Source: a virus
Direction: 5' to 3' (one strand)
Length of the DNA: 64,000 bases
Virus record (IMG/VR): IMGVR_UViG_3300021959_000011
Location: 76,927 to 140,926 of that record
Made by a program: the position numbers and the translations under genes. Below, one piece after another: positions 1 to 64,000 of the stretch (positions within the stretch are counted from its first letter, which is position 1; each line of letters begins with the position of its first letter). The notes under the pieces were generated by a model. That model had not been told where the DNA came from and did not search any database. It worked only from the letters and a program-made list of their open reading frames with translations.

Positions 1-843
1 ACCTTTTGCAGTAGAGATAGGTTGTGCAATCCCACCAGCACTAACACCAACAAAAACAACACCACCATTAAAATTATCTGGTAAGTTTTCACTACTCACA
101 GAAGTATATCCCTGAGACCAATCAATCCAGATTTCACCAAGGGCGTTTGTCTGAATAGAACCAAATTGTGGAATTCTCAGTTTATCTACGCCGAGGGGGG
201 ATAGTTTAATTTGAAATGAAGGATCTCCAGCAATAACTCTTAAAGTCTCCATTGTTACATTTGGATATAAAACTCCACCACTTTCAAACACAAGGGGAGC
301 TCTTCTTGTTACACCATCCAATTCTGGATAAGTGTCAGTTATCCCTGTACCAAGTGCAGTACCTTCAAGTAATTCAATATTAGTTGTGATGCCAGATATA
401 CTTGGAATGAGATGCATATACTGACTATTAATAATTCCAGCGCCAGGGTTATATGGTTCATTTTTGTTCTCCTCTGTACCTATCATTGTTAAAATGACAG
501 GATACTCATTTAAAATATAAGATAATTCTTCATCTTCTCCAAATCTATCTTTTTCGCTCATAAGTACATTAAATACAACTAGTCCAGCACCTCTATCGTA
601 AATATCTTGGATAATCTCCCCATAAATACTTCGAGGAAATGGCCATTGTCCATATTCATCAATAGTTGTTTCATCTATATTGACTGTAAAAATATTATTT
701 TGTTGTATTGGTTGACTTGTAATAAGAGTGTCAAAATATCTTAACCTAACACTCTCAACAAAATTTGGATTGACATGATAGATCCATGTCAGACATGCGA
801 GTAGTAAAATACTCCATACAGGTGAAAGTAAAACTTTTTTCAT
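1..843 (-). CDS. CHASE2-domain membrane sensor, probably adenylate/guanylate cyclase (3' end outside window)
   Basis: Not in ORF track. ATG at 843 reads MKKVLLSPVWSILLLACL... then IFTVNIDETTIDEYGQWPFPRSIYG, the CHASE2 N-terminal signature. The cyclase domain is inferred, not seen. Confidence 0.8.
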   Translation of the reverse strand, partial: MKKVLLSPVWSILLLACLTWIYHVNPNFVESVRLRYFDTLITSQPIQQNNIFTVNIDETTIDEYGQWPFPRSIYGEIIQDIYDRGAGLVVFNVLMSEKDRFGEDEELSYILNEYPVILTMIGTEENKNEPYNPGAGIINSQYMHLIPSISGITTNIELLEGTALGTGITDTYPELDGVTRRAPLVFESGGVLYPNVTMETLRVIAGDPSFQIKLSPLGVDKLRIPQFGSIQTNALGEIWIDWSQGYTSVSSENLPDNFNGGVVFVGVSAGGIAQPISTAKG

Positions 844-1115
844 GACAACTTTTTCTTTATATACAATACTACCGCATAAACTGTTAAAAGATACACTGTT
901 GCGATACTAACATCTACAATATGTTCTCTCATATTATATATAAATTCTATTCCTGCCTGAACATCTCCCTGACCACCTACACCAACATTTTCTGTAATAT
1001 TGATTGTTTTGCCTTCGAACCCGTCAAAGGCGCCATCCTCAATAATAATTTCACAATCGTCACATTCGCCGTCTTGCCAAGGTTCTACTGTTTGATTAAT
1101 TTCAATGTCATTCAT
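840..1115 (-). CDS. Small acidic protein with C-terminal TM helix
   Basis: ORF track; hydrophobic C-terminus; overlaps the CHASE2 start codon. Confidence 0.6.
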   Translation of the reverse strand: MNDIEINQTVEPWQDGECDDCEIIIEDGAFDGFEGKTINITENVGVGGQGDVQAGIEFIYNMREHIVDVSIATVYLLTVYAVVLYIKKKLS

Positions 1116-1122
1116 TTTTTCC

Positions 1123-1821
1123 TCAATTCTGTGTCACATTTACTGTACACCCAGATGAATTAGTGCAATAATTTGTAATAGAGATTGATTTTGATGCTGG
1201 GTCTTGGTAACTTGATCCAAGTTGTTGTATATTTGCTGTCACGGGCCCGCCAGCATTTGTTACATTGATAGTTGCTGAGTTATTAAGTGAACGTTGGTAA
1301 AGAGTAACATCGTTGTCATCACCTGTCACATAGATACCACCATAGGCTACACCATAACTGTCGCTGTTATGTTTTACTGTATTACCATCACCAGTTATAT
1401 AAGTCTCACTTTCTTTGTGTCCACCCCAACTACCACCACTACTATTATTGATTAACCGACTCATTACAGTATTTTCATCACCTGTTATTTCTACAATAGT
1501 TTCTCTGGTGTTGCCATTGTTTTGTCCGGCCGCATGACTAGTTCGAACTATGTTTTCATTTCCAATCATTGTCACATCTACAACACTGTTATCACTTTTA
1601 TAACCTCTACTCCACCCTACTGCATTACCATTTAAGTCAATACAATTACTGTCAGCATTAGGTGTGGCACAATAACGAAATTCGTTATCCCGTCCATCTT
1701 GAACCACAGTAAGTTCAAGATTGTCGCCAACTTGATTGATATAAATTTCGTTACTATTGGACTTGGATGATATTAATAGTGTTATTACCAACACCAAGCC
1801 GATAGTTATATATTGCTTCAT
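1123..1821 (-). CDS. Curlin-repeat-like secreted protein
   Basis: Signal peptide; NEIYINQVGDNLELTVVQDG and repeated ITGD.N.V beta-solenoid units. Confidence 0.7.
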   Translation of the reverse strand: MKQYITIGLVLVITLLISSKSNSNEIYINQVGDNLELTVVQDGRDNEFRYCATPNADSNCIDLNGNAVGWSRGYKSDNSVVDVTMIGNENIVRTSHAAGQNNGNTRETIVEITGDENTVMSRLINNSSGGSWGGHKESETYITGDGNTVKHNSDSYGVAYGGIYVTGDDNDVTLYQRSLNNSATINVTNAGGPVTANIQQLGSSYQDPASKSISITNYCTNSSGCTVNVTQN

Positions 1822-2869
1822 CTTGTTGCTCCACGTTTATCGTATACCCATATTCTTGGTTTAATTCTAAATCAATATAATGAGTAATGGATGCATCTTC
1901 TCTACTAAACTTCCAATTTGGTTCTTCAACTTCTAATGTTATTCTTGTGGCTGGATCGTATCCAAATACTTTATCTGCAAAAAATTCTTCGTTCTGTTTT
2001 TGTAACTCATCTTTAAATAATTCCGCCAATGCTAGGTTCATCGTGTCTAACATATCATGCAACAATTCTTGTAAATATAAGTCAGTATTATTTAGTTCAG
2101 TTACCCAGATGTTTTTGATATCGTCTAAAAGTACATCTTCATCCAACCCATCATATTCTAAAAAGTCAATATCTAAAAAATCATAAATTTTTCGCGCCTT
2201 GCGTACAATTTCTTCTTCCTCTTCTATATATGGAGATTTCTTTCTAAGAATTAAGAGATTTGTAATATCGGATTCTTCTAAAGGTAATATTAATGGTTTT
2301 AACGGTGGGGTCCAAGATTGTTTTACAATAGTTGTTTGATAAGATTGATTCATTATAACAATACCATTATCATTTTCTACAGTAATTTCACCAGTAACAC
2401 AATATCCACTTATATCACAACTAGGCAGTAATGTAACCATTGTGCCACCAATTTCATCTACAACCATTACAAAATCCGTGCCACGCACATTAATCTTTGC
2501 ACTAGGAGTTCTTATGTTTACACGCTGTCTACTATTCTTTGCAATTTGACCACTTGCGTATCTAACTGTACCCAGAGTTGCCCTTAAACCCAATCTACCA
2601 GTACGAGTATTTGGATCATAAACAAAATCATCGATCAACAATCTTGCATGTTCTGTAATATCTACTCTAGTTTCATCAACAAAATCGATTCTCATTCTAC
2701 CCTTGGCAGTAACAGCAGTATCCATAGGCATAACACCTACGCCCCTGCCACCATCAATAACTTGATTATCTCTTTCTAACACTCCACTACCACTAAACTT
2801 ACCTATTTCACCGGCACTACCAAACGCATAAGTTGGTATCAACAATAATAGACTTATTATCCTAAACAC
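1754..2869 (-). CDS. FecR-domain periplasmic protein
   Basis: Signal peptide; GRMRIDFVDETRVDITEHARLLID and VNIRTPSAKINVRGTDF motifs. Confidence 0.8.
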   Translation of the reverse strand: MFRIISLLLLIPTYAFGSAGEIGKFSGSGVLERDNQVIDGGRGVGVMPMDTAVTAKGRMRIDFVDETRVDITEHARLLIDDFVYDPNTRTGRLGLRATLGTVRYASGQIAKNSRQRVNIRTPSAKINVRGTDFVMVVDEIGGTMVTLLPSCDISGYCVTGEITVENDNGIVIMNQSYQTTIVKQSWTPPLKPLILPLEESDITNLLILRKKSPYIEEEEEIVRKARKIYDFLDIDFLEYDGLDEDVLLDDIKNIWVTELNNTDLYLQELLHDMLDTMNLALAELFKDELQKQNEEFFADKVFGYDPATRITLEVEEPNWKFSREDASITHYIDLELNQEYGYTINVEQQDEAIYNYRLGVGNNTINIIQVQ

Positions 2870-2870
2870 A

Positions 2871-3599
2871 TTAGTCTCTCTGGATAATATCTACTTCGGC
2901 ATTATCACCCACAAATGTTGCATCAACTTTTGTATCATAAATTCCACTTTGGTTTATACTAAACCAACCGCCACCACCAGTAATACTTAATGTAACACTA
3001 TGTCCGGCACTATCACCGGCACCAGATTGGTCAATCTTTACATAATTGCCAGGAGCTTCAGTAGCTAATCCAGAATGACCGTCAGAAACTGTACCACTTG
3101 CAAGTGAATTTTCATTGTTTATTGTCACAGTAATATCTGCGGCCTTACCATCCTGATCAACATCAATGACGTTTCCATCACCAGTAATGGTAAATACGGC
3201 AACTAGGTCTTCCGCATCGCCGGTTTCACCAATTCTGAACAGAAATTTGTTATCATCTCCAGTTGTCGCAATATTCAATGTGACATCTTCACAATTTGTA
3301 CCAGAAGTATCATCACACGTCAGATCCACAGTATTGTCATCACCAGTAAATACCCACGTACCAGTGTAACTATTACCTTTTATCAGTGCATCAATTTCAT
3401 TAAAATTACCTGTTTGAGTAATTGAGAATGTCATATCATCACCATCTAAAAGAACATCTGTTGTAGAGTCACCAAACTCATTGTCCTGACCATCTTGCGT
3501 AATAGCTAAATCTAAATTATCACCAGATTGTGTAATATAGATATCATTAGCAAATACTGGAAACGAAAAGAATATCAATGGAATTATATATTTCCACAT
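2871..3599 (-). CDS. Curlin-repeat-like secreted protein
   Basis: Signal peptide; ANDIYITQSGDNLDLAITQDGQDN and Q-x-G-x-x-N repeats. Confidence 0.75.
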   Translation of the reverse strand: MWKYIIPLIFFSFPVFANDIYITQSGDNLDLAITQDGQDNEFGDSTTDVLLDGDDMTFSITQTGNFNEIDALIKGNSYTGTWVFTGDDNTVDLTCDDTSGTNCEDVTLNIATTGDDNKFLFRIGETGDAEDLVAVFTITGDGNVIDVDQDGKAADITVTINNENSLASGTVSDGHSGLATEAPGNYVKIDQSGAGDSAGHSVTLSITGGGGWFSINQSGIYDTKVDATFVGDNAEVDIIQRD

Positions 3600-3620
3600 A
3601 TCTTATTTCTCCTTAATAAA

Positions 3621-4421
3621 TTATTTGAATTTCCATAATTTTTTATCAACACCTTCATAAACCAATTCTATAATTCCCTGCTCTATCGCAGCTCTTACTG
3701 CATAATTTACAGGTTCGTTTACTGAAAAACCAGATTCTGTTTCTACGAGTTTTGTACCTAAATCCAAAAACTTAAAAACATCTGCGCCGGTTCTATAACT
3801 TGCAATAGATTTTTCTGTTGCAATACTCATTAAGACCTTACCAGTGTTAACGCTAACTAATCTCATTACGACAGTAACTGTATCTATTCTATATTCTGTT
3901 TGTGCGCCGATGCCAAGATATCTTCCACCAACACCACCTACAGCCGTATTACTGTCATAACCAACTACACCACCTTCTAAAATCAAACCCGCAAAAATCA
4001 TAGGTTTTAATTTTATGGGTCCGTTTGGTAAATCCTTTTCGTATACCTCTCTTGTATTTCTAATAAGTTGTCTTTCTTTAATAAGGTTGTCCATACCAAC
4101 TCTTTCAACAACCTCAAACCATTCACCCTGTCCAACATCCTGTAGGGCCTTTATAACCCAAACCTCCGAACCTTGTGTTACGGCCGAACTTAGATTTGCA
4201 ATACCATCTGATGGTTTTCTCTGTCCAGTTTTATCCAAAAACTGATAGACTGCAATAGTAATTTTATCACCATCTATTGGTGGTACTGCTGCCAATCGTT
4301 CTTTGATAGGACTCTCCTGTGATACTGGAGAATCGTCCAAACTATTCAGAACATCAAGAGATTGCATTACTGCACATCCGCCTAAAAAATTCATAAAAAA
4401 TATTATAAAAAATATTCTCAT
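3621..4421 (-). CDS. csgG: Curli secretion channel CsgG-like lipoprotein
   Basis: Lipobox LGGC; AVYQFLDKTGQRKP, LSSAVTQG, WFEVVERVGMDNLIKERQLIR, VNEPV motifs. Confidence 0.92.
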   Translation of the reverse strand: MRIFFIIFFMNFLGGCAVMQSLDVLNSLDDSPVSQESPIKERLAAVPPIDGDKITIAVYQFLDKTGQRKPSDGIANLSSAVTQGSEVWVIKALQDVGQGEWFEVVERVGMDNLIKERQLIRNTREVYEKDLPNGPIKLKPMIFAGLILEGGVVGYDSNTAVGGVGGRYLGIGAQTEYRIDTVTVVMRLVSVNTGKVLMSIATEKSIASYRTGADVFKFLDLGTKLVETESGFSVNEPVNYAVRAAIEQGIIELVYEGVDKKLWKFK

Positions 4422-4883
4422 TTAAAATCCAAATTCTCCACTGCCTGGCACAGTAATTTCTGTAACAGTACCATCATCACCAACAATAGTTAGTGTGATT
4501 TCACCAGTAGTTTCATCTCTAATCCAACTAATAGTTGAACCTTCAATCGATGCTGTACCTGTATTTGAACAAGTATCAGTACAATCTGCAAACATCGAAT
4601 CTACCATCTGTTTAGAAAGTTGTGCGTAAATTCTAGATTCAATGTTACGAATAAATTTATTTAGAGTTGTATTATTCAATTCTCTTTCTATTCGTGCGGC
4701 CTCAGATTCTGCATCTTTTCGAAGTTCTTCTTTTCTATTATGTTGCAACTGTTCAACACTCAGTACATGAGTAGAATATCCATTACCATAATGAAATGCA
4801 GGGTTCTTAAATCCCCATGTCATTTCAGAACCATATACTGGAAATGTTAATAATAATATCACTAATATAAAAAAGATTTTCAT
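4422..4883 (-). CDS. csgF: Curli assembly factor CsgF-like
   Basis: Signal peptide then SEMTWGFKNPAF (CsgF F.NP.F motif); C-terminal GTVTEITVP; adjacent to csgG. Confidence 0.85.
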   Translation of the reverse strand: MKIFFILVILLLTFPVYGSEMTWGFKNPAFHYGNGYSTHVLSVEQLQHNRKEELRKDAESEAARIERELNNTTLNKFIRNIESRIYAQLSKQMVDSMFADCTDTCSNTGTASIEGSTISWIRDETTGEITLTIVGDDGTVTEITVPGSGEFGF

Positions 4884-4891
4884 AATTATTC

Positions 4892-5182
4892 CTACTTATC
4901 TTTATTCTTTAAAAACTCATCTATTTCTTCTTCAGTTGGTATTTTTTGTTCTTTAGATTGTAAAATCATATTTAATTTTGTATTTAGTCTAATTAAATCA
5001 TTATCCATCATTCTTATGCGATCAATTAATGCAATCAAAGTCATATGAGATTCTTCGATTACAGGGTCGACTTCCTTAGTAACCCAATTCCAAATATAAA
5101 ATATGAAATATCCTAGTCCTACCGCAGCGATTATTGGAAATCCATACTGCGATACTAAATCACCTAAATTTTGATCTGGCAT
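4892..5182 (-). CDS. Single-TM coiled-coil protein, holin-like; paralog of 5554-5841
   Basis: YGFPII TM segment; DRIRMMDNDLIRLN. Confidence 0.6.
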   Translation of the reverse strand: MPDQNLGDLVSQYGFPIIAAVGLGYFIFYIWNWVTKEVDPVIEESHMTLIALIDRIRMMDNDLIRLNTKLNMILQSKEQKIPTEEEIDEFLKNKDK

Positions 5183-5385
5183 TATTCTGACTCAGACAAA
5201 TCTTCTGGATTACATCTCATCAACCAACCATGTTCATTTACAACAAACTTATCGCCGGGCTTATAAAGGTGATACTCCTTTACAGAATTTCCATCCTTAT
5301 CCATTCCCATCACTTCGCCTGGCCAATCACCTTTGACTGTAAAATTATTGCCGGCCTGCTCAATACTATATTCAACCCATAACAT
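5182..5385 (-). CDS. Small hypothetical protein (67 aa, start MLWVEY)
   Basis: Start re-assigned to 5385; paralogous to 5372-5551. Confidence 0.6.
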   Translation of the reverse strand: MLWVEYSIEQAGNNFTVKGDWPGEVMGMDKDGNSVKEYHLYKPGDKFVVNEHGWLMRCNPEDLSESE

Positions 5386-5551
5386 TTTCAGCACCAATTT
5401 TTTCAAAGTACCCATTTGGGCCAACTCTATAAACATCACCGATTTGTAATTCAACATCATCAATGATAAAAAATTTATCATCTGGATTTTTATTTGTCAA
5501 AATGCGAAAACCATTTTGAAATTTCATTAGTAGTAAATCTTTCCACAACAT
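5372..5551 (-). CDS. Small hypothetical protein (59 aa, MLWKDLLLMKF...)
   Basis: Hand translation, below ORF-track cutoff; fills the operon gap. Confidence 0.6.
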   Translation of the reverse strand: MLWKDLLLMKFQNGFRILTNKNPDDKFFIIDDVELQIGDVYRVGPNGYFEKIGAENVMG

Positions 5552-5553
5552 AT

Positions 5554-5841
5554 TTAGTCCTTTCTAGCATCTTTTTGTCCATCTGCCCTTGCAATTCTAT
5601 TTAAATCTGCAGGGAGCATTGGAATATTAAATGAACGGCACATTAATATATCTATTCTCAAAAGTTCATTATTCATCGTTTTCACTCTATTATCAAGAGA
5701 CTTTACGAATCCTCTTTGGGTACGGATATCATCTAAGACTCCGGCCAATATGAATTTCAATGTTAGGAACACAAAAAATCCACCCGCCAAAGCGGATGCA
5801 ATTGGAAACCCCACATCACTGACCAAATCTAAAATATCCAT
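5554..5841 (-). CDS. Single-TM coiled-coil protein, holin-like
   Basis: VGFPIA TM segment; DNRVKTMNNELLRID; GAGGA RBS. Confidence 0.6.
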   Translation of the reverse strand: MDILDLVSDVGFPIASALAGGFFVFLTLKFILAGVLDDIRTQRGFVKSLDNRVKTMNNELLRIDILMCRSFNIPMLPADLNRIARADGQKDARKD

Positions 5842-5860
5842 AATAGTTTATCCTCAAAAC

Positions 5861-5868
5861 TATTTATA
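5861..5868 (-). promoter_or_regulatory. T4-type late promoter TATAAATA heading the curli operon
   Basis: Exact TATAAATA on - strand about 20 nt upstream of the start at 5841. Confidence 0.7.
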
Positions 5869-5889
5869 AAAATCAAAGAATTTACTTTA

Positions 5890-6366
5890 TTATCCTTGGG
5901 CCGACATGATAAGAAACACAATTAATGCCAATATTCCTGATAGACAAAGTATTAAAAATATAATTAATAGAAATTCAAAAAACTTTTTACGTCTTTCCAT
6001 TTGTTTATAAATGGTTTCTTCTCTTTCTTTTCGAATATTTCTACGCAACTCTACCATTTCTTTCCACGTACCATAACCAAAACGGTTATTCAGTAGTGCC
6101 TGTAGGTCTGCCTCTTGTTCTGCGAGTTTCTTTTTATGAATAATTATCTGGAGGGCCTCTTCTTCGACAGAACCAGAAGAAAAAAGTTTAGTAAATAGTG
6201 GGGGATTTTTTCTTTGACTCTCTGCTCGAGTCAAATCTGCTGCAGCACCATACCAACGACCAAGATGACCGGCGACTTCTTCCAAGTCTCTTCCGGCCGA
6301 TACTAATTTACGTATACCATTGTATGCTGTAGTTGCAGCAGTTATTGCTGTTATGGGGTCAATCAT
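5890..6366 (-). CDS. Hypothetical protein with C-terminal TM helix
   Basis: ORF track; MIDPITAITAA start; late promoter at 6455-6462. Confidence 0.7.
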   Translation of the reverse strand: MIDPITAITAATTAYNGIRKLVSAGRDLEEVAGHLGRWYGAAADLTRAESQRKNPPLFTKLFSSGSVEEEALQIIIHKKKLAEQEADLQALLNNRFGYGTWKEMVELRRNIRKEREETIYKQMERRKKFFEFLLIIFLILCLSGILALIVFLIMSAQG

Positions 6367-6467
6367 TATTATACCTTTTACTTTACACCGTAAATATAAG
6401 AAATTTACGTTACATAGTAAATAATGATCTAAGGTTTCAATTCACATTACAAAGTATTTATAATATT

Positions 6468-6752
6468 TTAAAAAACTCTACCACTTTCAGTCTCATTAAT
6501 TAATCTACTCCATATCTTTAATTTGTTTCGTTTATGTTCTTCACGAATTTCCACTTCGTTCCAACTAAACATATCCCATTCGTGGGCAAGATTAATCATC
6601 GTCATAACATCTCCAAGTTCATCTTGGAATTTTTTTCTGTCGTATTCACCTTTACGAATACATTTGGAACATTCTTGAATTAATTCGGCACATTCTTCCA
6701 TAAGAATTACCAAAAGTTCATCTCTAGGGTCTTTGAACTGTTTAATACTCAT
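6468..6752 (-). CDS. MazG-like nucleotide pyrophosphohydrolase
   Basis: LMEECAELIQ...DELGDV motif. Confidence 0.7.
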   Translation of the reverse strand: MSIKQFKDPRDELLVILMEECAELIQECSKCIRKGEYDRKKFQDELGDVMTMINLAHEWDMFSWNEVEIREEHKRNKLKIWSRLINETESGRVF

Positions 6753-6942
6753 TTTAGCGACAAATCCATCTTTACTAAAACCATAGTACCATCTACCTCT
6801 ACGGCCACATATGTATCAGATTGTTGTACACCTAATTGTTTAAAAGTTTGGTTTCCAGAAACTGTTAATCTGATGTTTGCATCGTCATCAGTTATCCAAG
6901 ATGTTGTTGTGTTTACTCTATGCATAATATAATCCTATTAAT

Positions 6943-7019
6943 TGGTCGGAGTTAGAGGATTCGAACCTCTGACCCTCTGCTCCCAAAGCAGATGCGCTAC
7001 CAGACTGCGCCAAACTCCG
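6943..7019 (-). tRNA. tRNA-Pro(TGG)
   Basis: Cloverleaf, anticodon loop TTTGGGA, GGTTCGAATCC T-arm, encoded CCA. Confidence 0.95.
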
Positions 7020-7309
7020 TTTTATTTTAGTTTTCAGAAACTACTTTAATCATTTCATCAAAAAATTTAAAGTAAAGATTGTCTCCAAGAATATCCATCC
7101 AACCATCAATGCACAAATCTGCATCGATAAAGTTCCAATTGAAAGAACCGTTGTTGTTGATATTTTCTGGATTGTTTGCAGCAACTTCGAACGCATTTTC
7201 AAAACCTACCGCAACTTCTGATGATACATAATTCATAAGTGATTCCTTTTTTTCTAACTACCCTTATAACATATCTGATTCGATACTGATTGTCAAGCGA
7301 ATAATTAAT

Positions 7310-7520
7310 GTGTAGGTGGGATTTAGGAATACCCACAATTCCAGAATGATACATCCTCTATCAAACTATCTGAAAAGCCTCATATCAAACTAGTTAGGTC
7401 TGAAATCTAGCACTCCCTGTCTCCAGAGTCTACAAGTGTCACTACAACTATGAGCCAAGTTAGGGGCTGTATTACCCCCATTTCCTTGCACTACAATCCC
7501 TACTCCGTCGAGTTTGGATT
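7310..7520 (-). ncRNA. Structured RNA, manA-motif-like
   Basis: About 210 nt, more GC-rich, no ORF, own TTGACA-17-TATACT promoter. ACTCGACGGAGT...GTGCAAGGA 5' part and GTGGGT...ATCCCAC 3' hairpin resemble the manA RNA motif as recalled; tRNA-adjacent. Confidence 0.55.
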
Positions 7521-7703
7521 TTTTAAACTTACTTGTGAAGTATATCACATTTTATATATTGTGTCAAGTCTTTTTTAAATTTTAATTAAACCATCCATAT
7601 GTTAAACACCATAATTCCAAATAAATTTTATGGACACCAAAAACGACTATTGGCATTAAAGGTATCGATAAGAGCCAAAATAATGGATCTGTTAATATAT
7701 CTT

Positions 7704-7916
7704 TCATTTCTTTCCTTGGTTAACTTGAACACAAATTCCCTGTGTATCTATGGGAAAGTGTCCATTTGGATTTCTCCCAATTTCTTCTGCAAGACTTTCT
7801 CTTGCCATAAAACAATCATACATGTTTGAAAATTCCCAATAACCTTCTACTCTAGGTTGCTTAACATTGTCTTCTGGGGTCAGACTAAACACTATGAAAA
7901 CTAAAACCCATTTCAT
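7704..7916 (-). CDS. Small secreted Cys-containing protein
   Basis: ORF track; hydrophobic N-terminus. Confidence 0.6.
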   Translation of the reverse strand: MKWVLVFIVFSLTPEDNVKQPRVEGYWEFSNMYDCFMARESLAEEIGRNPNGHFPIDTQGICVQVNQGKK

Positions 7917-8122
7917 TTATCTTTCCTTAGTGACCAACTAGCTGGTGATAATTCTTCCCAAATAAGTGTATCGCCATCATCCCAACCCATTTGATTCAAG
8001 AGGTCAACTGGCAATGGAAGAATTAAATCTTCTCCATCTTGTTCTATCTTAACAGTAAAACTATCTTTACGATTTACGGCATCATAGTTGGGATAACCTT
8101 TTTCAAATACTGGATTGTTCAT
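7913..8122 (-). CDS. AbrB/MazE-like swapped-hairpin DNA-binding protein
   Basis: TVKIEQDGEDLILPLPVDLLNQMGWDDGDTLIW. Confidence 0.65.
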   Translation of the reverse strand: MNNPVFEKGYPNYDAVNRKDSFTVKIEQDGEDLILPLPVDLLNQMGWDDGDTLIWEELSPASWSLRKDK

Positions 8123-8279
8123 TTTCTATTCTTTTCATAATTTCATCTCTACGTTTATCTGTCATTTTTGTCCATAACATAATTTCTTCCTGACTTCTAC
8201 CACAACCAACACATTCCATATGTGTGTGTTTATTCACTAGGTGACATAATTTTATGCATGGACTTTTTAGTTTTTTCAT
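8103..8279 (-). CDS. DUF1289-family Cys-rich protein (58 aa)
   Basis: Hand translation: SPCIKLC...CVGCGRSQEEIMLWTKMTDKRRDEIM. Confidence 0.75.
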   Translation of the reverse strand: MKKLKSPCIKLCHLVNKHTHMECVGCGRSQEEIMLWTKMTDKRRDEIMKRIENEQSSI

Positions 8280-8283
8280 TTTA

Positions 8284-8370
8284 TGGTGCCCGCAGCTGGA
8301 CTTGAACCAGCACAGCGATATCGCCGACAGATTTTAAGTCTGTTGTGTCTACCTATTCCACCATGCGGGC
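8284..8370 (-). tRNA. tRNA-Leu(TAA)
   Basis: Cloverleaf with long variable arm, anticodon loop CTTAAAA, CCA end. Confidence 0.95.
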
Positions 8371-8378
8371 ATATTATT

Positions 8379-8885
8379 TTAATCTGTAATGTACGTAGTA
8401 TTTACGTATACTCTAATTGTATTACCCATTGGTAGAGTTGTTGGATGTATTGTAATCATTGTACCATTGACATCAGCAGTCACGATATAGTGACTAATTT
8501 TTTCAATAGTGTTATATGTATATTGGGTATAACATGATTGAATTGGACGATATCCTGAGATAACTCTTTGATTACCTCTATCCCCTGCAATAACTCCACC
8601 AATGATCGCACCGGCGGCTGCACCTTGGTCATTACCTGTGGCACCTTTACCTAGTAATCCGCCAATAATCATACCCTGAAGTACATTCGCACCACCATTA
8701 CCACCTACATTTCCATAAATTGGAGCTTGAGTAGTATTACACACTCTCTCTGGCACTTTCTCCATAAAAGATGTATAAACTGGTGACGAACTAAGAATAC
8801 GTGCATCAACGTATTCCCCTGCATTTACAGGAGTAGTTGCAAATAGGGCGAGACCAACAAAGGTTGACTTCAAAAACGATTTCAT
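8379..8885 (-). CDS. Glycine-zipper envelope protein
   Basis: Signal peptide; GMIIGGLLG...GAAAGAIIGG; own TTGACA-17-TATAGT promoter. Confidence 0.75.
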   Translation of the reverse strand: MKSFLKSTFVGLALFATTPVNAGEYVDARILSSSPVYTSFMEKVPERVCNTTQAPIYGNVGGNGGANVLQGMIIGGLLGKGATGNDQGAAAGAIIGGVIAGDRGNQRVISGYRPIQSCYTQYTYNTIEKISHYIVTADVNGTMITIHPTTLPMGNTIRVYVNTTYITD

Positions 8886-8947
8886 TTTTTTCTCCACGTT
8901 CATTATGTATATACTATAACAGAAGTATATGTATTTGTCAATACATT

Positions 8948-10240
8948 TTAAATTTTCATAATATAAAAAATTGCATAATATGGTGGTCGGTTTTCATGGC
9001 CATTTCCACCACCAGCGGAACCAGTAGTACCACTAAAGTTGTGTTGATGGTCTCCAATATGTCCTGTCTGTCCAGTAATTGTATGAGTATGTGCCCCTGC
9101 AGGTCTAATAGTATCTTGCCAATCTTCTAGTAATCTTTCTGCATCATCACTAAATGCACCAACACCATCTTTCTGACTACCATAATTTCCACGATCATTT
9201 GCATAAATTTGGTGTATGTGTTGACCTGCTTGATCTGTTTTTAATGTACCAGCTGTATGAGAATGTCCACCGCCGGGCCCGGCACTTAATCCACTACCAT
9301 CGTGAGTATGATTTGGCATCTGGGCATCTGTTAAAGTGACTGATGCAGATCCACCAGTAGTATTTACTGCATAACTATCCCCTGCCCCTACAACAAATCT
9401 ATTTCTCAAATCTGGAGTACCGTTTGCACCATTACATAAGGCCCAACCAGTAGGAATATTAATTTCGGAACCATGCCACATAATGATAGAACCGGCCGGC
9501 ATTAAATTATTTGCAAAGTTAGTAATAGATTCTGTATCTAGATTAGTAACATGTCCTTCACCATCTAATGTAACACCTTGTACAACCACACTAGAAACAC
9601 TACTTGCATTAGATGTATTTGCATGAGAAATTGTAAGAGTACCAGCAGTATCATTATATGCAGTATTAATACCATTACCACCAGAGATTAATGCATTAAC
9701 TCTATCATCAACTCTTTCATTTGTATGATATAAATTACTACCCTCTGTTAAGTCAGAAGTACTCTTTGATGCAAGGTCACTATTGAAATCAGAAGAACTA
9801 TAACTGGTAACACTAATTACACCAGTACTTGAATCATACGTAACATCACCACCAGCTGAAATTGCAGCACGTACTCTTGCCGCTGTGTGATACTGATTGG
9901 TACTACCTTCTGTTAGATTGTCAGTAGTTGCATTATTAGAATCGTAAACTTCGGAAATAATAGTTGATAACAAATCTGCACCAACATTTTTAGTGAGTAA
10001 AGTAATTTCTGGTGGCGTTACACCTTGATTAAAATATGCAACATCAAACCAATCGTCATCAGTTGCATTACGCATCTTTAAAATATGATTTGTTGTATCA
10101 TACCACCACATATGTGCAAATGTATTTGGTGGTGTTGATGGATTTGCATTATTAGAAACAATTGCCTGCAAGGCATCATTTATTTCTAATCTAAGATCGC
10201 TTGCAGTTTGATCCGATAGGACATAATCACTTACTGCCAT
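8948..10240 (-). CDS. Tail fibre with collar-like domain and HxH tip motifs
   Basis: NLTEGS.NLY repeats; PAGSIIMWHG...GWALCNG..GTPDLRNRF collar; HTH/HSH/HIH/HTH/HQH; late promoter 10272-10279. Confidence 0.85.
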   Translation of the reverse strand: MAVSDYVLSDQTASDLRLEINDALQAIVSNNANPSTPPNTFAHMWWYDTTNHILKMRNATDDDWFDVAYFNQGVTPPEITLLTKNVGADLLSTIISEVYDSNNATTDNLTEGSTNQYHTAARVRAAISAGGDVTYDSSTGVISVTSYSSSDFNSDLASKSTSDLTEGSNLYHTNERVDDRVNALISGGNGINTAYNDTAGTLTISHANTSNASSVSSVVVQGVTLDGEGHVTNLDTESITNFANNLMPAGSIIMWHGSEINIPTGWALCNGANGTPDLRNRFVVGAGDSYAVNTTGGSASVTLTDAQMPNHTHDGSGLSAGPGGGHSHTAGTLKTDQAGQHIHQIYANDRGNYGSQKDGVGAFSDDAERLLEDWQDTIRPAGAHTHTITGQTGHIGDHQHNFSGTTGSAGGGNGHENRPPYYAIFYIMKI

Positions 10241-10280
10241 GTTCGTTTCCTCTGTATGATAAGTTTAATACTATTTATAC

Positions 10281-10308
10281 AAAAAAGAGGGGCTAACCAT
10301 GGCCCCTC
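10281..10308 (-). terminator. Rho-independent terminator after porin-like gene
   Basis: GAGGGGC-catggtta-GCCCCTC then T6. Confidence 0.75.
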
Positions 10309-10349
10309 GCGTGTTTATTTAGTAACAACCCTATTAATGTATTAATGTA

Positions 10350-10703
10350 TTAGAATGAGAACGATGCACCAATACTAATATCACCAACACCCCAATCTTT
10401 ATCTGTGGTAGTTTTTCCATATACTTCCATGCCGGATACACTGGCAATTGGTGCAGTAATTTCATATTGCATAGATGTAAATTCAATATCTTCTAAATCG
10501 ATAACATTTGGTCCGACTTCGAATGATGCAACACCTAAATCCCATGTGAAATCTGCTTCATATGTGATGGCATTGGTTTCTGTTTCTAAGTTTCTTTCTG
10601 CGGTAAATTCATTATTAAATGACATTCCATTTCCAAGATCAATCGCAGATGCTGTGCCTGCTGTGGCCAAGATTAAAGCTGCAGCTGTTAATACGTTTTT
10701 CAT
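10350..10703 (-). CDS. Small outer-membrane beta-barrel/porin-like protein
   Basis: Signal peptide, alternating beta pattern, C-terminal IGASFSF (BAM-type beta-signal). Confidence 0.7.
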   Translation of the reverse strand: MKNVLTAAALILATAGTASAIDLGNGMSFNNEFTAERNLETETNAITYEADFTWDLGVASFEVGPNVIDLEDIEFTSMQYEITAPIASVSGMEVYGKTTTDKDWGVGDISIGASFSF

Positions 10704-10729
10704 TATAGTTCTTTCTAATTAGAGTTAAA

Positions 10730-11052
10730 GTACGACTACTTCTGTTGCCAAGTGAGCCGCCAACTCCGTTAGAATCAAGCTGCGATAGCCATCTCTACAG
10801 GTGCAAAATTATCGTTTGCATTTATTATTGTTGACCGAATAACGTAGGTCATCACGGCAATCTACTCTCATCTCTACACACCTGTCGATCCTAGTTCGCC
10901 CCCATCATAAATGCACTAACTTCGACCGCCACTTACGGGCCATCTATGTTCTGCAAAACTTCCTGTTGCAGCAGGACATAGTGCATTTATGGTGGAGGCG
11001 TTGGGTACTGCCCCCAAGTCCAGTATGTATGTTGAATCGTATCAACGACTAC
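10730..11052 (-). ncRNA. ssrA: Permuted two-piece tmRNA (alphaproteobacterial type)
   Basis: Acceptor piece ends CGCCTCCACCA at 10990. Coding piece starts GGGGGCG at 10903, giving G3.U70. Tag frame 10819-10775 reads ANDNFAPVEMAIAA-stop. Outer ends approximate. Confidence 0.93.
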
Positions 11053-11057
11053 AAATA

Positions 11058-11088
11058 TATTTATACACTATACTCTGTAAAATGTCAA
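11058..11088 (-). promoter_or_regulatory. Overlapping sigma70 and late promoter for tmRNA
   Basis: TTGACA-17-TATAAA whose -10 lies within TATAAATA. Confidence 0.65.
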
Positions 11089-11121
11089 TACATTTCTATA
11101 TGAAATATAGTGTGTTGTATT

Positions 11122-11334
11122 TTAGTCACTCCAACCATTTCTACTAAGTGCGAATGCACCATAACCAAACATAAACAAACCACCAATGGAGCCAATTGCA
11201 GTTTGCCATAATGGAATCGGTTCAATATCTACTCCCGACATAATAAGTTCCATTGTGTAATCATCATTACCAACAAAACCCAACATAATAAACAATCCAC
11301 TAAAGCAGATAATTCCATTGATTATATTTTTCAT
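11122..11334 (-). CDS. Small two-TM membrane protein
   Basis: ORF track; two hydrophobic stretches. Confidence 0.6.
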   Translation of the reverse strand: MKNIINGIICFSGLFIMLGFVGNDDYTMELIMSGVDIEPIPLWQTAIGSIGGLFMFGYGAFALSRNGWSD

Positions 11335-11747
11335 AATACGTTATCCTTCCAAAGTTCTACGGTGTATTTGTCTTGTAACCTGTATGCCTCTTTTTCCCAA
11401 GGTTGATCCATGTAAGTAACATCTTGACAATTTCTACCTTTCCAATATTGGACGGCATTTACATCAACTAATTCCTTACGTGCATATTGTTTGACATGTA
11501 TCATTTCATGAATAACAGTACAAACTAAATCATAAAGAGTTAAATTTCTCTCTATCTCCAATTCGAACTCATTACCATCAAGGTGCAAACAACAACCTTC
11601 GATACCTTGTTTTTTACAATCTTTTAATTGAATTTGGATATCTAACGTTCTAAACCGTTTCATATGGTTTCTAATAAACCACCCAACAGTCTTTCCGACA
11701 ACATCTCTCTGAGACTTCAAACCACCAGTGACTTCTACGTAGTTCAT
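11331..11747 (-). CDS. HEXXH zinc metallopeptidase-like protein
   Basis: TVIHEMIHVKQY...PWEKEA. Confidence 0.75.
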   Translation of the reverse strand: MNYVEVTGGLKSQRDVVGKTVGWFIRNHMKRFRTLDIQIQLKDCKKQGIEGCCLHLDGNEFELEIERNLTLYDLVCTVIHEMIHVKQYARKELVDVNAVQYWKGRNCQDVTYMDQPWEKEAYRLQDKYTVELWKDNVL

Positions 11748-12067
11748 AACAAACTCCTATCAATCAAAATATACACATATTATACGATATTGATTGATAG
11801 GAGTCAAGCATTCTTTGAAAAAAGAACTCTTTGTAAATCAATGACTTACAAATTATTTTACTTTTTATTTACTGGAGTGTACTGATTTTCTACGTCAAAG
11901 GGCTCAGTTTCTAGTATTTTCTTTGCCCTCTTTAATTCATATTGATGATAAGGGTCAGGACTATCTTCCTTGAACCTTTTCATTACACCTTTAGCGCGAT
12001 TTCTTTCATAATATGAATACATTCCAAACGAATCTGCCTCTACAGGATTGTCCGGCCAATCTGACAC

Positions 12068-12538
12068 TTAGACAATCAGTTCGAAATGTGGGCCATCAAT
12101 AAATGGTCTACGTCCTTGTGAACGGCGTAAATCAACATATGCATTCATTGCATCTTCTGCAGTACCACTATAAGAACGAATATCACCTTCTGACCATGCA
12201 GCACCCCATTTGACTGCAACACCATGTTCTTCGGCGGCCTGTTTGAATGCATCACAGATATCATCATATACATTGATTTCCCAGATAACTTCTGATCCAT
12301 CATAGGCGACAACATCTACTGCGTGAGAATACCCACTATCTTGAATTAAATGTTTAGATTTCATAGTCTGAGAACGTCCAGATGCAACCAATCTTTTCTG
12401 TTCTTCTAGTTCACGTACTCCATAGGTCACACCAAAATCAACTTTGGTCAATTCAATAGCACGTTCAACGACTGCGACCATATCTGGATGGACGCCTTCT
12501 AATTTACCTTTTGATCTATTTGAAAGTTTAAAAGCCAT
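12068..12538 (-). CDS. Endolysin, M15-family peptidase
   Basis: LEGVHPD, SKHL, HAVD, WG..W, DGPHFEL. Confidence 0.9.
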   Translation of the reverse strand: MAFKLSNRSKGKLEGVHPDMVAVVERAIELTKVDFGVTYGVRELEEQKRLVASGRSQTMKSKHLIQDSGYSHAVDVVAYDGSEVIWEINVYDDICDAFKQAAEEHGVAVKWGAAWSEGDIRSYSGTAEDAMNAYVDLRRSQGRRPFIDGPHFELIV

Positions 12539-12789
12539 TATAATATCCTCATTAAGCTCTGTGGCATGTTACCACAACATTATTTAGTAATCAATATTTT
12601 ACCCACTTACATAAGTGTCTTTGGGTCTAAACCACACTTTCTGGTGGTGTATTTTTGCCAACAACTCAGTAACTTTTCGTTTATTATTGTTGTCTAATTC
12701 ATTCTGGTAATGACGTAGAGCCTTTTCAATATACTCTACGTCACTTACTGTTAGTTTGAATTTTTCATTTGGTTTATTCATACTATTAT

Positions 12790-12978
12790 TTATATTGTTG
12801 GATCATATTGTTCGCCATTGTAGCCAGGGTAACTCTGACCATCATGCACACCAGAGTTACATCCTACAACAACAACAAGTAAAAATAATATAGACCACAA
12901 CGTTACTCTTTTACTCCAAACCATAAATGCATCAAAAGTTTTTTCTGCCTCTTGTTGTGCCTGTTCTCTAGGAGTCAT
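12790..12978 (-). CDS. aa3-type cytochrome c oxidase subunit IV-like (CtaH-like)
   Basis: Start re-assigned to MTPREQ; EAEKTFDAFMVWSKRV plus TM ending in N, like Rhodobacter/Paracoccus subunit IV. Confidence 0.65.
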   Translation of the reverse strand: MTPREQAQQEAEKTFDAFMVWSKRVTLWSILFLLVVVVGCNSGVHDGQSYPGYNGEQYDPTI

Positions 12979-13147
12979 AAGATATTCCGAAACATGGTAT
13001 CCAACTCTTATTACAATACTGGGCGTAATCTTCCAACCCAACCATTGCCATAAGTGCCAAGATTGGTACACCAACAATCATGAATGCGATAACTGCAAAG
13101 GCCTTACCCAAATCTTTAGTTGTACAATAATTAGTTTGTTCACTCAT
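12968..13147 (-). CDS. Single-TM protein (59 aa) with three Cys
   Basis: Hand translation MSEQTNYCTTKDLGKAFAVIAFMIVGVPILALMAMVGLEDYAQYCNKSWIPCFGISYDS; overlaps both neighbours. Confidence 0.65.
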   Translation of the reverse strand: MSEQTNYCTTKDLGKAFAVIAFMIVGVPILALMAMVGLEDYAQYCNKSWIPCFGISYDS

Positions 13148-13547
13148 TATCAGTTACCCCCATAGTTTGTAAGTATGCAATAATATCGGCACGCTTCTGT
13201 TCTTTCTTTTCTTTAAAGTTCATTTTAGTACCCTTAACTAATTTCTTCGAATTAGTCAACCAAGCATCCATCAATTCTGGTGTCCACTCTGGATTTTCTT
13301 CTGCCCACGCAAGAAACTTTTTACTATATCTAAAGTCTGCCTGTGCAGTACCTCTTTGCATGATATTCCAGAGATTAGGTCCAGTTTTATTCTTTCCGCC
13401 TTCGTCAATACTGTGACATGAGGCACATTTCTTAAAACCCTTTTTACCTTTGTCTGGATTACCTTCCGCCGATGCGGTTGCGACATATAACATACTTACT
13501 AAAAAACCTACAATAAAAGTCCAAATTAAAGCTTTATTCATTTTCAT
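13140..13547 (-). CDS. Cytochrome c (class I, c2/c550-like)
   Basis: Signal peptide, CASCH haem motif, KTGPNL, distal Met in GTKM. Confidence 0.95.
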   Translation of the reverse strand: MKMNKALIWTFIVGFLVSMLYVATASAEGNPDKGKKGFKKCASCHSIDEGGKNKTGPNLWNIMQRGTAQADFRYSKKFLAWAEENPEWTPELMDAWLTNSKKLVKGTKMNFKEKKEQKRADIIAYLQTMGVTDNE

Positions 13548-13553
13548 TCCTTC

Positions 13554-13730
13554 TCAATTATTTTGGATTTTCCCTATTTCCAACATACATTTCTTGGCTT
13601 CCTCGTGCATACCCATTCTTGCGAGCTCCGCTGCCGCTCTCGCATAACCAACTGTCTGCGTATAACGATCTAGTGAAGACCACAATCCAGATAACGGTGA
13701 AAAGACATAGTTTGCTACTAAAGTTGTCAT
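13554..13730 (-). CDS. Small protein, DUF1127-associated type
   Basis: GYARAAAELARMG; coupled to the upstream DUF1127 gene. Confidence 0.6.
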   Translation of the reverse strand: MTTLVANYVFSPLSGLWSSLDRYTQTVGYARAAAELARMGMHEEAKKCMLEIGKIQNN

Positions 13731-13972
13731 TAGACCCACCCCTTCAAGTTACCATTTGAATATGTGTACACTCTTTCTTTTGCTTTATTTTCTTCGACAA
13801 TATCTCTATAATGAGATTGTGCGACATATTTAATTTCTCCGCGACTAAGACCAATATCATTTAATTCATAATCGGTTAGTCTAGAGAGTTCTCTGATAGT
13901 TTGTTTTCTTGCTACTGATGCTTCATGACGAGATTGCCATGAACCATATAAGTTGATTAATACCCCTAACAT
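13730..13972 (-). CDS. DUF1127 (YjiS-like) small protein
   Basis: RKQTIRELSRLTDYELNDIGLSRGEI; AAAGGAA RBS before MLGV. Confidence 0.85.
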   Translation of the reverse strand: MLGVLINLYGSWQSRHEASVARKQTIRELSRLTDYELNDIGLSRGEIKYVAQSHYRDIVEENKAKERVYTYSNGNLKGWV

Positions 13973-14088
13973 TTGCGTTTCCTTTCGTGTGATAAATGTG
14001 TGTATCATTACGTGAATATATAGTGCAAAAGTATATTTAAGTCAAGGGTTCTGACGGGTTTTTCATATAGAATTTTTGCATTCCCGCC

Positions 14089-14103
14089 ATGCAAAAAATG
14101 CAT
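14089..14103. promoter_or_regulatory. LysR-type dyad ATGC-N7-GCAT
   Basis: T-N11-A box upstream of the DUF1127 operon promoter, overlapping TTTTGCAT-N7-ATGCAAAA. Confidence 0.45.
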
Positions 14104-14105
14104 TA

Positions 14106-15230
14106 TTATTTTGTTTCAAATACTCCATTATATTGATTATTAACTAACACAAAAGTTGTACATTTCGAAAGTTGTTTAAGACTCCCTGCACCCACGTAAG
14201 TACAAGTACTTCTAATGCCCCCTAGAATATCTTGGATTGTCTTTGCCACCTCTCCACGATATGGTACTAAGACTTCTCTACCTTCAGACGAACGATATTC
14301 TTTAAGTCCACCAAAGTGTTTATCATTTGCAGCCTTACTGCTCATACCATAGAACTGCACAAACTGTTTTTCTTCTATTGCCGAAACGTGATCTCCATTA
14401 TCATGTATATCAACTTCATCTGATTTGTAATATTTCTTTATTACTTCACCACCACCTTCATCGTGTCCGGCAAGCATACCACCCAACATTACAAAGTCAG
14501 CACCACCAGCGAATGCCTTCGCTACATCACCAGAGCATGTACACCCACCATCAGCAATGATATGCCCACCAAGACCATGGGCAGCATCAGCGCATTCAAT
14601 AACTGCCGAGAGTTGGGGATAACCGACTCCAGTTTTGATACGAGTAGTACAAACACTGCCAGGCCCAATACCCACTTTAACAATATCGGCTCCATTTAAA
14701 ATTAACTCCTGTGTTTGATCTGCAGTAACAACATTCCCTGCAATGATTACAATATTAGGATACAACATTCTAAACTGTTTTATAAAGTCTACAAACCGTT
14801 CTGTATATCCATTTGCAACATCAATACAAACATATTTTAGATTATATCCAACTTGTTCGTAGACCATGCGAAACTTATCATGATCCGCATCAGAAATACC
14901 AATAGACATTGCAACATATTCTCTGCGCTCAAGATATTCTTCTGTATCGAAATAATCCACTAGTTGATTTACTGTGTAGGTTTTGACTAAACAGGTCATA
15001 ATCTGACCTGTTGCAAGCATATCAGCCATTTCAAATGTACCGACACCATCCATATTTGCAGCAATGATAGGTACACCAGAAAAATCTGAATCACATATAT
15101 CATCGAAATTATAGTTTACAAATTGGTATTCTCTATTCAGAGATACGCACTTGCGACTTGACAGTGTAGAACGTTTCGGACGAATTAATACGTCACTATA
15201 ATCTAATTTGGTTTCCTGTTCGATTCTCAT
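14106..15230 (-). CDS. guaC: GMP reductase
   Basis: [54 protein letters not shown]. Confidence 0.95.
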
Positions 15231-16023
15231 TAGATACGTTCCGACTCATTGCCTTCAAAGTTAAATGAAATTTGAGATTCATCTATTGAAACTGATTCAG
15301 ATGGATGATAATGCCAATCATCTGGATTATATGCATATGAATGTGAAATTGATGTTGGATCTTCAATTGTCGGTTCTTCATAGATAATGGAACCTTCTTC
15401 AACCCAAGTAAATCCACTTGCATAAAGAAATGCCTGAAATCTTTCTAGTATTTCATTCATATCTGCATGTTCGTTTGAAACACTGACTGAAACATCACCG
15501 TCATCATCATATTTTGTAAAAGTATACATAAGTTCTCCTTTGAGTAATTACACATTTAAGAACTAATATACTACATATGATTGTTTATGTCAATAGATTT
15601 ATTTCCAACGACCAATATTTTTCCAACATTCATCTACCAACATTGAATAGTGTGGATTTAATTGATAGAGTAAACTACAAACGCCATATAAACACCAACA
15701 TCCACCAAGATTATTCAGAAAGTGACCAATCTTTATAAGCCTTGGTTTGTAATGTTGATATGCAATTGTTGCGTCTTGCATATTGGAGAAACTTTTTTGT
15801 TCTATTTGGTGTAAGATATTTACAATAGTAAGATATGAATCAGTGATTTCATATTCATCAGTAAATTCGGTAGGTTTATCTTTAAAGAAAGTAACAGTTA
15901 CAATCCAATGTGTAGTAACACCACCTGTTTCTTTTTCTTTTATTTTACGTAATACTTCTACGTCTGGAGTTTCTTGCAATTCCAATTGCGAATCATTCAT
16001 AATCTTTTCTAGGTCAAATTGCA

Positions 16024-17328
16024 TTAATCGCCAACTCTGAGTAATTTAATAGATTGTGTTGTGGTTGTAGAACCCCCCAACGTAAACTCAATATTCCAAT
16101 TCCCACCACGGACGGAAAAGATTTGAGAATTTGGATTTGTAAATTCTGTATAATCAAATGTATGAGAAGTTGTAAAAGTTTCATTTACAGTAGTTGCCCC
16201 AGAACGAAAACCAAAATCAACACTGTTTACTTGCAGCTGAGTGTTTGCAACGTTAGGACTAATCTTAAACGTCATACTCGCAATCAGGTCATCCGATGTA
16301 CCAGTTTCGTTCATATTATCTGGCATCATAGTCCACTGGCCCGGCGCCAATCCACCAGTATATGAATATGTTGACCCATGAGAAATTCGAAAGACAACCC
16401 ACTGTTTAATAAATGTGTGTGGAGCGGGTGCAATCCATGCATAGTCTGTACCAGACCAACTTAAAATATTTCCTGCCGTCACACTACTATTATTTAAATG
16501 TGTATCTACAGCACTATCCGAATAAACATTATTATCTACATAGGTTGTTGTTGCATATGCAGATAAATCAATATTACCAACTGCAGTACTCACGTAAGAC
16601 TTTGATGCATAATCTTCAGCCTCCAATGCAGTCTGAGTCACATATCCAGAAAAATCAATATTTGAAATTGCATTTGTTACATATGTCTCAGACGCAAGGC
16701 CTGTGATATCTGGAATTGTTGGTTTGTTGGTCAGATCATCATAGTCTCCACTAAACACGTCTGGAAGATTATCAATCTGTGTTTGTAATCCAGCAAGAGA
16801 TGTGGTCATCGTTCCTGCAAAATCTGCATCATCTCCAAGTGAAGCTGCAATCTCATTCAGTGTGTTTAGTGTATCTGGTGCAGAGTCCATCAAATCCGCA
16901 ATTGCAACATCCAAATCAGTAACTGTCACAAAACCACCACCAGTTGTTGGTTGTTCAACAAATGAGTTACCGGCTGCATTATATCGCAAATAAGACCCAT
17001 CCGAAAAGTAACCACTTGCAGGCTCTGCAACATCAATAAGTTGTTTAATAGAAAGTGACACGTCACCGGCTCCTAAGTCAATTGTGATTGGTACGTAAAT
17101 TGTATCGATACCATATTCAGTTTTTAATTCTGTTCGTTGAATTCCAACATCTACTAGATTTGCCGCAAAACGAATAAAAGAATTATGTTTTAAAAAGTTT
17201 CCATACGTTTGTTGAGTCACTCTATGAACAATTACAGTAGGTAGGATCAAATAACCACCAATCCCAAGATCAGTAACATTTCCATTCTCATCCGTTTCTA
17301 CGTAACTATATTGACTGTCTCTGGCCAT
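16024..17328 (-). CDS. Virion fibre/structural protein
   Basis: APDTLNTLNEIAASLGDDADF, SGDYDDLTNKPTIP, LASETYV repeats; late promoter 17346-17353. Confidence 0.8.
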   Translation of the reverse strand: MARDSQYSYVETDENGNVTDLGIGGYLILPTVIVHRVTQQTYGNFLKHNSFIRFAANLVDVGIQRTELKTEYGIDTIYVPITIDLGAGDVSLSIKQLIDVAEPASGYFSDGSYLRYNAAGNSFVEQPTTGGGFVTVTDLDVAIADLMDSAPDTLNTLNEIAASLGDDADFAGTMTTSLAGLQTQIDNLPDVFSGDYDDLTNKPTIPDITGLASETYVTNAISNIDFSGYVTQTALEAEDYASKSYVSTAVGNIDLSAYATTTYVDNNVYSDSAVDTHLNNSSVTAGNILSWSGTDYAWIAPAPHTFIKQWVVFRISHGSTYSYTGGLAPGQWTMMPDNMNETGTSDDLIASMTFKISPNVANTQLQVNSVDFGFRSGATTVNETFTTSHTFDYTEFTNPNSQIFSVRGGNWNIEFTLGGSTTTTQSIKLLRVGD

Positions 17329-17521
17329 AGATAACCCCTTTCTTTTATTTATAAATCTATCCCGAAGGGATTCCGCGCTGAACGCATATGTCGGAAAAAG
17401 AAGGAATCATCGACACAACTGACTGACATGTAGATATGATGTACATACCATATCAAAAGAATGCTTGACAATACGCCTCAAATCAGATAGATTATAAGAG
17501 TAATAAGAAAGGTGATTCGAA

Positions 17522-17686
17522 ATGATTCAATATCTACCAAAAAAACTTCAATATGCAGCCGGTTATTCAGTCTCAGTGATATCCAGAGTGACAGCGATGT
17601 TAACATCTTCAGCATCGATAACAACTGTTTCGTTTATTCTGAACGTTGCATTTCTTGTTTCAATTCTTCTTCTACTGAAAGGTTAA
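17522..17686 (+). CDS. Small hydrophobic early protein (MIQYLPKKLQYAAG...)
   Basis: Hand translation; TTGACA promoter at 17465 and AAAGGTG RBS; end approximate. Confidence 0.5.
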   Translation: MIQYLPKKLQYAAGYSVSVISRVTAMLTSSASITTVSFILNVAFLVSILLLLKG

Positions 17687-18193
17687 ATCATGTACATTGT
17701 AAAATATACACTCTATCGCAAATACCACCACGAAAAAACTTTTGATGACTACGAGTCTGCAAGAGGTTTCTTCTATGGCATCTCTCGCAAATGCCGTGGT
17801 TCAAAATGCACGAAGGCAGAACTCATCTGCCTTTAATTTTTTCTTCCATGCAATTTCAAAACCTTCTTCATAATCAGACAGGGGAGCTCCATTGCTTCCA
17901 TCAATCCATAATCTTTTAAAATATCCATTATAACAATCTAATGCAGTCTGATCACTTTCTGCGATATGTCCTTTGACAATCCAGAATATTCTATATGCTT
18001 CCTTTAAATCAGTTATGCAAATCACTATCTCTACCTAACCCCTTGACTCTCACAATTGTTCGCGGAAGAATTTCACAATTCTCTCCGCGATTTTCTATAG
18101 CGATAGTTTCATAACAATCTTCGTAGGAAGGCAACCCTTCATGGATACACTCTCCATGAAGGTAAATATCAAAAACTACAGAATTTTTTTGAA

Positions 18194-18439
18194 TTATTTT
18201 TTGCAATCACACCCACCAGATGAACACTCACACTTTCTCATAAAAAAATGTATGACTGCCATGGAGAACCACATCCAAGTCATTTCTCCAATACCAAAAA
18301 TATCTGCGCTATGTGGATGATGTATATTCTCCATATGGCCATGTGACATATCACAATAAAGGAAATATGATCCTAGAGCGCCCAAGATGAGAGCCGCTTG
18401 TGCATTTGTAATTCGGAAATTTTTCATTCGTTTTAACAT
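18194..18439 (-). CDS. His/Met/Cys-rich small membrane protein
   Basis: Two TM segments, loop MSHGHMENIHHPH, tail CECSSGGCDC. Confidence 0.6.
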   Translation of the reverse strand: MLKRMKNFRITNAQAALILGALGSYFLYCDMSHGHMENIHHPHSADIFGIGEMTWMWFSMAVIHFFMRKCECSSGGCDCKK

Positions 18440-18631
18440 TCGATATCCTTTCTAGATATTTCGATATTATTTAGGTTTCGGATATATTTTCTGGCAAAAA
18501 AAAAATTTTTCGAAAGTGTTTCTGAGGCGATTGAAGAACTTCTAGGGCCACTCTATAGACCGACCTAACCGAAAATATGGAACCAACTTAATAAAGTCTT
18601 CACCAGTTTTGGGGGAGGGGGTCTTGAAGGA

Positions 18632-18846
18632 TCAAAAAAAGGTCACAGTGGAATGAATGAGCAAACCAGAGCGACCTTTTAGATACGAAGGTAAAGGAGA
18701 AAATCCTTCGTTGTTATATGGGAGGCCCTATACCTGTCGCTGGTTAATGCAGGCATTTACTCCTCGACTATGATCGACCTCCAACCATAATCCAGCCAAT
18801 TTTTATTATAAGGTGATAGAGATAAATTGGCGAAACTCTCTATCAT
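18632..18846 (-). ncRNA. Unnamed structured RNA 3' of tRNA-Arg
   Basis: H-type pseudoknot, multibranch stem, hairpin with CTCCT loop, terminator-like hairpin with T7. Confidence 0.5.
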
Positions 18847-18850
18847 ATCT

Positions 18851-18927
18851 TGGCGACCTCTATAGGACTCGAACCTATAACCTACGGCTTAGAAGGCCGT
18901 TGCTCTATCCAGTTGAGCTAAGAGGCC
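18851..18927 (-). tRNA. tRNA-Arg(TCT)
   Basis: Cloverleaf, anticodon loop CTTCTAA, CCA end. Confidence 0.95.
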
Positions 18928-18932
18928 TTATC

Positions 18933-19313
18933 TTATACTTGTTGATAAGGTTTGTTCCAATCCCCAACTGAGATATCCATGTAATATGCAGTGTCGAAAT
19001 AATCAATCATGGCATCAGAGTTATCATACCAACCACGACCCACACCTTTTACCAAAGGCGCAGTTTTCACAATCTCAACAACTTTATCGAAGAAACTTGC
19101 ATGGTCTCCATAATTGTGAGTATGATATTGGTTGATTTGACAATAACCTTCATCACCACGAAAATGTTCAGAGAAATCTGTAGGACCAGACTTGATGGTA
19201 ACACCTACAGAGTGACCACCAGATGACTTTCGAACACTCCATTTAAATTTTGGAAATGTTTCTTTGAGCATCTCACGAATCGATTTCACTTCATTTGCAC
19301 TAATATAAGCCAT
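18933..19313 (-). CDS. Conserved early phage hypothetical protein
   Basis: ORF track; DNSDAMIDYFDTAYY; own promoter and RBS. Confidence 0.7.
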   Translation of the reverse strand: MAYISANEVKSIREMLKETFPKFKWSVRKSSGGHSVGVTIKSGPTDFSEHFRGDEGYCQINQYHTHNYGDHASFFDKVVEIVKTAPLVKGVGRGWYDNSDAMIDYFDTAYYMDISVGDWNKPYQQV

Positions 19314-19324
19314 TACTGATTCCT

Positions 19325-19353
19325 TTTCTCTCTTGATTACATATACATTATAG
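19325..19353. repeat. 29-bp direct repeat, copy 1 (early promoter -10 plus leader)
   Basis: TTTCTCTCTTGATTACATATACATTATAG, identical to 21471-21499. Confidence 0.9.
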
Positions 19354-20140
19354 GATATTCACAGAGGAATGTCAAGCGGATTCTGAAAATAAATTCGGAA
19401 ATTCCTCGAATAATTCTGTACCATCACGTAACACCATCTTACCTCCAGATGTTTGTATGGTGGCTTGTAGATCGGTTCCGTACTTACAACGAACGTCAAT
19501 GATCTCTCCAAGTCCTGGCACCATTACACCAGTACATCCAGAACCCCATAGATTGTTCATAAATTCATTCAACATTATTCAAACTCCCGAAGTAAACGCA
19601 TCATATCTTCATCTTTAAATGTACCATGTGTACACCACTGACGAAAGGCAACACAGGCATGTCCAGTTTCAATACAAGGCTGTGTGATAATCTCTATCTG
19701 TTCACCTTTTTTGTTCTCAATAAACTTTGATACACAAGTCTGAGCAAGAGGACAATTCAAACATGGTTCCTCTCGTTCGTTCGTAGGACCAAGATTGACT
19801 TCAAGCTCTTCTGAATTCCAACCTTTATATCCTCGTCCATTTAAAGACTCAGCATCTGTCCAAATCATTTCACTCATATTTCGAATCACCTCTATCAGTT
19901 CATGTATATCTTAACAAGCCTCTAAGGAATTGTCAAGCATTATCTAAGAATATCTAAGAATCTTCCAAATCATTATCAACCCTCAACACCGACCATAATA
20001 CCCCATGTCAAGGTATTTGTCAAGCGTTATTTGCGTTTTTTTAAAGTTTTTTTCTGCGAATCATGGCGGCTCCTCCGAATCACTTCGGCGAATCACCCTG
20101 CGGCATTAATTTAACACTCAAAATTTGTTTTCTGCAGCGG

Positions 20141-20180
20141 ATTCCCAAACTTTCCCACATTATCCCATATAATTCCACTA
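20141..20180. repeat. Four 10-bp-phased TYCCA repeats
   Basis: attcccaaac/tttcccacat/tatcccatat/aattccacta. Confidence 0.7.
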
Positions 20181-20494
20181 CCATTTCCATTGGAAATTAG
20201 AGTATTTATAAACGTTTTTTAGGTGGTTTTGGACTTTGATACCCTGGCAGATACTTTCTACCCTCTACACCAAGTGGATCATAATTATGAAAGTGTTGAC
20301 CCCTATTGCGTAGAGTATTCCAACTTGTCTCTATATCGGCCTTCTTCTCCATAAACTCTTTCACCGTCATATCATATTGTTTAAAATATTTCTTATAATA
20401 TTTGTATTCTTCCCATAGGCTACGACCTAATATCTTCTTCATATCTTTCTGATATGTTCGACGTTCAAGTTTACCGTCTGCATTAATCTGCATG

Positions 20495-20812
20495 TTACCA
20501 ATGATTCGCATTTGAATAATACTTTCTATATAACTCCGATATCTTATCTAACTCTGGATGTTTGTGTATCCATTGTCCTGTAGATGCATCAAAATGTTTT
20601 CTAAAAAAATTATCTATTTTCTTATTACCTGTACTCTTTAATACATCTACTAACTTACATTGTTCATCGAAATCCGCATCGGACATAATACTATCATTCT
20701 TTACCTCATATGCATATGCGGCTACTGATAGTTTAATTCTTCTACGGATTTCTTCGTTTATCACACTAGGAGACCTTTTAAGAAGGCTTTTCCTTCTGAT
20801 GTGATTGACCAA
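20495..20812 (-). CDS. Stand-alone protein resembling NAD-dependent DNA ligase N-terminal domain
   Basis: AYAYEVKNDSIMSDADFD. Confidence 0.6.
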   Translation of the reverse strand: MVNHIRRKSLLKRSPSVINEEIRRRIKLSVAAYAYEVKNDSIMSDADFDEQCKLVDVLKSTGNKKIDNFFRKHFDASTGQWIHKHPELDKISELYRKYYSNANHW

Positions 20813-21470
20813 TATGCTTGATCGGGATGATTTTGTCTTGCATATGCCTCGTTTGAATCCATATTCAAATCCATGACTGTATGTTCAAGATAACCTTGCT
20901 TTTTCAGCCATCCTTGATCACTTCGAAGGACAGGCAGTCGTACCATTTCTTCTTTTGTGAATGTATGTTCATCAACGAAAACATGGTACAGATTAGATGT
21001 TCGAATTGGACTATGTTTGTTATATGTTTTCATTAATTTGGTGACTTGTGATTTCTTTATTGGATTGATTGCCATTAGTGTAGTACCTCCTCTGTAACTA
21101 TGATACGGCGTCCAAGGTTGTGCATCATGCATTCTTCGGTGTATGTTTTCATCGCACCGTCATCATACATGACAGTAATCAAAACGGTTTCATCGGCGTC
21201 TTCGTGGATTGAAGTGATTTCACCTTGTGCAACATAGTCACGATAGCGGCGTATCACACCCATTCCTGTTTCAAACAATTCTGACATATTAAAGATCTCC
21301 TTCATTGGCTTCTACGAAATTGGTGGCGATTGCGACTTCCATCATGAAAGTCTCTTGCGACATCTCAGACAAATCTAAGTGACAAATGGCAGCATAGATA
21401 CGTGATGCATAGTCTTGTGAACACAACAACAGGTCTTTGATTTGATTTTCGTAGTACATTTTCGAATCAC

Positions 21471-21499
21471 TTTCTCTCTTGATTACATATACATTATAG
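21471..21499. repeat. 29-bp direct repeat, copy 2
   Basis: Identical to 19325-19353. Confidence 0.9.
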
Positions 21500-21704
21500 T
21501 ATAACCGTATATGACTGTCAAGCCTTTTCGGAAAGTTTTTTCCACACAGATCCCCACATCACTACGGGCGATTTGTATTTCTTTCGATTTGAACGGCGAA
21601 ACATCTTACGATAAGGCACAAACATCAACTGTGGTTTCTTTGTTTCCTCATAGAGAGGCCCACTAGTGATTGGTTTGTATCTTGTCGTGATTGCCATTTT
21701 CTTC

Positions 21705-22307
21705 CTATCGTGGAGCTGCTTTGATTGAGTCTACCACATCAATGATGTAGCAACTATACTCATCACTGAGAGTTTCCCATACATTGTCATTGAAGAATTC
21801 TTCGGATTCCTCATCTAACCACGCCTCTTCATCAAAACTATACCTGTCTTTGAGGTCATCATGAACTTGTTGACACCTCTCAATGATTTCTTCATATTCA
21901 TCTTGACAGCCATCTACAACTTCTTCTCCCTCGTAGATAGAATATCCAGCAAAGTTGAGTCCTTCATCTTCATATGTGATCGATGTGATATCTTTTGCAC
22001 CAGCAATCTCAGTCAGCAACTTTTCTAGCCCGCGCTCAGGGGCATCCCATGCGGAGTAACCATAGAACCCATCATCGTCATACTCTTGTATGTAGCACCA
22101 CTTAGGCCCTATCTCTGATGTTGTCCAACTGTATTGCCTTACATCATCAAGACTGAGATCTTCATTTGTAAACAGATCACCAAACCAATATTCACCATCA
22201 GATGATTCATCGTTGTGTAGTTTTTGAGTAATCTGTCGCCATTTCTCTTTCATCAATGTAGAATTGTCTTCATCGAATTGTACAGAAAAACTTACATGAT
22301 TAGCCAT
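21705..22307 (-). CDS. Acidic hypothetical protein
   Basis: MANHV start; GPKW, SAWDAP, YEDEG motifs. Confidence 0.65.
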   Translation of the reverse strand: MANHVSFSVQFDEDNSTLMKEKWRQITQKLHNDESSDGEYWFGDLFTNEDLSLDDVRQYSWTTSEIGPKWCYIQEYDDDGFYGYSAWDAPERGLEKLLTEIAGAKDITSITYEDEGLNFAGYSIYEGEEVVDGCQDEYEEIIERCQQVHDDLKDRYSFDEEAWLDEESEEFFNDNVWETLSDEYSCYIIDVVDSIKAAPR

Positions 22308-22541
22308 TTTCTTCCTCCCAAGTTTCACTTTCCCACCAGTTTATCAAATTGGAATATCCAATAGATAGTAATCCGTCATATCCATCACGGAAATTTTCAA
22401 GTTCTTTGATTTCTTCTTCTGTAAAATCAGTAATCTCATCGTGTCCAAAGAATTCAAAAACCTGTTCGTGTACGAGATCGGATATTTGTTGTTCAATCCA
22501 ATCCTCAGATTTGTGCATTCTTGGAAAATCATATTCTTCAC

Positions 22542-22979
22542 TCATTTTTTTGTGACCTTTCTATCTTCACTTTTTAAAACTACATTCGATATGTCTACAT
22601 CAATGCCTTTGATCTCTTTAATTAAATATGCCGTAAACCCTAAATCGATATGCGGCTGTTTATCTCCATAATTTGCAGACTCAAAACAGTTATACTCTGC
22701 ACACACTTTTGGTCTGTTTTGCCAAATAGTACACTGTCTATCTTCAAGATTACCACATGCAACGTGATATCCATCCCAATCTTCTACTAACTTGATTGGA
22801 ATTTCTTCGTCATATTTTAGTTTAATCTTATCAGGAGTATTCTCATCAAAATGTTGTAGCCAGTCCTCTTTCACTCTATAGAAAAAACAACAACGGCCAC
22901 AATGTGTGCAAATTTCACTATCAACTAACTCTGATGGCAAATTGTTGATCTTTTCTCCATAATATAATTCACTCATCAA
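22542..22979 (-). CDS. YkgJ-family Cys-cluster protein
   Basis: CTHCGRCC...C..L....CTIWQNRPKVC. Confidence 0.8.
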   Translation of the reverse strand: MMSELYYGEKINNLPSELVDSEICTHCGRCCFFYRVKEDWLQHFDENTPDKIKLKYDEEIPIKLVEDWDGYHVACGNLEDRQCTIWQNRPKVCAEYNCFESANYGDKQPHIDLGFTAYLIKEIKGIDVDISNVVLKSEDRKVTKK

Positions 22980-23452
22980 TCACTTTGCCTTTCTTTCTAA
23001 ATCGTTTGTTGTATCTGCGTTTGATCTTTTTTATCTGACCTTTACTCCAATGCACATATTTTCGAGCCTTTGTCAGAGCATCATATTCATCGCCACCCTT
23101 AAATGGTATTCGTTTCATCGACGTTTTCCCGTCATTGGGTCTTGTACTTCTTGTTTCGACAAGACTTGATATGCACCTTTGTTATATGCAGGACCTATCA
23201 CATAATCTGATGTTACCTCGTGCCGAGCCTTTCTTGGAGCAACAGTAGGTATTACATCAGATGTAGGTAATGATGGTCTATCTGATTTCAGATTTGGTAA
23301 TGCATGTTTATAATTTGACTTACCAGTGACACCCATTTTCTTGAGAAACTTTTCATGACGTATCTGGGCCTCTCTATCCTTTGCAGTGAGACCTTTCTGT
23401 TTACGTTTCTTTGTGTTCGTAGTGGTGTAATACACTGGCGTCAAATGCATAC

Positions 23453-23956
23453 TCATGAATAGATGACTCCCTCCGACAATGGAATTTCTTTCACTTGATC
23501 CCAAACCTTTTTCATTTTAAAAAACTTATCGATTGTAGGAATGTGTTCGAATACTGATTTCTCCAGACACATACACTTATTCTGTGATTTGTTCAGATAT
23601 ACCATAAAGAATGGTCGATCGGCAAAGAATTTTTCTTTCCTACCAAGAAAATGAATGTGTTTGTAGTATGATGGCCATGTTTCATCCCATTGCGACCATC
23701 TTTCCAACTCTACATCTGCAACAACTTTACCATTTTCATTCAATATAGACATGTCCACTTTGTATGGACCAAAGTGTTTATCCACAAATCGATAGTTTGC
23801 AGTACCATCTGGTAAAAATTTACGAAGGTAATCTTTTAAGTCTTCGTTTGACCTTACAATGCGTTTAAATGCCGCTGCATCTAACTCGTCATCATATGAA
23901 TCTTTTCGGTTGGAATAACTACCCCATCGAGCCTTGTCTGCATTAGTTACTTGCAT
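23453..23956 (-). CDS. Hypothetical protein, possibly PD-(D/E)XK nuclease-like
   Basis: VD...DVELE spacing only. Confidence 0.4.
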   Translation of the reverse strand: MQVTNADKARWGSYSNRKDSYDDELDAAAFKRIVRSNEDLKDYLRKFLPDGTANYRFVDKHFGPYKVDMSILNENGKVVADVELERWSQWDETWPSYYKHIHFLGRKEKFFADRPFFMVYLNKSQNKCMCLEKSVFEHIPTIDKFFKMKKVWDQVKEIPLSEGVIYS

Positions 23957-25209
23957 CTACTTTCCCTTCTGAAATAAAATATAGTTTTTTCATAATACTT
24001 TCTACATCAGGTTCTGTCATGTATGGCATTACATCATCATCACCAGACATAATGCCAGGCAATCTCACAAATTTATCTGTCTCTGCATCTATCACTGCAA
24101 TTTCATACATTCCAGTTTTACCGAAATGTATTACTGACAAGATATATTGACCAAATGTCATTCTTGCTCTGGACATGACCTTTGCTGTATCTCCAAGCAC
24201 ATTGGCAAGTTCTTGTTGTTCTTGATCAACCATGAAAGTCAAATCATCAAAGTTCAACATCATCATCCCTCACTATAAAGGTTACTTTTACTAAATTTTC
24301 TTTAGGTGCCTTCTTGATATAAAATTCAAGACCAGACTTTGCAAGAATTTGTCTCAATTGAGATAAGGTAGGATCGTTTGACCTAACTATTGCTGAGTTC
24401 ATCAGAAAGATCCCTCTGCATATTCTGTTCCATATAATTTGCAACAGTTTTATAGTTATCGGCCATAAGAGATAGTTCAGTTAAGATATCATTTCGGTCT
24501 TTACCGAAATTCTCACTACGCCTAATGAGACCTTCTAACTGTTTTGCGAATTCCCAATATTCTAGCATGAATCACTCCTTACATTATGTACTACCATAGT
24601 ACCAGAAAATTTAGGTTATGTCAATGAATTTTTTTATATTAATTGAACCAATGTGTACAATCGTCACATGGATCATCCCACTTGTGCGGAATTTCGTCCA
24701 ATTAGTCTCCCTTGTTATTCTTCTTCGCGCATTTTACGCAGCATGTAATCGTAGTATCCTTCACGGACACCACACACATCTTCGCGAAATTTGTATGCAT
24801 CATCAGAATTTTCAAATGAATAACTATTTATATCCCAATCAGTTTGTCTAGATAATTTCCATTGCCATGATTCAAGATTCTCTTTACACCATGCCTCGGC
24901 TTTGTTACGTAGACCATCTTCAACATTTACTTTTGTGCCGGGCAACCACTTTGCCCTGTATTGTGCAATATCTAACGGTTTCATGTCGTATTAATCCCTA
25001 TCTCCTCTAGTAGTTCCTTTGCTATGAATGTTTGGTTTTCCATCTTTTCAATCTCTACATCAATTACTGATAACTTTAACATTTCACAAAGAGTCTCTAC
25101 TTTTTGTTTCTGTTTTGTTGGTAAACAATGTTTCCATAACTCCAATTCTTCTTGACTATCCATCACCCACATTATATCTAATAATGCACATGACTCAGGG
25201 TCGAGCCCA

Positions 25210-25464
25210 TCAATTGAGAGTTTTATTGGATCTTGCATTCACTGTCTCCTCGAATTCTTGATATCCACCTACATGACTGCCATCCACTAAGATTTGTGGT
25301 ACAGTCCTAACATCGGGAAAGATTTTAATAAACTCATCCCTAATATTCACATCTTCTAATTTTTTGTATGTTACATCATAATGCATGTTTGATGCGAGAG
25401 TCAATGCTTTTTCACACCAAATACAATTTTCTTTTCCGTAAATGATTACTTTGTTAATCGCCAT
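25210..25464 (-). CDS. Glutaredoxin
   Basis: CIWC, TVPQI, HVGGY. Confidence 0.9.
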   Translation of the reverse strand: MAINKVIIYGKENCIWCEKALTLASNMHYDVTYKKLEDVNIRDEFIKIFPDVRTVPQILVDGSHVGGYQEFEETVNARSNKTLN

Positions 25465-25648
25465 CTTCTTTCTCCGGCATATGATATTGTACAACACTAG
25501 GATTGTTCCATGTGAGTGAGGCCTCTACTGCCTCCTCCTTTGTGTCATATAGTTTTGGACTACTACCTGTCTGCCATGACACACCATCACATACATAAAT
25601 CCAATCGCCTGGATCTGGTTCGATCATTACTGCCCATTTCGGCATGTT

Positions 25649-26209
25649 TTATCCTTCTCTTTTCTTTCTAGACTCCTTGAGTACCTTTGCATATTCCATT
25701 TGTTTTTTAGTGCGTCTTGTGCCCTTAACAGGAGTACATTTTTCTTCGAGTAACCTATGATATATTTGCACAAAAGATTTCCAGTGTTTTTGAGTATCAT
25801 TATATTGTGCATTATATAATATACCCCAATCTTTGTTTATATCGCAGTGTGATATGACATGTTTACCATGTTTAGTTTCTATTGTAATTCCATATTTCGC
25901 ACCACCAGGCATTGTGATTTCATCTTCTATAAGAGAGATATCAAACTTAGGACTTGGGGGTTGTTTTGGATATGTCTTTACCTTTCTTGTTTTTTTGGGT
26001 TTTGCAGTTATCTTTTCTCTTGGATATCCTATTTCCCATGGTTGTAATTTTTCTGGTGGTGGAGTTGCATCCTTTGACTTGGATGCCTCCATCTCGGCCT
26101 TTGTCCTACGTTTCCTTTTAGTTTTTGTAGGTTGTTTCTCTGCAATCCTTGCAGCTTCCATTTCCGCCTTTGTGCGTCTTTTACGTTTTGGTTTTTCTAA
26201 AACCGCCAT
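25649..26209 (-). CDS. Basic protein with RRTK(A/K)(E/Q)ME repeats
   Basis: KRKRRTKAEMEA twice plus RRTKKQMEY. Confidence 0.7.
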   Translation of the reverse strand: MAVLEKPKRKRRTKAEMEAARIAEKQPTKTKRKRRTKAEMEASKSKDATPPPEKLQPWEIGYPREKITAKPKKTRKVKTYPKQPPSPKFDISLIEDEITMPGGAKYGITIETKHGKHVISHCDINKDWGILYNAQYNDTQKHWKSFVQIYHRLLEEKCTPVKGTRRTKKQMEYAKVLKESRKKREG

Positions 26210-26403
26210 GTATCAATCCTTATGCCAGACTTTTCCCATTGGTATAACTGTGGTGGTATCAATATAATCACCTTCACTAAAAGTTCTTGTAACAACAGTT
26301 TTTACAACGGTTTCACCATCACGTACTGAATACGTTACAAATTCTTGACGCAAAACATTTTCAGTTTCTGCGTCAACTGCACCTTTCATTGGGCCATCTT
26401 CCA

Positions 26404-26655
26404 TTACCATTCTTTTCTATCCTCTTCCTCGCCATATCCGGCAGAATATTCACTGATTTGTTTTTCTGTCATTTGATCTTCCCCGATACGAGGCGATTGA
26501 TATGTATTGCCAACGTAGTAGTGTGGTTCAAATGGTCTATCATAATATGCATCTGCACTACCTCTATCATACGGGCCACCATGTCTCTCACGATCCATTG
26601 TCAGATCTTCATGTAAGATGTATGGTTCTGATTTTGAATTATGTGGTATGCTCAT
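26404..26655 (-). CDS. Conserved phage hypothetical protein
   Basis: HGGPYDRGSADAYY.R...PHYY. Confidence 0.7.
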   Translation of the reverse strand: MSIPHNSKSEPYILHEDLTMDRERHGGPYDRGSADAYYDRPFEPHYYVGNTYQSPRIGEDQMTEKQISEYSAGYGEEEDRKEW

Positions 26656-26663
26656 TGGAATAT

Positions 26664-27212
26664 TTATGCAACCTCTGAATAAGGTTGCATCGTTTGCATC
26701 ACCATATCAAACTCTTGGTGATACTTATTAGTTGGCAAATTCATAGTGTGACACGCAAAGGAACCGCCGTATGCAAGGTCGTATTCATCAAACTGTTGTG
26801 CCTCTAGTAACCAGCGAATTGCAGTTTCACGAGTCTTTGCACCCCACGAAATCATTTCTGCAATTGATTTTTCAAAGTTAGTGACTATCAACAAATCTTC
26901 GGCCTCTTGTTCCTGTATTTGTTGCTCAATCATTGCACCATATTCATTACACATGACATTTAACTGTTCGTCAGACATGGTAGTGAAGTCAAAACTCCGA
27001 GCGTATGATTTAGATGTTGCCTCGGCAATAGTATAATATGCGTCCTCCTCTAGAGTTTCACGCATGTATTGTTCAAGAGTAGTACACCCCCGATCAATCC
27101 AATACTGCTCATCAGTTGGAATCATACCCACCCAACGACCTTCTTCTGCATCCATCCATGCTTGAGATTTTGCATTTGCGGAATTGATGTAGTCGATAAG
27201 AGCCTGTTCCAT
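26664..27212 (-). CDS. Early hypothetical protein
   Basis: GGAGG RBS before MEQALIDY. Confidence 0.7.
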   Translation of the reverse strand: MEQALIDYINSANAKSQAWMDAEEGRWVGMIPTDEQYWIDRGCTTLEQYMRETLEEDAYYTIAEATSKSYARSFDFTTMSDEQLNVMCNEYGAMIEQQIQEQEAEDLLIVTNFEKSIAEMISWGAKTRETAIRWLLEAQQFDEYDLAYGGSFACHTMNLPTNKYHQEFDMVMQTMQPYSEVA

Positions 27213-27627
27213 ATTAAAGTCCTCCAAGTAAATTAAGATCCTGTTACCAAATTCCAAACGCCGTTACCTTGCGTTTCCAAATCTTCAATAAAGATATGAT
27301 GATCTTTGTTTCCATCACTATCAACCGAATTTCGTATGACAGCATCACAAGCTTGCCAGATATCCCCCCAAGTCTCACCAGTACAAACTGCAGAGGCATC
27401 ATAACCCCACACTTCACATTTGTTCTGAATAGTCATAGGAGTTTTGAAGGGATGTTTGTTACCCATTTTGATGTTCTCATCATAAATAGACCACCGTGTT
27501 TCAAATCCACAACCGGCACCATATGTGTCGAAATAGTCCATTTCTTTCATGAATTCTGCATCAGTCTGTGTCATTCGAATCACCTCTCTTGATTACCTAT
27601 ACATTATCACATATTAAGAGAACAATG

Positions 27628-27960
27628 TCAAGCACTAATTTTTTCAAACCCACACATTGCAACTTCATACTTGGTGTTACCAATTAACATTTGATCTCCC
27701 ATGGATGTAGAACGCAGGCCCCATGACTGTCCACGGTCATCAACTGGTAGGGGTGCCATAACAGTTACGTTCTCATTATAGTCACCGTTTTTACCACTAG
27801 ACAAAAACTCTGATTGGATACTCCAAGAACCCATCACGTTATTTGTCCAACGATATGCATACTCCAGTTGTTCTTCAACTGACATGGCATCATCAACTTC
27901 AACTAATGCAACTGTATTTGGAGCTTGTTCAAAGGCGGTATGTATCACTGCAACTTGCAT
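27628..27960 (-). CDS. Early hypothetical protein
   Basis: RSTSMGD motif; TTGACA-17-TATAGT promoter containing CGAATCA. Confidence 0.7.
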   Translation of the reverse strand: MQVAVIHTAFEQAPNTVALVEVDDAMSVEEQLEYAYRWTNNVMGSWSIQSEFLSSGKNGDYNENVTVMAPLPVDDRGQSWGLRSTSMGDQMLIGNTKYEVAMCGFEKISA

Positions 27961-28027
27961 ATTTCTCTCTCTTTCTCAATTTATACTTTACTATAACATA
28001 TGATTCGTTTAATGTCAAGCATTCATT

Positions 28028-28101
28028 TGGCATCGGTGCAGGGAGTCGAACCCCAGCTTTCAGTTTTGGAGACTGACGTGCTACCGTAACACTTCACCGA
28101 T
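28028..28101 (-). tRNA. tRNA-Trp(CCA)
   Basis: Cloverleaf, anticodon loop CTCCAAA, CCA end. Confidence 0.93.
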
Positions 28102-28719
28102 CTATTGCATATTCAACATTCTTTTTGAGATACCATTTCTCTATGACAGGTAAACCAAACTCATCCTCATCAACGCATATGTAAGCCACTGTCTTCTTCA
28201 CATTCGCATATCGATATCCAGAATCATTTATCTGTCCACCACCTACCCAAACCTTATGTGGGAAATCTTCATTGATATTGTTAATTGGATCATCATTCAG
28301 AGAATACTCAAAATAATTACCAACTTCTTTTTCAGTGAAGCAACCTATCGGGGATTTGGTATATGTGTAGTATCCCATTTTATTGAATTATCTCCATTCC
28401 AGTAAAACCTTCTTGCGACCAACCACGATCTTCTGCGTGGGCATTAATGATAAAATTATAATCCGAACTTGGCCACAATCCTGTTTTTAAAGCATATGAT
28501 TTCATGTCAGACTGCACCATAATAGATTGGGAGCCCTGTGCGGATTCTGCATTAATCCGATTATTTTCGTCTTCACAAAATAACACATCATTCATGTTCA
28601 TTTGTACTGATTCCTTTCTTATTACACCACTATTATATGGGGTTTCGTAGAGATTGTCAAGCATTAATTTAAGTTTTATAAATAGTTGTTCGATCTAATT
28701 GTTTTTGAAAGGAAATACC

Positions 28720-29079
28720 ATGTATAAAATTCTTATACTTGTTACGATTATATTGTTTCCAACTTTAAGTTTTGCACAACAAAAAAATAAACCAGATTTT
28801 AATTTACCAACCCTTATTCAGTGTGGACAAAGTTCTGCAGTGTGGGATATGTTACAAAATAAGTATCAAGAAGAACCTTTTGCGCTTGGTGTTGGTACTT
28901 TAATTCGAAATGATGGCCTCCCAGTATCTGGAGATCTGGTAATGTGGACAAACAAAGACAAAAAATCTTTTACTGTATCAGTTACCTTCCCAGAGGTGGG
29001 TGTTACATGCATGATCGTTAATGGTAGAGAATTTCAATTACTAGATGGTTTCGAAACAAAATCTGGACTAAGACTGTAA
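28720..29079 (+). CDS. Secreted hypothetical protein (late)
   Basis: TATAAATA at 28677-28684, AAAGGA RBS, signal peptide. Confidence 0.7.
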   Translation: MYKILILVTIILFPTLSFAQQKNKPDFNLPTLIQCGQSSAVWDMLQNKYQEEPFALGVGTLIRNDGLPVSGDLVMWTNKDKKSFTVSVTFPEVGVTCMIVNGREFQLLDGFETKSGLRL

Positions 29080-29256
29080 AGTTCTCTCAAGTAGAGATAT
29101 CTCATCTTTAATTTTCAGTTTTTGTTGTTTCAATCCCTTTACCAATGATTGATGCCTCTCGCCGCGATTTAGATTATCATCTATATTTAAGATTGTATCA
29201 TCTATTTCGCGGTGTCTCTTGGTCAACCATTCAATTCTTTTTTGCGTATCATTCAT
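29068..29256 (-). CDS. DUF465/YdcH-like coiled-coil protein
   Basis: L...HREID..I...LKQQKLKIKDEI. Confidence 0.7.
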   Translation of the reverse strand: MNDTQKRIEWLTKRHREIDDTILNIDDNLNRGERHQSLVKGLKQQKLKIKDEISLLERTLQS

Positions 29257-29571
29257 TATAATATTCCATATCTGTTATAATCTCATCACCTTCTCTATCA
29301 TATGCAATTTCAAGGGCCATTGATTGTACTTGATCTAGCATATGTTGACATGCACCTTTATCATAACTATCTTCTGCGAGATTGCTATATTTGTTCCTTT
29401 CGCGGTGTAGTAAAACTGCGATATCTTTCATTGTATTCAATTTTTTTATCAGTTGTTCTACTGAATGTTGCATATAAACCTCCATTGCTACTAATATATA
29501 TTGTTTTTGGTGAAATGTCAATAGAAAATAAATATAAATAAAAGAGAAAATGGTTTGGAGATAGATAAAAA

Positions 29572-31893
29572 ATGGCCGATTCACTACTCACTTCTTCAAT
29601 AACCGCATTACGTACTAAGATTATCAATGACATTGCTTCGGCAAGTGTAAAAGAATTGGTTCATCTTGCACGTTCTGCGAAGGCACTAGGACTTACAGAA
29701 GATACATCTGTGGAGTCTGCGATTAATACGAGGGCAAACGCTCTCACATCTGGTGCCACAGTTGAAGAAATTAAAGATCTAGCACAGGCAGTAAAACAAG
29801 TAAAAAATGACGTTGCTGGTAGTACTATTTCTAGTGCGGATGATATTATTGATGGCGTTAATAATAAATTTTTATCAACCGCAAATTTAAATACAGAATT
29901 ACAATCACTAACTACGAATATTAAACCAGATGCAGATGTAACAAGAAATCTTGGAGAAGCACTATATAAGTTTAATACAGTATATGCAGGGAAGGTAACA
30001 GGATTACTTGCACCTCTAGATGCAAATGATGCCGCAACTAAATCTTATGTAGATTCTAACGTATCAAGTTTCAATCCCGCTTCGGTATCACAAAGTATTA
30101 TTCCAGACACAAATGAAACTTATGATTTGGGTACATCCTCACTAAGATTTAGAGATGCATATTTAAGTGGAAACACTATTCATCTTGGTAATGCACAAAT
30201 TACATCAGATACAAATGGTTTAGTTTCTTTACCAGCTGGATCTAAAGTTGGTACTGACCCTGTACCTACACAGATTAATGATTTAACCAATGTTGATACT
30301 GATGTTGCACCAGAAACATTGGAAATACAAGTCGATGCACCAGAAGCTGGTCACGAATCACCGTGGATATGGACATGGTTGCAATCATCACTACCGTATG
30401 CACGTACTCCGATCACAAATTCACCACAAAATGTTGTGCCATTGTATATGCAAGGTTCTTATCAAATTAACAACTTTGCACATACACTTCATGATAATAT
30501 GACACAAACACACGCATTCAAACTGAAGTGGATTGAAGGTGCTGGTGATGATAATCTTGTAAGTTGGTCAACAAGTCAGATAGTAAGTGATTCACATCCA
30601 GATATCAATAGTGGCACAACACAAGATGTACAAAGATTGACAGTAAACGTACCATCTACTATCACTCCACCAACTTTAACTGCACCATCAGTTACATATA
30701 CAGTCGGACATACAACAGGAGCCTACGTTTTCACTGGAACTCAAATGGGTCAAAATCCTGAAATCGGACCATTCTTTCGTGGCGGCACTTATACAGTAAA
30801 TATCAATGCAACCGGCCATCCATTTTACTTTACAACTGACAATGGAACTAATTATTCATCTGGCACATATTTTGGAGAATGGACTTCAGGTGTAACTGGT
30901 TCTCGCACAGAAAGTGGTACTATTACATTTACTGTACCATCAAATGCACCAGATACATTGTTTTATCAATGTGGTATTCATAGTGCAATGCGTGGTACTA
31001 TCAGGGTACGTGATCTTGCGGTAGAAACTAATGAAAACGGTAATTACATCATTTATGGACAACACTCACAAGAAGGACATGAACAAAAGATTGAATTGCG
31101 TCCTATTCCTACACTCACATCTCAAATGTGTCTTGTTTATGATGCAAATACATCAAAGTTTGTACCACAAGATTTAGCGACTTACGTAGAGAACACACCA
31201 GCATTCAAAAACAAAATTAAAGAGGTTGCTGGTACTGCAACATTGGTTGCACCAGATGGTACATCTCTAGTTGCAAGTGTTGAGATTTATAGTGATGCAA
31301 CATATCTACCAGCCGTTGGCAACACTATAGGAGATATTGCATTTGTAGAAGATACTCAGAAACTATACATTTATAAAAATGCAACAGATTCATGGGTAGA
31401 AACAATTTCCCAATCAGACCTTACGGGCCTTGCAACGGAAAGTTATGTAAATTCTCAGGTTTCATCAAATACATTCTCTGGAAACTATAATGATTTGTCA
31501 AATCAACCATCAATTCCATCTATATCAGGACTTGCAACAGAAAGTTATGTAAATTCTCAGGTTAGTAATGCGTCAATAACACAAACTGTTAATATGGCAC
31601 AAAATGGTACACTCGCACTAACTACAGGTGTGACAAGATGGTATGCCCCAGATGATTTAACAATATCTAAGATTAAAGCTAGAATAACTACTGCTGGAAA
31701 TGATGTGTTAAGAGTCGATATCAAGAAGAATGACGTAAGTTCAAAAATTATAAATATAAGCGCAGGAAGTTTAGAACAAACAGAAACATCTGGATTTTCA
31801 ATGAATGAGGGTGATTATCTTACAATTGACATCACAAATGTGGGTTCAACGCCGGGCGAAAATTTAAATGTTCAAATATTTTATACAACATAA
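29572..31893 (+). CDS. Fibre protein with cupredoxin-like domain (cassette A gene 1)
   Basis: Late promoter 29533-29540; IPDTNETYDLG..SLRFRD fibre motif; GHPFY...YQCGIHSAM; C-terminal TRWYAP...GDYLTIDI domain. Confidence 0.85.
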   Translation: MADSLLTSSITALRTKIINDIASASVKELVHLARSAKALGLTEDTSVESAINTRANALTSGATVEEIKDLAQAVKQVKNDVAGSTISSADDIIDGVNNKFLSTANLNTELQSLTTNIKPDADVTRNLGEALYKFNTVYAGKVTGLLAPLDANDAATKSYVDSNVSSFNPASVSQSIIPDTNETYDLGTSSLRFRDAYLSGNTIHLGNAQITSDTNGLVSLPAGSKVGTDPVPTQINDLTNVDTDVAPETLEIQVDAPEAGHESPWIWTWLQSSLPYARTPITNSPQNVVPLYMQGSYQINNFAHTLHDNMTQTHAFKLKWIEGAGDDNLVSWSTSQIVSDSHPDINSGTTQDVQRLTVNVPSTITPPTLTAPSVTYTVGHTTGAYVFTGTQMGQNPEIGPFFRGGTYTVNINATGHPFYFTTDNGTNYSSGTYFGEWTSGVTGSRTESGTITFTVPSNAPDTLFYQCGIHSAMRGTIRVRDLAVETNENGNYIIYGQHSQEGHEQKIELRPIPTLTSQMCLVYDANTSKFVPQDLATYVENTPAFKNKIKEVAGTATLVAPDGTSLVASVEIYSDATYLPAVGNTIGDIAFVEDTQKLYIYKNATDSWVETISQSDLTGLATESYVNSQVSSNTFSGNYNDLSNQPSIPSISGLATESYVNSQVSNASITQTVNMAQNGTLALTTGVTRWYAPDDLTISKIKARITTAGNDVLRVDIKKNDVSSKIINISAGSLEQTETSGFSMNEGDYLTIDITNVGSTPGENLNVQIFYTT

Positions 31894-31905
31894 TAGGAGT
31901 TAAAA

Positions 31906-32196
31906 ATGCCAATAACAGATACAGCGACTATCGAAGAATATATGGGAAAGTATGCGATTCAGTCACTAAATAATACAATAGACGATGATGGACAACTTGT
32001 TGTCGAAACACCACTTGCAACACCAGATTCGATTTCAGTGTTTACAACTGATAGTGCAACAGAAGATCAAAAACAATTGTCATACTTAGTTGAAGATCAA
32101 TCATCGATTGCATATGGTTCTGGGAATGAAATCTTATTCTTAGGAACTGTTGCATTAAAAGACGAAGATAACGTATGGACAGAGGTAACGGAGTAA
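31906..32196 (+). CDS. Small acidic protein (cassette A gene 2)
   Basis: MPITD...VWTE, homologous to 57027-57296. Confidence 0.8.
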   Translation: MPITDTATIEEYMGKYAIQSLNNTIDDDGQLVVETPLATPDSISVFTTDSATEDQKQLSYLVEDQSSIAYGSGNEILFLGTVALKDEDNVWTEVTE

Positions 32197-32200
32197 AAAA

Positions 32201-33328
32201 ATGTATATACACTTAGAATTTAAACCAACAGGATCGACAAGTACATCCCAAGCTGAACAAATTTGGTCAGCGGTATGGAATACAATCAAAGACACTCCAA
32301 CAATTACTACGATTGCACAGTTTGGTGCCGCAGTAAGTAGTGGAAATCTTATCGATACTGCATCATCATATATTGTTGGTACAAAACCATCAAATGGAAT
32401 TTATACTTCTGCTCAGAATTATACTTCGGGTAGGTGGGAGTTTACCAAAAAACACTACGATCATGCAAATAAAACCAGTACAAACACCCAAACAATGAAA
32501 ATTACTCTGGGGTGGAGTTCATCAATTGGGTTTGCGATGGGAGTTAACGACAAGTACAGAGCAAACCCATCTTCAGAAAGCGATTACATGACGATGGCCT
32601 CAAGTAGTATTGAGATAGGTGATAGTAACATGTACAATTGTCGTTCAATAGATCTTAACATCACTGATTGTAGTTTCACATTTGCAGCACATGGCGATCC
32701 AAACAATCAACAATTCCAACAACCTATTGCGTTTAAACATTGGGGGGATTATCCAACTGTATCAGATTATGATGATTATCATGTTGACGTAAATGATAGA
32801 TATTATGCTGGTTGTATGCTCTCTGCCGGTTCATATGGTATTGTATCAAATGGTAACACTTCGATTACTGCGGCATATAGTTTATATAGATTCCAGATGT
32901 TTGATGAGACACAACAATATAGAAATACTACCCAGACCAATGGTGGTTATCATGTGGGATGGTCTTCTAGTAACTACACTAGTCAATATCAAAATTATTT
33001 ATTCATGACTCCAATGGGCAGAAAATCGGTAAGAGAAACCCCAACTAATGCTGGTTTTGCATCTCTATTACATCCATGTTATGTTACACCAACATTTCAA
33101 GATTGGAACTACCAATCGCCACAACAAAATGACACTCGATATGGTCAGATGTTAGGGATTTATAGAATTGCCGACAACATGGGTACTGCGAACCAAGGCA
33201 ACAGATTGCAAGTTGGTAGTGATTATTATAGAATTATCAAAGGCGGCATGTCAGGAAGTCAACCGGCGGATCATGGATATCGCGTATGTTGTTACGCAGT
33301 ACCAGAATCTAATATCACTGGTCCATAA
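32201..33328 (+). CDS. Aromatic/Ser/Thr-rich virion protein (cassette A gene 3)
   Basis: Homologous to 55883-57022 (RYG...YR..D..G, CYA.PE.N). Confidence 0.8.
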   Translation: MYIHLEFKPTGSTSTSQAEQIWSAVWNTIKDTPTITTIAQFGAAVSSGNLIDTASSYIVGTKPSNGIYTSAQNYTSGRWEFTKKHYDHANKTSTNTQTMKITLGWSSSIGFAMGVNDKYRANPSSESDYMTMASSSIEIGDSNMYNCRSIDLNITDCSFTFAAHGDPNNQQFQQPIAFKHWGDYPTVSDYDDYHVDVNDRYYAGCMLSAGSYGIVSNGNTSITAAYSLYRFQMFDETQQYRNTTQTNGGYHVGWSSSNYTSQYQNYLFMTPMGRKSVRETPTNAGFASLLHPCYVTPTFQDWNYQSPQQNDTRYGQMLGIYRIADNMGTANQGNRLQVGSDYYRIIKGGMSGSQPADHGYRVCCYAVPESNITGP

Positions 33329-33331
33329 TAA

Positions 33332-34042
33332 ATGACCGTAGGGCACAGTAACACAAATAATCTCAGCTCACCCAGTAATATGGGTCAAGCTGAGATTCTT
33401 TTGGCGTCAGGTGGAGTTTCTTCTATATTGAGTCCATCTGATGTGACACAATATGATATTAATTTAGCGCCGGGTGGCGTTTCTTCTATATCTAGTGTTG
33501 CTGGTGCAGCTACAATTGTAGGAGAAGATGGAAACAAAGTTGAATATTTGGGAACCCCCCCTTCAGTAACACTCGAACATGCTGGAATGAGTGAACCATA
33601 TGTATTTTTGTTTTATGGTACAGCACCAGCAAACCTTGTACCTACTGGAATAACTGAAGATATTCCAAGACTTTTTGTTGATGGTTCAAACTTACTCAAA
33701 TCTGGTGGTAAATGGGATTTAAGTAGAACTTACTCTGGTGGTGCAACAGATGATATTGCTGGTTCTGAGACAGGACTCGAACCAGATCTCGACAGTCCTA
33801 TTACTGCAATGGGCAATGTACAAAATCTGCAAACGCCACTTATAGCAGAACAATTTTCTATAACTATTCCCGCCACCAATTTGGGATTGAACATTATTAG
33901 TCCTAATGTTGGAAAGTGGGTAGGACAAGATGGACTACCACTATTATTTACTGGTGTTAGTGATGATAGAGCAATCGCAGAACACATCAGAGAAGATGAT
34001 GATGAAGAAGAAGTAGTCTCTACAACGCAAATTTGGTTCTAA
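33332..34042 (+). CDS. Protein ending acidic linker-TQIWF (cassette A gene 4)
   Basis: ORF track. Confidence 0.75.
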   Translation: MTVGHSNTNNLSSPSNMGQAEILLASGGVSSILSPSDVTQYDINLAPGGVSSISSVAGAATIVGEDGNKVEYLGTPPSVTLEHAGMSEPYVFLFYGTAPANLVPTGITEDIPRLFVDGSNLLKSGGKWDLSRTYSGGATDDIAGSETGLEPDLDSPITAMGNVQNLQTPLIAEQFSITIPATNLGLNIISPNVGKWVGQDGLPLLFTGVSDDRAIAEHIREDDDEEEVVSTTQIWF

Positions 34043-34054
34043 AAGGATAAAATA

Positions 34055-35998
34055 ATGGCAGATGCAAATCTAAACACATCTATATCAGCTCTTACGGCAG
34101 AAATTCTTAGTAATATACCTAGTGCTGGTGTCGAAGAGTTGCTCGCACTTTCGCGTTCTGCCGCTGCATTAGGACAAAAAGAAAATTCTAGTATTGAGAC
34201 TGCACTAAATTCAAGGGTTAATCAACTATACTCATCTGCAACTCCAGAACAAATTAAAAAACTAGCTGATGCAGTAAACAAACTTAGAAATCCAACTAGT
34301 GTTGAACAACAAGTTGGTAATTCTGACAATTTACCAGAAGGAACGACAAATCTTTACTACACAGACACAAAGGTACAGACTAAACTTGGTAGTGTATCAG
34401 GACACATCTTACCCGATTCTAATGAGACATATGATTTAGGTAGTGCAACCAATAAGTTTAGAGATTTATATTTAAGTTCAAATACAATTCATTTGGGCGA
34501 TACTACAATTTCTTCTGATGCATCTGGGATTGTAGTTGATGCATTAAAAGTTGGTACAAATCAAATTGATCTTGATAGTGAAGGAAATTTGAGATTGCCG
34601 TCTGGTACAGTACCAAATGATGTTCACGACTTAGATAATGTCACATTAGACATACCACCAGAAACTTTAACTATTGCAGTAGATGCAAATATGGCCGGCG
34701 GCGGCGCCGGAATGGATTGGTTGTGGAGTTGGGATGCAGGGTCTTTACCATATGCCAGAACAACTATTCGAAATCAAACACAATCAAATGTGCCAATTTA
34801 TAACCAAGGTACGTATACCGTGTTTAATTTCGCGGCACATGATTTAACCGATACTTCATTAACTCAAACTCACAAGATTTATCTAAAGTGGGTTGATGGG
34901 CCTGGTACTGACAACCTAGTTTCGTGGGCAACATCTACATTGAATGTACAAGATATTACATTTGATAGTGTTAGGGGTGGTTCCGAAACAGAAGTGCAGA
35001 GAATAAATATTTCTGTACCATCAACCATAACACCACCAACTTTAACGAATCCATCAGTTTCATACGATGTTTCTTTTGTTAATACTGGTAATTATACTTT
35101 TGGTGGTAATGCATTTGGTGATAATCCAACACTGACTCCATTATATCGTGGAGGCACCTATACATTTAATGTTGATGCATCAGGGCATCCATTCTATTTG
35201 ACAACTGATAATGGTGCAAACTTTATTAGTGGTTCATATGTAGACGAATATACTAGTGGAGTCACTGGTTCTCGTACAGATGTTGGTACTGTTACATTTA
35301 CTGTGCCCATGGATGCACCAGATACACTATTTTATCAGTGTGGAATTCATGGTGCAATGCAAGGCGAGATTGCAATCAAAGATCTTGCTGTGGAAACTAA
35401 TGTTGATGGTAATTATATTTTATATTTTCAACATGATCAACAGGGCCATAAAACACCAGTAGAAATAAAACCAGTACCTACTATTGTAGGACAGGTATGT
35501 TTAGTATATAACTCGACTACACAAAAATTTGAACCGCAAGATTTGGGCGTGTATTTAGAACAAACAAATGTTTTTAAAGAAAAAGTTAAAGATGTCGCAG
35601 AAGAAAGAATTGTTGAAAAGGTAACAGATGATACTATTACTAATCTAACCAAAGTAAAAGATCAAACTACATTTGTGACAAATTTATATCAACAAGGCGA
35701 ATTGCAAGTACATACTGGTACTGCAAGATGGTATGCACCATATGATTTAACTATATCAGACACTATACCAAAGTTGAATGTCTCGGCAGATGCAACTGTA
35801 TCAATTCAAATAAATAAGAATGATGTTTCACAATCTTCAATAGATATCTTGGGTGGACAAACAACTGCATCACCTACGGGCACAAACAAAACATGGAATA
35901 TGAATGCTGGGGATTACTTGACAGTAGACATCCTAACTATAGGTACTACAAATAAAGGCGAAGATTTAGTTATCCAGTTCAAATATAAACAAACATAA
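34055..35998 (+). CDS. Fibre protein with cupredoxin-like domain (cassette B gene 1)
   Basis: Paralog of 29572-31893 over most of its length; GHPFY...YQCGIHGAM. Confidence 0.85.
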   Translation: MADANLNTSISALTAEILSNIPSAGVEELLALSRSAAALGQKENSSIETALNSRVNQLYSSATPEQIKKLADAVNKLRNPTSVEQQVGNSDNLPEGTTNLYYTDTKVQTKLGSVSGHILPDSNETYDLGSATNKFRDLYLSSNTIHLGDTTISSDASGIVVDALKVGTNQIDLDSEGNLRLPSGTVPNDVHDLDNVTLDIPPETLTIAVDANMAGGGAGMDWLWSWDAGSLPYARTTIRNQTQSNVPIYNQGTYTVFNFAAHDLTDTSLTQTHKIYLKWVDGPGTDNLVSWATSTLNVQDITFDSVRGGSETEVQRINISVPSTITPPTLTNPSVSYDVSFVNTGNYTFGGNAFGDNPTLTPLYRGGTYTFNVDASGHPFYLTTDNGANFISGSYVDEYTSGVTGSRTDVGTVTFTVPMDAPDTLFYQCGIHGAMQGEIAIKDLAVETNVDGNYILYFQHDQQGHKTPVEIKPVPTIVGQVCLVYNSTTQKFEPQDLGVYLEQTNVFKEKVKDVAEERIVEKVTDDTITNLTKVKDQTTFVTNLYQQGELQVHTGTARWYAPYDLTISDTIPKLNVSADATVSIQINKNDVSQSSIDILGGQTTASPTGTNKTWNMNAGDYLTVDILTIGTTNKGEDLVIQFKYKQT

Positions 35999-36036
35999 AT
36001 TATAAATATAAGTATAAAATTTAAGGAGCATTTAAA

Positions 36037-36282
36037 ATGTCTGTTTTTACTATAAAAGAAAACCAAATCTCGTTAGACGATGATGGAAACGAGGTACACG
36101 AAGTAGTAGATGTGTCACTTACTGGCGATCTAACTGATGGAATTTTTACAGCAACTGACGAAGATGGTGTAATTAGAATTAATCAACCATTCAATTTTGA
36201 TGCAGACGGAAGCCGTACTGCATGGAATGACCTTGACGAAGCAATTGCTTGGGTTAAGACTAACAACGCAGCAGGAGAATAG
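36037..36282 (+). CDS. Small acidic protein (cassette B gene 2)
   Basis: Late promoter 36001-36008; AAGGAG RBS. Confidence 0.75.
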   Translation: MSVFTIKENQISLDDDGNEVHEVVDVSLTGDLTDGIFTATDEDGVIRINQPFNFDADGSRTAWNDLDEAIAWVKTNNAAGE

Positions 36283-36284
36283 AA

Positions 36285-38147
36285 ATGGCTAAGGTATGGG
36301 ATTACGAAGGAGATTATAATCGTCCTGTTGTACTTGAAGACCCAAGAGCAGGAAATGATGGATTCTACATTAACGGTGATAAACACGATAAAAATAGTTT
36401 AACGCCGCAATATAATAAAAGTATTAATTTTAACGACAATCCATCAGATGGTTCATGGGAACGAAATTATCTAGACAATAGAATTAATCATAACGGCCCT
36501 TACACTGGAAGTTCCATGGGTCTCGCTAAAATGCAAAATGGTGCGAATAGACCAGATGATAATAGCGCAGATTATGCAAACACACCAGACTCTGGCGCAT
36601 GGATTGATATGTCATTAACCTGTACCTCCAACGGTGTAGGTGAAGGTGGATACAAAGGCGGTTCTATGCAAATGATTTCTGATGGTGTTGATGAGGCCCC
36701 TGTGTGGGCATATAATCAAAGTGCCACTTGTTATCAATTTGCATGGCCAAAGATGGAAAACACAACTAATTTGGATGACGTAAGACCAACTGCAAGACAT
36801 GCCAACTGGAGCGACAATTATTCACATAGATACCATTTCTGGGGAAAAGCCTATGGTTCGGATAAATTTGTACCAGCATTGAGTCGTGGTGACGATGGGG
36901 GTTCGACCTATAATTATCCATCATTTAAACTAAAAGTTGGTTATCATAGCACATCTGGTTCTCAGTGGCCGAATAACTGGCCATCTCAGTATACTAGAGA
37001 TGTTTATCAAATGGGTAATGATTGGACAGTACAATTTTTGGGTGAATCAAATGATGGTGGACTTTTGTTTGCTGGACAGCAAGCTTCTAGTGGTACAACT
37101 GGGAACTACATAAAAGTTGCAAAAGAGATGTGGACAAGTAACTATAATCCAACATCAACCAACATGTTTAATTATACCAATTCCATTGGACCGTCCGGCA
37201 CCCATTCTGGTGGCAGCAACATGAACAGTAAAGAGATTGCATCCAACTTCTCTGAAGTAATGGACGATCCAAGAGGTGTTTCTGGTACTAATATGCTGTT
37301 TTATAAATCTTACTACGATCAGTATTACAACTGGCACCCACTTGTAGTTACTTGGGATAGATCTTCAGATACCTTTGCGGTAGAAACTGATATCTCTACG
37401 GATGTTCTGAGTAGTACTAAAGCAGATTTGAGTGGATTTACGGCATATACCGGCGCGCATCATCCTATGCAATGGAGTACTACTTCTTGGGTGAGTGGTG
37501 GAACTAGATATGTTTCTGAATTTAGAATTGACGGAAGATATACATTTCAAGATACAGATGAAGGGTGGAGAACTTGGGTTACATATTCAGTAGATGCTGC
37601 AAACCCAAAAGATCTTACATATCATAGCGATATTACAATGCCCTCAACACCAAGACAATGGGTTTGGTTGAATGATTCTCATACAATGATTGGGGTCTGG
37701 TTCACAAGTGCATTTAGGGTTTATGCATGGAATGATAGTACTGGTTGGACTGAAACATCAGTTGTCGATGGGTATATTCACGAATGTGGTAGAGATAGTT
37801 TAGATAGAATTTGGTATACAAAACCAAGCTCTGTATATGGTGGAGACTACCCAGAGTTACATCTATTAACACCAACATTACCTGTTTCTATTACTGTAAC
37901 TCCAGAGAATACAAGTTACACATATTCTGGTAGTGATATTACTACATATATTGATGTAAGTGCAGTAAATGCATCAGGTACAAGAATTGCAACAAGTGTT
38001 AAACTCGTTATTGAAGGTTCTTCTATGACGTTTACTGATGGTACTACGACAAAAACTGTGACTACGTTAACAACTGGAGAGTTGCAAGTAGGTACAAAAG
38101 TTACTGGTGCTGGATTTACTAACGTTGCTGCATCTATCGAAATCTAA
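36285..38147 (+). CDS. Trp/Tyr-rich beta protein with Ig-like C-terminus (cassette B gene 3)
   Basis: ORF track; composition. Confidence 0.75.
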   Translation: MAKVWDYEGDYNRPVVLEDPRAGNDGFYINGDKHDKNSLTPQYNKSINFNDNPSDGSWERNYLDNRINHNGPYTGSSMGLAKMQNGANRPDDNSADYANTPDSGAWIDMSLTCTSNGVGEGGYKGGSMQMISDGVDEAPVWAYNQSATCYQFAWPKMENTTNLDDVRPTARHANWSDNYSHRYHFWGKAYGSDKFVPALSRGDDGGSTYNYPSFKLKVGYHSTSGSQWPNNWPSQYTRDVYQMGNDWTVQFLGESNDGGLLFAGQQASSGTTGNYIKVAKEMWTSNYNPTSTNMFNYTNSIGPSGTHSGGSNMNSKEIASNFSEVMDDPRGVSGTNMLFYKSYYDQYYNWHPLVVTWDRSSDTFAVETDISTDVLSSTKADLSGFTAYTGAHHPMQWSTTSWVSGGTRYVSEFRIDGRYTFQDTDEGWRTWVTYSVDAANPKDLTYHSDITMPSTPRQWVWLNDSHTMIGVWFTSAFRVYAWNDSTGWTETSVVDGYIHECGRDSLDRIWYTKPSSVYGGDYPELHLLTPTLPVSITVTPENTSYTYSGSDITTYIDVSAVNASGTRIATSVKLVIEGSSMTFTDGTTTKTVTTLTTGELQVGTKVTGAGFTNVAASIEI

Positions 38148-38160
38148 AGTAGGATAAGAA

Positions 38161-40083
38161 ATGACAATTCAGGCCCTAACAGTTTCTGTAGAAACTAGTT
38201 TTAATACAGTTAACGCAGAAGCGGGGCCTGAATCACTTCCTAGTAATATTCAGGCATTTCCGCCCCTTTCAATTGAAATTAAAGATACTTCATCAAGACT
38301 TAATAATCCACTTGATGCAATAATTAATAATAAAGAAATACAAATCAATCAAGGTGTGTGGAATAATTTAAATCAAAATGTTCCACAATTTAATAATAAA
38401 ATTGATATTATTGATGGTACAGATACTACTATTCTTGCAAAATATCCACCAAAAGCAATACCAATAGAAAATGGTACTTGGAATACTGGATTCGCCATAA
38501 AAAATGCAGATATTAATATCAATGTTGGAAACACAACAAATACATTAGAAACAAAAATAACAAATTCTAAAATTCCAATTCATGATGCATCTACCTTTAA
38601 TTTTTTAGGTTCTTCTGTTAATGTGAATTATGCGTTTATTAGGGCTGACTTTAGTATCGCAGATGCAAGTAATCCAATGTTTAATCAGAGTTTTACAACC
38701 CCAGGCACATATTCTTGGACTGCACCAGCTGGAGTTACTTCAGTTAGTGTTGTTGCGGTCGGTTCTGGTGGTACTGGTGGACATCAATGGTCATCTGGTG
38801 GTGGCGGCGGAGGCGGTCTTGGATATAAAAATAATATATCAGTAACGCCTGGCCAATCATATACTGTAGAAGTCGGTGCGGCGGGCCCTACATTAGTATC
38901 GAATGCAACAAGTTCAACTGCGATGGGAAACAATTCATACTTTATTAGTGACACTACCGTTTGTGGATTTGGCGCAGGTCGCGGTGGCACCGATTCAACT
39001 GGTTCTGGAAATGGTGGTTATGGTGGTGGATATACTGGTGATGGCGGCGGCCGAGGTGGTAATGGTGGATATCAGGGAACTTGGACTCGAAGTGGTGGTG
39101 GTGCAGGAGGATACTCTGGACAGGGAGCCGATGGTGGTGATGGTGATGCCGGACAAGGTGGCGGTGGGGGTGCTGGACAGCATTATTCATCAACTTGGGG
39201 ATCGCCCGGCGGCGGTGGTGTCGGACTTTTTGGTGAGGGAACTAGTGGCGCGGCGTCAACAACAACTGGCGAAGGTGGTAAAGGTGGATCTGGTGGTGGT
39301 GATGGTGATGATGGCGAACCTCTATCAAACAATAAAATCAGTAAGGGTGATATCGCAGGGGGAGAATTCGGTGGTGGCGGCGGAGGATCTGGTACTTCTG
39401 CAGGCGGTGGGCCCGGCGGTGGTGGAGCTGTTAGACTTGTTTGGACAACAGGTTCAAATACCATTGAGTTTCCATCAACTAATGTTGGATCAGTTTTATC
39501 AGCGTCATTCTCTCAAACTAATCTAGATCCTACACCAACTTTCTCAGGTACACTGAACACTCGCAATTCTTTTGATAGAGTAATAAAAAATCAAAACGTA
39601 TCAACGATAAAGTCACCAACTTTATTTAATAGTTCATATGGTGGGATAAATAATACAGAATTAAAAATTGTTGATAATACTGATACTACAATTGAAAAAA
39701 CTTTGACCAATAAAAAAATATCAATTGAAAATCCACCAAGTGATAGTAATGGTAGTTTTATAACTTCTAAAAATAATACTGGTATTAATATCAATCCAAC
39801 AACTAAAGCACCTGTAGAAATTCCTATCTCATCTACATACATAGGTATAGAAGCCGATAAAGCCTCACTATCACCAAGTTTCTGTAATGCCGTTCAACTA
39901 GTAATATTTACGTCCAATCAAACACCATTGGGGTATTTTGAAAGAGATGGACATGGTTACTTTGAAACTATTACACCACAGAATGACCCAAGAATTGGTT
40001 CTGGAAATAGTGGTGGTGATGATGGAGATGCCGGCGGCGGTGGAGGCGGAGTAGGTAGTGGTCCTATTCAGTCTTGGAGTTAA
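38161..40083 (+). CDS. Glycine-rich adhesin-like protein ending PIQSWS (cassette B gene 4)
   Basis: FTTPGTYSWTAPAGVTSVSVVAVG.GG followed by poly-Gly motifs. Confidence 0.8.
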   Translation: MTIQALTVSVETSFNTVNAEAGPESLPSNIQAFPPLSIEIKDTSSRLNNPLDAIINNKEIQINQGVWNNLNQNVPQFNNKIDIIDGTDTTILAKYPPKAIPIENGTWNTGFAIKNADININVGNTTNTLETKITNSKIPIHDASTFNFLGSSVNVNYAFIRADFSIADASNPMFNQSFTTPGTYSWTAPAGVTSVSVVAVGSGGTGGHQWSSGGGGGGGLGYKNNISVTPGQSYTVEVGAAGPTLVSNATSSTAMGNNSYFISDTTVCGFGAGRGGTDSTGSGNGGYGGGYTGDGGGRGGNGGYQGTWTRSGGGAGGYSGQGADGGDGDAGQGGGGGAGQHYSSTWGSPGGGGVGLFGEGTSGAASTTTGEGGKGGSGGGDGDDGEPLSNNKISKGDIAGGEFGGGGGGSGTSAGGGPGGGGAVRLVWTTGSNTIEFPSTNVGSVLSASFSQTNLDPTPTFSGTLNTRNSFDRVIKNQNVSTIKSPTLFNSSYGGINNTELKIVDNTDTTIEKTLTNKKISIENPPSDSNGSFITSKNNTGININPTTKAPVEIPISSTYIGIEADKASLSPSFCNAVQLVIFTSNQTPLGYFERDGHGYFETITPQNDPRIGSGNSGGDDGDAGGGGGGVGSGPIQSWS

Positions 40084-40664
40084 TCAGTAATAATATTATA
40101 GATTTCTTTCCAGTTCCGAACCCGATGAGCACTACCATCATAATCAGTGTTGTGGTCATGGGCAACCAGTAAACTGTGTAAACCGTTATCAAGTCCAACT
40201 TCGGCATTCTCAGGTTTATCTTCAACCCAATAACAACCAGTACCATGATACTCGGCAAGAGCCTCGTCTTTGTCGGCACCAGTGTCTAGATAAACATACC
40301 GTTCAAACGCACTATCACCAAACAGTTCCCGAAGGTTCTTAGTCCGAAGGTGTTGTGCATATTGATCGTTACTCAAACTAGTAATCGCATGGAAAATATA
40401 ACCATGTTCTTCGTGGAGTTTTTTGACATACTTGATTGCATCCCGAAGGGGAGGTAATTTCCGTATCCAGGCACTCTCGTTAAACATCCGAATCAACCGT
40501 TTACTTTCTTTCCGATCAAGTCCATATTTAACGTCCATTTTATAGTCACCATGACTCATGACTTGATACCCATGCCGGGCCATCCAACAGTCAAAGGCAT
40601 ACTCCCAATCAAGGAGCACACCATCACAGTCAACTAGTATTGTTTTTTCTTTATTTGCAATCAT
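40080..40664 (-). CDS. HAD-family 5'(3')-nucleotidase-like
   Basis: ILVDCDGVLLDW; WVEDK. Confidence 0.85.
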   Translation of the reverse strand: MIANKEKTILVDCDGVLLDWEYAFDCWMARHGYQVMSHGDYKMDVKYGLDRKESKRLIRMFNESAWIRKLPPLRDAIKYVKKLHEEHGYIFHAITSLSNDQYAQHLRTKNLRELFGDSAFERYVYLDTGADKDEALAEYHGTGCYWVEDKPENAEVGLDNGLHSLLVAHDHNTDYDGSAHRVRNWKEIYNIITD

Positions 40665-40728
40665 TATTTACTTTCTCTAACTTACATATACAATATAACT
40701 GATTCGCACATGAAAGTCAAGCATTATT

Positions 40729-41070
40729 TTACCGAAGGTAGTTAGGTCCTGTCCATTGAATATCATAATCTTCAAAGACATTTCCCCGAGCGGCATTCCG
40801 AGCAGGAGCATTCCACCCTGCAGCTTTCAGAATATCACCATACTTGAATTTCTTGTCATTATTAACAGCAACAACAAAACCCCAAACAGAACCATTGGTA
40901 ATAATTTTGATGTACTTATTACCTTCATTCCAAGAGATTTTTTCGTTGAATTGTGCAATCATAGTTTCATTGATTTCAGACAACTCTTTAGTGTAATTTC
41001 TAGAAGTCCACCGCAAGTAGTCTTCTTTGATGTTTTCAACAAGAGTGGTTATTTGATTTTCAATGGTCAT
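40729..41070 (-). CDS. Conserved early phage hypothetical protein
   Basis: GDILKAAGWNAPARNAARGN. Confidence 0.7.
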   Translation of the reverse strand: MTIENQITTLVENIKEDYLRWTSRNYTKELSEINETMIAQFNEKISWNEGNKYIKIITNGSVWGFVVAVNNDKKFKYGDILKAAGWNAPARNAARGNVFEDYDIQWTGPNYLR

Positions 41071-41193
41071 AGATTTCTCTCTCTTTTCTCTAACTTACAT
41101 ATACAGTATATGATATAATGACCCAAGAGTCAAGCGTTTTGAGTAAAAAAAGTGAAATATAAGCCTTTATAAAACAAAGACTTATATTTTTTT

Positions 41194-41673
41194 TTAAAAT
41201 TTATTGAGATATTTTGCAATATGACCCACAAAGGGAAGTAACATTATTGCCATTAATAGGTTCATTCCTGTATGTGCCATTGCGATTCGCAGGGTATCTC
41301 CTTTTGGAATTCCATCAGATACGAACAACCCAGCCAACCAGATTGTGCCAGTTGTACCTATATTTGCACCAAGAACACATGCAATTGCAGCGGGCAATGG
41401 TAAAGCTCCAGAGGCAACTAGTGCAATAATTGCAGTTGTTGATAAACTAGACGATTGCCATAAGAGTGTCATGATAATACCACCAAAGAACATATAAAGT
41501 GGGTTGCCTAAAAAGAATGATAGATGTTCCATATTCCCCATAGACTTCATACCACCAGAGAATGTTTTAAGACCGATATAAAAAATAACAAGTCCGATTA
41601 AGGCAGTTATGACAGGGTTTCCTAAATCCATTTTACTAACTTTCTTCCAAAGTTTTTTATGTTGTTTTTTCAC
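41194..41673 (-). CDS. Na/Pi cotransporter-family protein (single repeat)
   Basis: QSSSLST and GANIGTT signatures; GTG start after AAAGGAA. Confidence 0.85.
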   Translation of the reverse strand: MKKQHKKLWKKVSKMDLGNPVITALIGLVIFYIGLKTFSGGMKSMGNMEHLSFFLGNPLYMFFGGIIMTLLWQSSSLSTTAIIALVASGALPLPAAIACVLGANIGTTGTIWLAGLFVSDGIPKGDTLRIAMAHTGMNLLMAIMLLPFVGHIAKYLNKF

Positions 41674-41707
41674 AGAGAATTCCTTTCTTGAAAACTCACG
41701 CAAATAG

Positions 41708-42238
41708 TTATATCCAAATTTTAGGATAAAATTCAGTTTTTGTCGTATCCTTATCGAAAAGATACCAACAAGAATTATCTTTACCAGTATGTTTTGAACC
41801 TTCAATCCATTTAACTCTACCAATAGATACTATCTTACTGCACATAGGCAAATATGGTGTTGCCTGTTTTGTGTGCATCCAATCCGCATCAAAGAGTAAC
41901 CATGTAGGTGCCTGCTTGGTAAAATGTAGAATCATAGGATGTAATAACCACCTAGTCCAAGGTGGATTTGTAATAATTAAATCCACATTTTCTGGAATTG
42001 TAGAATCGAGTGCATCTTTCTTTTCTACCCAATCAACTTGGGGGTCACAATCAGATGCACCTATTGATTTGCCGTTTGTAAGGCCTTCTGTAAACTTTAC
42101 AAGTCTACCATCCCCTGCACATGGTTCCCAAAATGTGAAATCATGTTGTGGTAAGAATGGAATTAGAGGACGAAATGCATCCTCTGGAGTAGGATACAAA
42201 TCATTTTTTCTACGGCGAAATTCACTACGTTTACCCAT
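41708..42238 (-). CDS. Orphan amino-DNA methyltransferase (N6-A/N4-C)
   Basis: YPTP, EPCAGDG (motif I), ITNPPW (motif IV). Confidence 0.8.
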   Translation of the reverse strand: MGKRSEFRRRKNDLYPTPEDAFRPLIPFLPQHDFTFWEPCAGDGRLVKFTEGLTNGKSIGASDCDPQVDWVEKKDALDSTIPENVDLIITNPPWTRWLLHPMILHFTKQAPTWLLFDADWMHTKQATPYLPMCSKIVSIGRVKWIEGSKHTGKDNSCWYLFDKDTTKTEFYPKIWI

Positions 42239-42515
42239 CTTCGTTATTATCAAATTTAGGAGTGAATGTTTCCATTAGAGCTTCAATATCTTCTATTTCT
42301 CCGGCAACTTCACTCATATTCTGTTTATGATAAATCCTAGACATTTTACGTAAAATCTTTTTAGGAATATCAACTTCTTCTGACAAGTTTTCGATTGCTT
42401 CCTTGACAAAACTTCTTTCACCCTCAGTACGTGTATACGAATTACTAATTTCTTCCATACACTCACGTATTTTTTTCTGATCTTGAGGATTTGATGGGAT
42501 TATTATACCAGACAT
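42231..42515 (-). CDS. dsbA: T4-like dsDNA-binding protein DsbA
   Basis: EISNSYTRTEGERSFVKE...PKKILRKMSRIYHKQN. Confidence 0.7.
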   Translation of the reverse strand: MSGIIIPSNPQDQKKIRECMEEISNSYTRTEGERSFVKEAIENLSEEVDIPKKILRKMSRIYHKQNMSEVAGEIEDIEALMETFTPKFDNNEDG

Positions 42516-42540
42516 ATTTCACCTTAGATAATTAATTAAA

Positions 42541-42576
42541 ATGGGCCCGTTCTGTTACTAAGTGGAACCCATACTC
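42541..42576 (-). promoter_or_regulatory. 3' hairpin resembling the tmRNA coding-piece 3' end
   Basis: GAGT-N8-CACTTAGTAACAGAA vs tmRNA GAGT-N8-CACTTGGCAACAGAA. Confidence 0.55.
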
Positions 42577-42588
42577 TAGTTTAACTAC

Positions 42589-42858
42589 TTATGCAGTGCG
42601 TAGTGCAGCATGTCCAGCGGCAACAACAGCGCGAGTAGGCGTACCAATCATATATTTCATATACGACTTGCCATCAAATGATGATGTACGTTTATTGAGA
42701 TAGATTGAATACCCCTCACTACGAAGTTTACTAATCACCGCACGTACATTTTTCACACCATATCGTGCAGAAATTTGTTTTGCGGTTAATTGAGCACCAC
42801 CCAATAGGGCGTTTGCTACTCTAGTAGTTTGAGTTTCTTTTCTAGTTGTATTAGTCAT
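42589..42858 (-). CDS. Winged-HTH DNA-binding protein
   Basis: LTAKQISARYGVKNVRAVISKLRSEGY; Ala-rich C-terminus. Confidence 0.75.
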   Translation of the reverse strand: MTNTTRKETQTTRVANALLGGAQLTAKQISARYGVKNVRAVISKLRSEGYSIYLNKRTSSFDGKSYMKYMIGTPTRAVVAAGHAALRTA

Positions 42859-43136
42859 ATTATATTCTCCTGTAGATTACATGACAAAGTTTCAGTTTTA
42901 AGTCTTTTGGTTTCGGTAGAACTCACACCGATACATTAGAAATGTGTCAGAATCTACCTGTCATCATTTCCATATGTTCTAATTTCATTAAGGCCATTTC
43001 TTCGTTTGCAGATTGAAGTTCGGATCCATATATTTCTTCCCAATATTCTTTACCCATTCTACCATACGAGTTGACATATTGTTCCTTTGTCATCCACGTA
43101 ATATCTTCTTCCATCGCAAAAACAAACTGACCCATT

Positions 43137-43496
43137 TTACTCATTTTCATCTCCAAATAGTCTATTCACTTTTTTAGATTCCCCCATATAAAGACACCAT
43201 AAGGCGGCAGAAAATATAAGTATAGAGGAAAATCCAACAATACCACTTATTAGTTGATATCCATTTACATACATTTGTATGGAGGCAGTAATACCTAATA
43301 TACCAGTAATGGGGGCATAAGGACCAAACATTACTGCACCTTCTTCCGAATAATTCAAAGTGTGTACAATCTTAATATTACCAGAAAATACTGTCAATGG
43401 AATTATAAGGGATATCCATGGCAATATTTGCATTGCCATGGGATTGTGAAAGGAGGCCAATAACAAGACTGGCAAAATTAGGACAATTGGTAGCAT
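43137..43496 (-). CDS. Multi-TM membrane protein
   Basis: ORF track; hydrophobic. Confidence 0.6.
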   Translation of the reverse strand: MLPIVLILPVLLLASFHNPMAMQILPWISLIIPLTVFSGNIKIVHTLNYSEEGAVMFGPYAPITGILGITASIQMYVNGYQLISGIVGFSSILIFSAALWCLYMGESKKVNRLFGDENE

Positions 43497-43747
43497 TATG
43501 ATTCCACGGTTGCAGATACTACACTATCAACACGAAATGCACGCCATGCATCTTTATCTAAATCCCACACCGAACGAGAATCTAAATTCACTTTCTTTGT
43601 AGAAATTTCCGCAGCTGCAGGCGGCAAGAAATCTTCTATGAGGGTACAACGCATATTTCTAGTTTCACCATTCAATTTAGTGAATTGGACATTCACAATA
43701 TTAGTTTGTAACATTTCTGTTAAAGTTTCAAAATTCATAAGAGTCAT
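43496..43747 (-). CDS. SH3/WYL-like beta-barrel protein
   Basis: V.FTKLNGETRNMRCTL...VWDLDKDAWRAFR. Confidence 0.75.
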   Translation of the reverse strand: MTLMNFETLTEMLQTNIVNVQFTKLNGETRNMRCTLIEDFLPPAAAEISTKKVNLDSRSVWDLDKDAWRAFRVDSVVSATVES

Positions 43748-43807
43748 CCTTTCTTGATTAAGTTATATATACGATTATATCCGATTATATCCGATTTGTC
43801 AAGTAAT

Positions 43808-44689
43808 TTATACTGCCATTTCAGCTTTAATTGCATCATGGTGTCTGTAATTTTCCAACTTAAAATCATCGACAGTATAATTTCCCAGATGTTTGTCTGG
43901 ATTAATCCAAAGTTTTGGGAACATGTATGGTGTGCGTTTGATTTGTTTCTCTACCGCATCGATGTGGTTATTGTAAATATGCACATCTCCACCAATCCAT
44001 ATTAACTCTTTGGCATAGTAACCAAGTTCCTTTGCAATGATATAAGTTAACAGAGAATAACTTGCAATATTAAAAGGTACACCTAAAAACAAATCGCAAC
44101 TTCTTTGATACAATGCACAAGAAAGTCCACCATCTTCACTTAGATGAAATTGACACATTAAGTGACAAGGTGGTAATGCCATCTTATCAAGATCATCAAC
44201 ATTCCATGCAGATAAAATATGTCGGCGACTACGTGGATCTTTGACTAAGTTAATCAACAATTCCCTTATTTGGTCAGTACCATTCCAATCTCTCCACTGT
44301 ACTCCATATATAGGTCCAAGAATACCATCATCATACCCTAACTCAACACCCTGTTTGTTTGCATTCGCCGTCCAGATAGTTTTCTTGTCTTTTAACTCAT
44401 CTCTATCTTTGTTATAATGAATTTCTGCTAGGCGTCTTTCATCATCAGAACCTTCAAGAAACCATAAAAGTTCTGAAACAACACTTTTAAATGCAAGTTT
44501 CTTTGTTGTTAAAACTGGTATTTGTTCTCTCAAATTTATATTTAATGTTGCATGAAAAATTGACTTTGTACCAACTCCAGTACGGTCTTTTCGATCTTCG
44601 CCGGTATCTAGTACATGATATAATAAATCTTGATACTCAACTTCCCATATGTTACCATATCTATGTAACATTTCCATTTCTAAACTCAT
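43808..44689 (-). CDS. thyA: Thymidylate synthase
   Basis: DRTGVGT, GPIYGVQWR, MALPPCH, YQRSCD..LGVPFNIASY. Confidence 0.97.
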   Translation of the reverse strand: MSLEMEMLHRYGNIWEVEYQDLLYHVLDTGEDRKDRTGVGTKSIFHATLNINLREQIPVLTTKKLAFKSVVSELLWFLEGSDDERRLAEIHYNKDRDELKDKKTIWTANANKQGVELGYDDGILGPIYGVQWRDWNGTDQIRELLINLVKDPRSRRHILSAWNVDDLDKMALPPCHLMCQFHLSEDGGLSCALYQRSCDLFLGVPFNIASYSLLTYIIAKELGYYAKELIWIGGDVHIYNNHIDAVEKQIKRTPYMFPKLWINPDKHLGNYTVDDFKLENYRHHDAIKAEMAV

Positions 44690-45171
44690 CCATACACCTT
44701 AAACTGCAAATCATCAAAATCACTTTGGGCCAACCACATGCGTTTACTTTTCATACTATCCAAATTATCTTTAGGTATAAAAGTATCACAATCATATGAA
44801 TCTGGAAATTCTGTTATATAAAATCTTTCGATTAAATCCCAATATTCGGTAAGTACTTTTGCACCACCTATGATGAATAATTCCTTATTATTATTTTTTT
44901 CCAACCAAGATCTAGCATCTTGAATAGATACTGTGTCCAAATTTTCATAATATGGTAAACTGTTTACTTTACTAGTAATTACTACATTATGTCTTTTAGG
45001 CAATGGTTTGGGCATATTGGGGTCATCCCAAGTATTTTTGCCCATAACCACTATCTTATTTGTTGTGTGAGAACGAAACCATCTAAAATCTCTATCGTTT
45101 TTTGGCCATGGCAAAGTACCATCTTTACCAATACCACCATTTGCATCCATTGCAAAAATGGCATTAATCAT
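44686..45171 (-). CDS. folA: Dihydrofolate reductase
   Basis: IGKDGTLPW, VMGKNTW, PLPKRHN, IIGG. Confidence 0.93.
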   Translation of the reverse strand: MINAIFAMDANGGIGKDGTLPWPKNDRDFRWFRSHTTNKIVVMGKNTWDDPNMPKPLPKRHNVVITSKVNSLPYYENLDTVSIQDARSWLEKNNNKELFIIGGAKVLTEYWDLIERFYITEFPDSYDCDTFIPKDNLDSMKSKRMWLAQSDFDDLQFKVYG

Positions 45172-45842
45172 TGCATAACCATTGGTTTACGTTTTGGGTC
45201 TCCCCAATGATCTTTTGCATTTACTCTAATAAATTTTTTATTGGTTTCGTTTTTATTTGGATTTTCAATAGTCAAGACTACATTCTTTCCCAACATCCAA
45301 GACTTTTGTTGATTTAGAATTCGACGTGTCGCATAATCTGGATCATTTTTACTACGACTCTTTGTAGTACCATGAATACCTTTACTGGTTTCTCCAGACC
45401 GTAACTTTTTCTTACCCATGTTGCAATTCCTTAAATGGTTTCAAGGTCTTTGCAAATGCGCGGGCGTTATCTTCATTCAAGAAGAATTTAGTCGTGACTT
45501 CAGGACCACCTTCGCGTGACCAAGGTGAAGAAAAATCGATATGTTTTACCTCATATCCATAAATTTCTCTGCGATCTCCCACATTTTTAACTTTTACAAT
45601 ATGTGGACTTCTTTTCTTTTCCATTTTATATTCACTCTCCATACTACAGTTGATTTATTCAATATAACAGATGTTTATTTATTTGTCAATGGTTTTTCGC
45701 AGTTAGTTAAACAATATTTATTTAACTGGTTAGTTGTTGTTTCACACAAATAGGTAAATGCACCGGCGCAGATTACTACAAAAATCAAAAAGTATGTAAA
45801 CTTTGACCTTATTTCCATAGTGAGTAAAGACATGACCTTTCC

Positions 45843-46280
45843 TTAGGCGTTGCTGGTTTCTTTTGACAATAAATCAGGAAAGGTTTCGCGAACTAATTTT
45901 TCTGTGACTCCAGAAATTTTAAATTTTTTGCAGATAATCTTAACTAAAATTTCTGCATCATTTGCGTTTAAACTTTCTAGTTGTCTGACAAGTATACGTT
46001 CTTTTTGTTTCTCTGATTGATTTTTCATATTTTCAGTATAAAATAGATGTATTTTTCGCATTGCCAATGTCATGTTACTTATAGACAAACCAGCAGGATC
46101 ATCAGCTGGGGTCCACATAGGTAGTGTCTTCTGGGTATAACCAAAGTCAATATTTTTTTCAAACATATGAATTAATATAGTTTGTAAAGTTTTATTATTA
46201 TTATTTATTAAAATATCTTTTTTAGCGTTCACAGATCTGGTACTTTCTAATTCTTGCACCAATTCATGAAAAAGTTTCAT
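45843..46280 (-). CDS. Conserved T4-like hypothetical protein
   Basis: LESLNANDAEILV...VRETFPDLL; follows rnh. Confidence 0.7.
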   Translation of the reverse strand: MKLFHELVQELESTRSVNAKKDILINNNNKTLQTILIHMFEKNIDFGYTQKTLPMWTPADDPAGLSISNMTLAMRKIHLFYTENMKNQSEKQKERILVRQLESLNANDAEILVKIICKKFKISGVTEKLVRETFPDLLSKETSNA

Positions 46281-47148
46281 ATTCTTGTTCCTTAAAATTT
46301 GATATCTCATCCATCATGAGTACCATTTTGTTTTCTATAAAATAGTTAAATACTTTTTGCATATCACCTTCGGGAGTTTTACTAAACTGAGATAAAACTT
46401 CTTCTTGTATTGCAGCGGGCACGAATGTTAAATCCACTAACTGTTCGTTTCTACGATATCGTGCCAACATATTTGCATCACAAAAATCTTCAGGGTTTCT
46501 ACCAGTATCCAACCAATCTTCTAGTTTTTTCTTAGATAAAGGTTTTTGTCTTTTTTCGTTTACAAAAACATCATCATCAGAAAGAACATTAGGAACACCA
46601 TCACCACGATCTCCGCGAATAATATGTTCACGAATATATTTATAAGGGTCTTCTGTCACTAAAAATTTCTTTAGAATAGGACTATATTGAGTCACATTAG
46701 GATATCGTTGCAACTGTTTAAAGTCTTTATCACTTGAAATTATAAGTATTTTCTCCTTAGTAGAAAACTGTTTAGTAAGAGTACCAATGATATCATCAGC
46801 CTCAGTCCTATCTACCTCGATAATTTTATAAGGAAATACCTTACGCAAATCTTGTTTTGTCTGCGTAATAGTATTAAAGATAAGATTCCAATCATAACCA
46901 GAATCTTCTCTTGTTTTTTTACGCATACCTTTGTAGTAAGGAAATACATCCTTTCTCCAAAAGTTTTTATTGTCGCAACATATTACAATGTTACCATAAT
47001 CATTCGCAAATCTTTTCTTGATACTAAGAATACTGTTTAGTATCATATGTTTTATTAGGTTTTGATCAAGCTCTTCTTCATCAGATAACTTGTTTATTTG
47101 TACCATTAGATTTGAAATGACCACTTGATTTAGGTCGATCAATATCAT
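46264..47148 (-). CDS. rnh: T4-type RNase H (5'-3' exonuclease)
   Basis: MILIDLNQ, EADDII, SSDKDF.QL, IRGD.GDGVPN. Confidence 0.93.
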   Translation of the reverse strand: MILIDLNQVVISNLMVQINKLSDEEELDQNLIKHMILNSILSIKKRFANDYGNIVICCDNKNFWRKDVFPYYKGMRKKTREDSGYDWNLIFNTITQTKQDLRKVFPYKIIEVDRTEADDIIGTLTKQFSTKEKILIISSDKDFKQLQRYPNVTQYSPILKKFLVTEDPYKYIREHIIRGDRGDGVPNVLSDDDVFVNEKRQKPLSKKKLEDWLDTGRNPEDFCDANMLARYRRNEQLVDLTFVPAAIQEEVLSQFSKTPEGDMQKVFNYFIENKMVLMMDEISNFKEQEYETFS

Positions 47149-47534
47149 AATATCACCATTATTTTGTTTACATTATTATTTATACACCAATTATAACATT
47201 AAATGTTGCAACTGTCAAGACTAAAATGGTACTTCTGGAGAATCTTCTTCAGATTTTCCAACAATTTTTACGATTTCTACGCGATTGAATGTAGTTTCGT
47301 CTTGTTTGTCGTATTCATTAAACGAGTGTTTTTTCACCGTACCGTTAAATGTAAAACATACTCCAACATCCAACTCTGGTTTTTCGTCGGAAAAGAATAC
47401 ACCAAATTTATTGGTTCTGGTAATAAATTTATATACATGGCGTAAACCATAGTCTGTGCGTACTTTTCGCACACCAAGAATTTTACCATACCAAACATCA
47501 CGTTCCATTAGTTTACCAATATATTTGTTTTCCA

Positions 47535-48104
47535 TTATACAACCTCGAACCATTCTGGGATATCTCGACCTGTCCAAATCATTTGGAAACGGTCTTGTTT
47601 TGTCTGATAAAATGCCTGATATGATTTAACAGGACATTCAAACATACATTCTGGGTTAGACTTCATTGCAAGTTTAAATGGTGTATACAAGTTTGACCAG
47701 TTAGTATGCGATGGAGGACGTTTTAGTATATCGCGCAATAAAGTGTCAGTAGAATGCACTTTATTGTACCTATAAGTGTACTCGTTACACAACCCAACAA
47801 AATGTTTGTAGTGCCACTCATAGTTTGCATTACTCTCCATTGTCCACAATGTAGAAGGGTGGCCTGGATGTACTGCCTTGTATAGTACATTTTCCATATT
47901 ACTATTTGGATGTACCCAATACTTAACCATACGTTTGCCAGATTTAGATGGACGTTTGGTTTCTCTACCGTCAAGCATACGATGAGCAGTTGACAACATT
48001 TGTGCAGATTCAACAATCATTTTCACAACATGTTTATCACATTGCAGTTGTGCAGCAATTACAGGATCGTTATCTAGTCTGAAAATATTCATGTACGTAC
48101 TCAC
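47535..48104 (-). CDS. Pyrimidine-dimer DNA glycosylase-like protein
   Basis: MNIF.LD, CDKHVVKMIVESAQMLSTAH, HPSTLW. Confidence 0.75.
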   Translation of the reverse strand: MSTYMNIFRLDNDPVIAAQLQCDKHVVKMIVESAQMLSTAHRMLDGRETKRPSKSGKRMVKYWVHPNSNMENVLYKAVHPGHPSTLWTMESNANYEWHYKHFVGLCNEYTYRYNKVHSTDTLLRDILKRPPSHTNWSNLYTPFKLAMKSNPECMFECPVKSYQAFYQTKQDRFQMIWTGRDIPEWFEVV

Positions 48105-48132
48105 TGTTATTGACTATACGTACATATTACCA

Positions 48133-48702
48133 CTATGATTCCGTATTGTCAAGTAAAAATTTACAAATATAAAAAGAATCTACTATATCAGAAACAGGAT
48201 TGCCTACTTTTTCACTTTTGATTTCAAATTCATCTTGCAGATTTCTACCACCATCAGAAATAAAACTCTCATACATCATTTCTTTTTTCGCATTTCCCTT
48301 ACCACTGGCGAATTTTTTGATGACTGTAGGAGCTACCACTTGATATGATAATTCTGCCTGCCATAATTTCCATTTTAGAAGTCCAGCATTTTCTGCGATA
48401 TGAAATACTTTTCCTGTAGAACCATAACTATAATCTTCTAATGCAATAGTGTCAATTTCGTCCGTAATAAGAATGTCCATTGCCCAATCAGAAATGAAAT
48501 CATATCGTTCTTCTGCGCTCTCAAAATCCGATAGATTTTGTTGTCCATCTATATTTTTATAATTATAGTTTGAAAGTTTTTTCTTGTTAGATAAAAAGTA
48601 TATCTTGCATTTTTCAAAACTAAAGTCTTGTTCTTCACCAACATATGTACACACCGCTGGTGATGTTAAACTATAGTCTATTCCTCCGATTCGCCGTACC
48701 AT
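48133..48702 (-). CDS. RuvC-like (RNase H fold) nuclease
   Basis: GIDYSLTSP, IALEDY, P...KKFASGKGNAKKE, DIVDS. Confidence 0.75.
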   Translation of the reverse strand: MVRRIGGIDYSLTSPAVCTYVGEEQDFSFEKCKIYFLSNKKKLSNYNYKNIDGQQNLSDFESAEERYDFISDWAMDILITDEIDTIALEDYSYGSTGKVFHIAENAGLLKWKLWQAELSYQVVAPTVIKKFASGKGNAKKEMMYESFISDGGRNLQDEFEIKSEKVGNPVSDIVDSFYICKFLLDNTES

Positions 48703-48863
48703 TCTTCATCCTCATCCATATAAGAGTCACTGTCTAATATATAGTCATCCAGAGACTCCCCACAGGCGGGGCAGAATTTTACGGTTTCATCTTCGTCTAC
48801 GTATTTAACAATAAATTCAACACCACAATAGTTACAATCTTGCAGCTGTTTATTCTTAGGCAT
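48678..48863 (-). CDS. Zinc-ribbon protein
   Basis: CNYC...CPACG. Confidence 0.7.
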   Translation of the reverse strand: MPKNKQLQDCNYCGVEFIVKYVDEDETVKFCPACGESLDDYILDSDSYMDEDEEWYGESEE

Positions 48864-48934
48864 AGTTGTGTTCTCCCAAATACCAGAAATTATTTAGGAG
48901 AACACTAATTTTAAAATGGTGTCTGAAAACCTAC

Positions 48935-51160
48935 TTAAAAGGTAATTTCACACGCTCCACCCTGACAAGCTACCGCACCCATCGTGTCAATATCTGTAAA
49001 GGTTTTATCTGTTAATTGATTTACAAAATCAATAGGTTGAATATTTTGTTGAATTTTTGTCCACTTATGTAATAGGAAAACATCTTTCAAACAATATTCT
49101 GCGTCTTTCATATCACCACCAAAATAATTATCTGCAAATTTATTAAATCTACGAATCCATTCTGCACGTAAGTCTGATAACTCACCTTGGAATTCTGGTG
49201 GCATTTGTGCGATAGATGTTGCTTCCCACAGGTCGGTAAATCCCTTTCTGGTGTCAACAATCAACCCTGCAGCAAACATAGAAGCACGTCCATGTTTTGC
49301 GACAATCTGTTCTTCGGTTAACACTTCAGTCATTGGAGCTTGATTGAAATCTTTATCACCAGATCCAGACAAGAATGATACCCCTGCAAAGTAGTTTTTA
49401 TTTGCAAAGAGATAACCTTCAACTTGACCCCACATATGTTCTGGTACTGTTACAGTATTTGATACATTATGTCTCAATGTTGAGTCTGCACACAAATGTT
49501 CATTTGTGCCGGCCTCTACCCAATTTTGTTGTACTAGTTGTACTTTTTCAAGTAAATCCACACCAAATAAATCTTCTTTATATAAAGAACCTTTTGGTGA
49601 AATTACAGGAAATGCAATACAATAATCGGTACGATTGGTTGACCATACAGACTCTTCTACCATGTATGGGTTAGTTTCGGCAATCAAGTTTGCAACTTCT
49701 GCCTCTTTATTCATCTGTACGTGTCTAAGGTATCTTGGAGAATGTTCGGCATGAATACCAGAAGCAGTTTCTAAGAGTACGGAAGCATTACCAGATGGTT
49801 TTACACAAGTTGTACGAGCTGCAGCATTAATATTAAGTAACTCTGCAACTTCCTTATTTACTTGTTTTACAATATTCGCACCTTCGATTTGAATTTCTGA
49901 ATCTAATAGGATATCTGGATTGTTCATCCAACCAGTTACAGAAACACCCAATAAGGCTTCTCTCTGAAAAATTTTCGTTGAAGATTCAGACAAATATTTA
50001 AAGTTTGTATATCCTGCCTGTAATGTACCCATAATAGCACCGGCACGACATGCCTTAAAGAACTCTTCTTTAGTTGTGCATTTTGCACCATTAATTTCTG
50101 TTAGATTACATCCCTGCCAACCAGACTCGCCGTCAATCTGTGGATACATACCAATCTCAACACATGGGTTTGTAGTATGTTCTTTAGATTCCACAAAGTA
50201 AAATCCTGGCTCTCCAAACTCCTTAATAGATTTCATTGCGTTAGAAAATTCTTCTTTTGTAATTTCATCTCGTACAATTACAGCAGAGTTATTTGATCTA
50301 CCACGTTGCGGATTGTCTATAAACCAATTACCTGTTTTTGCAGTCAACATTTCCTCATCGTCTGGTGAGAATAAACATATCGTAGCACTACGTCTAACAC
50401 CCCCAGCAAGGACAGCATCAGCAGCGTGCATACAAATGTCATACACATGAATAGGACTTAGCCTAGTAACGCCAGAGAGTACTAGTCCTTGCAACATATG
50501 TTCAATTTTGTCCAAGGATTTGCGTAGTGGTTCTGGTCCAGGCGCCTTAAACCCTCCACTAATTTCTGCACCTTTTGGTCTTACTTGAGACAGATCGAAA
50601 TATACTTTACGACCTTCAAAATCTGGATGCGTACCACCACCCACGAAATATGATGACATGAGAACACCAAGTGAATCTGCCCATCCTTCGATTGAATCTT
50701 CTACGTTCCAACCTTTTGCCTGTTTTTTTCTTTCTGCAATATTCGGTAATCTATCTACATGATGTTTTTGTACTGAAAATCCAGCACCAGCACCACACAA
50801 AAGAACATAAAAAAGTTCATTAAAGAATGCAGGTCTATCTGCATACGAAGATGTACAATTATACATTCTCATCTGATGTTTCAGTAATTGATCTCCACCA
50901 AATTGTAAAGCTCGTTGGGCACCCAATGCATATTTCAATTTATAAAGATTTTCAGCTTCATCAATCAATAATCCTAATTCTGGATTCATGATTTCTTTAT
51001 AATATCCTCTATGCATATCCATTACTCTCGCAACAGATTCTTCCCAAGTTTCGTATCTATCTTTATCATCATTCCATCGGGAATATGATTCGTAAAATTT
51101 CGCCTGTGCCATCACAGAGCGAACATCAGTTTCCTTGCTAGTATTAACTACTTTCAACAT
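48935..51160 (-). CDS. nrdJ: Class II (B12-dependent) ribonucleotide reductase
   Basis: YNC, TNPCVEI, CNLTEIN, TCVKPSGNAS, C-terminal CQGGAC; no small subunit nearby. Confidence 0.85.
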   Translation of the reverse strand: MLKVVNTSKETDVRSVMAQAKFYESYSRWNDDKDRYETWEESVARVMDMHRGYYKEIMNPELGLLIDEAENLYKLKYALGAQRALQFGGDQLLKHQMRMYNCTSSYADRPAFFNELFYVLLCGAGAGFSVQKHHVDRLPNIAERKKQAKGWNVEDSIEGWADSLGVLMSSYFVGGGTHPDFEGRKVYFDLSQVRPKGAEISGGFKAPGPEPLRKSLDKIEHMLQGLVLSGVTRLSPIHVYDICMHAADAVLAGGVRRSATICLFSPDDEEMLTAKTGNWFIDNPQRGRSNNSAVIVRDEITKEEFSNAMKSIKEFGEPGFYFVESKEHTTNPCVEIGMYPQIDGESGWQGCNLTEINGAKCTTKEEFFKACRAGAIMGTLQAGYTNFKYLSESSTKIFQREALLGVSVTGWMNNPDILLDSEIQIEGANIVKQVNKEVAELLNINAAARTTCVKPSGNASVLLETASGIHAEHSPRYLRHVQMNKEAEVANLIAETNPYMVEESVWSTNRTDYCIAFPVISPKGSLYKEDLFGVDLLEKVQLVQQNWVEAGTNEHLCADSTLRHNVSNTVTVPEHMWGQVEGYLFANKNYFAGVSFLSGSGDKDFNQAPMTEVLTEEQIVAKHGRASMFAAGLIVDTRKGFTDLWEATSIAQMPPEFQGELSDLRAEWIRRFNKFADNYFGGDMKDAEYCLKDVFLLHKWTKIQQNIQPIDFVNQLTDKTFTDIDTMGAVACQGGACEITF

Positions 51161-51207
51161 CCGTTTACCCTTTTGTTATATTGTTGTATTTGTTTATTTG
51201 AGTGATA

Positions 51208-52215
51208 TCAACATCTTTTCCAACTGTTGACTCTCAATTTTGCTTGTAGACCATAAGTGGTATTTTTACTTATAATCTGTTTCAGTTCAGAAGTGTCGAT
51301 TCCAGACAGTATAATGTCATTCAAATCTTTTTCTTTTATTTTTTCTGGCCATACCATGACCTTAAATCCAGCATCAATTAATTTTACATACTTATCCACA
51401 ATTTGTTTGTTTCTTGGTTCATTATCAAGAATGAACACAACATCTTTCCACTCTGAAAAGTATTGCAAATCAACATCTGCCCCTGCCATTGCAATAGAGT
51501 TTTCTAAGAACAGTGAGTCCAAAGGGCCTTCTACCACATATACAGTTTTTGTTGGGTCTAATCTTTCTAGACCGTAAATCTTTGTTTTTTCTTCATCTAT
51601 TTTAATGGTGATATATCTCATACCACTTTGTTTAAGGGCTCTACCCTGTAATGCGAAAACATTACATTCTGTGTCAAAGAATGGTATTACAAGTCTTTCT
51701 TCTTCAATTAGATTATCATATCCATTAGTTAACTCTGATACCATAGATTTAAATTCTTTAGTATAATACAGTAAGTCGAGTTTGGGTATCTTTCTTTCTA
51801 TACAATAAATTTTTGCTGGATGGTTATCTGGTAAGTCTACAACTTTAGTACCTAGACTAAAATCACAAACTTTTGATTTGGTGAAAGTTGGTGCATCAAA
51901 TTTAAACTCTGGAGTAGCAATATTCTTTCTACTGCCGGTTTGTCCAGATTTCCACTTTTCTAGAACATATTCTTTATGCAACTCAGGATCAATCTGTTTC
52001 ATGAAAGCAGACAAAGACATACTTGCACCACAGTTATGACACATGTAGTTAAAATTACTTTTACGAATGTATATGAATCCCCTCGCTTTGTATGACTTTT
52101 TCTTTGAGTCTCCACACAAAGGACATTTACAGTTAAATAGATTTGATCTTTTTTCAGTAAATCTTTCTAACTTTGCGCCGAGTCGGGATATATAGATTTT
52201 ATCTATGTGTTGCAT
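51208..52215 (-). CDS. DNA primase (T4 gp61-like)
   Basis: CPLCGDS...CHNC zinc finger; VEGPLDSLF, DNEPRN, KDLND TOPRIM. Confidence 0.95.
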   Translation of the reverse strand: MQHIDKIYISRLGAKLERFTEKRSNLFNCKCPLCGDSKKKSYKARGFIYIRKSNFNYMCHNCGASMSLSAFMKQIDPELHKEYVLEKWKSGQTGSRKNIATPEFKFDAPTFTKSKVCDFSLGTKVVDLPDNHPAKIYCIERKIPKLDLLYYTKEFKSMVSELTNGYDNLIEEERLVIPFFDTECNVFALQGRALKQSGMRYITIKIDEEKTKIYGLERLDPTKTVYVVEGPLDSLFLENSIAMAGADVDLQYFSEWKDVVFILDNEPRNKQIVDKYVKLIDAGFKVMVWPEKIKEKDLNDIILSGIDTSELKQIISKNTTYGLQAKLRVNSWKRC

Positions 52216-52279
52216 TTATACCTCATGATTTAAGTACTACTATAACCTAAAAGGTATACAATGTCAATAGATTATTAAA

Positions 52280-52585
52280 TTAGTTTGGTGGTAAATCTCT
52301 TAAAGATTCGCGCAATTCTTCTCTAGTGACAAAATTGCCCATTTCCTTGCTCATATCACCAATCTCTCTTTCTAGATCATTGATACGAATGGATTGTCTA
52401 TTTAATGTATCTCTTAGTGATACACTTTCTGATAGTACTTGAGCCAATCCTACCTTTACGTCAACTAAACCAGTGCCAACCCAAGATAAAAATCCAACTA
52501 TAAGAACCATCGCAACGGTTTGAATACGTGTTTCCAATGCGTGAGCCTTTTCTTTATTATCTGTTACAATATCTGTTTTGTCCAT
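52280..52585 (-). CDS. TM plus coiled-coil protein next to spanins
   Basis: ORF track; context. Confidence 0.55.
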   Translation of the reverse strand: MDKTDIVTDNKEKAHALETRIQTVAMVLIVGFLSWVGTGLVDVKVGLAQVLSESVSLRDTLNRQSIRINDLEREIGDMSKEMGNFVTREELRESLRDLPPN

Positions 52586-52587
52586 AT

Positions 52588-52944
52588 CTACTTATCTTTA
52601 TTTTCGTAGTAATTTTTATATTCTAATATTATAACTTTTTGCTCACTCATGTAACGTTTCATTTCTGTCACATTGAGAGTCAGTGCCTCATAAGAATCGG
52701 TATCAAATGCAAATAGTGCCAAACTCTTACCATCAACTTTCAATTCTTGTATTACATCATCAAAATTTTCTTCAGTTACTACAATTACTTCAAAGTCTTT
52801 CCATTCAAACGATTTAGGCATCTGTAAGTTGAGTGGAATTTTTTCCACGTAAACCTCTTCAGTCACAACCTTTTCTTGAATACTACTACATGCAGTCAAT
52901 CCAAGAAATACTAATACTATTAGAAGATATTTAGTCATTTTCAA
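52588..52944 (-). CDS. Outer spanin (Rz1-like lipoprotein)
   Basis: Lipobox LTAC; overlaps i-spanin. Confidence 0.75.
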   Translation of the reverse strand: MKMTKYLLIVLVFLGLTACSSIQEKVVTEEVYVEKIPLNLQMPKSFEWKDFEVIVVTEENFDDVIQELKVDGKSLALFAFDTDSYEALTLNVTEMKRYMSEQKVIILEYKNYYENKDK

Positions 52945-53317
52945 TTCTCATAATTTCAATTACATCATTTTTCAAAGTTTTCTCTATATCTTTATTTATA
53001 ATTTTTTCAATCAACCCTGGCTTGTTCTCTGCAAGGTATCCCAAATCATGTTCGCTTAACTTATCACGCAATACGTCAACCGAATTTGATAGTTTTTCTC
53101 TTTCTTCACTTAATCTCACATTGACAGATAAAACTTCTTCAACGTTTTGATTGAGTCTTTCTATTTCTGCATTTTTACTATCTACAGCACTATTTAATTT
53201 TACCTGATTTTCCTCTAATAACTTAATTTCTTCTTTCAAGTTATCAGTATACCACAAACCACCGCCCAATGCAAGGAGCGGGAGTACCACTGCTAAAATT
53301 TTAATTGTAGAAAACAT
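52931..53317 (-). CDS. Inner spanin (Rz-like)
   Basis: N-terminal TM, coiled coil, KPGLIEKIIN. Confidence 0.75.
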   Translation of the reverse strand: MFSTIKILAVVLPLLALGGGLWYTDNLKEEIKLLEENQVKLNSAVDSKNAEIERLNQNVEEVLSVNVRLSEEREKLSNSVDVLRDKLSEHDLGYLAENKPGLIEKIINKDIEKTLKNDVIEIMRIEND

Positions 53318-53319
53318 AT

Positions 53320-54216
53320 TTAAATCTCGTTGTGTCTATGTAAAATCATCATTGTACCAGAAGATTGATCCATTAGGACTACTTTTTCTTTTGGTCTCTT
53401 TTTTATGTATTCTCTGATAGGAGTTGCCTCCTGAGTTTCCATATATTTTTTCCATCGGGCATACTTTTTCTTACCCTTCATCAATCCAACATATGTCTGA
53501 GTTTTAATAGGAAATACTTTCATCCCTGCAAACTTAGATGGTACACCTGTTAAACCGGCAACATTTGCACCTGTGCCAACTGCGTTGACAATTTCTTCTG
53601 ACATTTCTTCTTCTACACATTCCTTTGCAAGTTGTGGATGTGCAGATTTAAACATTCTTTCAAGTTCTCTACTATTTACACCTGAGTAGGTTTTTGCAAC
53701 CATTGCAGAATAGTAACCCACCGAATGTTTCAGTCCACGTTTTCCTGCCTCTTTCATTTTTCTATCTACAACACTTTTAAGTGCATTGACTGCGTGTTGA
53801 TAAGTTTTTTTAGGAACTGCAACACCTTCTACCAATTCTACAGATTCAAAGTAAGAGTCACTTAAAGTACTTTCCTGCAAATTAATATAATCCATCAACA
53901 TAGATTCCATCAACTCATACTCATCGTCAGAAAAATCATCTCTACTCTCTTTCAATAATGCAAAGGCTGCACTATATGATGCAATTCGAGACTTTCCAAA
54001 TGGAAATTTTTCTAAAACTCTCTTTAGATTGAATACCAATCTATGAAAAATTGTATAAGCTTGTTTTTCTTTTGCAGTTTCTAATTCTGCAGTCTTTTTT
54101 AACTGTTTACCATTTTTATCAATAATGCCCAGTTTATATGCTTCCATCTGATCCCACTTGTTAGTGAGGGTTTTTAAAAACTGATATGCAATAAATGCAT
54201 TGAATACTGATGCCAT
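53320..54216 (-). CDS. Conserved T4-like hypothetical protein
   Basis: AYKLGIIDKNG...YTIFHRLVFNLKR. Confidence 0.75.
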   Translation of the reverse strand: MASVFNAFIAYQFLKTLTNKWDQMEAYKLGIIDKNGKQLKKTAELETAKEKQAYTIFHRLVFNLKRVLEKFPFGKSRIASYSAAFALLKESRDDFSDDEYELMESMLMDYINLQESTLSDSYFESVELVEGVAVPKKTYQHAVNALKSVVDRKMKEAGKRGLKHSVGYYSAMVAKTYSGVNSRELERMFKSAHPQLAKECVEEEMSEEIVNAVGTGANVAGLTGVPSKFAGMKVFPIKTQTYVGLMKGKKKYARWKKYMETQEATPIREYIKKRPKEKVVLMDQSSGTMMILHRHNEI

Positions 54217-54236
54217 AACTTAATCCTCTTTATTAA

Positions 54237-55679
54237 TTAAAATACAAAACCATCTGCGATTGTATTTTGAGTTACCATAGTAAGTTTGAAAACGCCAACG
54301 CCTCTGAGGTTTAAATACAATGTATTTCCGTCATCCGATGCGTGTATACCTCTGATCTCTGGATTATTAATATTGTTTGCTGTATAATTATTAACATTAT
54401 TATTTAAATTTTGTGTGTCAAATGTTGCGCTTGGGGTTGCATTCATGCCCGATAATGAATATGCAGAAACTGCGGAATATTCGCGGATATATCTATTTTC
54501 CCCACACCAAAATTTCATTCCATTAGAACTCCATCCCATCCCATAAGCATAAGTAATATTATTAGGATTAAATGAATTGGTACGGTTCTGGACATAATAC
54601 AAATCAAAAGGCGATCCACCGACAAGATTTACAGGATGTTCATGTATTTGATTGGTATTTGTTTCACTAATATAAAGTCTATCTCCTGTATGACTCCAAG
54701 TGGCGCCGAAAATAAGTCCACTATTATTAAATGCCTGTCCACTATATGTGGAACCGTTTTGATAAAGATAACCAGTAGTTAAATCGTTTGGAGTCGATAA
54801 ACTAACTTGATAAACAGTACCATAACTACAGTAATAATATCGATCCCCAGCTCGGTTCATATAAAATCCAGAAGGTGTGGCGTTGGATATACCTGCCCTC
54901 TGAGTATAGGTACTAGGTATTGATGCTAGTTCTTTTGGTGTTCCCAATTCCCATTTATAAACTCTTTGGTCTCCACTATATCCCAAAACATAGAGGTTTT
55001 CATCATTAGAATTTGCACCAACACCAGAAAAAGTTCCAGTAGACATACCATAATCTCTAGGGTCGATAAAATAATTATCTTCTGAAAACGAAAGTACAAA
55101 AGATGATACTGCACTTATTGTGTTTACACCATCAGTTGCCGAAAATGTGATAGAAAATTCTCCAGCATCCGCCTCTGTAGTACTTGGTGTAATAGTAAAT
55201 ACATTATTTGTTTGAGATACAGTTGCTGTTGTTCCAAGAGTACCAGTTGTGACTGCATAACTCCATGTTAAAGGAAATCCTTCTGGGTCTGTTGATATTG
55301 CTGTAATGACAGTTGCAGTTCCGTCTTTTGCAAGATTATAATTAACATCAACACCAGAGATCGCACTTGGTGGATTATTTACGCCAGTTGCAATTAGAAA
55401 CCAACCACCATTATACAGATAGAAATCGTTAGTTGTTGTGACATATGCCTGATCTCCATTAGACATTCCAGTAGCGGCTATTAGTGCTGCCATATCTGCA
55501 TAGACAGTAGCACCACCAGAACCTAATAGTCCAGTACTGTCTGCAAGTTCAGAAATATCGTTACTTACTGTGCCTGTCAAAACTCTCCAAACACCTGTAA
55601 CTGCGGAGTATCTAAAAGTACGTCCTGTGATTGAAACTTCTTGTCCATCTGTAGGACTGCTTGGAAAATCTATTGCCAT
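54237..55679 (-). CDS. Virion fibre-associated protein (MAIDFPSSP anchor, Ig-like domain, propeller-like tip)
   Basis: Shares DPEGFP..WS and NNVFTITPST module with 59020-61494. Confidence 0.8.
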   Translation of the reverse strand: MAIDFPSSPTDGQEVSITGRTFRYSAVTGVWRVLTGTVSNDISELADSTGLLGSGGATVYADMAALIAATGMSNGDQAYVTTTNDFYLYNGGWFLIATGVNNPPSAISGVDVNYNLAKDGTATVITAISTDPEGFPLTWSYAVTTGTLGTTATVSQTNNVFTITPSTTEADAGEFSITFSATDGVNTISAVSSFVLSFSEDNYFIDPRDYGMSTGTFSGVGANSNDENLYVLGYSGDQRVYKWELGTPKELASIPSTYTQRAGISNATPSGFYMNRAGDRYYYCSYGTVYQVSLSTPNDLTTGYLYQNGSTYSGQAFNNSGLIFGATWSHTGDRLYISETNTNQIHEHPVNLVGGSPFDLYYVQNRTNSFNPNNITYAYGMGWSSNGMKFWCGENRYIREYSAVSAYSLSGMNATPSATFDTQNLNNNVNNYTANNINNPEIRGIHASDDGNTLYLNLRGVGVFKLTMVTQNTIADGFVF

Positions 55680-55691
55680 TTTTTATTCCTC

Positions 55692-55883
55692 TTAACTATC
55701 TGTCCATGTTTGTGGGTCAGTATTCGATACAACACCCTCACTGGGTTTAAATCCAATATTAATCGCACTTAAAGATCTTAATGAGAGTTTAAATGCAGAT
55801 GTACTTCCAATCTCTGTTCCAGATTTGGAAACATTTGCAATCTTAAAAACTCCTGCGGCTGCTATTTCGGTTGCAGTAGACAT
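55692..55883 (-). CDS. 63-aa protein ending PQTWTDS (cassette C gene 4)
   Basis: ORF track; coupled to the upstream gene. Confidence 0.65.
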   Translation of the reverse strand: MSTATEIAAAGVFKIANVSKSGTEIGSTSAFKLSLRSLSAINIGFKPSEGVVSNTDPQTWTDS

Positions 55884-57022
55884 CAGAACGGTACGTTATC
55901 TTCTGGGAAAGCATAACATGCATTGTAATCATTTCCAGCATCGAGTCTATTGTTTTTTCCGCATTTATGAGTTCTAAAAATTCTGTAATTTGTTGAATTT
56001 TCTGTTAATACATCTCCACTAAATCCAATATCGTCTGTGGTTCGATACCAATTCATCAATCTACCATATCTTGGATCTCCATTATCATCTTCATCATCAA
56101 AGTGTCCTTTATATTGCATCGGCACCAATGGATATCCAAATTGACCGCCATCTATAGGATGTTTATACATTCTCGATCTACCAAGCGGCCACATTGTAGG
56201 ATAATTGGTATATTGTGCATCTTGGTCGCCATAATGATAATTTGAATTTGAACCATGCTCAGTGTTTCTATATGTTCCGTCCATACTCAAGTATTGTGAA
56301 TTATGAATTCCATAATAAAATCCATATGTACCTGTCTGCGCAGCAACTCCATCAGCCTTATGCATTTGATCATATACAATAGTATAAAATTGAATACTAG
56401 GACAATATCTAGAATTTCCAGAATATGCATGATTATCGATAGAAGGCATATATTCTAAATCGCACTCTACAAAAGTTGCATAATCTTTTTGAGAATCAGT
56501 ACCATTTGTAATTAATTGAAACGCAAAAGTTGTATCATTCATAATAATGTGCATTTCATCCCACTTACTTGGCATTTGCTGGTCATAAGGAGGAATCTGT
56601 GTCCTTCTATATGATGTGCTGGTTTCAGAAGTCCAAAAATGATTATCATTTGAGTGTGGGTGTCCATTGCCACTAGAAGAATCATATACTGTAAATCTCC
56701 AACTGTAATCTCTATTGACAATCAATTTAATTTTTCTTGAAGGCGTGTATCCAGCAGTTTGACCTTTTGCATAATGATGTTTTGTCATGCTGAAATTGCC
56801 GGAACCATTATAACTAGTCGTACCGCCAGATAGGCCACCAATAGAATAAATTCCTGTACTTGGCATAGAACCTGTAATAAAAGACTGGCCAGGATTGTGT
56901 CCATTCGAATCTAAACTATTAGCATCAGTAATGGTTCCCGACAGAACACTTCTGATGTTATTTATTGCCGCGAGAGTACCAGTGCCACTGCTATTTCCAC
57001 TTGAGACTAATTTTGCGTACAT
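55883..57022 (-). CDS. Virion protein (cassette C gene 3)
   Basis: Start MYAKLVS; homolog of 32201-33328. Confidence 0.8.
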   Translation of the reverse strand: MYAKLVSSGNSSGTGTLAAINNIRSVLSGTITDANSLDSNGHNPGQSFITGSMPSTGIYSIGGLSGGTTSYNGSGNFSMTKHHYAKGQTAGYTPSRKIKLIVNRDYSWRFTVYDSSSGNGHPHSNDNHFWTSETSTSYRRTQIPPYDQQMPSKWDEMHIIMNDTTFAFQLITNGTDSQKDYATFVECDLEYMPSIDNHAYSGNSRYCPSIQFYTIVYDQMHKADGVAAQTGTYGFYYGIHNSQYLSMDGTYRNTEHGSNSNYHYGDQDAQYTNYPTMWPLGRSRMYKHPIDGGQFGYPLVPMQYKGHFDDEDDNGDPRYGRLMNWYRTTDDIGFSGDVLTENSTNYRIFRTHKCGKNNRLDAGNDYNACYAFPEDNVPF

Positions 57023-57026
57023 TTCT

Positions 57027-57296
57027 TTATTCTCCTGTAAATTCTGTCCAGACACTATCAGCATCTATTAATGAATGTGATCCTAAGATTACAATCTCTT
57101 GTTGTCCGTTATGTAATCCACCGAACAACTGAGTATCAGTGTCATCTTCACCAAAAAGATATTCTCTTGATATTTGATCGTTGGTTGCAGTTGCAGAACG
57201 ATACACTGTTAGTGTTTCCATATTACCATCTTCATCTACTGGTAATTGATATTTAGATTTTAAATCTGCAACTATTGTTTCGTCTGTAATAGGCAT
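57027..57296 (-). CDS. Small acidic protein (cassette C gene 2)
   Basis: Homolog of 31906-32196. Confidence 0.8.
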   Translation of the reverse strand: MPITDETIVADLKSKYQLPVDEDGNMETLTVYRSATATNDQISREYLFGEDDTDTQLFGGLHNGQQEIVILGSHSLIDADSVWTEFTGE

Positions 57297-57305
57297 TTTA
57301 TTCCC

Positions 57306-59012
57306 CTATGAATATGTAAATGTAACTCTTAAATTTTCTCCGGCCGTACCACTACCGACTTGTGTGATATCCAATGTCATATAATCATCTGCATTCAACG
57401 AAAAACTTGGATTTGTATCTTCTTGTTTTGTTGAACCAGCAGCAATGGACATTGTTTTAGTAGTAGTCGCTCCACCAGAAACTTTGTTTATTGTTATATT
57501 TATACTACTTCCAGCTGCAACTGTATCAACCCTTGCAATTATTTTATTTACCACAATATTTCTTGGGGCATACCATCTTTTAGTTCCTGTTGTTACTAAA
57601 AGTTCGCCTTCCTGTACAAGACTAACGACACCCAATCCAACACCACCACCAGTTAATAATCCAGAACCATCAGAGAGTTCGTTTATATCTGTGGGTACTG
57701 TTGGTTTGTTTGTCAAATCATTAAAATCATTAGAAGTGGCCACGGTAGACAATGTTGGTAAATTTGTTAAATTATTATAATTTACACTAGTAACACTCGT
57801 TTGGGCAATTTGTCCTATTTTTGTTTCAACTTCTGCATGAGAATTAAGATAGTCATTCATATGAGTTGGTACAAATTTTGTTCCATCATACATTAAACAT
57901 GCAGTAGTTGGTATTACTGGCTTGTCTTTGATCAAAAACGATGTCTTATGTCCAAATTGTGTGTGTTGAAAGTAAATCCTAATAGAATTGTCTGCGTCAC
58001 CCAACACATCAACTTCTAAATCTTTTACATGAATTGTACCTTTCATTCCGCTATGATTTGCACACTGATAATATAGTGTATCAGGAGCATCATTGGGAAC
58101 TGTAAACGTGAGAGTGCCGACTTCTGTTCTAGACCCAGAGACACCGTTTGTATATTCTCCAACATAACCACCTTGTGTCCAGTTTGTGCCATCATCTGTT
58201 GTTAAATAAAATGGATGTCCTGTAACATTTAAATTAAACGTATAAGTTCCGCCACGATAAACTGCTTCAATATCTGTACCATGGACAATATCTATATCAT
58301 ATGCACCAGAATTTGTAGAAACATTCATAGAAATAGATGGCGCAACTAAGGTGATATCAGATGCTGAAAAATCGGATGGAATAGTCCATACATGTTTCTG
58401 CACCTGTGTGTTTCCGCCAGCCACCGAATTAAAACGATCTTCTGTAGTGCTTGTTACGCCTGGAATTATATTATCTGTACCCGCTCCTAAAACTGATTTT
58501 AAATAACCGGCATGTGTCTGTGTCATATCTCCATATTGTGTATATGCAAAGTTTACAAAGGTATATGTTCCTTCTCTATAGAGTGGTACTTCCGTTTCTG
58601 AACTTGAATTTGTAACTGAACCTCTACCATATAACAAAGTTTCTCCCCAAGTCCAAAACCAATTCATTCCATGGCCACCTTCGTTTGCATTCACAACCAA
58701 TTCCATATTTTCTGGAATTAGTGATACATCTAAATCTGGTGAAGCAATAGATGCAGAACTTGTAAGTTGACCATCTGTAATTGATAAATTTTCATCTCCA
58801 AGATAAATTGTACCAGATGATAGATAGATATCTCTAAATTTCTTATCTGCAGAACCTAAATCGTATGTTAATGTTGTATCTGGTAATACATGACCAGTAA
58901 TAGGACCATTAATAGGCGCAACAGTGATTTCCCACGTACCTGTCGTAGCATTATACGCATATCCTTCGTGAGTATCCCCATCACTTGGACTATCTGGAAA
59001 ATTAATTGCCAT
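57306..59012 (-). CDS. Fibre protein with cupredoxin-like domain (cassette C gene 1)
   Basis: MAINFPDSP anchor; GHPFY...YYQCANHSGM; KRWYAP...DDYMTLDI. Confidence 0.85.
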   Translation of the reverse strand: MAINFPDSPSDGDTHEGYAYNATTGTWEITVAPINGPITGHVLPDTTLTYDLGSADKKFRDIYLSSGTIYLGDENLSITDGQLTSSASIASPDLDVSLIPENMELVVNANEGGHGMNWFWTWGETLLYGRGSVTNSSSETEVPLYREGTYTFVNFAYTQYGDMTQTHAGYLKSVLGAGTDNIIPGVTSTTEDRFNSVAGGNTQVQKHVWTIPSDFSASDITLVAPSISMNVSTNSGAYDIDIVHGTDIEAVYRGGTYTFNLNVTGHPFYLTTDDGTNWTQGGYVGEYTNGVSGSRTEVGTLTFTVPNDAPDTLYYQCANHSGMKGTIHVKDLEVDVLGDADNSIRIYFQHTQFGHKTSFLIKDKPVIPTTACLMYDGTKFVPTHMNDYLNSHAEVETKIGQIAQTSVTSVNYNNLTNLPTLSTVATSNDFNDLTNKPTVPTDINELSDGSGLLTGGGVGLGVVSLVQEGELLVTTGTKRWYAPRNIVVNKIIARVDTVAAGSSINITINKVSGGATTTKTMSIAAGSTKQEDTNPSFSLNADDYMTLDITQVGSGTAGENLRVTFTYS

Positions 59013-59019
59013 CTTTATA

Positions 59020-61494
59020 TTATCCTTCTAATGAAGCAGTTGGTGGTGTAAAGTTTGCGGTGTATCTTGCTAAACCTTTAGTGATACGGAAGTCTTGCAT
59101 ATACCCCCCAAAGTAATTTGAAGTTGTATCATCCTTGCCAATCTGAACAGGTTGACTTGATCCATAATTTCTAGAGTCTGAATACGTTGAACTTGCGGCT
59201 GTACCGTTAAAGTACATTGTAGTTGTTCCAGAGTTTTTAACTATAGCCAAATGTTGCCAAGTATTAAAACTTAAAGTGTCGGTTGGGTAGTAAAATATCC
59301 CACCTGAGAACATTTGAACTCGTCCAGTATTATACATACCAAGGCCAAAACTACCTGTCTCAGTACCCGCACCAACTCGTGTGTCAAATATTGCGTTAAA
59401 CCCACCAGTTTTTGTGCAATACAGCCAAGTCTCGATTGTCCAATCACCTGTACCAAAACCATATGCTTCATCATCTGAAATAGAAATATAATCTCCAGAA
59501 GCATCAAAATACATTGACTTAGTACTAGCAAACTTAGCCTGAGTAGTTGATCCAGTAGTATTACCTACCAGCTTTAAGTTAGCGCCTTGAGATTTATCTA
59601 TAATAGAAGCGTCAGTGCCTTTGATATGTAGTTCTGTGCCAGTTGAAGATAGAGGGGCAGTTGGTGGAGTGAAGCTTGAAGTGTAAACAGCAGATCCTCT
59701 GGTGTACCTAACATCGGATACTTTGCCAAGGCCCATGCGCCACCACCCATCATTACCTATACGAAGATCGGCATTAGTGAGATTAGTACTAAATGCTTCA
59801 GTATTTTGTAAAGATCCGTTCACAAATAATCGTAGATTTGTACCATCATAAGTAATAGCTGCATGATACCAAGTTTTTACCTGTAGCGCCTTATTGCTTG
59901 ATGGTGTCATAAACCAAGAGTCGTTTGCATAAACAGCAAATCCGCCAGCTGAGGGGTTTTGGTACATCAGCCTTACGCCGTCATAATTGTCTGAACCTTT
60001 GAAGGAAATTATAGACTGGTTGTTGCCATTAGAAGTGTTTGGAAATTCATCCCAATACACCCAACATTCAACCGCAAAACTTCCAGACGATGGAGCTGTT
60101 ACTGTAGACTGCACCCAAGCACTTGTGCTGTTTATCACTATGGACCCACCGTGATCAGTTACTGAGTATTCTATGTAGTCGTGTGGTGTATCATTAACTA
60201 TAGATATACCAGAATTTGCTATTGTAAGTGTTTTAGGAGAAGAACTTTTATCTCCATGATAAGGTAATCCGCAACCCAAAAACACAGTTCCAGTTGTAGG
60301 TTCGGCAGCACCATCGGCATACGTTGAATCTGGTTCATATGCATAACCTTTTACTATATGTAAGTCTTTTATATAAGCCTTTAAGTCACTAGTACCGTTT
60401 TGTTCCTCGCCCATTTTGAAATTTTGTGAAGTGTAATTAGTACTATCTGTAAAAGTTGTAGCTTGTGTACCATTAACGAATACTTTATTATTACCTGATC
60501 CATCACGAGTCCAACAGAAATGTTGCCAAACATCTTGACTTGAGGTTGACGTACTACTTAACCAAGTATTTGAATAGGTATAAAAAGTAATATTATTTAC
60601 TGACATCATGACGCCAGGATTAATACCATCATTGGTATCAAATATAGTTCCGAGATATTGATGTAATAATTTCACCCAAACCGAAATTGTAAATGCACCA
60701 GTACCAAACGCAAAATCACTTGAAGGAGATGCGTATAATACATTAGCAGCAGTATCTTCAAAATAAGTAGAATAACCTCTACTTCTGTAAGGGCTGAACG
60801 TACCAGCGTAGGCATCGCCATTTACGGTAATGCTATGATTATTCGAAGATGTATCAGTAATGTTGTTGTTGTCTGACGTACCAGTTGCTGTCGCTAACAG
60901 AGTAGTATATCTACTATTTGCAACTATAAATACAAAATCTAATGTAAACTGAGATTGTGAACCAGACTCACCACCTTGACCATCAGATGCGGCAAACCTT
61001 AAAGTAAAAGTACCAGCGTCTGCAGCGTCTGTGCTTGGTGTAATAGTAAATACATTATTAACATTAGTTACTGTTGTACCCCCAAGCGAACCTGAGATGA
61101 CGCTATGTGACCAAACAATTGGAAATCCTTCTGGGTCAGAAGAACTTAGTGTGACTGTTGTTGGAGTACCATCCGCAGCCAAGTCATATATTGCTGCATT
61201 TCCAGTGATACCACTAGGAGATGCATTTTGTAGTGATGACATTAACCACCACCCACTTAAAAAATAAACATACATCTTATTAACACTAGATACTAATGCC
61301 ATGTCACCGGCACTTGGGGATGATGGCAATAAATCATGCGTGGCAACTACTGTTGTAGATCCTACAGTAGATAAGTCTGCTTCCGTTACCTGTGTCGGAG
61401 TCCAAGTATTCTTCGTAGAATTGTATGTGTAATTCTTGCCACCTACCGTTGCCACCTGGCCATTTGTTGGACTATCTGGAAAATTAATTGCCAT
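59020..61494 (-). CDS. Virion protein with three LamG/concanavalin-like domains
   Basis: FGTG.FTI..W, W.H.A.....G...F.NG, D.RITKG.ARYT.NFTPP repeats. Confidence 0.85.
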   Translation of the reverse strand: MAINFPDSPTNGQVATVGGKNYTYNSTKNTWTPTQVTEADLSTVGSTTVVATHDLLPSSPSAGDMALVSSVNKMYVYFLSGWWLMSSLQNASPSGITGNAAIYDLAADGTPTTVTLSSSDPEGFPIVWSHSVISGSLGGTTVTNVNNVFTITPSTDAADAGTFTLRFAASDGQGGESGSQSQFTLDFVFIVANSRYTTLLATATGTSDNNNITDTSSNNHSITVNGDAYAGTFSPYRSRGYSTYFEDTAANVLYASPSSDFAFGTGAFTISVWVKLLHQYLGTIFDTNDGINPGVMMSVNNITFYTYSNTWLSSTSTSSQDVWQHFCWTRDGSGNNKVFVNGTQATTFTDSTNYTSQNFKMGEEQNGTSDLKAYIKDLHIVKGYAYEPDSTYADGAAEPTTGTVFLGCGLPYHGDKSSSPKTLTIANSGISIVNDTPHDYIEYSVTDHGGSIVINSTSAWVQSTVTAPSSGSFAVECWVYWDEFPNTSNGNNQSIISFKGSDNYDGVRLMYQNPSAGGFAVYANDSWFMTPSSNKALQVKTWYHAAITYDGTNLRLFVNGSLQNTEAFSTNLTNADLRIGNDGWWRMGLGKVSDVRYTRGSAVYTSSFTPPTAPLSSTGTELHIKGTDASIIDKSQGANLKLVGNTTGSTTQAKFASTKSMYFDASGDYISISDDEAYGFGTGDWTIETWLYCTKTGGFNAIFDTRVGAGTETGSFGLGMYNTGRVQMFSGGIFYYPTDTLSFNTWQHLAIVKNSGTTTMYFNGTAASSTYSDSRNYGSSQPVQIGKDDTTSNYFGGYMQDFRITKGLARYTANFTPPTASLEG

Positions 61495-61573
61495 TTATAG
61501 AAATTCCTTTAGTTCTTATTATATATTTAATAAAAAAATTGTGTATGAATACGTCATCTTATTGTTTTTTGCC

Positions 61574-64000
61574 TTAATACCAATCTGAGGGAATAAGTCT
61601 AATATTAGTTCGTGAAAAAGTAAATTGCGAGTCTTGGCCAATACCACTTTGACCAAACATTCCTTCATTATCATGACCCCAATCACCCAAGTACACATAA
61701 TTTTGTGGACCTATCATTGAAAATAAATCTAATCCTGTCTGTTGGCCGCCTTGCGCGTTGCTATAATGCAACACTCGACTACTACTTTTATAGTATGTAT
61801 AAATATTTTCGCCCATCCATCTACCATAATTGTTAGTACTTTTCCAATTTTCATGATTGGAGAGTGGAATTCCATCTGCCCAAGAATGAAGAAAAGTGGA
61901 TCCATGCGGCGAATTGTTGTAGTATTTGTGAAACCAAGGACTCCCAAGAACAAGATGTATAGGATCACCATAAATATCTTCTTCAGTCTGGATTTTATTC
62001 ACTGTAGATAATGTTATATTTGTAACATTTTCCAATGTGCCATTAGTCCAATTTACATTGAAGGTAATTGCACCAGTTGATGAGTCACTTTTCTGCATCA
62101 TGGCTTCACTAAATCCATCATTAACAGAAGTTATAGTATTATTTCGTTCGTTTGGGTTATTTGTAAATACTAATGGAATATTAGAAGGAGAAGTTATAGT
62201 TTGTCTTGCAAACCTATGTACATATCCATTTGGCAATATTACTGAAACATAATAAGCAACATTGCCACCAAAATATTCAAATACTACTTCTCCACCTATT
62301 CCCATAAATGATACTACTGCAAACCTTTGAGTGCCGGTGTTGCCACCTGTATAGCCACTATAACTACTTTGTCTATTTGTCACATCATAAGATGAAATAC
62401 CAGCCCACGGCGCTGAAGTGGATGCTTTTACTTGTTGTAACCAAGGATGCATTCCAATTGCTGCACCTCCACCAGGCCAATTTGCAGCTTGAGTTGGAAC
62501 GCTTGTTGCTCCAGCATGGGCGGTGATATTAGACGCATTTGATGAGTAGTCTGTATTTGGCTGATATACATATGTTGGTTCTGCTTGATTAGTGGCCCCT
62601 TGGCCACCGTGTATAATTGCTGCTCCATCTGCCCTCATAAAACTACAATCATTATCATCTACAGAGACAAGGTGTATTAATCTTCCGTTACCATTACTAG
62701 TATTTGACCAATCAGAAGTTGTACTAGTACTTGAATTACTATTGATAAACATAAAATTTCTATAATTATTATCAATATTTGGTGCGTCACCGTAATCAAA
62801 TGGCGATAATGACCAATTATTATTTGATGAGTTTCTATTTACAAATCCTATAACCGTTTTAGGTGTACTAGATGGGCCAACCAACATATTAAATTTAATA
62901 TATGCACCGTAAGCATATTTTAGTGCATCACCTGTAGCGGAAGTATTATCTGATAATAAATTGGTTCTAAACTCAGGTGCTCCATCGGTATTGGCTGCTA
63001 GGTCAGTATATAACTCTGATGCCCTAGTAACATTTTGTGAATATGTCCACTTGTATGTAGAATTTCTAGTGAAGTAAGTTCCAAACTCATTTAAAACATT
63101 AATAAAAAATGTTCTGGGAGTTGCGTTTCCTGATGTATCACTGGCATTTACAGTAAAGGAATAATTTGTTGTTGCCGTAATACTTGCAGACGTAACATCT
63201 CCAGTGATTAAACCTGTTCCACCACCAAGACTGAGGCCTGGCACTAATGCTCCACTGTTTACTGTATATGATACAAATTGTCCTTCTGGATCAGTTGCAA
63301 CAATCGGCAATGAGACTCCAATTGTATCTTTATATAATGATGAACCAAGTTGTCCAGCGGCAGTAGTCCATATCGGAGACCCTCCAGTTTGGATTGCATC
63401 TGTTGTAGTCGTATTTTGTCCGCCACCTGTTGTTACCTTCAAATCCAACGGACCATCTGCGGCCGTAAATGCCTGAGGTGTCACAGCAGTAAGTTCTCCT
63501 TGAGTTATGACAGAGGTTGTTGATGCATTATATTCATTTCCGCCAGAATCTATGAACGACACTATAGTACCTATATCAAAATTTGTACCGATTATTGTAA
63601 TGCTTGTACCAGTTGTTCCATCGTATGACGTTGGAGAAATTGATGTTATAGTAGGACTAGGATTTGATGCATCTGCACCATCAACGCCATCAGCACCATC
63701 TGCTCCAGAAGGTCCAGAAACACCAATCCATTGTGAACTAGTTCCATCGTTATAGTAGACATACAGAGTACCAGAAGTGGTGTCAAACCATTGATCGCCA
63801 GAATTAGGACTTGTTGGTGCTGTATCTGAAGTTGTTACAGATGAACCCCCACCAACACCATCAGCGCCATCGGCACCATCAGCGCCAGCAGGCCCAGTTG
63901 CTCCTCTAACACTTACCCATTGTGTACTACTTCCATCATTGTAATAAAGATATAATCCACCATTACTAGAGTTCCACCACAAATCACCATCACTTGGTGC
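61574..64000 (-). CDS. Virion fibre protein (5' end outside window)
   Basis: W..S..G.LY.YYNDG.S.QW repeats, GADG collagen-like runs, IPT/Ig-like domains. Confidence 0.8.
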   Translation of the reverse strand, partial: APSDGDLWWNSSNGGLYLYYNDGSSTQWVSVRGATGPAGADGADGADGVGGGSSVTTSDTAPTSPNSGDQWFDTTSGTLYVYYNDGTSSQWIGVSGPSGADGADGVDGADASNPSPTITSISPTSYDGTTGTSITIIGTNFDIGTIVSFIDSGGNEYNASTTSVITQGELTAVTPQAFTAADGPLDLKVTTGGGQNTTTTDAIQTGGSPIWTTAAGQLGSSLYKDTIGVSLPIVATDPEGQFVSYTVNSGALVPGLSLGGGTGLITGDVTSASITATTNYSFTVNASDTSGNATPRTFFINVLNEFGTYFTRNSTYKWTYSQNVTRASELYTDLAANTDGAPEFRTNLLSDNTSATGDALKYAYGAYIKFNMLVGPSSTPKTVIGFVNRNSSNNNWSLSPFDYGDAPNIDNNYRNFMFINSNSSTSTTSDWSNTSNGNGRLIHLVSVDDNDCSFMRADGAAIIHGGQGATNQAEPTYVYQPNTDYSSNASNITAHAGATSVPTQAANWPGGGAAIGMHPWLQQVKASTSAPWAGISSYDVTNRQSSYSGYTGGNTGTQRFAVVSFMGIGGEVVFEYFGGNVAYYVSVILPNGYVHRFARQTITSPSNIPLVFTNNPNERNNTITSVNDGFSEAMMQKSDSSTGAITFNVNWTNGTLENVTNITLSTVNKIQTEEDIYGDPIHLVLGSPWFHKYYNNSPHGSTFLHSWADGIPLSNHENWKSTNNYGRWMGENIYTYYKSSSRVLHYSNAQGGQQTGLDLFSMIGPQNYVYLGDWGHDNEGMFGQSGIGQDSQFTFSRTNIRLIPSDWY

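Follow-up and report, generated by a model that had tools for sequence, protein, structure and literature searches.

A tmRNA-type terminal pseudoknot kept behind a winged-helix gene in an uncultured T4-like marine phage

Why should a small protein gene of a marine phage end like the phage's own tmRNA? The question arises in a 64-kb stretch of DNA, here called the window, which is the right-hand portion of an IMG/VR virus record 140.9 kb long. Genes for thymidylate synthase, DHFR and a DsbA-like regulator assign the record to an uncultured T4-like marine myophage, the nearest named phages being Pelagibacter phage HTVC008M and Methylophilales phage Melnitz. The window carries four tRNA genes and one permuted tmRNA; a search of the 141-kb record for SmpB gave no match. 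An open reading frame of the minus strand at 42589..42858 (stop codon TAA at 42589-42591) encodes an 89-residue winged-helix protein of the HTH_39 family, hereafter HTH. It is preceded by a conserved leader, UUUGUCAUG...AGGAG (42859..42888), and followed on the same strand by the gene for a T4 DsbA-like transcription regulator (dsbA, 42231..42515; PF11126, E 1.4e-7; phrog_639). Between the two genes lie a 36-nt element, PK' (42541..42576), and a tail and spacer, UUUAAUUAAUU... (42516..42540), that run into the Shine-Dalgarno sequence and start of dsbA. An earlier note on this DNA had offered two readings of the 3' end of HTH: capture of a tmRNA 3' module that supplies a built-in ssrA-like degron, or a shared and unrecognised 3' processing or protein-binding element.

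The tmRNA gene and its promoter region span 10729..11092 on the minus strand and were recognized by Rfam (RF01849, 137 bits; RF04321, 122 bits) and ARAGORN as a permuted two-piece gene of the alpha type. ARAGORN reports the tag ANDNFAPVEMAIAA; its reading frame (GCA...GCU UGA) lies at 10775..10819, in line with the sequence and with the end of the RF04321 match at 10775. From 10777 to 10726 the minus strand reads ...GCAGCU UGA UUCUAACG GAGU UG GCGGCU C ACUU GGCAACAGAAGU AGUCGU ACUUUA. The 3'-terminal pseudoknot of this RNA (PK, 10732..10766) consists of a helix S1, in which GAGU (10763-10766) pairs with the loop-opening ACUU (10750-10753), and a helix S2 of 6 bp including two G.U pairs, formed by GCGGCU (10755-10760) and AGUCGU (10732-10737); the loop CACUUGGCAACAGAAGU (10738-10754) continues beyond ACUU as L3, GGCAACAGAAGU. 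PK scores 34.6 bits under R2, a covariance model built from tmRNA-linked copies of other genomes with the window and all PK' left out. In the Rfam alpha_tmRNA consensus it aligns to the highly conserved 3'-terminal stretch, GGGGUUCGGAGgcACCuGGCAACAGAAacCucCACU, and the loop therefore belongs to the alpha-type tmRNA family as a whole, not to this phage in particular. The RGYAACAGAA loop is nearly invariant in the tmRNAs of phages and alphaproteobacteria, and the stems vary freely. Keiler, Shapiro and Williams are said to have described, in 2000, the post-tag pseudoknot on the coding piece of the two-piece alpha-proteobacterial tmRNA. Two-piece tmRNAs of the beta type end in a comparable element, whose loop reads CCUUGUUAC..AA in the Rfam RF01850 consensus and whose GGGG flank, as judged by eye, pairs with CCUU. 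That the coding piece of two-piece tmRNAs has a post-tag pseudoknot is established (PMC3985003), and the element that HTH shares with the tmRNA is thus a known one, contrary to its description as unrecognised.

The end of HTH, from 42591 to 42535 on the minus strand, reads ...ACUGCA UAA GUAGUUAAACUA GAGU AUGGGUUC C ACUU AGUAACAGAAC GGGCCCAU UUUAAU. Here S1 joins GAGU (42573-42576) to ACUU (42560-42563), and S2 joins the 5' arm AUGGGUUC (42565-42572) to the 3' arm GGGCCCAU (42541-42548) over 8 bp, again with two G.U pairs. The loop CACUUAGUAACAGAAC (42549-42564) contains the A-rich L3 AGUAACAGAAC (42549-42559) and carries the large-loop CCUGGCAACAGAA-type signature of tmRNA terminal pseudoknots, with U where tmRNAs mostly have C (GUAAC versus GCAAC); the Rfam consensus GGGGUUCGGAGgcACCuGGCAACAGAAacCucCACU aligns to both window copies, and PK' aligns to the R2 consensus as well. 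The segment CACUUAGUAACAGAA matches the 15-mer core of the tmRNA copy at 13 of 15 positions, the GAGU flank is the same, and the stems differ in sequence while both pair, all of which the earlier note had seen and the minus strand confirms. Its further claim of identical spacing holds for the 8 nt between GAGU and the core in both copies, but not for the distance from the stop codon to GAGU, which is 8 nt in the tmRNA and 12 nt behind HTH. The terminal hairpin that it described likewise stands as far as stem and loop are concerned; the fold as a whole is different.

In both window copies the loop-opening ACUU pairs with GAGU, which explains the fixed spacing of the GAGT. This flank-loop helix was examined in 35 distinct alpha-type modules from related phage contigs under one fixed parsing rule, the flank triplet being the last G-N-G before U upstream of the stem and the loop triplet the bases 6 to 4 nt before AACAGAA. 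The triplets were GGG/CCU in 26 modules, GAG/CUU in eight and GCG/CGU in one, so that the middle pair of S1 is Watson-Crick in 35/35 with three pair types, an outcome reached by 0 of 100,000 permutations. Energy minimization of the tmRNA copy gives another fold, with the flank paired to the ACUUU tail; flank-loop pairing was preferred to it because changes in the flank are matched in the loop base (G-C, A-U, C-G) but not in the tail U. The main stem measures 6-12 bp and has many different sequences among the modules. Across 80 aligned distinct copies from phages and bacteria, all seven modelled stem pairs change on both sides, and 88% of the stem cells are paired, compared with 72% in shuffles and 41-60% with slid partners. 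Stem G.U pairs are confined to the sense strand, a sign that the conserved form is RNA and not duplex DNA. On this covariation, the element is an H-type pseudoknot and not a plain hairpin.

Could PK' nevertheless be an ordinary terminator hairpin that resembles the tmRNA end by chance? Core matches with up to three mismatches are expected 2.3 times per window, and a third match of this grade, at 10578-10592, is intragenic and at chance level. With up to two mismatches the expectation falls to 0.17, and apart from the tmRNA itself only 42550-42564 qualifies. The hairpin of PK' has an unremarkable folding energy of -8.4 kcal/mol (z = -0.5), and PK' scores 43 bits under model R1 but only 15.5 bits under the tmRNA-only R2, where it is the second-best match in the genome with an E of ~0.1. 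As the folding energy is undistinctive and the R2 score marginal, support for PK' comes from relatives. Flank pairing, stems and position all agree, unambiguous copies stand at the same place in related phages, and the copy of the closest relative is identical; chance resemblance is accordingly disfavoured, and we regard it as extremely improbable. Nor is PK' a genome-wide repeat, since the whole 140.9-kb record holds two copies only, PK and PK'. A whole-genome scan for large-loop hairpins with a flank-loop helix returned six sites against one to four in shuffles, none of them module-like; it speaks only weakly against a genome-wide class, because its filter was too strict and missed PK' itself. 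A tRNA-like domain and tag frame are absent upstream of PK', ARAGORN and Rfam place a tmRNA only at 10.7-11.1 kb, and Rfam families at this region were limited to tmRNA and tRNA.

A nucleotide search with the HTH region against 50,697 phage records gave no match, and relatives were therefore sought through the protein. A protein-guided scan of IMG/VR yielded 129 relatives, 80 of which were kept (70-93% identity). The tmRNA or its pseudoknot lies directly upstream of HTH on the same strand in 68 of these 80 contigs, as a tmRNA called by ARAGORN in 53 and as the terminal pseudoknot only, at the contig edge, in 15; four further contigs are too short for this to be judged. Typically, tmRNA-PK is followed by a small hairpin, then by the leader UUUGUCAUGAyAAGGAG and HTH. 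Fourteen of these contigs have a second tmRNA-type pseudoknot behind HTH. It is of the alpha type and right behind the stop codon in nine (L014, L040, L053, L056, L063, L064, L068, L072 and L084) and beta-like in five whose tmRNA is of the beta type (L026, L029, L041, L043 and L086); the latter have the loop ACCUUUACCmAAC, and an AAGG or GAGG flank pairs with CCUU. The types of tmRNA and PK' are discordant in L040, L064 and L008. The spacing from the HTH stop to PK' is 7 nt in five relatives and 12 nt in the window and L063, and that from the tag stop to the pseudoknot is 7-8 nt. R2 scores the post-HTH elements of six relatives (L072, L064, L084, L040, L053 and L063) at 36-48 bits with E values of 1e-6 to 1e-9. 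Set against these scores, the window's PK' is a member of a divergent subgroup.

A tmRNA-type loop behind HTH is thus found in 14 of the 80 contigs, but not in the distant homologues of HTVC008M, Melnitz and DLP_6, which have no tmRNA-type loop behind the gene; among the genomes compared, the module is confined to a close clade. About 65 of the 80 relatives have a different element behind HTH, and the module is therefore not indispensable. Ordinary intrinsic terminators occupy the PK' position in other homologues (L081-L085, Melnitz and DLP_6), and the gene behind the HTVC008M tmRNA is DUF1599, not HTH_39. In the closest relative, G001 (contig L088), the order is tRNA-Pro, tRNA-Arg, tmRNA, HTH, PK', a third module with the same stem, and dsbA. 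The downstream side of HTH matches between G001 and the window, including the position of dsbA, whereas the window's tmRNA lies 32 kb from HTH. By this comparison, the window represents a rearranged member of the tmRNA-HTH neighbour lineage in which HTH has kept PK'. The suggestion that the gene had captured a tmRNA 3' module is borne out to this extent: PK' and the terminal pseudoknot are paralogues, and the tmRNA of relatives has HTH as its immediate neighbour downstream. The pseudoknot itself was already known; what is new is that it is kept as a stand-alone element behind the usual neighbour gene of the tmRNA. Compared with the post-tag pseudoknot PK2 of the two-piece alpha-proteobacterial tmRNA (RF01849; PMC3985003), PK' shares topology, flank, loop signature and tail, but it lies outside any tmRNA gene, behind a protein gene 32 kb from the tmRNA.

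The conservation of PK' exceeds that of its surroundings. Between the window and L088 (5631-5665), 35 of 35 nt of PK' are identical, compared with 77% in the flanks. Between the window and L014, the HTH core protein is 97% identical, the third codon positions of that core, taken as synonymous sites, 46%, the nucleotides of the HTH gene 77% and those of dsbA 78%, while the PK' between them is 100% identical over 35 nt. Likewise, L040 and L084 agree at 71% of third positions and at 38 of 38 positions of PK'. Identity at 35/35 against 46% at synonymous sites shows that PK' is under purifying selection. The window and L014 have quite different stems in their tmRNA pseudoknots. Three PK' lineages can be distinguished by their stems, UGGGGUU/AACCCCA, AUGGGAGU/ACUUCCAT (as RNA, AUGGGAGU/ACUUCCAU) and AUGGGUUC/GGGCCCAU, all of which pair, and the flank-loop helix is kept in all three. 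The 35-nt identity covers both stems and loop and exceeds structural need; it could mean a sequence-specific partner or a recent short-patch exchange.

A rival reading takes the module to be a recombination joint or scar with no role of its own in the HTH transcript, either a direct repeat of the tmRNA 3' end left after an insertion or a shuffling joint like the PeSL elements of T4-type phages. The order of tRNA, tmRNA and HTH genes differs among the window, G001 and another relative, G002, in a mosaic fashion. Of the window's PK', the left half aligns with the G001 PK', and the right half and the sequence downstream with the third G001 module, so that the window's copy looks like a fusion of the two; moreover, the HTH-PK' unit is found behind different kinds of tmRNA pseudoknot (L040 and L064 versus L072 and L084). 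On the other hand, both PK' helices are kept by compensatory change in three lineages, and PK' forms an island of identity between diverged flanks, which is the pattern of selection and not of a decaying scar. Integrated islands and prophages are reportedly bounded by direct repeats of the 3' ends of tRNA or tmRNA genes (Williams, 'Traffic at the tmRNA gene'). The likeness to PK' is the duplication of a tmRNA 3' end beyond inserted DNA; here, however, the phage is T4-like, PK and PK' are non-identical and the fold is maintained by compensatory change. The tmRNA gene ssrA is used as an integration site (PMC9004378), but a search of the 141-kb record (~70% complete) gave no PF00589 integrase match, and PK and PK', though in one genome, have different stems, which makes them poor substrates for homologous exchange. 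Both points rule against att-type repeats of an integrative element. The PeSLs (PMC2839356, PMC4122927) are conserved exchange points in T4-like phages and, like PK', short structured intergenic elements at the borders of swapped cassettes in variable regions; they consist, however, of an early promoter plus a stem-loop and occur in many copies per genome, and the two copies, lack of a promoter and tmRNA-pseudoknot origin of PK' rule out its identity with them.

Bacterial genomes provide a further parallel. When scanned for ACCTGGCAACAGAA, they gave matches mostly at alphaproteobacterial tmRNA ends, one per locus. The exception is a Pelagibacteraceae single-cell genome in which five near-identical copies of the tmRNA-end hairpin extend over ~6 kb behind the tmRNA and bound small cassettes encoding a cupredoxin, a small membrane protein, a sigma-70 region-4 protein, HATPase_c_3 and a SET-domain protein; an integrase is not seen at this island. 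Three of the copies share an upstream palindrome, TTATTCGCGAATAA, and all lack the S1 flank that the phage copy includes; they look like att-type repeats. This island favours the recombination reading, which we nevertheless judge unlikely as the full account of PK', though a serious contender; recombination and a function of the RNA are not mutually exclusive.

The protein upstream of PK' matches Pfam PF14090 (HTH_39, E 1.6e-5) and phrog_4973, a family of unknown function. Its AlphaFold2 model (overall pLDDT 82.7) shows a winged helix followed by a conserved C-terminal helix of residues 76-88 (pLDDT ~81-85), within which the Ala-rich stretch falls, and Foldseek returned generic winged-helix matches only. 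The window's leader scores as a TTGTCA-17-TATAAT promoter whose -10 box abuts the ATG; its motif TTTGTCATGAyAAGGAG lies between the tmRNA and HTH in relatives too, and the leader motif TTTGTCATG shows no enrichment in the window. The protein ends in GHAALRTA and the tag in EMAIAA, as the earlier note stated, and from this resemblance it had drawn the degron, an Ala-rich C-terminus copied from the tag and read by ClpXP. The tag and HTH frames do both end with Ala before the stop (GCN TAA), and the last codons of HTH can resemble those of the tag, with CUGCGUAAU in both for L053 and CUGCAUAAUU in both for L063; the shared last codons and stop (GCN GCN TAA) are, however, indistinguishable from chance. 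In L053 and L063, Rfam weakly matches alpha_tmRNA to the 3' end of HTH, and the alignment carries meaning only in the pseudoknot, not in the coding part.

Other properties of the tail argue against a degron as well. Among 45 distinct homologues, the sequence after ...AAG(Y/H)xALR is TA, SA, GA, AA, VA, S, A or ST, and in further cases AV, DNYSW, TASVTA or GTSHTATA; the end RAA, which could be taken to favour a degron, occurs in 10 of the 45, but the ends are variable and some are extended (RS, RAV, RDNYSW, RTASVTA and RGTSHTATA, counted with the preceding Arg). The window's own LRTA is charged and polar, in contrast to the hydrophobic ALAA-type end of the ssrA tag (PMC3985003), with which it has in common an Ala-rich C-terminus ending in Ala; it lacks the hydrophobic LAA or VAA, is not conserved and lies within the predicted helix. 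The AAG..AL motif is also found in the distant homologues of HTVC008M, Melnitz and DLP_6, which have no module. As modelled, the Ala-rich tail is an ordinary helix of a winged-helix protein and unrelated to the tag, and we give the degron hardly any credence. The other half of the earlier proposal, a shared 3' processing or protein-binding element, is the direction favoured here.

Within this direction, the A-rich loop might be a binding site for a factor of host or phage origin (examples are ribosomal protein S1, a ribonuclease and the HTH protein itself), through which the HTH message would be handled or regulated together with the tmRNA. The near invariance of RGYAACAGAA in tmRNAs with varying stems, the conservation of the PK' sequence beyond the needs of pairing and the linkage of tmRNA and HTH in 68 of 80 contigs would fit such a site, as would the mostly beta-like post-HTH loops of phages with a beta-type tmRNA (L026, L029, L041, L043 and L086). 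Loop types could match simply through common descent, however, and L040, L064 and L008 are discordant. An invariant A-rich loop 3 is also explicable by tertiary contacts inside the pseudoknot. The binding factor is putative, and the generic winged-helix fold of the HTH protein is one usually seen in proteins that bind duplex DNA. We consider a shared binding site quite improbable as the explanation of PK'.

On the basis of these results, we lean, by a modest degree, towards the proposal that PK' is a paralogous copy of the terminal pseudoknot of the phage's own two-piece tmRNA, which now travels as an RNA module with the HTH gene and forms or protects a 3' end. It builds on the module homology, pseudoknot pairing, synteny and purifying selection on PK', which the sequences establish. 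As a rule, the HTH_39 gene of this lineage stands directly behind the tmRNA on the same strand, bracketed in part of the lineage by tmRNA-PK in front and PK' behind; in the window's phage, a rearrangement has put the tmRNA 32 kb away while PK' stayed with HTH. The fold is set by the purine-rich flank GAGU and the first loop bases ACUU, together with a second helix of 6-12 bp that is free to vary in sequence, and the A-rich third loop RGYAACAGAAY is the conserved signature of alpha-type tmRNAs.

From the position of PK' we infer that on the sense-strand RNA it may be a structure that forms or protects the 3' end of the HTH message, acting as a barrier to 3'-to-5' trimming, a pause site or a weak terminator. 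For the module that closes the coding piece of the tmRNA, the same role after processing could be proposed. As an intrinsic terminator, PK' would have an 8-bp stem with 4 G-C pairs, a loop of 16 nt and a short run of only 4 U, counting the last stem base; a consensus terminator scan did not call it, its loop being above the 8-nt limit of the scan. Most relatives have no clear promoter between the tmRNA pseudoknot and the HTH gene behind it, and as HTH follows that pseudoknot without an evident promoter, the module is probably not an efficient terminator. A role in processing or stability therefore fits the module better than termination.

A broader reading is that the alpha-tmRNA terminal pseudoknot with its invariant GCAACAGAA loop is an autonomous, portable module, read by a conserved cellular factor that sets the fate of RNA 3' ends, and that it serves as the 3' boundary of gene cassettes in marine T4-like phages and SAR11 islands. 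We think this generalization distinctly unlikely; if it were true, the HTH message would be handled like tmRNA, independently of trans-translation. Partial tmRNA matches in phage and SAR11 genomes should in any case be treated with caution, since they may be stand-alone modules or island borders and not broken genes. The conserved pairing of tmRNA and HTH_39 genes in these phages recommends HTH_39 for study as a candidate regulator. Pseudoknots in tmRNA are commonly viewed as folding aids within tmRNA alone. Here one of them is under strong selection outside tmRNA, behind a protein gene, in abundant uncultured ocean phages. Selection on the stand-alone module suggests that it has a job independent of ribosome rescue, for example in 3'-end protection or factor binding; the invariant A-rich loop would be implicated above all, and a phage with two copies offers a simple system in which to test this.

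In most relatives, the position that PK′, the copy of the tmRNA terminal pseudoknot, holds behind the HTH_39 winged-helix gene is occupied by a conserved two-hairpin element. It is found just behind the HTH stop and consists of CGGGUGAUGCCGUAAUACAUCCG followed by GGGGGGUCAUGGUUAACCCCCC and AACUU (locus L018, about 1755-1815; also L007, L016, L017, L025, L042, L065 and most other loci). Covariation is present in the stems of this element, for which Rfam gave no match at E up to 0.1. Several relatives also carry a recurrent hairpin, UAUACUAACGCACUAAGGCGAGUAUA, immediately 3′ of PK′ or of the HTH stop (L053 1803-1830; also L023, L040, L064, L072, L075 and L084). In the closest relative of the window (L014/L088), a 66-nt palindromic insert with a long stem separates the HTH stop from PK′, and a third module has the same stem arms (AUGGGUUC...GGGCCCA) with a nested hairpin in place of the loop; these features lie at L014 1726-1795 and 1897-1965, equivalent to L088 5557-5626 and 5728-5796.

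For the Methylophilales phage Melnitz (MZ577097.1), a glutamine riboswitch has previously been reported (RF01739, 52.8 bits; L091 1081-1129, minus strand). The terminal pseudoknot of the tmRNA (L091 1132-1179) directly precedes it and a small unannotated reading frame lies downstream. The riboswitch looks like the leader of this frame rather than part of ssrA. Elsewhere in Melnitz, a weak module-like pseudoknot, GGGUUUU GGUAGUUU CCCUCACAAA AAACUACC, scores 21 bits with the covariance model R1 (L002 830-873, Melnitz 137830-137873). It is preceded by a 34-aa reading frame and followed by a TATAAATA late promoter, with the HTH homologue located ~570 nt downstream.

The Pelagibacteraceae single-cell genome AG-414-J16 contains five near-identical copies of the tmRNA end hairpin within a stretch of ~6 kb behind its tmRNA, all on the minus strand (L225, G006:C1:24000-36500; 4906-4939, 5459-5502, 10184-10206, 10406-10428 and 11110-11150). 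These copies, three of which are preceded by the palindrome TTATTCGCGAATAA, bound small cassettes that encode a cupredoxin, a 59-aa membrane protein, a sigma-70 region-4 protein, an HATPase_c_3 protein and a SET-domain protein. No integrase was seen at this locus. In a second genome of this kind (G008), two additional hairpin copies lie on another contig.

The Pelagibacter phage HTVC008M possesses a permuted tmRNA with the same pseudoknot module and the tag ANFNEYALAA (L224 821-1162, plus strand; KC465899.1, about 145120-145461). Its GenBank record does not annotate this tmRNA, and the gene that follows it encodes a DUF1599 protein, not HTH_39. In some phages of the clade, a beta-type two-piece tmRNA (RF01850, 122 bits) replaces the alpha-type ahead of the same HTH gene (L026 1145-1471; also L041, L054 and L086). 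The occurrence of both types before one and the same gene indicates that the tmRNA type has been exchanged within a single phage lineage.
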